Below are positions 1-46,246 of a DNA stretch of 46,246 nt, in pieces; positions within the stretch are counted from its first letter, which is position 1, and each line of letters opens with the position of its first letter. This DNA is from Chara braunii (lineage: Eukaryota; Plantae; Charophyceae): assembly GCA_003427395.1 (NCBI GenBank), contig BFEA01000008.1, positions 5,786,757-5,833,002 on the forward strand, given 5' to 3'. The translations under genes and the position numbers were made by a program. Under the pieces are notes generated by a model. It was given only the letters and a program-made list of their open reading frames with translations, searched no databases and had not been told where the DNA came from.

Positions 1-280
1 AAGAAGAAGAAGAAGAAGAAGAAGAAGAAGAAGAAGAAGAAGAAGAAGAAGAAGAAGAAGAAGAAGAAGAAAGGAGGAAGAACAAGAAGACGAAGAAAAA
101 GAAAAAGAAGAAGAAGAGAGAGGAGGAAGAAAGGAAAAAGAAGTAAGAAGAAGAAGAAGAAGAAAAAGAAGAAGAAAGAAAGAACAAGAAGAAGAAAAAG
201 AAGAAAGAAGAAAGAAGAAAGAAGAAAGAAGAAGAGGAAGAAAGAAGAAGAAGAAGAAAAAGAAGAAGACGAAGAAGGCG
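1..280. repeat. (AAG)n microsatellite, degenerating 3'-ward
   Basis: Pure AAG repeats 1-70, then purine-only variants. Confidence 0.97.
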
Positions 281-298
281 GGGAAGGGGGGGAAGGCT

Positions 299-572
299 AC
301 CTCCTCGCTCGCTCACTGGCTTCCACTTCCCTCGCTCCCTCCTCGCTCCCTCCTCGTGCCCTCCTCGTTCCCTCCTCGCTCGCTCCCTCTCACTCCCTCC
401 TCGATCCCTCCTCGCTCGCTCTCTCCTCGCTACCTCCTCGCTNCCTCCTCGCTCCCTCCTCGTTGCTCGCTCCCTCCTCGCTAGCTTTCCCGCTCCCTCC
501 TCGCTCCCTCCTCGCTCGCTTTCCCGCTCGCCTGCTCGCTTTCCCGCTCGCCCGCTCGCTTTCCCGACACCG
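299..572. repeat. Low-complexity CCTCCTCGCT/CGCT repeat array, possibly the subterminal region and right end of a non-autonomous DNA transposon
   Basis: Repeated CCTCCTCGCT(C) units ending in CGCTTTCCCGACACCG. No left end or TSD is visible in the window. Confidence 0.6.
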
Positions 573-670
573 GCCTTGTAACGAGCGTGAGGCAAGGCAC
601 AAAGTCGAAGTCTTGGATTCTGAATGCCGAAACAGTAAGTCACACTGAGTATGAGTACAGCAGCAGAAAA

Positions 671-704
671 CTAGTATGAGACTTGTCCCCGTACCATACA
701 GGGA
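671..704 (-). mobile_element. Helitron-like 3' terminus (hairpin + CTAG)
   Basis: Minus strand reads TCCCTGTA-TGG-TACGGGGA (hairpin, 686-704), an 11-nt spacer, CTAG (674-671), then T. This is the canonical Helitron 3' architecture. The 5' end was not located. Confidence 0.5.
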
Positions 705-1626
705 GCTCGTCTAAGTACCGGTGACACGTACGGTACCAAGGGCATGTCATAAGAGGCCCCGAGGGAAGAACTGAAAAATGTGGTATTTGAAAGTGGCGCC
801 CGAATTGCAGCATGGCGCCAGTTGTCCAAAATCCTACGGTACCAAAGGAGGGGTTTGGAAAAGGGGTGCCAGACCGAAAACGGGATGCAACCGAAACAAC
901 AAAAAGATAAACCGGGCATCGAGCCCTTGTGGAATCCGTAACAGGCCAACTCTGTCGGTCGGTCCGTCACCCAATTTGCGGGTCCGTCGGCCGGCCGGTC
1001 GGTCGGGCCTCGCCACTCCAACCGCCCTCCCAGGGCGCTACAAGGCAGGGGGGGAAATTGGCGGAACGCGGGGGGAACACGGGGGCAACGCGGGGGGAAC
1101 GGGGGGGGGAACGGGGGGGGGAAGGAAGGGGGGAAGAAAGAGGGGAAGACCCAAGAGCCTAGCTCAGTGGGTACACCACCCGTGTTTGAACCCAGATGCT
1201 GGAATATCATGAGGAAAACCAAATATTCTTTTTTCTTTTTTTTATGAACCACCAGTACTTGGCCCAGCTATCGCAGCCGACCCTGGAAGTGCCCTGCGCG
1301 CCGTTTCCCGCCGAAGCGCCAATTTGATTTTTGTTTTTGGAAAGGCTGGTGGCGCTAGCCTTCCAGATCCGGTTGCCCGAAGCGCGAACTTCGCGTAACC
1401 CGGGGGCCCCGTCACCTCAATGATGTTATCTCAAGACCGTCGCCCTTTTTGAAAATAGAGAAAAAAAGAAAAACAAAAAGAAGAGGGGGACGAAGGCGTG
1501 GACGCAGACTGACTGGAATTCGGGACGGGAGGGAGGGAGAAGGTGTGGGGAATGTGGGAAGGAGGGGAATATGGTAGGAAGAAGAAGATGGCAAGTAGGA
1601 AAAGGAGAGGGGAAGCGGAGGAGTAC

Positions 1627-1825
1627 GATGGTAAGGAGCTGGACTAGTAGGAGAAGGAGAGGGGAAGAGGAGTAAGAAGATGACAGTGGAAGGTTGTGTG
1701 TGTCTGTGTGAGGAGGAGAAAGGAAGAGTAAGATGGTAAGGAGTTGGACTAGTAGGAGAAGGAGAGGGGAAGAGGAGTAAGATGATGACAGTGCAAGGTT
1801 GTGTGTATCTGTGTGAGGAGGAGGA
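1627..1825. repeat. ~105-bp purine-rich tandem duplication
   Basis: GATGGTAAGGAG(C/T)TGGACTAGTAGGAGAAGGAGAGGGGAAGAGGAGTAAG... occurs at 1627 and 1732, with a partial third copy near 1875. Confidence 0.85.
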
Positions 1826-2266
1826 AGGAAGAACATGGCAAGGAGGAAGAGGAGACTTGGAGGAGCCGGAGGAAGATGGTAAGGCTTTGTGTGTTTGTGT
1901 GAGGAGGAGGAAGAACAAAGCTGGAGGTTAAGGATGCGGGCACCTCCTAGGAAATGACCAAATATAACATATCAGGCAGGTTACTAACACAGTCCTCAAT
2001 CCTTACATCCAGGCAAGGAAGAGAACGAATCCAGAATACAGTCTTCTTTAGATCGTCCTCCTCCTCAGCCAAAATTACACACGACTGTCAATTGCGTCAG
2101 CCCGTCTGGCCCCAAAAGCATAAGTTCGGAGTTGTCCCTCCTGCAGCGGAGCACCGACGCCCGGGGGTTCTCTTCATCGCAATTTCTTTCGCTCGGGCAG
2201 TCAAACCCTTTGTAGACGGCTTAGACATAAAAAAAAGAAAAAATGCGGACAGAGCCCTATAATCTT

Positions 2267-2417
2267 AAGTTCACGCAAGAACGACAGTAAAAAGGTAGAA
2301 AAACTCCTTTAAGGGTCGGAAAAGAACATATCTTGTTCGATATTGGATTTTTATGGGTTCTTTTCCGACCCTTAAAGGAGTATTTCTACCATTTTGGTGT
2401 CGTTCTTGTCTGAACTT
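2267..2417. repeat. Inverted repeat, ~61-bp arms, 29-bp spacer
   Basis: 2267-2327 (AAGTTCACGCAAGAACGAC...AGGGTCGGAAAAGAAC) is nearly the reverse complement of 2357-2417. Confidence 0.9.
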
Positions 2418-2658
2418 TGAGGGTTGTGTCTGTAACCTTGGCTTAGGAGGAGGACGGTGTTAAGAAGATGGATGAACAGACCTACAATGACCTTTGCGAA
2501 AGACATAAACGAGACAATTCAGGCAGGTTGCACCTACAATCCTAAATCCCTTTATCAAGGTAAGGAACAAAAACAAATAAGAAAGATAAGTCCTTGACAA
2601 AAATTCCACGTCGTACATTTTGAGTTCCTTCTCTGACCTTTCGAGGACTATTTTCTTC

Positions 2659-3020
2659 ATTTCGTTGTTTTTGTTGTCTGTATCTGAACAGTAGCACTTT
2701 ATCTAGAACCTTGGCGAACACTTCATGTTCTTCTCCGACCTTTCAAAGACTAGTTTTGTTTCCATTTCGCTTTCATTTCTGTCTAAATCGGAACTACAGG
2801 GCTAGATCTCTAACCGTGGTTGTGAAGGAAGAACACGAAAAGAAAACTGTCCTTCACAACAATCGTTAGAGATATAGCCCTATAGTTCCGAATCAGACAA
2901 CATTGAAAGTGAAATGGAAAAAAACTAGTCCTTTAAAGGTCGGAGAAGAACATGTAGTGTTCACCAAGGTTCTAGATAAAGTGTTACAACTCCGATTCAC
3001 ACAACAAAGACAGCGAAATA
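2659..3020. repeat. Long imperfect palindrome, ~170-bp arms
   Basis: CACTTTATCTAGAACCTTGG...CATGTTCTTCTCCGACCTTT...GTTGTGAAGGA mirrors TCCTTCACAAC...AAAGGTCGGAGAAGAACATG...CCAAGGTTCTAGATAAAGTG around a ~20-bp centre at ~2840. Confidence 0.9.
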
Positions 3021-3252
3021 AATAAACAATCCTCTAAATGTCAAAGAACAATCTAAATAAATGACAGAATTACAAGAAATCTGACAACTTATTAATAAAT
3101 CATTAGATCCGAAACACCCATGCAAGGTAGAGGACGAAATGAGAAAAACAATCCTTCAAGCGTTTGTGTCGAAAAACAATCCTAGCGTTTGTGTCAAATT
3201 CCTCCTCCAATAGTACATGTTCTTCTCTGACCTTTCAAGGTCTATTTTTTTT

Positions 3253-3397
3253 TCATTTCGCAGTCAGTGTTGCCTGAATCGGAAGTATAAGGCTATATCT
3301 ATAACCTCGGTTGTGGACGCAAAGTCATTTCGCAGTCAGTATTGCTTGAATCAGAAGTATCGGGCTATATCTTTAGCCTCGGTTGTGGACGCAAAGT
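3253..3397. repeat. 72-bp tandem duplication related to the palindrome arm
   Basis: TCATTTCGCAGTCAGT...CCTCGGTTGTGGACGCAAAG occurs at 3253 and 3325. Confidence 0.85.
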
Positions 3398-3452
3398 TTC
3401 GTTGTACATTACTTTGACGAACGAATAATCAGATTGTCTCTAACAAAAACTA

Positions 3453-3509
3453 TTCTATTCTGTCCATCGAAGGACTGTACCTTACAGCGGAAATATCAAA
3501 TACAGTTCT

Positions 3510-3551
<42 letters not shown>

Positions 3552-3607
3552 CTGTTCTATTTCGCCCATCGAAAGACTGTACCTTACAGCGGAATGATCA
3601 AATACAG

Positions 3608-3696
<89 letters not shown>
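3453..3696. repeat. Duplicated ~55-bp unit, each copy followed by (CT)n
   Basis: CCATCGAA(G/A)GACTGTACCTTACAGCGGAA...ATCAAATACAGTT occurs twice, followed by (CT)n at ~3514-3547 and ~3611-3696. Confidence 0.9.
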
Positions 3697-4253
3697 GATT
3701 GTAAATTTGTGTGTTTCATACTAAGGACGATTCACACTGCAATCACGACCTCTAAGCAACTACGACGACGCTAGACGCTGCTTTCTCTCTCTCTCTCTCT
3801 GTTTGTATTTGTCTATTTGATCTCTGAGCAACAACGACACTCAACGATTGTTGTCCTTTTTGAAATTCTTTTTGCCGCTCCCGACCTTGCGGAGTCTTTC
3901 TCAAAATTCAAGAAACTTGTAGCGGGGTTTTCAAAATTTTCACGGTTTGGTCTCCAATAAATTAAATTTTGCATTTAACACAGGTGGGAACCAGTGAAAG
4001 TGCAAGCGGGCGCTTGACGTTTAGAATGTGTCGTTTTACCGGGTCGTGGTTCTCCGAAATTTTGTCGGTAGCTCTTCAAAATTCCAATCTTGAAGACGAC
4101 CGTCGGCGGGAAATTCTAAACTTTTAACGACATTCTTGACGACGGTCCCACTGCCTGGGAGGTTGAAATGATTTGTTTTACCGGAGTCCTGGCTGAGCCT
4201 CTGCGAACTTTTATCGCTAACGGTCTGAAAATTGGACTTTTGCGAAAACCTTG

Positions 4254-4385
4254 GCGGGAATTTGTTAAATCTTAAAAATATTCTTGACGGGATCCCTAGC
4301 GGAAATTTGTCAAATGTTAAAAATATTCTTGACGGGATCCTTAGCGGGAATTTGTCAAATGTTAAAAATATTTTTGACGGGATCC
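4254..4385. repeat. 45-bp tandem repeat x3, with degenerate copies at ~4105 and ~4484
   Basis: GCGG(G/A)AATTTGT(T/C)AAAT(C/G)TTAAAAATATT(C/T)TTGACGGGATCC repeated. Confidence 0.9.
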
Positions 4386-4555
4386 TAGTAGCTGGCGCTC
4401 AAAATTATTTGTTTCTGACAGTCCAGGCTCTCTGAAATTTTGTCGCCAACGACTCAAGAATTCTACTTTTCTAAAATCTGTTGGTGGAAAATCCCAAATT
4501 GCCATTGATATTCTTGACGGGGGTCGCAGTAGCAAGTGTTCTCCTTTTGTTTCTA

Positions 4556-4849
4556 TTTGGTGTTCAAGGAGTTTACCCCCGCGTTAGCGCCGCTCTTCCG
4601 GCCGTCCTCTGACACACTTTCTCGCGCTAACACTGAGTCTTCGCTATTGTAGGTGACGCCATCGTCATTTCCAGATGCCAGATAGGTTGTCGTCTTTCCC
4701 AGTTTTCGCGATTTCGTGTTTAAGGAGTTTACCCCCGCGTTAGCGACGCTCGTCCGGTCGTCTTCTGACGCACTTTCTCGCGCTAACACTGAGTCTCCTC
4801 TAATCTAAGTGACGCCATAATCACTTCTACACGCCAGTTAGGTTGTCGT
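4556..4849. repeat. 156-bp tandem duplication
   Basis: AAGGAGTTTACCCCCGCGTTAGCG...CACTTTCTCGCGCTAACACTGAGTCT...GTGACGCCAT...TAGGTTGTCGT occurs twice. Confidence 0.9.
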
Positions 4850-6366
4850 AACGTATCTTCCTGCCATGGATTCTTTAACCGAAAGAAGTGCTCATAGTAG
4901 TCGCAAGATTAACCCCGTGAGATGGTTTCCAGAACTTTCTCAATGCAAGAGCAGTGTTGATGCTAACAGTGTCAAGATGAAGATTGTCAGGTGGTTTCTG
5001 GACCTGCGTCAATGTTGTACAAGCGGAGGGGAGAAGCAGAACCCTCTACCGAAGGTCAGCGGAAATGGTGAGACAACCGCCGATGTCTGTTTGTTTCCGA
5101 AGCGTCCGCGATCGAAAACGACAACAAGAACGGTTATTGCGCCATGCTGAGCAACAAACATAGTGATAGGTCTCTCAAAAATGGGGAGTAGAATCCAGAT
5201 AGAGCGCCCAGGGAAGCGCTAGTGCCCGAACGCTGAAGGCGAACAATCCAGAGAGAGAGACGATGTACAGGACATGGGCGAGAACTTTGTTGTGAAAGAA
5301 ATGCTCTGCGGCAGCGTGGCGCAAGAATTGCGTGACAACGGCACCGAGAAAGAGAAACCCAGTGACGATGATGATGAGGAGGGCGAATCGAGCGACGACG
5401 ATGATGAGGAGGAGGACACGAGCGAGGATGTCGATTCAGAAGACACAGACTCTGAGGATGATGAAGGGAAGAACGAGTCGGGAAATGATGTCGACATGTT
5501 CAAGAAGAGTCTATCTGGAGATCTTTTAGGAGAAGCGAAGCAGATAATAGCGCAGGAGGTGAGAAGAGGACTGTACAATAAATCAAGCAAGAGTGAGAAA
5601 CCTCCTTACAACTTGGGAAAGCGCGGCAGGAACGTACGTGTGTACAACAAGAAAGCTAACTATCACGTGAACATGAAGAATGTCGAAATAGTTCTGAAGG
5701 AAGATTGCTGCAAGGCCAACTGTTACAAGAAGTTCACGGCGGTAGATGTTTTCTACAAGCACGAAGAATTTTGGGCGATGAAACAACCTGAGCAACTCAA
5801 CTTCTTTCTCGCAGAGATGAGGGTTGCGTTGTACTTTTCGAATGAGGGAGATTTAGAGGTGTTAAGAGTGACATTCAATGGCGTAAAGGTTTGCACAAAA
5901 GCGTGGGGAAAGTTGTACGGATGCTCGACTACACATGTTGCAAAGATACGCAAAGAATTCAGAGAAGGAATGGTGTTGTACGAAGGATCAGTCGGATTAT
6001 CTGCTTCATCACAGTAAATTCTCGCCTGGTTGCATGAATATTTCCGATACAATACTGAGAGTATGCCAAATAGCGACCAGTTTCATCTTTCAGATACTCT
6101 CCGGCGCAGAGACGTGTACGACTTCTTCAAGCGCGACTACAAAGAGCTGTACACGAATAAGACTCTTCCTTCCCGTTCCAGATTTATGACCATTTGGAGG
6201 GTTCACTGCCCAAAAGTTCTTATTCCTGCATTGAAGAGGTTCTCGGTCTGTTCCACATGTCTGAAATTCAAGACAGGTCGTTCACAGGTAACAAGTGCCC
6301 TCGAACGAGGTAATGACATAACCTCACTGCTTGTCTTCTCTCCCCCTGTCTTCCTGACCCTTTTTT

Positions 6367-6370
<4 letters not shown>

Positions 6371-6454
<84 letters not shown>
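6371..6454. repeat. (CT)n microsatellite inside the intron
   Basis: Direct reading of the sequence. Confidence 0.97.
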
Positions 6455-6714
6455 AGTGTTCATTCTTTGATGGTTGCCACAGCGCGACTGATTGTTTTGA
6501 ATTATATCCCTTTAAATTGTTTTTGCAGAAAGTAGAGGTTGTGACTTGCACATTTACGGAAGGATTCTCATGGAACTCTTCTTCTTCTTCCTCTCTCTCT
6601 CTCTCTAAATGTTCTTCGTGTAGAAAAAAAAATGAATCTAGTGTCAACGCAAACTGGGAAGGATTCTTATGAAAGTAGAAAGTTTGGTAAAGAAATAGTC
6701 AAACGTCTTCTCTT

Positions 6715-7150
6715 TGTCTCAGTTATAGTCCTATAACACTTTGTCTCTTATTCGTCTTCAACTTCTTAGAGTTAAATCCCTTTACCACTTTATCTAATAA
6801 TCGTCTTCGTGACATCTGCGTTGCCTTCACCGAACTCGTTCAGTCAATCAAAACATAAATTTTGGGGAAGAATGAATTGAAGATTTTACGACGCTTGTCG
6901 ACTGACTTTTCTGAGTTATAGCCCTATAACACTTTGTCTAATAATCGTCTTCGACTTCTCAGAGTAAAAACCCTTTAACACTTTATCTATTAGCCATTTT
7001 CGATTTGAAAGCCCTTGTTATTCGCGACGTCTGCGTTGCCTTGCCCAAACTTCGAATTTTATGATGCACGACACTTATGGACTAGCTTTCCTGAGTTATA
7101 GCCCTATAATACTTTGTCTAATCATTGCTTTCGATTTTAAAACCCTTCAT
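6715..7150. repeat. Three diverged ~185-bp repeats in the intron
   Basis: AGTTATAG(T/C)CCTATAA(C/T)ACTTTGTCT begins units at ~6721, 6914 and 7094. Confidence 0.8.
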
Positions 7151-8959
7151 TGCGCTTTGTCTTTTTTTTTTAACGTGTTTTGACAAAGCAACCGCTTGTT
7201 TTTTTTTTGCGCAGAAATGTTTGGCAAAACACTAGAGAAGCACCGGTTAATGCAAGCAGAAGAGAGACAAAAACTAAGTAAGCATCGCCACAAGGCTTCA
7301 AGTCATCCGTCAGAGTATGTCGCAATGATCATTGATGGGATGTATCAGAGCAAGACTATACTGCCACACTTCACTAGGGTTTCAAAGGATTCGAAACTAA
7401 AAGAAGCGAACTTTGTGAAAGTTCACGTGGTTGGGGCTAAGGTGCTAGGACTCTCATCGAACGCCTCTGCAACTGTTTTCTTTGACAACTTCAAATCAGA
7501 TTCTAATTGCATGCTAACTGTTCTTCATCGTCAGATTTCTCAACTTGCTGTACCATTTCCGAGAGTCCTGTATCTTACACTTGATAACACTTCGAAAGAG
7601 AACAAGAACAAATTTGTGCTGTCATATCTCGTGTTCTTGGTGAAAATGAGAGTATTTAGTAAAGTTAAGTTAAACTTTCTTCTTGTCCGTCACACACACG
7701 AGGACATCGACCAGATGTTCAGTTGTTTCTCGAGAAAGTTGGCTGCACATGGTGCATTCGATCTTCCTGAGTTGCAACACGTGATTAGGGAGTCGTACAA
7801 GGTAGAACAAGATCATGGCGTGCACGTTGAGGAGATGACGGAAACAATGAACTGGAAGTTGTACGTTCAGGATCATCTACATAATGTCAATGATATTAGC
7901 TTTAACCAACATTTCCGAATCAAGCGCAACGAGGACAGGGAGGTGCGCATTTGGAGCAAGCAAAATCATAATTTACAGTGGCAGCCGAGCGACAGAGAAG
8001 GTCTGGACATCTTCAAGTTAGAGCCAACAAGACAAGTTCAAGCTTCGCCAAAGCATGCACTCCGATCTTTGGAAGCAAGATATCGACTTACTTGTCGGGG
8101 TGAGGACGAAAGGCGTGATAAGGTTGTCAACAGTGAAGGTCATGTCCGTAATCGAAAAGCGGGAGGATCTTCGAAATTCAAGGTTGACGATGATGTACTT
8201 TCCATCGCCGCCTTGAAAGCCAACGTACATGCCCTGTCGCATTACGCTCAACCTCACAACATTGAATGATGGAATAAGTTCATAGCAACGCAGGAAACTA
8301 TCGACCTTGAGGACACAAACCTCAAAGAGCCATTCGCGTGGCCCTCTGTGACAGTTGATGTCAGCAGAGCAGGTGAAGAAGTTCCACAAACCGCTAATAG
8401 CTTTGACCAACGCTGGGATGATATTTTCCCTGCTGAGAGACCCATCTACATCGGCGCACGCAAGAGCAGACAGTTTCGAGAGGACAGAGACGGAAAGTAT
8501 GACGATCTCGAGGTCAACACTTTCATCGCATTACGAGCTTGTTCGGGGCAGGAAGAGAGAGGCAAACCTTACCACATTGGCAAGGTTGTCGAGCTGCTAG
8601 CAGGTAAACGATTCAAAGTTGCTTGGTTTGCACAACGTGAGAAAGGAGAGGGCTACTATCCTCAGTTCAAGACAAATCCTCAAGGAAAGAGTACGAGAGA
8701 GCCTTCCGAGGACGTCTATGACTGGAGCTGCGGCGTTCTTTGTTACAACTTCCAACTGAAGACAAACAGGACCCTTTTCTCGCAGACCAGACAAAAAATC
8801 TCTGAGATGTTGAATTCCATGGCAACGGAGGATGTCGACTAGGAAGACCTTCTAGGAACCGATTGCTTCAGAGGTTGGCAGAGTGTCATGGAGATCGAGG
8901 TCATTTCTGCTTCCGCATTACATCAGGTTTCCTTTTGTCGTTGTTCAATAGATTATCTC

Positions 8960-9152
8960 AGTTTAGTCGTTAGCGGCTTGTAAATTCTTGTAAATATGTA
9001 CAGCAGTAGGTCGCAGTTCGCAGCCAGGCACGTGTGGCCAACCTTTTTGTTATCTGACTGAGTCTAGTCGTTAGCGGCTTGTAAATTCTTGTAAATTTGT
9101 ACAACAGTAGGTCGCAGTTCGCAGCCAGGCACGTGTGGCCAACCTTTTTGTT
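8960..9152. repeat. 101-bp tandem duplication
   Basis: TAGTCGTTAGCGGCTTGTAAATTCTTGTAAAT...GGCACGTGTGGCCAACCTTTTTGTT occurs twice. Confidence 0.92.
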
Positions 9153-9329
9153 TTCGCGATCTTTTCCAAATGTACTTTGCGGTTTTTCGCTTTACAATTT
9201 TGAGATTTTGAAAACTGACTCACGATTTGCCGTTTGGATTCCTGCTTTTCGATTTGCGGTTTACCATTCATTTTTTGACCAAAACATTTGTCACATGAAC
9301 AATTGTCAATTTGCGGTTTGTCATTCAAA

Positions 9330-10030
9330 CTCTCGCGACATTATGCTATTTTTTACTTTCCGCAAAGTCATGTTAAAGGCCTACAAGGTCGTGTTTGAAT
9401 TTCATTGAATTTTTACAACGTTCAACATTGCGTTTACAACGCTTCAAACACCTCACCGATTACGGATTAAAATTTTTACGCCCGCCAAGCTTCATGTCAA
9501 ATTCTCGCGAAATTATGTTATTTTTCTACTTTCCTAAAATTCGCGTTTTAGGCCTATAAGGTCGTGATAGAATTTCGCTGAATTTTCACGACTTTTAACA
9601 CTGTGTTTTTAGGGCTTTAAATACTTGACCGATAATGGACTAAAATTATGTTTTTTTTGTACTTNNNNNNNNNNNNNNNNNNNNNNNNNTGACCGATAAT
9701 GGACTAAAATTATGTTTTTTTTGTACTTTCCAAAAATTCGCGTTATAGGCCTATAAGGTCGTGTTTGAATTTCGCTGAATTTTCGTGAGGTTGAACATTG
9801 CGTTTATAGGGCTATAAACACTTGACCGATTGCGGACTAAAATTATTATGTCCGTGTTTCGTTTTCAAACAGTCGTTATAGGCCTATAATTCGAAAAGTG
9901 CGGTTTTTGAATTTCGAGAGAATTTTTGAGGGTCGCTTTCAAATCTCGCAAAATTCGGCTCTTTTCTGAATTTGCGCAAATTCACGTTATAGGCCTATAA
10001 GGTCGTGTTTGGAAGTCATTGAATTTCCGT
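9330..10030. repeat. Diverged array of ~170-200-bp repeats downstream of the transposase
   Basis: GGCCTA(C/T)AAGGTCGTG...GAATTT recurs at ~9378, 9551, 9748 and 9992. Confidence 0.8.
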
Positions 10031-10793
10031 GACGGTCGAATCTGATCAATCGGTTGTCCACAACTTTTGGAGATTTGAAATCAGTTGTCGTTGGTTGTTT
10101 TTTGCTGTCCTCTAGATCCCGTTTTTTTAGTACCTTCGTTTTCAAGCTTCTGTTTCCTTAGTATTATGAGTGCAAAGAAAGAGGATTACCAACCCGTCTA
10201 TTCGGCTTGCCAGGTTTTCGGTTAGTTTTTACGTCCTTGGATTAGGTCCCGGAAAAGGCTCTTCTGTTTTAAAACAAAATACTACTTCCAATGTGTAGTA
10301 CTGACTGGTCGTTTCGTTCTGCAGTGAAATCGCCATAAATTGGAGATCTTTTCGTTGGCCATGAGTAGGAGTCGCCTGTTCGCCTCCAAAATGGTTTTTT
10401 TTTTTTCACGTTGTTGTCGGCCTCGAATATCTACTAATTTTTAGGGGGGGGGTCGATGAAATTTGCGCAAGAAACGGTGCAAAATCAACCTTTGTTTCTC
10501 AAAAAATGCTATGTTTCATTGACGTTTTTCTGTCTATAGGATTTCTCTGGTTTTTGTCTGGTTCTCTGGTTTTCACGAATCTATTGTTATTCTCATTGAG
10601 GAGGACATGCTGGAGGTACACCAACAATGGGATGACCCACCATTCATCAGGTACCTCCAGACTGGGATCTGAACTCCCCACAAAAACTTAAGTCCTAATA
10701 ATTGGTGCTCCCTCCACACAACTTTCTGGTCCAAACGGAACAGATACACCAAAACCAGATGGATGGCCGACATGTGGCAGGACAATAGGTGGT

Positions 10794-13700
10794 ATGGGGG
10801 AGCCCTATACAACAATCCCAGACCCCTCCACAACACGGCAACCAGCAAAGACAACCCAGTGGCCCTGCCCCAGCCCTCCTCGCCCAACTCCGCCCGTGAG
10901 ACGAATACCGATATGGGCAAAAAAAATTGCAAACGTAGATTTGGACATCAGAGCAATTAATGTGAACGGTCTGGCTCAGGCCAACGAACAGAAACCTAAA
11001 GCTATCTGGAACCAAATCACACAGGATACTAGAGGGGCATGGCCGGACGTGGTGGCAGTCCAAGATACCCATCTCACTGATTCCCCCACTCACAACGCCA
11101 GCGCCAAACAAATCTGGCCGCATACCTCCTTTGCGGCCCCGACCAGGGCGGTAACATCAACAGGTGTGGCCCTCTGGCTCCACCCCACAGCTAGGCTTAT
11201 CCTTGAACATGCGGAGTGGGACACAGAAGAAGGAAGATGGGTGTGGCTGAGAGCCTCATTGGGAACTGAAATAGTTTACGTAGTTAGCATATACGCGCCC
11301 AATGACCCCGGCCAAAGAGTCGCATTCTTCTCAGAGCTCCAACATTTACTCCCTCGAGATGCCCCTATCGTCATGGTGGGGGATTTCAACACAACACCTG
11401 ACGTGATGATTGATAGGCTCTCCCCCACCCACAACCCCCAAAATGCTCCTATGCACTGTGGTCCTAACATCGCAGCCTTAGGACATATGATGGCGGATCT
11501 GGGTCTCATAGACTCGCATAGGCAACTCCATCCTAGTACAAAAAAAACTTTCACGTGTATGAGGTAAAAGGGGGGGATAGAGGGATTGGGAACTCCAGGA
11601 TCGATTCGGCCCTTATCTCAGAAGAGATCTCGGGACTTCTCACAATTGCAGATATTTGCACCATCTTGCCGTGCAAGTCTTCGACCACCGCATGATAGTG
11701 ACTGGCCTATATTTCCACTCACACATAAACAAAGGCCCGAGCTACCTCAAATTCAATAATACGCTCCTTAAACTCCTTTCTTTCAACACCCTTGTTAAGG
11801 ACTTCTGGGCGTACTGGTCTGCACACAAGCCCGAGGATGATAGGCTACTCCATTGTTCAACGATGGAGTTGCACAACTACGGGAAAGGGTAAAGAAATAC
11901 TCAATCCAAAATGCGAGGGAGCGGAAGGAGAACCTCGAAAGACTCATGGCCCGCCTGGAAGAATGGGATGCCCATGTCATGGAGCAGCCTTTGGATGCGG
12001 ACACGTACGACACTCTCCAAAGGGCAAGGGCTCAACTACAAGAATATCTTGATAACCAGAACTATAAATGGAGAATCCAGACACAAATCAAGAAGGATGC
12101 AACATAAGGAATGGTGACAAAGATGTTCTTCCGTAAAGCTAAGGCTAGAAATAGACAAACACGGTTGCCTCCTTGAGGCACCCATTCGATAACAGCCAAC
12201 CACTTGCAACCAATGCCTATAAGATAGTCGAGTATGCCGCAACATATTACCAAAGATTTTTCACATCGGAAACCAACCATCATTCACCCCACACCCTGCA
12301 GACAGTCAGAGACACCCTCCTAAATGTTATCCCGTCTCTCCTCACTACTCATCAACGAGAAGCTATGGAGACACCCATCACACAGGAGGATATGTTGCAG
12401 GCCTTGACGGATATGGATGATGAGAAAACCCCAAGGATCGATTCTTTCCCCGAAGAATTTTGGCTCCACTACTGGGAGACATTTCAAGAAGATTTTTGTC
12501 AATATGTCAACGCGGTGTAATGAGAGGAGACGTTCGAGGATATGATTGGGCAAAGGATCACAACCCTCATCTACAAAAAGGGGGACAAGGAAGACATTAA
12601 AAACTGTAGGCCCATCACTCTCCTCTCGGTCTCCTGTAAAATTGTGGCAATAATTATGGGCCAACAGACTTCGCCCCCATCTCTCACATTTCATCCACCC
12701 TGATCAGTCTGGCTTTATGCCCTACCGAAACATTCAGGATAACATATCCCTAGTCAATGAAACCATCAGGTACGCAAGACAACGTAGAGTCGATGTTGCC
12801 ATCCTCTTTATTGACTTTGAAAAAGTGTATGATCATGTGGATTCGGATTTTCTGGAATTATGCCTAAACAAGATGAACTTCGGGCCTGCATTATTGAAAT
12901 GGGTAAACATACTCCACCGAACAACACCCACAAACATCATGATGAATGGACACCTTGCGCCACCAATTAGATTGCAGAGATTTGTGAGACAAGGAGACTC
13001 TATTGCCGCGATGCTATTCGTCCTGATGATGGAAGCATTGGCGACTATGATAAGGGTCAACCCTGAGATACAAATACTCGCAGTGTAGGAAATCCCGAAT
13101 CACCTTGCCCTTGTCATATCCATCTTTGCAGACGACCCCGCTGTCCTCTTCTGAGCTGACCCTGACAACTTTCAGACATTGGCATGGACAATCCACCTCT
13201 TTGAGGTCGCGACAGACATGAAAGTGGACTGGGGCACGAAGACAGAGGGATGGTGGCTCATCGGAAATGACAATCCATCACCTGATGCACCAAGGGTCGA
13301 CTGGAAACCTGAGAATGCTGCTATCAGACTCCTGGAGGTAAACCTCACCGCTTTTGGCCCCCCTCATGACTACAACGATAGACTGGTGGACATAGAAATT
13401 CAATGCATGAATGCTTGGAAATCAACACACACCTCGTTGATGGGCAGAGTATTGGCAATCAACAATGCCATATTTGCGGCTATATGGTACAAAGTGGTCT
13501 TTTGGCAATTAAGCCAGAGCCAATTAAGGACACTAAAACGGGCTGCGTCTGCCTACCTCTGGCGAGGGGACCATGAATACACCATGTGTATTAGGAGGGT
13601 GGCATGGGACATCATCACATAGCCACGAGCCAAGGGGGGGCTAGGCATAATAGACCCGGAGAATGAAACAAAAACATTGATTTTTAAGTTCCTAATAAGA

Positions 13701-15412
13701 TGGTTGTTAGGCAATGATATCCCCTGGGCAACATATACAGCCATCCAGATCTCTACCCTGACCCCACAGTGCACAGATAGCAGTCGAGTCCATCCACTGC
13801 AATGGCTAACTAACAACTACTGGTCGCTCCCGACACCTCCTCGGAACAGAAAGGACGGCACGCCCGCCTCCAATGCCAAATGAGATCTCAAAGCCGACCC
13901 CCTATGGACATATATGTTGAGGCTATGGAGAGAACAAGGACCGACTCAGAAACCTGTCCCGCTTAGATGGGACGAAATATGGAGAGTCTGACAACTTCTG
14001 TTTGGGAACCCTTTCATACTAGATCACACAGGTAATCCCTTCTCGCTGCAAACAGGCTCGAAATGACTCCCCTGGGTGAGAAAAGGTATATACACAGTGG
14101 CTGATCTGTGGAATATCCACGCAGATACGTGGCTATCGGTCCAGGACCTTTGACAAAAATTGCACCACGTCAGAAAGTCGGATGAGGGACTTCAAGAGAT
14201 CCAAGAGGCTGTCCCCCTGACATGAGTGCTGGAACTTAAAGAGGCCCGACGATACGGCAGGGGGACTGGGTGGTGAGACCAGAGGACTGGCCGATCCCCA
14301 TGGTGATATATAATGTATAGGAGGTTGGCCCTCATGAGGCGAGTCGTAGGGCGTACACACCACGCCTCCCAGGAGAAAGATGGTCCAAATTGGACCGTCA
14401 AGACGCCCGAGATCGCCAGACACCCGCCGCAGGACTCGTTAGAATATGTGTGATCAATGATAGGGGCAATGGACCCTTTGTGTATAAGCCAGTTGTACCC
14501 CTCTGCCAGCTGCCATTCGACCCTCAAGAATGGGAATGGGACAAAGGGGACTCCCATAAACTGCAGATATGGCAGTACACAGTAAAGGATGGGTACAGAA
14601 CAGCAAGAAAACCGGCACACATATCCGAACCAATCAGACTGCGGTGGGCAAGGGACTCACCTCTCAAAGCAGAAAACCTGGACACAATCAGATGGGCCTC
14701 ATACGCGACGATACGACCTACAAACCTGTGGGCACTGCAGTGGCAGATCATTAACAGGTGTCTACCCACCCCAGACTGGATTGTGTCTAGAACAAATCTG
14801 GAAGACCGGGGTGTGTTATCTCCACTCTGCACCTACTGCAGTGGGACCTCCCCCAAGAAACGAGCTACACTCGAACACTGCCTGGTGGATTGCACCATGG
14901 TCGCTCAGCTATGGCAATGGTGGGATGCAGCATGTCATCATCTAACTGGCAACCACCTCCCATGAGACCTCCAGATCATCATGTTGGGGGAAATGCCTCC
15001 GCAAAGGGCCAGGTGGACATCATTTAGTCTTAACCTGTTGGCAGTAACAAGACTACCGATGCTAATGGCGGCGTGGCTAATGAGATGTGCGCATGAGCAC
15101 AGGCAGCATACATATGGTTACATGGAGGCTCGGGCCTCGATTCTAGAAACAATCATCGTCAACACACAGGAGGCCTGGCAAGAGCTCAGAAATATGCTGC
15201 GGAAGGAATCAGACATAAACAAACAGAATAAACTCTCAGATAACTTGCGATCTATCTGGGTGGACAGTGCAGAAAAGCTCTGCGAATTGGATCATGATAA
15301 CCAGCTGCGATGGAAACAGTGGATGCTGACGGAATCAAAATGGGAAAGATTACCAAGAAGCCATTTTCAGTTCCCATTCCAACTGACCAACTTCATCCTT
15401 TTCCCGGCCTGA
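10794..15412 (+). pseudogene. LINE-A ORF2 (APE endonuclease - reverse transcriptase - CCHC zinc finger) with multiple stops and frameshifts
   Basis: EN motifs: INVNGL, VQDTH, SIYAPN, VGDFN, SRID, FDH. RT motifs: KTPRIDSFP, YKKGD...RPITLL, QSGF, DFEKVYD, VRQGD, IFADD. Also GGLG and CTYC...EHCLVDC. Confidence 0.92.
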
Positions 15413-15743
15413 TATCCCCCTCACATCTTCAAAACCTCTTCCCCTCTTGGACCTCTCCAAACTCTCCCGCTAACCCTCCCCCAATCCTGCCCCACTACCC
15501 TTCCTCCCCTCCCTTCCCGACCGCACCCACTTCCCACTCTCAGTGCAGAAGGCCGGCCAAGCAAGGACTTCCCACGGGTGGAGCAGCAGGGGGGACTACT
15601 CCCTGGAGACAGAAGATGCAGCCAGCCCCCACTATACATCGCTTCTTGGACAACAGACTGTTCCCCACAGCAGGAAGGTTGGCAGCGCAAGTGGAGACAG
15701 TGCTTATGAATGACAATGGAACGACAACACGGCAACGTGAAGT

Positions 15744-15793
15744 CACAATGACACAATGACACAATGACACAATGACACAATGACACAATGACA
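15744..15793. repeat. (CACAATGA)n 8-mer tandem repeat in the LINE-A 3' UTR
   Basis: About six copies read directly. Confidence 0.95.
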
Positions 15794-16277
15794 TGGGTTT
15801 ATGGGTGGGTGGGAACAAGGGGGGGCTGAGGCCACCCCATACCAACGACTGGGTTTTTTGGGCTACGGGATGGTGGGAACATAAGGATGTCCGTAGGGGT
15901 AATGGGTTAATGGGTTTAACAGCTGTGCTCGGATGGAGGATAGGTGTAAGGGGCTCGACTTACCATATTCCACACAATACGTACCACGGTGCGACAAGAA
16001 GCACAGCTAGGACAAATTCAACTACAACTCATCCAGCACAGGGCTATAGTCAACAATGAGGTAACCGACCCAGCATAATGCTACAAGTAGGTGGACTGTA
16101 ATTTCATAGTCAATCAGGCCACATTAACAACACTAGGATAGAAATATCTTCGATGATTCCACTAAAAAGTTAGTAAAAACTGGTTTGACAGAAGTCTGGG
16201 ACGCTCCTAGCCCAGCCCCCTCATAGAGACTGACATCCCATGTTTGCATTACTCTTACTGTATATACTGTACTCTAC

Positions 16278-16331
16278 AGGGACGCTGGACCCGATTTCCA
16301 GCAGGTGCTGCTCCCCACCAATATATGGAGC
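16278..16331 (+). ncRNA. Putative conserved 3'-UTR RNA element (hairpin + H-type pseudoknot), LINE-A copy
   Basis: AGGGAC-GCTGGA-CCCGATT-TCCAGC-A-GGTG-CT-GCTCC-C-CACC-AATATAT-GGAGC. Nearly identical to the LINE-C copy. Confidence 0.7.
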
Positions 16332-16421
16332 CTCCCCGGCAGTGCTAGTGGTGGCTGCTCTTATCAGCATCCCTAGCAGCCGTTCGGGCAGTTGCTTCGT
16401 TATAAAAAAAAAAACAAAAAA

Positions 16422-19400
16422 GTGTGCTGGCACAGCCAAACCAACATCCCCCCAACCACCCGGACCAAGACCTAGCCTTAGCTGAAATGCAGGCCCAAAT
16501 ACAGACCTGGGCAGAACCCCAACCCCCACCGGCCCAGAGGTAAACACCCCAGGAGGGGAGAGGAGATGGGCACAGACTGCAGCAACCACAGTGGAGAATG
16601 GAACGAAAGGGAAGGAGGTACAACATGCTCTGCCTCCAGATGGGACACAGCCAACCCCCCAGGCCTCTCCCCTGCAACTGCAGCCAACACACAAGGCGAC
16701 ACCCGACGGCCGAAGAGGCCGAAGAGAGGACCTGTGACAACACACAGTGCCTGGAACAGGCCAAGGGACAAGCGGTCAGGAGGGACCCAACTCCCATCGT
16801 CCATGTGGCACACAGCCACAACCCCAGATCCTCAGCGGCAAATTGAAGTTAACTGAGGTGCTCTCACAAAACCTCATTCAACCAGCCGGACAGACAGGGG
16901 ATGGGGTTAGAGAGACACAATTACAACTGGACTACCAAGGGGACGTAATGCTCCACAACAACGACGATCTGTACCAACAGCTAACGGCCGGGGACCCAGT
17001 AGATCAGGACCCCGGGACTGCTTCCCCAGTTGCCCACGCAGCACTCCTCCTGTACCCGCAGCAGTCCCAATACACTACACAACACATGCTACAACAACAA
17101 GCACAACAAATGGCCCTGATGACCAGCAACCAACAGGTACAGTTGAGGCACAGGCACAAGCCTACTCCTATACACAACCACTGGCACTGCAACAGGCCAT
17201 ACTCCAAGCCCAGGCACAAGCCCAGAACCAGGAACAATCCCGCCTACAAGAACTGACCGAACAGTGGGCCCAAATGCAAGCACAGGCCCCATTGCAGCAG
17301 TCATCCTTGCAATGGGCCCATACTAACCAGGTTCCAGAGCCTCAGCTACCAGTAGACCATCAGGGCGACATTCAGCTTACCACGGAAGAAAACGATAACG
17401 AGCACCCAGGGAACATCGGAGAAACAATGAATGACAGAGATGAGCAAGGGGACCTCATACTACACCAGGAGGAATTACCCAACTCAGATGTGTTGTCAGA
17501 GGCAAGGCAGCAAGGACATGAGGAACAGGGGGAGCACCCAGCCCATGGACTAAGGGGGAAGTGGCAAAAGAATACCAAGCGAATGTCCACATGGAACAAT
17601 AAAAAGATACAAAAGCAACTCAAGGAGATGGTAGATTGGACATTACTCAAAGTTCTGTCTCCGAACTCCATCTCCTTGCACGATCGTATTCCCCCGCTGC
17701 AGTGGGAAAAAAACAGGCGCTTTATTCTCAAAAGTCAACAAATCAGACAAACGGTTGAGAGCTATGGGTCCCCAACCGAGGTGGACTGGCAGTACGTGGC
17801 CAAAAAAATCATAGCCACGATCACACAGCGCGTGGACAAAGTCTGGTCAGCAGGCCCCCAGGCACAGACATAGAAAAGCCTGATCTCTGCCCAGACAGAA
17901 CAGGCAGCTGTGCTGCACTAAGACTGCACCCAAGCTGCACTGGTCGCAGCCCCAACACCATTGGAATCTCAGATTCCACCACACCTGCTAATGCCCATGT
18001 TGCATATAGTGCCTGCACAACCTTCTGACACTGAATCGCAACAGTCGGCAGGGATTTGTCAGACAAAGTCATTGACTAACTATCCAGCCCATGCAACCAA
18101 TCAAAGTCCGACACCTCGGATAGCATGACCCAGGCTGAAGTATCAGACCAGGAGTCGGACGCCTCACAGGATCTGCAATTACCACAGGCAGCCCCCATGT
18201 TAGACTTGACTCCGTCCACCATGGACGAAACAGCTCTGACCATCAGGCCAACTACAAGAGGTAAGCTCAGAGACCTTGTCCGCTCATTGCCCACGCGTCA
18301 GACTGCACAGCCTTATGAACCACTATTAGGCCTCCTTATCCTGCCGCTGCGAAGGGACCCTCAGTCTCGCCAGTGGCAACTTGGGATGAGGAGTAAAAGT
18401 AGACTGCAGCCAGCAGTACAACAAGCATAGTGACAGCTTTGTTGGTCTTACCTTGGAAGGCTGGAGGGGAACATATGGGGAGCCGGAGGTGCTGCGCCTG
18501 GTCAGACTTCAAATTAAAGAGAACAGAGATAGAAGTGCCCTAGGGGTGGGGTTACCTTTGCATCACCCATTTCCCCCTGGTATCATCCTGGCAGTGACCT
18601 TGTTCGACTACCAGCAGTCAATAGAAGCCACAGCCAGGGACGATTCGACCGTAATCTGGTTTGCTGAGCACGAATTGCTGGCCCTGTCAGCGACCAGAAT
18701 CAAATCAAACGTTTCCTGGTGTATAACACAGATTTTAACCTTCATGCAGGTTATCCTGGAGCACAACCTCCTTGAGGCAACAAATGCCTGGGACGACACA
18801 CAAGCAATGACGAGTCTGTGAACTGCCAAGGGAGAACTTTCGCTGCTCTCCATATTGCCTGTCCCAAAAAGCTGACCCCCAAACACCCCATCAGACCCTT
18901 CCCATGCAAACTGCGGACGTCTGCCCCCTGTCGCCAGCACCAGCCCCCACTCCTATACCAGAGACCATCCCCACTCCTCTGCCGCCGTTTGTTCCACCCC
19001 CTCTTCGTAAGCCGCCAGTTTGGTCCCAGAAACTGGCACTGGCGGACCTCCACATTCATTCACTTAACCTCAACGGGCTGATGACAGCCAACAGTCATAA
19101 ACGAAATGCAACATGGAATGAGTTAAAAAAACACAGTTCCGACAATTGGCCGGATGCCATCTGCATGCAGGAGACACATCTCACCCATTCACCCAACCAC
19201 GAAGCCAAACGACAACATATTTGGCCTCATACTGCGTACTCAGCGCCGGCCACGGCAAGGCATCGGCAGGGGCTCACCCAGTACGACTATGATAGGGAGG
19301 AGGGGAGATGGGTCTACATAAAGGCAATCATTGGTGATGAACCTATTTGCGTAGCGAGTGTGTACGGACCGAACGATTCAAATGAAAGATTGTGTTTCCT

Positions 19401-21046
19401 ACAGACACTAAATCAGGTTCTTCCAAACGACTGCCCTCTAATTATCGCAGGGGACTTTAAATAGATATCGCACCAGATCTGAGTCTGGATAGGTAATCCA
19501 CATCACAACCTGCAGGTGGTGGCCCTCACACCTGATATCCTTCTGCTGAACCAGTTTATACAAGACCGTCAGTTGTGTGATATCTATAGACAACTCCATC
19601 CCTCTAAAAGAGCATACACTTGCCTAAAATTGAGGGGAACAACAGGGCTGTCCAACTAGCGAATTGACTTCTTCCTGATTGACCAGGCACTGACAGGTTT
19701 GACCACAGTTGCAGAGATACGGCCAATCAGCCCGTGCCGCTCATTCGATCATCGAGGTATAGTGCTAGGACTCTCCTTCCATAAGCAAATAACACGAGGG
19801 CCGGACTTCTATAAATTTAACTCCTCACTGCTCAAACTACCAGACCTTCAAACGCTAGTGGAACAATTCTGGAGCTACTGGACAACGAAAAAGGAGGGGG
19901 CCTCCTCAATAGTGGACTGGTTCAACTCGGGCATAGCCCACCTCAGAGAGTGTGTCAAAAAATTCTCCATACAACAGGCGCATCTAGGAAAGCCACTATA
20001 GACAAACTTCTGCACACACTCGAACAATGGGATCAAAACATGGCGGATCACCCCCTGGACCTGCCAACCTTCAACCAACTACAAGAGGTCAGGGACCATC
20101 TCCAGACTTACTATGAACGACAAGCTGCAGCCTCGAGAATCCAAGCAAGGATAAAAAAGGACAACACAAAAGGAACCATGGCCAGAGCCTTCTTCCAAAA
20201 GGCCAAAACTAGATCTAAACAAAATGTTGTGACATCCTTGCATGGCCCCTTTGACCCCCACCAACCAGAGGCCACCAACCAGTACGGGATCGTCGACTAC
20301 AAAACCAAGTATTACCAACGTCTTTTCACCTACGAAAACGGCCACTGGGGTACTGAGGCCCTCCGCGAGGCCCAAACTAACATGCTTCATAACTTGTCTG
20401 CCTTGCTATCTCAACAGCAGAAGGAGGCCTTGGAAGAGCCACTAACATCCCACGAAATTCTGGCGGCACTTACAGACATGGAAGATGAGAAAACCCCGGG
20501 CTTGGATGCCTTTCTAAGGAATTCTGGCTACACTTTTGGCCATTTCTAAACGAAGACCTCATGAAATACATCCATGCTGTTTAGGGTGAAGACCGCTTTG
20601 GCAAACTCATAAGCCAAGGTGTAACTACCTTGTTATACAAAAAACTTGAAAAAAGGAGACTGGGGGGCTAAGACGGAAGGTTGGTGGCTGCAAACAGCTA
20701 ATTTTCCACCACCAGACAATCCACAGGTCAATTGGCGTGCACAAGAGGACCCCATTCGAGTCCTGGGAGTACACCTTACAACATTGGGCCCTCCTAAAGA
20801 TCACGATGACCATCTAGTCCACACCGCCATCCAGGCCGTGGCAAAGTGGAAGGGGCTCCATACGTCCATCATGGGTAGAACCCTAACAATCAAATAATGC
20901 AATCTTGTCAACCATATGGTATAAAACGGTTTTTTGGGCCCTACTACCAAAACATAATTCTCAACTAAAAGAAGCAATGACGGCCTACCTTTGGAGGAAG
21001 ATCACGAGATTCGGACTTGCATTAAGAGGGTCGCCTGGGCCTAGAT
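16422..21046 (+). mobile_element. LINE-B, 5' part (ORF1 remnant, EN, RT with internal deletion), interrupted by LINE-C
   Basis: Starts right after the LINE-A poly(A). EN motifs LNLNGL, CMQETH, SVYGPN, IAGDF, RID and FDH lie at 18904-19800. KTPGLD at ~20490. Ends at CIKRVAWA, at the TSD. Confidence 0.88.
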
Positions 21047-21076
21047 TTTTTTATTTTTTTTTATTTTTTTTTTAAA

Positions 21077-21131
21077 GCTCCATTCTATTGGTGGGGAGCT
21101 GCACCTGCTGGAAACCGGGTCCAGCGTCCCT
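21077..21131 (-). ncRNA. Putative conserved 3'-UTR RNA element (hairpin + H-type pseudoknot), LINE-C copy, directly before poly(A)
   Basis: Minus strand reads AGGGAC-GCTGGA-CCCGGTT-TCCAGC-A-GGTG-CA-GCTCC-C-CACC-AATAGAAT-GGAGC-TTT-poly(A). Confidence 0.7.
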
Positions 21132-21319
21132 TACATATAATATAGAAAAACATTGATCAGGGAAGGAGGTGGCAAAAAGAAAAAGAGCTGCCTCTTCGGC
21201 CAAAAACTGGCNGCCAGATATTTATTTAAATGNTANCAGCTCCCAATCCCAAAAACCTTCCCNTTCTGCCTAATCTGAACTCANATATGTGTTGACATGA
21301 TGAGGAGAAAGGACTTTTG

Positions 21320-24300
21320 TTATCCCTCCCCCCCTCCAAACCAATGAAGATCCACCAAAGNTAGCTCAGAAGGAGGAAAGAGATCTGGAAATGCTTNTGG
21401 GGACCTCAAAGTAGCTCCTGCCTGCACCTCAAACCAGTNCTGGAAGATGATCTCATAATCTCTTTTGAAATNTGTCCCATCTTCTTCCCCTCCTGACCAC
21501 TCTATCTTTCCCAGTTTTTGTNTTGAGGAGTCTCCCAGCCAGTCCTTTGTGAAANTTTGAATTNTTTTCTTAANGTCNTGTTTTTGTTGTAGTGTGTGAA
21601 GTCCANATTTAATCTTGTCCCATTGGGATCTTANTTCTGTTTCAATGTATTGTTGAATAAGCTCAGACATTTCTTTTCCTTCAATCCTTACCTTTTCCAT
21701 CGTAATTACACATCTTTTATACCATAGTGCCCATAAAATGNCCTTTCTACCAATGTTAAATAAATTTTGTTGAAAGGTTGAAAGGGAAATGAGTACAGGA
21801 CACCAATGTCCCAGGAGGATCGCCCTCCAGTCCCANGGCCAATCTAATCCTGTCAATTTGTTCCATACATAATCCCATCGTCTCCACAATAATTTTGCTC
21901 CCGGACATTGCAAAAAGATGTGTTCGATTGTCTCNCTAATCTTNCTATTAGGAAAGTTTTNCATACATGTACAACACCACGGTAGAGCTACACCCCTTTG
22001 CTCCAGCGTGGTATGGTCTATCAACCAGTCATTTGTTGGTAAACATCTATGGATAATTTGCCATTGTAGTGATGCAAATTTAGCGGGTTTGTCTCTGAAA
22101 GCTTCACACCACTTAATTGGCCTAAGCAACAAATCTGTGCATATATTTAGATGTCGGGCCCGTCGTTCCCGTATTATGTCTATAACATCAAGCTTTGGAC
22201 GTAATAGACGATACGAGACTTTGACTGATAATGATTGTAATTTCTGCGCCTTGCATCTCCTGTTAGTGCGCAAGGTCCATTCTGCTGGATCCAGGGGGAG
22301 TTCCTGTAGGGGAGTATTCGGGGCATATACAGTCCATCCTTTAGATATAGGACAATACAAAGCTCTTACTCTGTGGAGAGTATGAAGATGGAAAAATCCT
22401 ACCTTATCTTGATTTTCTTGTGATAGAGAAAAGTCCTTATTGAGTGTAACGATGTTAACTAGGGCGCCATCGTTATGGATATCTAGAATTTTCCCCACTA
22501 CCTTGAAACCCGTCGTTTGCTGAGCACATACCCAATTTGCAGCCAAGAAAATAGGACCCTTTCTCAGGGCGGCTAACCAAACCAAAGGAATGGATGAAAT
22601 CACTAAATCCATATTTTCAGCTAGATTGTGTGCATATCTAATTACCTTTCTCAGTTGATTAACTGATTTTCAATTTTTATTTTCCTGGTCCCATAAATCC
22701 TTGATCCTTACCACACCATGTTTGACCCAAATGGACCATGGGGATGTGGAACTTATGAATACTCTTCCTTGTGCATCCGTGATCCATCTATTACCAAAAA
22801 TTGGTTGGCNTAGGATTTNCTNATACCTAGTAGGAATTGATTTGTTTGGCAAAGGCAAATTTCGCCAAGTTCTCAGTAGGGTAGCCCAAAAACTGTNTAA
22901 AACCNGATCCCTTCTTACTATCCCTCCATCCCCTTCCTTCTGAGATTGTGATTGTGATCGAGGAATAGACCAGTATCTGTCCTCTACCCAAATCAATGGA
23001 TTGACATCTTTTGTAGTTTGTGGAGCCATTTTCCTTATTTGTTCCAGTGCCAATGCCTGCCAAGTTAGGTCCGTGATCAATATTAGTTTTTTTAGCCATT
23101 GGAGAGCAAGTGCTTGGCATTGGATTGAAGGGTCCAAAATGCCCAATCCTCCTTTGGACTTTGGTTGGATAAGAACCTTCCAAGCTACTCTAGGGATTAC
23201 ATGTGACGTTTCATGATCTCCTCTCCATAAGAAGGCTGTAAGTTGCATCCATAAGTTCCTTGATTGATCTATTACTTATTGACCATAAAGCAGATTTGTA
23301 CCAGATCGAGGCCAAGATTACGTTGTTGATAACCAAAGCCCTACCGAATAGTGAAGTGTGTTGATTTTTCTATTGCTTCATTTTTTGTAAGGCTGGGGAA
23401 GTGATCCATTCATCATTAGAATTAGGCTTTCCTCTAGCTGTGAGTATTACTCCCAAGACCCTGATTGGTGCCTCTAATGGTAACCATTTTACCCTAGGAT
23501 TCTCAGGAGGTCTATCCCCTTGGGAATGAATCNNNNNNNNNNNNNNNNNNNNNNNNNNNNNNNNNNNNNNNNNNNNNNNNNNNNNNNNNNNNNNNNNNNN
23601 NNNNNNNNNNNNNNNNNNNNNNNNNNNNNNNNNNNNNNNNNNNNNNNTTGGGAATGAATCAACCATCTTTGTGTCTTACTCCCCCAATTGACTACCATAT
23701 CTGAAAGAAGATAAAATTTATCCATTAGTGCTTTTATTTCTTTCATATTCTCCTTGGATGTTTCCATCATTATAGTTAGGTCATCAGCAAACATAGAGCA
23801 AATCGGTATGGCTTCTTCAGGTATTCCGGTAATCTGCAGTCTTTTAAGGTTCTGGTTAGTTCTTAGATTAGCTCCTAATGCTTCCATTATAATCAAAAAA
23901 ATAAATGGAGCTAATGGATCTCCTTGTATAACTGATCTCTGTAAACTGATTTCTGGGGAAAGAAGACCATTGACCTGAACCCTAGTAGTAGCATTTGAAT
24001 GAAGGATAGTAGCCCATCTACGAATTGATGGACCAAAATTTAACTTAATTAAGCAAGCGTCCAAAAACTTTCAGTCTACATGATCATAAACTTTCTCAAA
24101 GTCTATAAAGACAAATGCAGTTTTTTGGTGATTTTGTCGAGAAAGCTTAATCATTTCATTAATGAGCAAAATATTATCCTGTATGTTCCTTTCATTAATG
24201 AACCCCGTTTGGGAGGGATGAATGATATCTGTCATTATTGGAATGAAACGATTCGCGATAGCTTTGGCCAACATTTTGTACACTACCGTGAGTAGGGTGA

Positions 24301-25949
24301 TGGGTCTATAATTCCTTATGTTCGTTTTATCTCCTTTTTTGTATAACAAGGTTAAAATCTCTTGCCCAACTATTTCCCCCATGCTTCCCATCTCCTGGAC
24401 TTGGTTGTAGAATTTCATCAAATCGTCTGCAAAATATGGCCACATTGTTTCCTAGAATTTTTTAGGGAGACCGTCGAAACCCGGAGTTTTATCTTATTTC
24501 ATCTGCATTAACGCAGTCCAGATTTCTTCCTTAGTGATAGGTTCTTCCAATCTTTCCTTTTGTCTTTGTGTTAATTCCTGAAAGATTTTTGAAGAAGTCA
24601 TATGCCACCTTCAGACTACTGGCTGAAGTGGTAGTTTCTTGCTATGATATCTGTTGTGGATCCTTTAAAGCTTCAATAGACGTTCTTCTAGCTCTGGTGC
24701 GAGCCAAAGAAAAGAAAAATGTTTTCATTTGACCTTCTATCGAATGTTTGAAGAGTTTTCCTCTGATGAGTTGACCTTGCCAACGATGTCGCGCAAAGGT
24801 TAGTAGTTGATTTCTGAATGTTAGAATATCAACTGGTTGAGATACTTGTTGTGGACAGTCTTCTTGCTCATTTTTAAGAATTTTCTCCTGAATTTTCATT
24901 TTCTGCTTATATCTTTCTTTGGCAATTAACTTAGAATATTCATTGCATTTTTTAGCTAAATAAACTAACCCATTACTGAACCATGCTATATATGATTCAT
25001 GTCTTTCTTTGGTAGAATGCCAGAAGCTCCATACATCCTGAAGAAACGTTTTGAAATCCTTTCGTTTGAGAAGGGAGGTGTTGAGTTTGTAGAAACCTCT
25101 GCCTTGATCTGGTTTCTTACGAAAGGACAGTAAAACTGCACACATTTTATGATCTATTCTTTTCCATGGGCTTAAGGAAAAAATATTAACGTCCGTTAAA
25201 ACACAGTTTAAGTCTTCAGATATAAGAATAAGATCTATGCTTGATCTTGATTGGTGAGTAGAGCCATCATTTCTAATGCACGTATATGTCCTCTCCTGTG
25301 GGCAAAACCGCCTATATGTATCAAACAAATTTTCTGATTCACAAAGATGTTGAATAATTTGCTCCTCCTCCTCTATATATGTAGGAGATGGAGAAGGGAT
25401 TCTCCATCTGTCCAACCATCTGTCTGGTGCAACATTAAATTCGCCTGCTATGATGATTGAAACACCCTTAGGAATATGGTTTCTAATACTTTGAAAGAAT
25501 TCTTTACGTTTCTGTAATACATTAGGCCCATAAATATTTAGGACACAAATTATTTTCAATTCAAACATTACTAACGTGACCAGCCATCGACCCTGTTCTT
25601 GATCAGCTTTGCAGTATACAATTTCTATCCTAGAATCCGGTGGTACCCAAATAGCCACCCCTGCCGACCCATTGGTTGTGGAATAAGCTTGGTATTTCTG
25701 AGGGAGCCAAGCTAAATTGTGCATTCTATTGTGTTTCGGGGAGTTTAAGAGATGTGTTTCCTGGATACAAATTAGGTCAGGTCAACACCTCCCACCCACT
25801 CCTTTCAATTGTTCCATAATGGTCTTACGTTTCATAGCATCTGTTGTGGCCAGACCATTAACATTGAGGGATCTTAGGTCCAGATCTGCATTTTGAGTAG
25901 CACGCAACCATCCCGGATTTTTACCATAAAGGGTCTGTAGTGCTTCCAT
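21320..25949 (-). pseudogene. LINE-C ORF2 (APE endonuclease - RT - CCHC), disrupted
   Basis: Start MEALQTLYGKNPGW...LNVNGL (ATG at 25949). EN motifs: IQETH, NIYGPN, IAGEFN, SSIDL, IDH. RT motifs: YKKGDKTNIRNYRPITLL, QTGF, DFEKVYD, QGDPLAP, MFADD. Also KGGLG and CCTC...ETIEHIFLQC. Confidence 0.92.
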
Positions 25950-25984
25950 CCCTATTGTCTCTCAGGTCTCTATTGTCTAATCAC

Positions 25985-28900
25985 CTATAGTCTTACCCAG
26001 TTACCTCCCTCCAAATTAGAAGAGGCTGTCAGTATCCCACATCGTAATATAGAACAAAGAAAGGCAGAGACCTCTCCTATCGACCATACCGCATTTGCCT
26101 TGATTTTCAAGTGTTGTAGATCCAACAATGTTGTATGCGAGAACCATCTAAGACCTGCTTCTTTGCTATCATCAAATCTTACAAAGGTATCACGTTTTGC
26201 CATCTTAGCCTGGTCCTTGATTTCTGTGAGAGTCGCCTGAGGGCCTGGGTCAAAGTGTTTGGACAGAAAATCGTGTAGATCCCTCTTGAAGGTCCTGTCA
26301 TTAGAATTTTGGTAATCCACATATTTGGTCCATCCTCTCAAAGTGACCCCCCTATATCGATCCTGGTCTATAGGAGATAGTCAAATTTCTCATTTCCCAC
26401 CTTTTTTTCGAACCGGTATTACCAAATTCCCTCTAGAAGACTGTGGCTTGATGGCTTGTCCTTTTTCCAGAACATGCCTTAGTTTTTGCCTTTTACCCAT
26501 ATCTTGTGTCTTTTTTCCACTCATTTGTTCTTCCTGAGTAATAGTTGTTGATAAAGTTTCTTCTTTCGTTATCTGCTTTTCCTGAGAAGAGACCATTTTT
26601 ATTTCCTCTACCCTCACCCCCCCTTCTCCTTCAAAAGAGGTTCCTCCAGACTTATGAGCGGTGACCTGATTGGGGTTTTTTTCTCCTTTATTAGCTTCGT
26701 TGTTGTGTAGTATTGAAGGAACGCCCACAAACCCTTTCCTTGTTTCTACCAGTGATGTACATTCCTATCCCCTAATATTACTGTCTTGTGGAGGTGAGGG
26801 CGGGTGAAACAGCCCCATCACAATTTTCATAATACGTGTACTTATCGTAGACCATATTGCCCCTTCAAGAAGTCCTTGCTGTAATACTAATCTCAAACTT
26901 TGACTGCTGGCTAACAAATTAACCAAATGAACATATGAATTATCCCAGAATTCTACAGTGGCTTCCCCAAATCTCATTTTCAAATTTTTCAACACCCATT
27001 CAGCTAGCTGTTTTATCCTTTGATCCTCGCCCATATCTGGCTCATTTTGAGAGGGAGCATCCTCCTTTTCAAAATCACCTTGAGAGGAGTCTACATCCAT
27101 TGGTTCAAGACCGAACGCCTTTTGAAGTGGATCAGCATTCGTTGCCTCCGTACCTTTCTCTATTAGCTCTGAACTTCCTTCGTCCACTACTTGTAGTTCC
27201 TCTGTCAGATCTTCTGCACTATCATTTCCCCCAGTCATCTTTTGGTTAGACTGAGATGCATCAGATTGGACCTCCATAATAAGAGAATCTTTATCACCGG
27301 GGGGAGCCGCCTCTTTGTTTGGACTAGTTAGCTGTTTTTTTTATTTTATTTTTTTTCTCTTTTTCTGTTGCACCAGTCCCTCGTCTGAACCCTCTTCTAT
27401 CACTTCTTCCACCTCCTCAGACTCTAAGTTTGATTCTTCCCCCGTGGGCTGAGCTATTTCCCCCCCCTTTTCATCTAATTGCAAGTAGTCTACCGGTTGT
27501 GGACCTGGGAGAGCACCCCCTTTCTTGTGACTGACCGGTATCCATTGTTGATGACTCATTTGCCCCTTGCGTTTAGCAGAGTTGTTAGGGACTTCCTTTC
27601 CTGTGGACGAAGATTCCTCTGTACTGTCATGTTTTGCTGATTGTGCCGGGTGAGGTGTTTTTGTTGACTGAATTGCCAATGTTGGAGTTTTATCATTTAC
27701 CTCCGGGGGTACCCAGGAATCAGGGGGTTTTGTGTCCCAATTTGGATCCCCCTCCCATTCCCATGTCCAACCTTTTGATAATTCCCCCTTCTTGGCATTC
27801 TCCACATAGACCCACCCTTCATGTCCCGCATCTACCGTTCTCCATAGATTAATTTTGAAAGGGTCCCGAATGAGTCTCCCTGTTGCCCGGTTTCTTCTTC
27901 CGGGATCCTGAGAACAATTAGGATCTGTGCTCAAGTGACCGTAGGCTCTACATCTGAAGCACCACGGTCTGAGTTTGTAAGCTGTGTGAATTCTGTACTC
28001 TCTACCCTCTACTCTGTAAGGTACGACATCGTCCAAATTGAAGGGCACATTAGCCGGATGATTGAGGGTTAACATCAGATGGTCATCCCTTCTGGCTACA
28101 TACGCAGGAAGAGGGTTAATGAAGTCAATTATAGCGTGGTTGACCCCGAAGTCATGGATGAATGCCACTTGGATTTCTATGGGGATGTGTCTAAATTCCA
28201 CCCAATAGAAATTTTCCATCATCTGATTTCTTTTTTCATCTGGCCCTTGTTTAGGCGGCGACCAAGGATAAATTCTAACCTTTGATCAATCACACCTTAA
28301 TTTCTTCCAGGCTTCGATCGTCTTTTTACTAGTCGTGTGTAAACACAGGATTGTGAACATGGTTGCTAAAACTAGCAAGATAAGAAAGTCTTCACAAACT
28401 GTCTCATAACTTCCTTTAAATGCTGCTAACCTTTTACATATCCACTTAATTTTATCATTAGTGGATTTATATGCAGCGTTGTCATGAAAGACCCTGTTAT
28501 TTGCATGTGCTGTATAAACTGTCTCTTTCTGCCAATTTCTGAGATGGGTAAGTTTTTATCATTGTTTTTTTTTCGACTAATTCTATCACCCGGTTTTCAG
28601 AAGGAATAATAAATTTAGATAGAAAGAAAGCCTTAGCCGAGGACAAATTTCTCATTGGTATCTTCAACGCCGCAGACTGATCTCCCTGCCTTTGCACCTC
28701 CAATTCTTTAGATTGGAAAGACCCTTTGACGCATTGTAACCACGAGGGAGAAGTCGTGAGTGATTGCGACGATTGACCTTCGTTGATCTGTTTCATTCCT
28801 AGTAAGGGCGGCCACTCAGACACTGCCTCCCCCTGCCTGTCTCTCCCTCCATCCATACTGCCACTTCCCCCCCCCGAACCTCCTTTCTCTCTTCCTGTTT

Positions 28901-29444
28901 CTTCCTTTTCCGACCCTCTTTCTTCCCCTCTATCCTTCCATCTTTTTTTCTCGCATCCTTTAACAGCTTCCTGCCTCGCCTCCCTCTCCTTTCTTATTCC
29001 TTCCTCCCTTTTTTCCCACAATCCTTGTGATATCCTCTGAATGGATCCCGTTTTAATGATCATTCCTCCCTTACCGGTCTGATTTTGTCTCAATAGCTGC
29101 CCCTGTCCTCCTGTCGTGAAAGTGTGCTGGTGTCCCCTCGTCAGAGTATCACCAACTGCTATAAACAAATCTTGCTTCCTTGATACCTTCTCCTTTTTTA
29201 TTGAAATTTCTCCCCCTAGTGCCAAATCCATCTGATTTTCCTGATTGTTCTGTTGAAACAGAGGATTGATCATCATTATTTCTTCTTGTGCATTGTTGTG
29301 AGTTTGAGTGGAAGGCATATTACTGGTCTGTGATATCTTGTTCCCCAACAGTTCTGATTTCTTCCCCACGTTGAGACTATCCTTCCATTCTATCCTTTCC
29401 TTTGAGGTGCGTACTTCCCCCTCCATTGATGACGAGATTCCCAT
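25985..29444 (-). pseudogene. LINE-C ORF1 (long, gag-like, with zinc knuckle), disrupted
   Basis: Consecutive minus-strand ORFs 29444-28497, 28222-27341, 27277-26765, 26728-26390 and 26341-25985. WVEFRHIP is followed by the knuckle CFRCRAYGHLSTDPNC, as in L1/Tx1 ORF1. Confidence 0.8.
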
Positions 29445-29877
29445 TATTTTTTAATGACATTTTTCTTATTCTTGACGAGCCGCCAACACCATTTTTACAG
29501 GGGTATGAAGCTGACGTGTTAAACCTTGTCGCACTGCCCCTCTGATGATCAGCGTTGACTCTACCAACCTGTGGCTACGTTGATGGTGAATGACTTTCGG
29601 CATTGTGATCAGTAGAAAGCTACACTACAAATTAATTTTCCCCGTATATCACACTTACTTGTCCAGCCTAACTTACTGAATTGTGAATGCTAATATTTTC
29701 CTCGCTTTTAGTGAATAAAAAATTTTAATATTAAATTCTTTGTTTCCTACTTTTAATGAAATGAGATTATTATCCCTCCCATCAATATTTCACAAAGGAC
29801 TGGCTGTGTATGCAATAAGCAGAGGATCTGGGATCAAAGCTGGTCAGGTGGAGAGAATAGGGGGAAGAGGGAACATC

Positions 29878-30012
29878 ACCACAATCAAATCCAGTGTTGC
29901 TCCTCGCCTTACTCCTTGCTGAAGTTGTGATTGATGATGCTTATCTCCACAATCAAATCCCGCGTTGCTCCTCGCCTTACTCCTTGCTGGAGTTGTTACT
30001 GATGATGCTTCT
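29878..30012. repeat. 68-bp tandem duplication in the LINE-C 5' UTR
   Basis: CCACAATCAAATCC.G.GTTGCTCCTCGCCTTACTCCTTGCTG occurs twice. Confidence 0.85.
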
Positions 30013-30677
30013 CCCTCCCTTCCTCATGAAATCTTCATGAAGTTCTTCCTCATGATGCTCCAAATTCTCCTCCTTAAGATTCTTCCCCCCTCCTCTCCAC
30101 CTACCCCACTCCCACCTCCCTTCCACCTATTCCACTTTCTCCCTTTACTACTCCCTCCTTCCTTTCACCTACTCCACTTTCTCCCTTTACCACTCTACCT
30201 CCTTTCCACCTACTAACCCATACATTGAAATGCGTCGAAAATTTTATGAAAATAACTCAGAAAATAGCGCGGTGTGATTGTTCTGAATGTCTCAAAACCA
30301 AGATGCAAGATCACAAAACACCCCCGATAATCATGTAGCAGAGAGAGAGCGTATTGCACCAGCTATCGTACTCGTTATTCTTCAAAACAGCCCAAATATC
30401 CAAGGTTGCAAGATGCAAGATGCAAGATAACAAAATAGCCCAGATAGTCATTTATCAAGCATAGATCGCGATGCACCAAGATTCCATCCAAAAAGGTGCA
30501 ATGTCACCTTCCAGTAGAGGTGATTCAGCGGCCTGCACACCCCAATCACAACTCGTCAAAAGTTCCCTCAGAAAAATCCACCCTGGCAGTCATACCAACT
30601 TCACACATTCCCTTATCTTCGAATAGCCCTGCTATCCATGTAGCATAGCATACAGAGAGCGCAATGTGTCATCCTCT

Positions 30678-31040
30678 TTCGTGTGAAGTAGCGTACGTGC
30701 GGCGCCACAAGCGTCGAAGATGGCGCAAAAGATACTGCAGATTGAATGTTGTTCCGTGTGAAGTAGCGCTCGTGCGTCGCGACCAGCGCCGAAGATGGGG
30801 CAGAAAATATTGCAGATTGAATGTTGTCGTCGTCTCGTATCCAAGTTGTAAGATCAGGAATTAACCCAGATAAGTCTGCGCACTCCCACTCATTCACATT
30901 CGTACGTCGTAATGCCTCATTCTCTTCCGTGTGAAGTAGCGTACGTGCGCCACAACAAGCGCCGAAAATGCCGCGAAAATTTTTGCGGATTGAGTGTTGT
31001 CGTCATCTCATATCCAAGTTGTGAAATCAGAATTAACCCA
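30678..31040. repeat. Three copies of a ~75-bp unit in the LINE-C 5' UTR
   Basis: CGTGTGAAGTAGCG..CGTGCG...CGAA.ATG...TGC.GATTGA.TGTTGT occurs at ~30680, 30755 and 30928. Confidence 0.8.
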
Positions 31041-31287
31041 AGTAGACATATAGCAGGCAATGATCACAATGCAACAAGGTTCCATCTTAATAGGAGCGGT
31101 CTGCACACCCCCAAACACAACCCATTCACACGCGTTCGGGAAGATCCGCACAGACGCTTATATAAGCTAGCTCCCTCATACCCATTATCTTCGAATAATT
31201 CCTGTGTACTAGCGCATTCGTATTTCTCGTTCCAATGTTGTGAGTTATCGCAAAAATGTAGACATAGATGCGTCCCTTCTTCTATCG

Positions 31288-32110
31288 ACCTTATCCACGC
31301 TATTCACCCTGTTAATACTCTCTCCCATTACGCCTCTCCTTGAGTAGACAAAGCTTGAGTACACATTGCACTCTCTCCCGCCTCTCCACCAGCTCCTCTC
31401 TCTCCAATGAAGGATACAGAAGGTACCTCGAGCACCCCGTGCCTGACAAGGCTGATCACGGTAAAAGGCGCCACTAGATGAGATTCTTTTTCCTTAAACG
31501 AAGACCAATTACAGGAGAGTATCTTTCTTACTCGAATGCCACGTGTCCTCCTGTACTGTTCGTACTTACTAGGATGATCCAGCGTACGGCGCGCACCTAC
31601 CCACAACGCATTCACCCGCACTCGGAAAAATTCAACGCGGGCACTCGCATGAGTTATTGTGCGCCTCCAACAAACAAACAAACAAAGTACCAACCAGCCT
31701 TCACTCCATTGCAATCTTCTGATGTGTTTGAAGATTAAATTGAACCTTATCCACGCTATTCACCCTGTTAATACTCCTTCCAATTACGCCTCTCCTGGAG
31801 TAGACAAAGCTTGAGTACACATTGCACTCTCTCCCGCCTCTCCACCAGCTCCTCTCTCTCCAATGAAGGATAGAGAAGGTACCTCAAACACCCCGTGCAT
31901 GACGAGGCTGATCACGGTAAAAGGCGCCACCAGATGAGATTCTTTTTCCTTGAACGAAGACCAATTACAGGAGAGTGTCTTTCTTACTCGAATGCCATGT
32001 GTCCTCCTGTACTGTTCGTGCTACTAGGATGATCCAGCGTACGGCGCGCACCCACCCACAACGCATTCACACGCGCTCGGAAAAACCTACGCGGGCGCTC
32101 GTATGAGTTA
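31288..32110. repeat. 456-bp tandem monomers at the 5' end of LINE-C
   Basis: ACCTTATCCACGCTATTCACCCTGTTAATACTC... begins at 31288 and 31744, with high identity over ~370 bp. Confidence 0.92.
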
Positions 32111-32165
32111 GTGCACGTGCGCCGAAAATAACGCAGATCGCGCATGGACACTGGCAGGGTGTTGA

Positions 32166-34588
32166 GCCTGGGCCTAGATAGCTCAACCCCGGAGCAGAGG
32201 TGGGCTGGCAATCATCGACCCTGAGGATCAAATTAAAGCCTTGATCTTTAAGGTCATTGCGAGATTGTTAATGGCAGAGGACATTCCATGGGCTCCACTG
32301 GCACACGTCCAATTAGCCAGTCTTGCTCCGCCGTCGCCAAATGATAAACTAGTGCACCCCCTTGCGTGGCTCACAAGTCCGGCGTGGTCAATCCCCAAAA
32401 CCCTGAAAATGATCGACGACAATCCTAATTCTACATTGGCGGCCACAAAAGCAGATTTGTCAAATGACCCACTATGGACCTCCTTGATAGCCTTATGGCG
32501 AGACATAGGCCCACAAAAGAAACCCCCACCCCCGAGGTTGCATGCGATTTGGAGACAGCCCTGCTTCGGGAACCCCCACCTACTAAATCTCCATGGACAA
32601 CCCCTTTCCCTAAAACAAAGCTCCCACTGGCAATCATGGGTAAGGAAGGGAATCTTCACCATCGGAGACCTCTGGGACTACAGAGCAAGGGCATGAAAAA
32701 CTACAGAACAACTACGGTCGCAACTCACAAACATCAAAGACCTGGAAGCCAAACTACAGCATATCCATGAGGCCATCCCATTGGCACGGCTACGAGTTCT
32801 GAAACGCGGCCCTAGCCTCAGTAAAGGGATTGGGTGGTAACAGCAACACCGCGCCCTCTTCGTATGATGGTCTATAGGGTTCACAAATGTGAAGCAACCC
32901 AAGTACAATTGCAAGCCTTCATGCCAGCATTACCTGGGGCAAGATTTACTCACCTCACAAGAGCCCCGACCCTGGATGATGAACTACCGTGGACAGGCCT
33001 CATTCGGATAAGAGTTGTGGGGGATGAGAAGGAGGGTTGGCGGCCGTACGAACCAGCAACCCCCATTTCCCAGCTCCCCTTCGACCCCGCAGAATGGCAA
33101 TGGGGAGGGGGCAAGTCACTCCCGCTGTGGAAATACATTGTCAAGGCCTGTTATAGAAAAAATTCACAAAACAGTGGATTCCACAGCCATTATAAAAAAC
33201 AGATGGCAGCGGGATACTGACCTGCAAGAATCGGACCCACAACTGTTCAATTGGTCTCATTACACATGGTTAATGCCAACATCACAAAGGGCACTTCAAA
33301 GGCAGATAGTCTACCGGTATCTGCCAACGCCGGATTGGGTGTTATCCCGATCACAGTTGGAACAACGGGGGGAACTCTCACCTATTTGTTCCTACGGTGG
33401 TTCATCTTCTTAACCGCAAACTGCCGATCTTGAACACTGCCTGCTTTACTGCCCGATGGCACACCAGATATGGGAGTGCGGCCTGACACCATCTCACAGG
33501 CACTGATCTCACATGGGACCCGACCTCCATTCTGCTGGGCCACCTACCCCCGCCCCCCCCCACGATGACCCCGTTCCAGCTCAACCTTTTCAAATACACT
33601 CGGCTGGAAGTTCTTATGGTCACCGTGGTATGGAGAGCACGATGTTCCCATGAACGAAAAGAACATACCTTTGGATTTCCCCAGGCGAGACAACACATTA
33701 TTGACACCATAAGGGCAAACATCCACAAAGCTTCGACCCATACAAAGGAAGTGTTAAGCACATTGACAGATCAGTCACAGAAACAGGAACACCTAGCTTC
33801 CTTCCAAGAAACTTGGCTAGACCCACAAATGAAACTTGGTGAAATACAAGACTCACTCCAACTCATATGGAAACCATGGTGGTATGATGAGGCCCGATGG
33901 CACAGACGACCTCTGGCGTTCTACACCCAGCCCCGCCAAGGCCAGCCAGTTACAGCCGTCCCGGCTGCCAATGGCCACTCCTTCAATCTGTCAAACTTAG
34001 CCCGGCCTGCAAATGCCACCGCAAGCGGGCATGGTGATGGTGACGCACCATCGGCAGCTCTTCGCTACCCTCATAACTCAGCTCCCCCCCTCCCGACCTC
34101 ACCGCCACCTTCCGTCCCCGTCCCTTCCCCCCTGTCTANNNNNNNNNNNNNNNNNNNNNNNNNNNNNNNNNNNNNNNNNNNNNNNNNNNNNNNNNNNNNN
34201 NNNNNNNNNNNNNNNNNNNNNNNNNNNNNNNNNNNNNNNNNNNNNNNNNNNNNNNNNNNNNNNNNNNNNNNNNNNNNNNNNNNNNNNNNNNNNNNNNNNN
34301 NNNNNNNNNNNNNNNNNNNNNNNNNNNNNNNNNNNNNNNNNNNNNNNNNNNNNNNNNNNNNNNNNNNNNNNNNNNNNNNNNNNNNNNNNNNNNNNNNNNN
34401 NNNNNNNNNNNNNNNNNNNNNNNNNNNNNNNNNNNNNNNNNNNNNNNNNNNNNNNNNNNNNNNNNNNNNNNNNNNNNNNNNNNNNNNNNNNNNNNNNNNN
34501 NNNNNNNNNNNNNNNNNNNNNNNNNNNNNNNNNNNNNNNNNNNNNNNNNNNNNNNNNNNNNNNNNNNNNNNNNNNNNNNNNNNNNNNN

Positions 34589-34629
<41 letters not shown>
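32166..34629 (+). mobile_element. LINE-B, 3' part (post-RT region, degenerate CCHC, 3' UTR in a gap, poly(A))
   Basis: GGLAIIDP, QPCFGNP, LPFDPAEW and QIVYRYLPTPDW are collinear with LINE-A 13620-15400. A41 tail at 34589-34629, after an N gap. Confidence 0.88.
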
Positions 34630-34633
<4 letters not shown>

Positions 34634-35444
34634 TGACCACCTGCCATCAAAACCTATCCCTAGTGAAAAGCGTTCTCATCATCCACCACCACAAGCAATC
34701 ATTAAACACTCCAAAAAACATATCAGACACATGAAATCCCTAAACACCCTACCTCCCACCTGGGGGGCAATCAACTCCCCATGTTGATTGAAACTGAGGG
34801 CCGGACAATTCCAATCAACGAAGGGGACATCGACTATCCTACACCCATTCGCTGCCAGACATCGAGGAGCGCTTCAACAGTGAAATAGAAGGGAGGGGGG
34901 GAAATAAAAGGTTTTTCTAGAAATGAAAGGGCATTTCAAGCTCTAAACTACTAGCAGTGTATCTCCCTATGTTCTACCAGGGGATTCATGCTCATGTTGC
35001 GCATTTGGTCAGTAGTGGAGCAAGGCCCTCGATCTCCAAAGCTCTCGGGGCAAAGGTAGGTGCGTTTTTTCTTCTTTTTTTTTCCAAAACTCAATGAGTT
35101 TTTTTTTTCTTTTCTTTTCTTAGTAAGCCCTGCCAACGAGGTGCGGCAGTCCGTTCTAGATTTCGTTACTTGGGCGTAGTAAACAGCAGAATGCTTCGAT
35201 ACTGTATTTCTGGGAAGATGCACCAGAAGAGAAAAAAAAACAAAAGCGGAAACGACCCCCTGCCCAAGACCCACCCCAGTTTGCAAGGGGAAAAAACTCT
35301 TATCCCTCGAAAGGGAAACAATGGACGGCGCCCTATACGAAATTGCAACGACCTTGACAAGATAACCTGCCCTACGACCGGTCTTAGGGACGATGGCGAC
35401 CGGACCCCATTTTCTGCTGTCGGAGACCCCAAACTAACCCGTCC

Positions 35445-35476
<32 letters not shown>

Positions 35477-35559
35477 GCCCAATGCCCAAGGCTGATATTA
35501 CCAGTAAGAAGATTGAGGCCGGGGTCCTCAGAGTCTACCCAGAGTGACCAAACCTAAAT

Positions 35560-35585
35560 TGCTGAGAACCGGGCTCAGCGTCCCG
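35560..35585 (-). ncRNA. Third copy of the 3'-UTR hairpin motif, with compensatory substitutions
   Basis: Minus strand reads CGGGAC-GCTGAG-CCCGGTT-CTCAGC-A, versus AGGGAC-GCTGGA-CCCGGTT-TCCAGC-A in LINE-C. Confidence 0.65.
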
Positions 35586-35740
35586 CATATGGTGATGATG
35601 ATGATGATAAGGATGATAATGATGATGATGATGATGATAATGATGATGATGATGGTGATGAGCTTCTGCTGATTCTATGTAAACTATGAGATAATCATAC
35701 TAATGATGATGATGCTAATGACGATGATGACTAGTATATA

Positions 35741-36650
35741 AAAAATATAGAAGACTATACTACATCAGCAAATTCTGGCCTCCTAATCCTAGAATAACTC
35801 CTAGCCCTCCCTATACCCGGACATAACATCTCAGAGACAATACCATCCTAGCCAACGTCAACCAAAGTTGACCTGTTCTCGCCACCTGGACTATCCCCTG
35901 ACCCATAGGTTGTCAAGGCAGCCCCCCCCCGTTCGCCACTGGATTGCCTTCCTCCCTCAGCAAAACCCCAGATCTCTCTGCAAGGCCTCAGACTCCTGCC
36001 ATTTGCAGGTTACAGGGCATTGCCCCAGCTCCAGCCAGCGTCGTTCTGGGATAGGCAAACCAGGGGCACAGAACAAAGCAACTCTGCCAATATCAGTCCA
36101 GATTCGACCATCTCGGAAATCCTATATCCCAAATGAGGAAGAAGGCCAGATGCTGCCAAGAATTACAGAACACCAGACAATGTTTTTTTTTTTAATGATG
36201 ATGATGATGAGTGTGTAAAAATATAGAAGACTATGCTATATCAGCAATTCTGGCCTCCTAATCCTAGAACAACTCCTAGCCCTATCGGCACCAGGACATT
36301 ACATCTCTGAGACAATGCCATCCTAACTAATGTCAACCGTAGCTGACTTGTTCTCGCCACGTAGACTATCCCTGGACCCATAGGTTGTCAAGGCAGCCCC
36401 CCCCAGTTCACCACTGGATTGCCTTCCTCCCTCAGCAAATTTCCAGATCTCTCTACAAGGCCTCACACTCCTGCCATTTGCAGGTTACATGGCAACACCC
36501 CAGCTCCGGCCAGCGTCGTTCTGACATCGACAAAGCAGGGTCATAGAACAAAGCAACTCTGCAGATATCAGTCCAGATTCGACCATCTTTGAAATCCTAT
36601 ATCCCGAATGAGGAAGAAAATCAGATGCCGTCAAAAATTACAGAACACTA
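35741..36650. repeat. 476-bp tandem duplication, each unit preceded by (GAT)n
   Basis: AAAAATATAGAAGACTAT...TGGCCTCCTAATCCTAGAA... begins at 35741 and 36217. (GAT)n tracts at 35593-35730 and 36195-36210. Confidence 0.9.
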
Positions 36651-37128
36651 AAACGTTTGATCTAACATGATTGAAGACTATGAAATTTTGAAGCACTTGT
36701 TCTGTGAAAGTTAATCTCCCCCTCCCCTCCTTCCCACCCTATCCCAACGCTGCCTCCACTGAAATGGATTACCCAGATCACAGGCATCCCATCTCCGCTG
36801 CAACTTGGGACAGTCCCACATTCCCCCCCATTATCCCTCAAAGGCATACAGTTCTCTCCCAAAGTATGCCTCTGCTCACCTTTTACCCTAGTCTGCCCCC
36901 GTTGGATGTGTATCCCCACCCCAACCCCAGAATAGAGCAACCCACTAAATTTGCTCGCACCCCCTCCAGGGTTTCACCTCCCATCCGGCGTCACCCCTGC
37001 AAAGTGGAGCTCTCCCCTGTTCACTCCACCTTCCATCCATCAGGAAAAAAACGTTGATGCACAGAGAGGAGAATGTAGATACCAGGAACAGGCATTTGAA
37101 CCAAATAAATTTATGCTGGAGAAATTTT

Positions 37129-37330
37129 GAAGACCAGGTTTTTATAAAAGAATTGGATAAGAGTCAACTCATGGAAGCAAATGTAGCAAAAATTAAAACA
37201 TGGAAAGTGAAAATGCAGACTAGAGAAATCTAGAAGACCAGGTTTTTGCAATAAAACTGGATGAGAGTCAGCTTATGGAAGCAAATGCAGCGAAGATAAA
37301 ACCATGGAAAGTCGAAATGTAGATTGGAGA
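37129..37330. repeat. ~104-bp tandem duplication
   Basis: GAAGACCAGGTTTTT...GAGTCA.CT.ATGGAAGCAAATG...CATGGAAAGT occurs twice. Confidence 0.85.
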
Positions 37331-38275
37331 TTCAGAAATTCAAAATGTAGGAATTTAGGTATTAAAAATATCAATCATCTTAGTTCTAGGAGTTGAGACT
37401 TACGATGATTCATGAATATTCTGGAGCATTATTTAGAAATTTAGAAATTTAATTTTGATAATTAATTAGGATATTATTAATAGACAGAGTAGAATGGTTA
37501 TTAGGATGATTATATGTATGATGATTGGATGTTGATTAGCTCTGATGTGGTTACCATGCACGAGCAGACAACACACAAGCAGGCAACGTTAGCATGCAAG
37601 TAGTCAACGCTCAAGCAGCCAGCGCACGAACAGCCAGCACGCTAGTAGCTAGCGCATGAGGAACCATCATGCGCGGAGCCAGCACACTAGTAAGTAGCCA
37701 GCACAACTTCCAGCACCCACACAACCATGCCCGACATTGCCCGCTGACCATATCGAGGAAGATTGGCTCTGCTCTATTGACATTCAAATAAGAACAAAAG
37801 AGAACAAAACAGATGATATTTTGAAAAAAAGAAAAAATGTGAGATGCACCTCCCCCTCCCTCTTTTCTCTAAGAATCTCTAATCCCTACCCCTCTCACAC
37901 TACCTCATCTCCTCCCACTCTCCCTTCCCCCTCCTACATATTCAGCCCCCTCCCCCATCCTCCCCTTCTCCACTTTCTACCTACGAATCCCCCTCGGCGG
38001 CGGCCATCCGCGGACGAGTCCGCGGCCGCGGCCTAGGCCGCGACCCTGCGGACGTGTCCGCGCGGCCGCGCGACTTTGCGGCCGCATGGCGGCCAGTGGG
38101 GAGGGGGGTTTGGGATTTGGGAAGCGCCATGGGGCGGCGCAACCCCAGCCCCACCCCCTCAAAGAAAAAAGAAAAAAAAAGAAAGCAAATTTTTCGGTGG
38201 GGGGTTTGGGTGAGTGAAGGTATTTCAAAAAAAAAAAAAAAAAAAAAAACAGCGTTTTTTTTGTTTTTTCTTTTC

Positions 38276-38332
<57 letters not shown>

Positions 38333-38432
38333 CCCCACAGGCACACACACACACACACACACACACATAGGTAGGATTGTATATTCCCATGTCCTAGCCG
38401 AAGATTCATTTGATTTTGCTTTTTTTTTTTTC

Positions 38433-38480
<48 letters not shown>
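38276..38480. repeat. (ATTG)n x2 and (CA)n microsatellites
   Basis: (ATTG)n at 38276-38331 and 38433-38480. (CA)n at 38342-38367. Confidence 0.95.
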
Positions 38481-38482
<2 letters not shown>

Positions 38483-39706
38483 GGGGGTGGGGTCGCCCCC
38501 CCACCCNNNNNNNNNNNNNNNNNNNNNNNNNNNNNNNNNNNNNNNNNNNNNNNNNNNNNNNNNNNNNNNNNNNNNNNNNNNNNNNNNNNNNNNNNNNNNN
38601 NNNNNNNNNNNNNNNNNNNNNNNNNNNNNNNNNNNNNNNNNNNNNNNNNNNNNNNNNNNNNNNNNNNNNNNNNNNNNNNNNNNNNNNNNNNNNNNNNNNN
38701 NNNNNNNNNNNNNNNNNNNNNNNNNNNNNNNNNNNNNNNNNNNNNNNNNNNNNNNNNNNNNNNNNNNNNNNNNNNNNNNNNNNNNNNNNNNNNNNNNNNN
38801 NNNNNNNNNNNNNNNNNNNNNNNNNNNNNNNNNNNNNNNNNNNNNNNNNNNGTATGTCCTCCCCTTGATTTTTTCTAAGTCTTTTTGTGTGCCCAATTGA
38901 GCACCCTTAAGTAGTGCCAAACAGTCGGTGGTTCCTCGTTTGGAGTGCGAACTGCACTCTTAGGGGGGCTGCTCGGTTCGGGATGTCTGTGTTGCCTGTC
39001 AGTGATGACGGATGGTCGTCGGAATGTCCCCCTGGCACAGCGGGTGGTGGGAACCAACAGTCTGTGGGGTTCTATCGTGATGTGAGTAGGTCATGTGCTG
39101 CTTTGCTCCGTGTTCGATGTGTAGACTGTTTTGTCTGCGCTCTGCCACGATCTTGCTGCTCGTGCCGCTTGCTTTGCAGGTCGTCCTCGCTACTCTGCTG
39201 CCTTGCCGCTTGCCTGTGGGTCGTGCCTCCCGTGTCTTTTGCTCGCGTGCCTTGTGGTTTGGTAGCCTTGTGGTGGTGCCTCGCGCTTCGCTGCACGGTT
39301 GCTGAGCTGCTTGTCCGTGTGCCCTGTCGGTCTTCAGTGTCCTTTGCGTGCATGCCTTGTAGTCTGGTTGCCTTATTGGTGGTGCCTTGTGCTTCACTGC
39401 ACGGTTGCCGAGCTGCTCGTCTGCTTGCCCTGCTGGCCTTCCGCGTCCCTTACTTGCTTGTGTGCCTTGTAGTCTCGTCGCCTTGCTCATGTTGCCTTGC
39501 GCTGCACCGCACGGTTGCCGAGCTGCTCGTCCGCTTGCCCTGTCATTCCTTGCAGTCGTCTTTGGTGATAAGCAGTTGAGTTGCCTCTACTGTGTTGCCT
39601 GGTGCTCCTCAGGGTTGCTGCCCGATGCTATGTCCCGCTTGGGGACAGTCTGCCTTCAACATGGGTCAAAGGGTTCATGACCCAAACCATCAAATACGGG
39701 GATTCC

Positions 39707-39766
39707 ACAGATTGTCGAGGGTTCAGCCTCCTGATGAGTCGGTGCAACTCCGACGAAACAGTCTGT
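39707..39766 (+). ncRNA. Type III hammerhead ribozyme, intact core, predicted cleavage after C39716
   Basis: ACAGAUUGU-C^-GAGG-guucag-CCUC-CUGAUGA-GUCGG-ugcaacu-CCGAC-GAA-ACAGUCUGU. Stems I (4 bp), II (5 bp) and open III (9 bp) all pair, and the CUGAUGA, GAAA and GUC core elements are all present. Confidence 0.93.
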
Positions 39767-41618
39767 CATCACCAACGTTTGTTTATTTTATTTTTTTCGC
39801 TCTCCGTTTTTCCAACTTGGTATCAGTACTTGTGTCTCTTTCGCTTCTTGCTTTGTTGGTTACCTGCCCGCCCTCCTCCCCCATGTCCTCCACCCGTGAC
39901 TTGCAACCTCTTGTTGTCCAGTGCCTTGTTACCTCGCCATCATCTGCCTCACTATGTTTTGCCTTAAACGGCCTTTGCATCTTGCTATTCCATGAGTATC
40001 TTAGTCGGGCGCATGGGAACTCCTAACCTTTTTATGAGCCTTGACAAGAGCAAGCGCGAAAGAGCGTATGAAGGGATGTGTCAGATCTCCTCTGTTGGTC
40101 AGTACACCAACCTTGATGGTTATGCCATCGTTGCTCCCCGCTCTTCCTAACACCCTAATCTGCTCCCCCTAATTAATCCTCCACTTTCCTATGGAGTTGA
40201 TAACTACGGGATTACCCTTCCGGGTCTTCCCCCTAACCTGTGCTATGTTAAGCCTGCAGCTAACACTACGTGACGCTACGTTTGGACTGAAGGATGGTCT
40301 GGTTCCCCATGATTATGGGGCTGTCGTGTTATACACACCCATTACGCACATACCCGGATACATTATCCAGTTGATGAGCAGGGGTAGACTCCCCTGCTGA
40401 CCGACCTGATGTCTTGCCCAACGTCCTTCCACGTTCCTTAACTTTATGCAGAACAACATACTAACCGCACATTACCTCTCTTCTCTCGAAATGTCTCGAG
40501 TTCCACATAAGCTAACCTCTGGCAAATGCTTCTCCCATGCGAACAAAGGCCAATGTTTTTCGTGAAGTACATACTCGTTGCTTTGCTGGTATCAGTTGTG
40601 TATGTGTTTGTCTGTTTGTGTGTGCGGAGTCCAGGGGCATGTGGCTGAATGGCCTAGTGCCCCAGGACACTAGTCCATCCGGCCCGTCCTCATGGAGGGA
40701 TAGGGGAGGGACAGACACACACACACAGACAATCAGTTTTATGTTGTTGGTCCTCCTTCTGTCGTATGTCCTCCCCTTGATTTTTTCTAAGTCTTTTTGT
40801 GTGCCCAATTGCGCACCCTTAAGTAGTGCCAAACAGTCGGTGGTTCCTCGTTTGGAGTGCAAACTGCACTCTTAGGGGGGCTGCTCGGTTCGGGACGTCT
40901 GTGTTGCCTGTCGGTGATGACGGATGGTCGTTGGAGTGTCCCCCTGGCTCAACGGGTGGTGGGAACCAACAGTCTACGAGGTTCTATCGTGATGTGAGTA
41001 GGTCATGTGCTGCTTTGCTTCGTGTTGGATGTGTAGACTGTTTTGTCTGCACTCTGCCACGGTCTTGTTGCTCGTGCCGCTTGCTTTGCAGGTCGTCCTC
41101 GCTGCTCTGCTGCCTTGCCGCTTGCCTGCGGGTCGTGCCTCCCGTGTCTTTTGCTTGTGTGCCTTGTGGTTTGGTAGCCTTGTGGTGATGCCTTGCGCTT
41201 CGCTGCACGGTTGCTGAGCTTCTTGTCCGTGTGCCCTGTCGGCCTTCAGTGTCCTTTGCGTGCATGCCTTGTAGTCTGGTTGCCTTGTTGGTGGTGCCTT
41301 GTGCTTCACTGCACGGTTGCCGAGCTGCTCGTCTGCTTGCCCTGCTGGCCTTCCGCGTCCCTTACTTACTTGTGTGCCTTGTAGTCTCGTCGCCTTGCTA
41401 ATGTTGCCTTGCGCTGCACCGCACGGTTGCCGAGCTGCTCGTCCACTTGCCCTACCATTCCTTGCAGTCGTCTTTGGTGATAAGCAATTGAGTTGCCTCT
41501 ACTGTGTTGACTGGTGCTCCACAGGGTTGCTGCCGGTTGCTATGTCCCGCTTGGGGACAGTCTGCCTTCAACATGGGTCAAAGGGTTCATGACCCAAACC
41601 ATCAAATACGGGGATTCC

Positions 41619-41678
41619 GCAGATTGTTGAGGGTTCCGCCTCCTGATGAGTCGGTGCAATTCCGACAAAACAGTCTGT
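41619..41678 (+). ncRNA. Type III hammerhead ribozyme, second copy, core mutated (GAAA->AAAA; GUC->GUU)
   Basis: GCAGAUUGU-U-GAGG-guuccg-CCUC-CUGAUGA-GUCGG-ugcaauu-CCGAC-AAA-ACAGUCUGU. Confidence 0.85.
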
Positions 41679-43072
41679 CATCACCAGCGTTTGTTTATTT
41701 TATTTCTTTCGCTCTTCGTTTTTTCAACTTGGTATCAGTACTTGTGCCTCTTTCGCTTCTTGCTTTGTGCTGGTTACCTGCCCGCCCTCCTCCCCCNTGT
41801 CCTCCACCCTATGTGACTTGCAACTTCTTGTTGTCCAGTGCCTTGTTACCTCGCCATCATCTGCCTCATTGTGTTTTGCCTTAAACGGCCTTTGCATCAT
41901 GCTATTCCATGGGTACCTTAGTCGGGCGCATCGGAACTCCTAACCCTCTAATGAGCCTTGACGAGAGCAAGCGCCAAAGAGCGTATGAAGAGATGTGCCA
42001 TCCCTCCTCTGTTGGTCAGTACACCAACCTTGATGGTTATGCCATCGTTGCTCCCTGCTCTTCCTAATACCCTAATCTGCTTCCCCCTAATTAATCATCC
42101 ACTTTCCTATGGAGTTGATGACTATGGGATAACCCTTCCGGGTCTTCCCCTTAACCTGTGCTATGTTAAGCCTGCAGCTAACACTTAGTCTACGTGATGC
42201 TACGTTTGGACTGAAGGATGGTCTGGTTCCCCATGATTATGGGGCTGCCGTATTATACACACCCATTACACACACACNNNNNNNNNNNNNNNNNNNNNNN
42301 NNNNNNNNNNNNNNNNNNNNNNNNNNNNNNNNNNNNNNNNNNNNNNNNNNNNNNNNNNNNNNNNNNNNNNNNNNNNNNNNNNNNNNNNNNNNNNNNNNNN
42401 NNNNNNNNNNNNNNNNNNNNNNNNNNNNNNNNNNNNNNNNNNNNNNNNNNNNNNNNNNNNNNNNNNNNNNNNNNNNNNNNNNNNNNNNNNNNNNNNNNNN
42501 NNNNNNNNNNNNNNNNNNNNNNNNNNNNNNNNNNNNNNNNNNNNNNNNNNNNNNNNNNNNNNNCCAACCAAAAATCCCCCCAAAAAATAAAACTTTTTTT
42601 TTTATATTTATTTTTCAATTTCTCTTCTCCACCTTTTCTGTTTTTTATTTTTTAAAATTCTAAAAACTTATTTGTTTCCAAAAAAAAATAAATGGGGTTA
42701 TAGGGACTAAAAATCCCTACAACCCTATATATATATATATTTTTTTTTTACCCATGATTTAATTCAGGGAAAATAAAGTAAATTCACGTCCGCGACGCGG
42801 ACGAGGTCGGTCGCGGACGCGGCCGTATATACGCCCGACATCCGAGCTCGACCCCGTGGACGCGTCCGCGGGTGTTTCATAGCTTTCTACCATCCTCTCC
42901 CTCCATCTCCCATCTCCTACCCCAGAAAAAGGAGGGTGAAGTAGAAGGGTATGAAAGAGGAGGGAAAGAAGGAGAAAGACTACCGATGAAAAGAGGTAAC
43001 GAAGAAGGGATGATAATGATAATGATGATGAAGAAGTTGTTACCCTTCTAAAAGAGTGTCTCCCTTCTCAGT

Positions 43073-43073
43073 A

Positions 43074-43115
<42 letters not shown>

Positions 43116-43135
43116 GTTAACGATGATGATGATGA
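43073..43135. repeat. (GAT)n microsatellite
   Basis: Direct reading of the sequence. Confidence 0.95.
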
Positions 43136-43685
43136 CAAAACTGAAGATGAAGCTGATGATGACTACCATCTTGATAATGATACCACAGCTAACTTGCTGC
43201 TGCTCAGTTTCTGTAGAAAGCTCACTATCTCCTGCATTCACCCCGCAGCCCGTACTTGCCATCACGACACTTCAACCAAAGAGGTACTCTTACCACCTCC
43301 AGGTCCTGCGCTCGCCATTGCTAGCACTTGCTCCACAGTGAATACATGAAGACAAAGCCATGCCTCTCAATCACTTATTCCCCTCAACAGCAAGCAGCCC
43401 GAACAGATGATGATGATGATTGTTGATGAGTGACATCCCCCCCCACAAGCTATTGCCCTGCCACTGATAATGATGAAGATACGTGTGCCACATGATGAGC
43501 GTACTCCTGGCATTGATGATTACAAAACCCCGTCGCACCCACTCTCCATAACGGACAGTATTCCACCATCCTTGTCAAGAAAGTATGCTCCCTCACGAAA
43601 ACAAACCTCCCCTTCCCTCTGCACACCAGCCTGTGGTGCCGCTAGAGGAAAGTACAAAGCAAGCACTCCCCCTTCATAGCCAAAA

Positions 43686-43930
43686 ATAGCAGCCCGCCCT
43701 CTGCCTGCCAGTAGAAGCGCCCGCCAGAAGCCGTGCCCGCCAGCAGCCGCACCCACCAGCAGCAGCGCTTCCGCCAACAGCACCCTCCATCAGCAGCGCC
43801 CGCCAGCAGGCATCCGCCGTCAGCAGCGCCCGCCAGCAGCAGCGCCCGCCAGTAGCGCTTCCGCCAGCAGCACCCTCCATCAGCAGCGCCCGCCAGCAGG
43901 CACCCGCCATCAGCAACGCCTGCCAGCCAG
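43686..43930. repeat. GC-rich CAGCAGCGCCCGC minisatellite with an ~87-bp higher-order duplication
   Basis: AGCGCTTCCGCCA.CAGCACCCTCCATCAGCAGCGCCCGCCAGCAGGCA occurs twice. Confidence 0.8.
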
Positions 43931-45280
43931 CTGTGCGTCATTCGCCAACAGCCGCGCCCACCCAGACGCATCTATCCCAGATCAGGTAACTCTAGCGAAG
44001 CTGTACTGCATGACCTTACCAAAAATAGAAAGAAATGAAACGACGAAAATGGAACCCACACAAGTGCAGCCTCCTCGCTGCGAACTGTTGTCGTTGTCGC
44101 TGTTAGCACTGCAGGCGCTGTTATCATTGTTAAAAGCGCTAATGATGATGATGCATCTGTCGTTTCTGTTATTTTTGTTATTGTTGTTATTACCACTGTT
44201 GTCTTCGCCGCTGCCGAGGCTGCTAATGATGATGTCATTGTTGTTATTGTTGTTGGTGTTGAATCCTTCATTGTCTTCGCAGCCGCCGATATCGTTGTTG
44301 TTGTTGCTGTTATCACCGCGGTTGTCTCCGCCACTGCCGATGCTGCGAATGATCATGCCATTGTTGTTATCGCTGTTAGTGCTGTACCCGCCAGTATCCG
44401 TGATGTTGATGTTGTTGTTGTTGTTGTTATTGATGTTGGCACTGTTACCTTCGTCGCTGCCTATGCCACCTCCATGTCATTTTGGCCCTCCAGTCGTTGG
44501 CACTGTTACCTTCGTCGCTTCCTATGCCACCTCCATGTCATTCTCGCCCTCCATCCGCTCCTCCAACAAACACCGCAGGTTGAAACCCTCAGTGAAGAGG
44601 GCATAACGCATGGCCATCATACAATCCGCCCTCCTCCAATCGATGCAGGCTTCGAGCTGGGGATCCGGCCCCTCCTCCAGCTCCCATATAGTATCCAGCA
44701 TGTCCTCGGTCATGTCATTCAACCAATCAGCCAGAGAGATCGCTCCCCCTTCGACCTCTGGTTCCTTGTGCGACCGCAAAGACAACTCCCTCACAATCTC
44801 CTGTAGCCGCATGTATCCCTTCTCCAAGGTAATCAGCCATTCGTCTGCTCCATGTTGTAGCTACCCCACCAACTCCATCTCTTACCTACAACAAGGGGAC
44901 CCGCCGCGGCTTTGCCCGCGGCAGACCAGGAGGTTGGAGGAAGAAGGGTCCATACAGAACGAAGGAGAAGTCAAGGCCCAAGTTGAAGAACGAACTAATT
45001 ACAGAATGGGTCTGAAAAGAACGAACCACACACACACACACACATAATTATAATCATTACTACAAATTACAATAATAAATTACGATAATATTATTAGTAT
45101 AATAGTATATATAATATAGTTATAATAATAACCACTCGGCCAACTGACGAACCACAACCATTCTCTGCCCTATGAAGTGCACACCACCTCAAACATGCAT
45201 CTCTCTCAACATACACAATGATGGACAAAAAGAAAAAAGAAAAAAAACAATGACAGACATTTTGTTCCCTACATGATGCT

Positions 45281-45548
45281 AGTCTATAGGTTCAAGACTC
45301 CAGATAACGACCCTTCCCCCCCCAAAAAAAAAATGGAAATCCGCGGGTTCAAATCAGGAATGCAGGCAAGGCGAAGGGGTGAGATGAGTAGGTAGGTGAA
45401 ACTCCGATGAAACAGATTTTCACAGCCCCTGGTTTGTAACAGTTGTCCTCTTCTCCTGTCTGCCAACGGTTCCCGTTTGGCAATTCTCTACCTATACCAC
45501 TCCCCCGCGCAAGTAAGTGTGTCTGTGTGCGCGTGTGTGCGTGTGTGT

Positions 45549-45642
<94 letters not shown>

Positions 45643-46043
45643 ACACACTTGCGCGGGGCTTGGAAGAGTTCCATCGAAGCCCTCGCTGATTTGAAACTAA
45701 CCCCGCTCAACTAACTGTGTGTGTAATCAACCAATCAATCAATCCCCCTCCCCCCCGCCCAAAAAAAAGAAAAAACGCGGATTATGCCGCTGAACGATTC
45801 GACAGTCTATAGGTTCGAGGCTACAGATAACGACCCTCCCCCCCCTCTCGCCAAAAAAAAAAAACGGAAATCCGCGGCCTCAAATCAAGAATGCAGGCAA
45901 GGCGAAGAGGCGGACAAATGTGACGAGATGAATAGGTAGGTGAAACTCCGATGAAACAGTTTTTCACAGCGCCTGATTTGTTGTCCTCTTCTCCTCTCTG
46001 CCAACGGCTCACATCTGGCAATTCTCTACTTATACCACTGCCC

Positions 46044-46096
<53 letters not shown>

Positions 46097-46140
46097 ACTT
46101 GCGCGGGGCTTGAAAGACTGCCATGCCGCTGAACAATTCG
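45281..46140. repeat. Two ~523-bp-spaced direct repeats, each containing (CA)n bounded by CCCCGCGC / GCGCGGGG
   Basis: AGTCTATAGGTTC...GGAAATCCGCGG...ATGCAGGCAAGGCGAAG...TAGGTAGGTGAAACTCCGATGAAACAG begins at 45281 and 45804. Confidence 0.88.
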
Positions 46141-46169
46141 GTGGAAGTAAGTGTGTGTGTGTGTGTATG

Positions 46170-46171
<2 letters not shown>

Positions 46172-46246
<75 letters not shown>
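46172..46246. repeat. (CT)n microsatellite
   Basis: Direct reading of the sequence. Confidence 0.97.

What the first reader, a model, noticed from the sequence alone, without database searches (positions are those of the whole stretch)
38852..42277. Non-coding 1.9-kb tandem repeat punctuated by type III hammerhead ribozymes: a candidate new retrozyme family
Seen: a hammerhead with a complete core at 39707-39766, a homolog exactly 1912 bp downstream, and no protein-coding signal in the unit. Loop I (GUUCAG) and loop II (UGCAACU) are complementary (GUU/AAC), as expected for the loop-loop contact of natural hammerheads. Known: plant retrozymes are non-autonomous retroelements with type III hammerheads whose transcripts self-cleave to unit length and circularise. 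Penelope-like elements also carry hammerheads and form head-to-tail partial tandems. Inference: a transcript cleaved at consecutive hammerheads would give a 1912-nt monomer or circRNA. That is longer than the roughly 1 kb or smaller retrozyme RNAs I recall. The head-to-tail layout lacks clear TG...CA LTRs. The unit contains a CA-rich tract (40711-40730) and copy 2 ends in (CA)n, hinting at CA-microsatellite-associated insertion.
Basis: partly seen in the sequence, partly recalled or inferred. Interest (0 to 1): 0.85.

Follow-up and report, generated by a model that had tools for sequence, protein, structure and literature searches.

The report
Long hammerhead-ribozyme repeat unit in Chara
Two head-to-tail copies of a 1.9-kb non-coding repeat, one with an intact and one with a broken self-cutting hammerhead RNA motif, are probably an old, unusually long relative of the ribozyme-carrying Penelope-like jumping elements already known in the alga Chara braunii, not a plant-type retrozyme.

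Summary
Window 38852-42277 is a contig island between two N gaps. It holds 1.8 head-to-tail copies of a 1912-bp non-coding unit, about 95% identical.

Copy 1 has a complete type III hammerhead (39707-39766, cut after C39716). Rfam RF00008 scores it 44.3 bits, E 1e-7, just under the gathering score of 48.5. The copy 1912 bp downstream is dead: core G12 is changed to A, and GUC to GUU. This locus therefore cannot release a 1912-nt monomer.

Public Chara reads show that the ribozyme module and the ~900 bp upstream of it belong to very abundant, transcribed families. The ~900 bp downstream are low-copy at 90% identity or more, and almost silent in poly(A) RNA.

A second contig (L001) carries a related unit as a 1448-bp cycle. 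It has the same block order, a different core, and no TGGTATCAG motif.

Best reading (0.55): a non-autonomous element of the Penelope-like (Chlamys) type, resembling a non-LTR retrozyme. Hammerhead-bearing Chlamys elements and their (CA)n targeting are published for Chara (Craig et al. 2021). A plant LTR retrozyme is unlikely.

Self-cleavage, circular RNA and the reverse-transcriptase partner are inferred, not shown. The scan has met shorter relatives (135-497 bp units) many times in this genome.

The parts
38852..40763 (+). Copy 1 of the 1912-bp unit; the contig starts inside the array, just after an N gap
   Evidence: Self-BLAST and alignment A1
40764..42277 (+). Copy 2, partial (about 1.5 kb), runs into an N gap; 94-95% identical to copy 1
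39707..39766 (+). Type III hammerhead ribozyme with intact core; predicted cut between C39716 and G39717
   Evidence: RF00008 44.3 bits, E 1e-7; minimum-energy fold is the hammerhead junction
41619..41678 (+). Hammerhead homolog, inactive: GUU cut site, G12>A (CAAAAC), one change in each loop
   Evidence: RF00008 20.1 bits; list of differences
38852..39706 (+). Module A: an A-poor stretch upstream of the ribozyme. Its conserved blocks are high-copy and transcribed at family level
   Evidence: Summed contig depth 36-88 thousand, against 12-28 for single contigs; strand-biased poly(A) RNA reads; composition
39220..39544 (+). Three internal 110-bp sub-repeats (also 41132-41453 in copy 2); their number varies between family members
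   Evidence: Tandem Repeats Finder; L001 is shorter here
39777..39797 (+). T-rich tract just after the ribozyme; the truncated copy in L002 ends about here
   Evidence: Sequence; L002 5847-6163
39965..40528 (+). Variable core of module B: low-copy, silent, and not homologous to the related unit in L001
   Evidence: Depth 100-500 and about zero RNA; BLAST against L001
40597..40738 (+). Conserved structured domain with a (TG)n-like arm (40605-40624) and a (CA)n arm (40716-40735) around two hairpins
   Evidence: Inverted repeat I1; fold -71 kcal/mol, z -4.66, 0 of 200 shuffles as stable; conserved in L001
39818..39826 (+). TGGTATCAG, resembling a tRNA-Met primer-binding site (also at 40587-40595 and 41730-41738); probably not functional
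   Evidence: 3 matches against 0.34 expected; absent at both homologous places in L001
38507..38851 (.). N gap hiding the left end of the array (the right gap is 42278-42563)

Best explanation
The block is an old, partial head-to-tail pair of a non-coding, non-autonomous retroelement. It belongs to the hammerhead-bearing Penelope-like (Chlamys) lineage of Chara braunii, and is in effect a very long 'non-LTR retrozyme' with a type III ribozyme.

Proposed cycle:
1. Transcription reads through head-to-tail copies.
2. The hammerhead near the 3' end of each unit cuts after GUC (C39716), setting RNA ends.
3. A Penelope-like reverse transcriptase supplied in trans copies the RNA into nicked DNA, often at microsatellites. 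Template jumps or a multimeric or circular template then give new head-to-tail arrays.

Shown here:
- The ribozyme motif and its fold.
- The head-to-tail layout at two independent loci with different unit lengths.
- The lack of coding capacity.
- Family-level abundance and transcription of the ribozyme and upstream modules.

Inferred: self-cleavage, circularisation, the identity of the reverse transcriptase, and the target preference.

This particular locus is decayed. The copies differ by about 5%, one ribozyme is dead, and almost no reads match at 99% identity or more.
For: - Hammerhead.
- Uniform divergence of the two units.
- Second locus L001. Its first 86 nt equal its last 86 nt, giving a period of 1448. 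It has the same block order (module A, ribozyme, T-rich tract, post-ribozyme block, core, hairpin domain, module A) but a different core. Different family members therefore each form head-to-tail arrays.
- L002, a Chara braunii scaffold, holds a 5'-truncated fragment that ends about 24 nt after the ribozyme. It abuts an inverted partial copy that runs into (TG)n(GA)n. This is the kind of tandem/inverted complexity described for Penelope-like elements.
- Reads: the ribozyme module has summed contig depth of about 780 thousand. Many family copies diverge or start at 39717-39727 next to TA- or CA-rich DNA.
- Literature (PMC8557442): Chlamys-2_cBra has a canonical 3' hammerhead. Chlamys elements target (CA)n. 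[quoted passage not shown]
- Animal non-LTR retrozymes are derived from the pseudo-LTRs of Penelope-like elements (preprint 10.64898/2026.07.22.740005).
Against: - No autonomous Chlamys sequence was available, so 3'-end homology to a reverse-transcriptase-encoding partner is untested.
- Both ends of the array lie in gaps, so there is no target-site duplication and no proven microsatellite target.
- Module B is low-copy at 90% identity or more. The 1.9-kb unit as such may therefore be rare or restricted to one locus.
- No excess of RNA ends at 39717 and no circle junctions in poly(A) libraries.
- The strand of the module A transcripts is unresolved. If the library is dUTP-stranded, they are antisense to the ribozyme.
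- Five hammerhead copies show no compensatory changes.
- No Penelope-like protein domains were found in the window ORFs tested.
Confidence: 0.55

Rival explanations
1. A DNA-level tandem repeat or small satellite. A composite stretch (an abundant ribozyme-bearing element plus neighbouring low-copy DNA) was duplicated by replication slippage or unequal exchange. The hammerhead is a passenger, and the 1.9-kb unit never moved as RNA.
For: - Only about 2 units, bounded by gaps.
- Divergence is even across both modules.
- Module B is 100-fold less deep than module A and is silent.
- No target-site duplication, poly(A) tail or other retro-insertion mark is visible.
- L001's self-overlapping contig fits any near-identical tandem array.
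Against: - A related unit with a different length and core also sits head-to-tail, with the same block order, in another contig.
- The edges of module B and the hairpin domain are conserved between the two, so module B is part of the family unit and not random flank.
- Truncated and inverted fragments lie elsewhere (L002).
- The depth contrast partly reflects the 90% cut-off. L001's module B parts are only 83-86% identical.
Confidence: 0.27
2. A plant-type LTR retrozyme mobilised by Ty3-gypsy elements. Module A would be a ~1-kb LTR carrying the hammerhead, TGGTATCAG the tRNA-Met primer-binding site, the purine tract 40694-40715 the polypurine tract, and the locus an LTR-internal-LTR-internal recombinant.
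For: - TGGTATCAG lies 51 nt (53 bases start to end) after the ribozyme. It occurs only inside the unit (3 matches against 0.34 expected).
- A purine-rich tract lies near the boundary between modules B and A.
- Module A is far more abundant than module B, as solo LTRs would be.
- Plant retrozymes carry type III hammerheads (PMC4918200).
Against: - The motif matches the primer-binding site over only 9-10 nt. It occurs a second time at a place with no such role, and is absent from both homologous places in L001.
- About 30-70 nt separate the purine tract from any possible LTR start.
- There are no clean TG...CA ends.
- About 1.5 kb, not 300-400 bp, is repeated, and internal sequence follows the second 'LTR' again.
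- Family copies truncated at the ribozyme lie next to microsatellites, which points to non-LTR insertion (L002b).
Confidence: 0.08
3. An assembly artefact: two alleles or dispersed copies wrongly scaffolded in tandem.
For: The island is gap-bounded in a short-read scaffold. Penelope-like tandems are known to confuse such assemblies (PMC8557442).
Against: The junction between copy 1 and copy 2 (around 40764) lies inside one continuous contig with no N. The copies differ by 5%. A relative shows the same cyclic order in another assembly.
Confidence: 0.03

Closest known systems
Hammerhead-bearing Chlamys Penelope-like elements of Chara braunii (Chlamys-2_cBra) and non-autonomous Chlamys elements such as MRC1 of Chlamydomonas (Craig et al. 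2021, PMC8557442)
   Same: Same host. A canonical hammerhead towards the 3' end. Head-to-tail (pseudo-LTR or multicopy) arrangement. Association with (CA)n. Non-autonomous forms without an ORF are known in this clade.
   Different: There is no ORF here, and no shared 3' end with an autonomous element has been shown. Non-autonomous, hammerhead-bearing forms are not described for Chara in that paper.
Metazoan non-LTR retrozymes (Cervera and de la Pena 2020, PMC7229834; Li et al. 2026 preprint 10.64898/2026.07.22.740005)
   Same: Non-coding head-to-tail repeats with one hammerhead per unit. No LTR, primer-binding site or polypurine tract. Thought to derive from the pseudo-LTRs of Penelope-like elements.
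   Different: Those carry type I hammerheads, have units of 51-972 bp (mostly 150-450), have low GC content and occur in animals. Here the hammerhead is type III, the units are 1448-1912 bp, GC is about 52%, and the host is a streptophyte alga. Circular RNA has not been shown.
Plant LTR retrozymes (Cervera et al. 2016, PMC4918200)
   Same: Type III hammerhead, non-coding, green lineage.
   Different: Those have 300-400-bp LTRs, a tRNA-Met primer-binding site, a polypurine tract, 4-bp target-site duplications, 600-1000-nt highly paired circular RNAs, and mobilisation by Ty3-gypsy elements. None of these was met here.

Membership tests
Type III hammerhead ribozyme (Rfam RF00008) | Conserved core CUGAUGA...GAAA and an NUH cleavage triplet | tested here: met
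   Copy 1 has GUC, CUGAUGA and GAAA. Copy 2 fails, with GAAA changed to AAAA.
Type III hammerhead ribozyme (Rfam RF00008) | Three-way junction with helix III open and helices I and II closed by loops | tested here: met
   The cmscan alignment and the minimum-energy fold agree. In five copies 92% of cells are paired, with no compensatory changes.
Type III hammerhead ribozyme (Rfam RF00008) | Score at or above Rfam's gathering threshold (48.5 bits) | tested here: not met
   44.3 bits, E 1.1e-7; blank at the gathering threshold.
Type III hammerhead ribozyme (Rfam RF00008) | Self-cleavage activity | not testable with these tools
   Needs in vitro transcription. The poly(A) reads show no pile-up of ends at 39717.
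Plant LTR retrozyme | Two 300-400-bp LTRs, each with a hammerhead, flanking a unique 300-600-bp core | tested here: not met
   About 1.5 kb of a 1912-bp period is repeated, and internal sequence follows the second ribozyme again.
Plant LTR retrozyme | tRNA-Met primer-binding site next to the 5' LTR, and a polypurine tract next to the 3' LTR | tested here: inconclusive
   A 9-nt TGGTATCAG and a purine tract exist. The motif is duplicated, is not conserved in L001, and the spacing is wrong.
Plant LTR retrozyme | 4-bp target-site duplications | not testable with these tools
   Both ends lie in N gaps.
Plant LTR retrozyme | Highly base-paired unit-length RNA | tested here: not met
   The 1912-nt monomer is 61% paired against 62% in shuffles, z -2.7.
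Non-LTR retrozyme (derived from Penelope-like elements) | Non-coding head-to-tail repeats with one hammerhead per unit | tested here: met
   Window; relative L001 with period 1448.
Non-LTR retrozyme (derived from Penelope-like elements) | Type I hammerhead and a unit under about 1 kb | tested here: not met
   Type III hammerhead; units of 1912 and 1448 bp.
Non-LTR retrozyme (derived from Penelope-like elements) | Unit-length circular RNA | not tested
   Only poly(A) and contig data were laid; nothing diagnostic appeared.
Non-autonomous Chlamys Penelope-like element | 3' end shared with an autonomous family that encodes GIY-YIG nuclease and reverse transcriptase | not testable with these tools
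   No Chara Penelope-like sequence could be fetched. None was found in the window ORFs tested.
Non-autonomous Chlamys Penelope-like element | 5' truncation, tandem/inverted insertions, microsatellite targets | tested here: inconclusive
   L002 has a truncated plus an inverted copy next to (TG)n(GA)n. Loose read ends at 39722-39727 lie next to TA or CA repeats. This locus's own ends are hidden in gaps.

The most novel reading that the evidence does not exclude
Chara carries a lineage of long (1.4-1.9 kb) non-coding retrozymes with type III hammerheads. They are cut to unit length, circularised, and copied by a Chlamys-type Penelope-like reverse transcriptase into head-to-tail arrays. These would be the first non-LTR retrozymes in the green lineage. 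They would link the plant (type III, LTR) and animal (type I, Penelope-derived) retrozyme worlds.
Probability: 0.3. Interest if true: 0.7.

Novelty: new variant of a known kind. Interest (0 to 1): 0.4.

Why it matters
Retrozymes are described in two forms: plant LTR elements with type III hammerheads, and animal elements with type I hammerheads derived from Penelope-like elements. A streptophyte alga that combines a type III hammerhead with the non-LTR, head-to-tail, microsatellite-linked lifestyle would show that the ribozyme type and the mobilising machinery are not tied together. It would also raise the upper size limit of such units to about 2 kb.

This single locus is old and half-dead. 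Its value is as a well-preserved ribozyme copy and a long family member. It is not a discovery on its own.

Tried and rejected
- Rfam at the gathering threshold was blank; the hammerhead appears only with the E-value threshold.
- A second hammerhead-like motif at 40350-40415 was rejected. There is no RF00008 hit even at E<=10 in a 161-bp search.
- The search for homologous proteins with two unit ORFs and with P0002 found nothing new. Given the tool's length filter, this says little.
- A metagenome scan for the ribozyme pattern gave 0 hits.
- Exact look-ups of two window LINE ORFs, meant to confirm the source record, found nothing on record.
- The organism is therefore inferred. The evidence is homology at 83-86% identity to a BFEA01 scaffold, which PMC10419180 names as Chara braunii, plus the earlier scan notes.
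- Similarity between the left and right flanks (a host element or target duplication): none found.
- The idea that the (TG)n...(CA)n hairpin is a later MITE-like insertion flanked by ATCAGTT was dropped. The domain is conserved, in place, in L001.
- A viroid-like rod structure for the monomer was rejected.
- Covariation support for the hammerhead: none with five copies.
Full report
WHAT IS THERE

Window 38852-42277 is a 3426-bp contig island between two runs of N (38507-38851 and 42278-42563). It is a head-to-tail repeat. The unit 38852-40763 recurs at 40764-42277 with offset 1912 and 94.3% identity over 1514 columns.

Identity is even along the unit: 95.8% upstream of the ribozyme, 93.1% in it and 94.2% downstream. 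Transitions dominate the differences. The whole unit was therefore duplicated in one event, long ago, and is not a collapsed or misjoined assembly. The junction lies inside continuous sequence.

Each unit contains:
- three 110-bp sub-repeats;
- a strongly A-poor upstream half;
- no recognisable coding capacity. Ten ORFs give no Pfam match at E<=1, and two of them give no homologs.

THE RIBOZYME

Rfam's default scan is blank. With the E-value threshold, RF00008 (hammerhead type III) matches 39709-39764 at 44.3 bits, against a gathering score of 48.5. The E-value is 1.1e-7 for the region and 1.5e-6 for the window.

- The core is complete: GUC then the cut, CUGAUGA and GAAA.
- The minimum-energy fold of 39709-39766 is the canonical junction. 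Helix III extends to 9 bp, helix I is 4 bp with loop GUUCAG, and helix II is 5 bp with loop UGCAACU.
Nothing tests it.
- With 70 nt more of upstream sequence, a copy of the quasi-palindromic ACAGUCUG (39646-39653) competes for helix III, and the hammerhead is no longer the minimum-energy fold. This may matter for regulation, but it is not significant against shuffles.

The homolog 1912 bp downstream scores 20.1 bits. It has GUC>GUU, G12>A (CGAAAC>CAAAAC) and one change in each loop. From established hammerhead biochemistry, G12 is essential. Double cleavage to a 1912-nt monomer therefore cannot happen at this locus.

WHOSE GENOME AND WHICH FAMILY

Earlier notes of this scan name the genome as Chara braunii. 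I checked this in three ways:
- A unit ORF found two database proteins.
- Their contigs hold relatives of the unit at 83-93% identity. These are L002, from BFEA01000655.1, and L001, from BFBZ01011546.1.
- PMC10419180 cites BFEA01 scaffolds as Chara braunii.

Craig et al. 2021 (PMC8557442) report for this species:
- very abundant Chlamys Penelope-like elements;
- one type (Chlamys-2_cBra) with a canonical 3' hammerhead;
- Chlamys insertion bias for (CA)n;

READS (threshold 90% identity)

In contigs of a DNA run, single contigs have depths of 12-28. Summed depths are:

| Region | Summed depth |
|---|---|
| Ribozyme bin | about 780 thousand |
| Conserved blocks of the upstream module A | 36-88 thousand |
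| 110-bp sub-repeat zone | 2-5 thousand |
| Downstream module B (39772-40691) | 100-900 |

These are not copy numbers, but they rank the parts. The contrast is partly an effect of the cut-off: in the relative L001, module B parts are only 83-86% identical.

No position inside the copy 1 ribozyme appears among the near-fixed differences that are listed, whereas flanking positions do (39625, and 41637 in copy 2). Copy 1 therefore seems to carry the family's majority ribozyme. This is indirect, because the table is truncated.

In two oligo-dT RNA libraries:
- Module A has depths of tens to about 140 with a strong strand bias. The ribozyme bin has hundreds to about a thousand on both strands. Module B has about zero.
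- Only 4 and 12 reads are 99% or more identical, so expression is at family level and is not shown for this locus.
- The library chemistry is unknown. If it is dUTP-stranded, the module A transcripts are antisense to the ribozyme.
- There is no pile-up of RNA ends at 39717 and no circle-specific joint.
- Many reads and contigs leave the reference at 39717/39718, where the loose sequence is a diverged homolog of our upstream sequence. Others leave at 39722-39727, where it is TA- or CA-rich. Behind 39768 the loose sequence is a conserved relative of our T-rich continuation.

A SECOND AND A THIRD LOCUS

L001 is a 1534-bp contig whose first 86 nt equal its last 86 nt exactly, giving a period of 1448. 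That means a tandem array of near-identical units, or a circle.

- Its block order is the same as in the window: 5' part of module A (86-90%), fewer sub-repeats, pre-ribozyme plus ribozyme (93%), T-rich tract, a post-ribozyme block reaching window position ~39965, an unrelated core of 310 bp (563 bp in the window), the hairpin domain 40528-40765 (83%), then module A again.
- Its hammerhead scores 37.1 bits. It has a GUA cut site and a G.U closing pair in helix II.
- Head-to-tail organisation is therefore a property of the family, not of this one locus. Module B's edges and the hairpin domain belong to the unit.
- TGGTATCAG, which in the window lies 51 nt (53 bases start to end) after the ribozyme and again at 40587 (3 matches against 0.34 expected), is absent from both homologous places in L001. 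This undercuts the primer-binding-site reading.

L002 holds a 5'-truncated fragment (unit positions 39476-39790) that ends about 24 nt after a damaged hammerhead. It abuts an inverted partial copy that runs into (TG)n(GA)n and a gap. L002 also has a solitary dead hammerhead next to CA-rich and (CGCC)n DNA. This tandem/inverted, microsatellite-linked pattern is what is described for Penelope-like elements.

INTERPRETATION

- Most likely (0.55): a non-autonomous element of the Penelope-like (Chlamys) type, resembling a non-LTR retrozyme but with a type III hammerhead and a very long unit.
- DNA-level tandem duplication of a composite stretch remains a serious rival (0.27). The ends are hidden, module B is rare, and no retro-insertion mark is visible.
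- The plant LTR-retrozyme layout fails on LTR structure, on conservation of the primer-binding-site motif, on spacing, and on RNA pairing (61% paired, the same as shuffles).
- An assembly artefact is unlikely.

Self-cleavage, circularisation and the reverse-transcriptase partner are inferences.

NOVELTY

Hammerhead-bearing Penelope-like elements in Chara are published, and the scan has already met shorter head-to-tail relatives with units of 135-497 bp. What is new here is modest:
- the longest unit so far (1.9 kb, with a 1.45-kb relative), beyond the size ranges reported for retrozymes (PMC5680766, PMC7229834, preprint 10.64898/2026.07.22.740005);
- a fully canonical ribozyme copy;
- a conserved structured domain inside the unit.

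I found no paper describing non-coding hammerhead repeats in Chara. The library searched is limited to open-access papers.

Noticed in passing
window 40597-40738; L001 1192-1335: A conserved, very stable RNA/DNA fold: -71 kcal/mol, z -4.66, none of 200 shuffles as stable. It has (TG)n-like and (CA)n arms around two hairpins. Its centre (GGCTGAATGGCCTAGTGCCCCAG.ACACTAGTCCATCCGGCC) is about 95% conserved between the window and L001, more than its surroundings. Its function is unknown; it could be a promoter, a recognition signal for reverse transcriptase, or a small-RNA source.
   Followed up: partly
L002 6001-8353 (BFEA01000655.1): The gene model on record at this place, P0001 (562 aa, with a trypsin domain), begins with about 200 residues translated from the ribozyme module and an inverted module A copy. 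This is probably a mis-annotated or exonised repeat.
   Followed up: partly
window 39818-39826, 40587-40595, 41730-41738: TGGTATCAG(T), resembling a tRNA-Met primer-binding site, occurs only inside the unit, at two places per unit. It is not conserved in the relative L001.
   Followed up: yes
window 39646-39661 and 39758-39774: The 3' strand of helix III (ACAGTCTG..., quasi-palindromic) is duplicated 113 nt upstream. It can pair with either partner, giving a possible alternative fold that masks the ribozyme.
   Followed up: partly
window 10794-11567, 14390-14965, 18904-19464, 21320-25724 (-): Several LINE fragments with AP-endonuclease, reverse-transcriptase and zf-RVT domains, plus a DUF7869 ORF at 7196-8269. 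No Penelope-like or LTR-element proteins appeared among the ORFs tested.
   Followed up: partly
window 38268-38481 and 38343-38368: The left flank of the array is full of simple repeats: (GATT)n twice, (CA)13 and long A runs. The right flank (42564-42760) is A/T-rich with (TA)n.
   Followed up: no
L001 1-86 and 1449-1534: The contig ends overlap exactly. The 1448-bp relative is either a near-identical tandem array or a circular molecule in that assembly (GCA_003427375.1, whose organism label I did not verify).
   Followed up: partly
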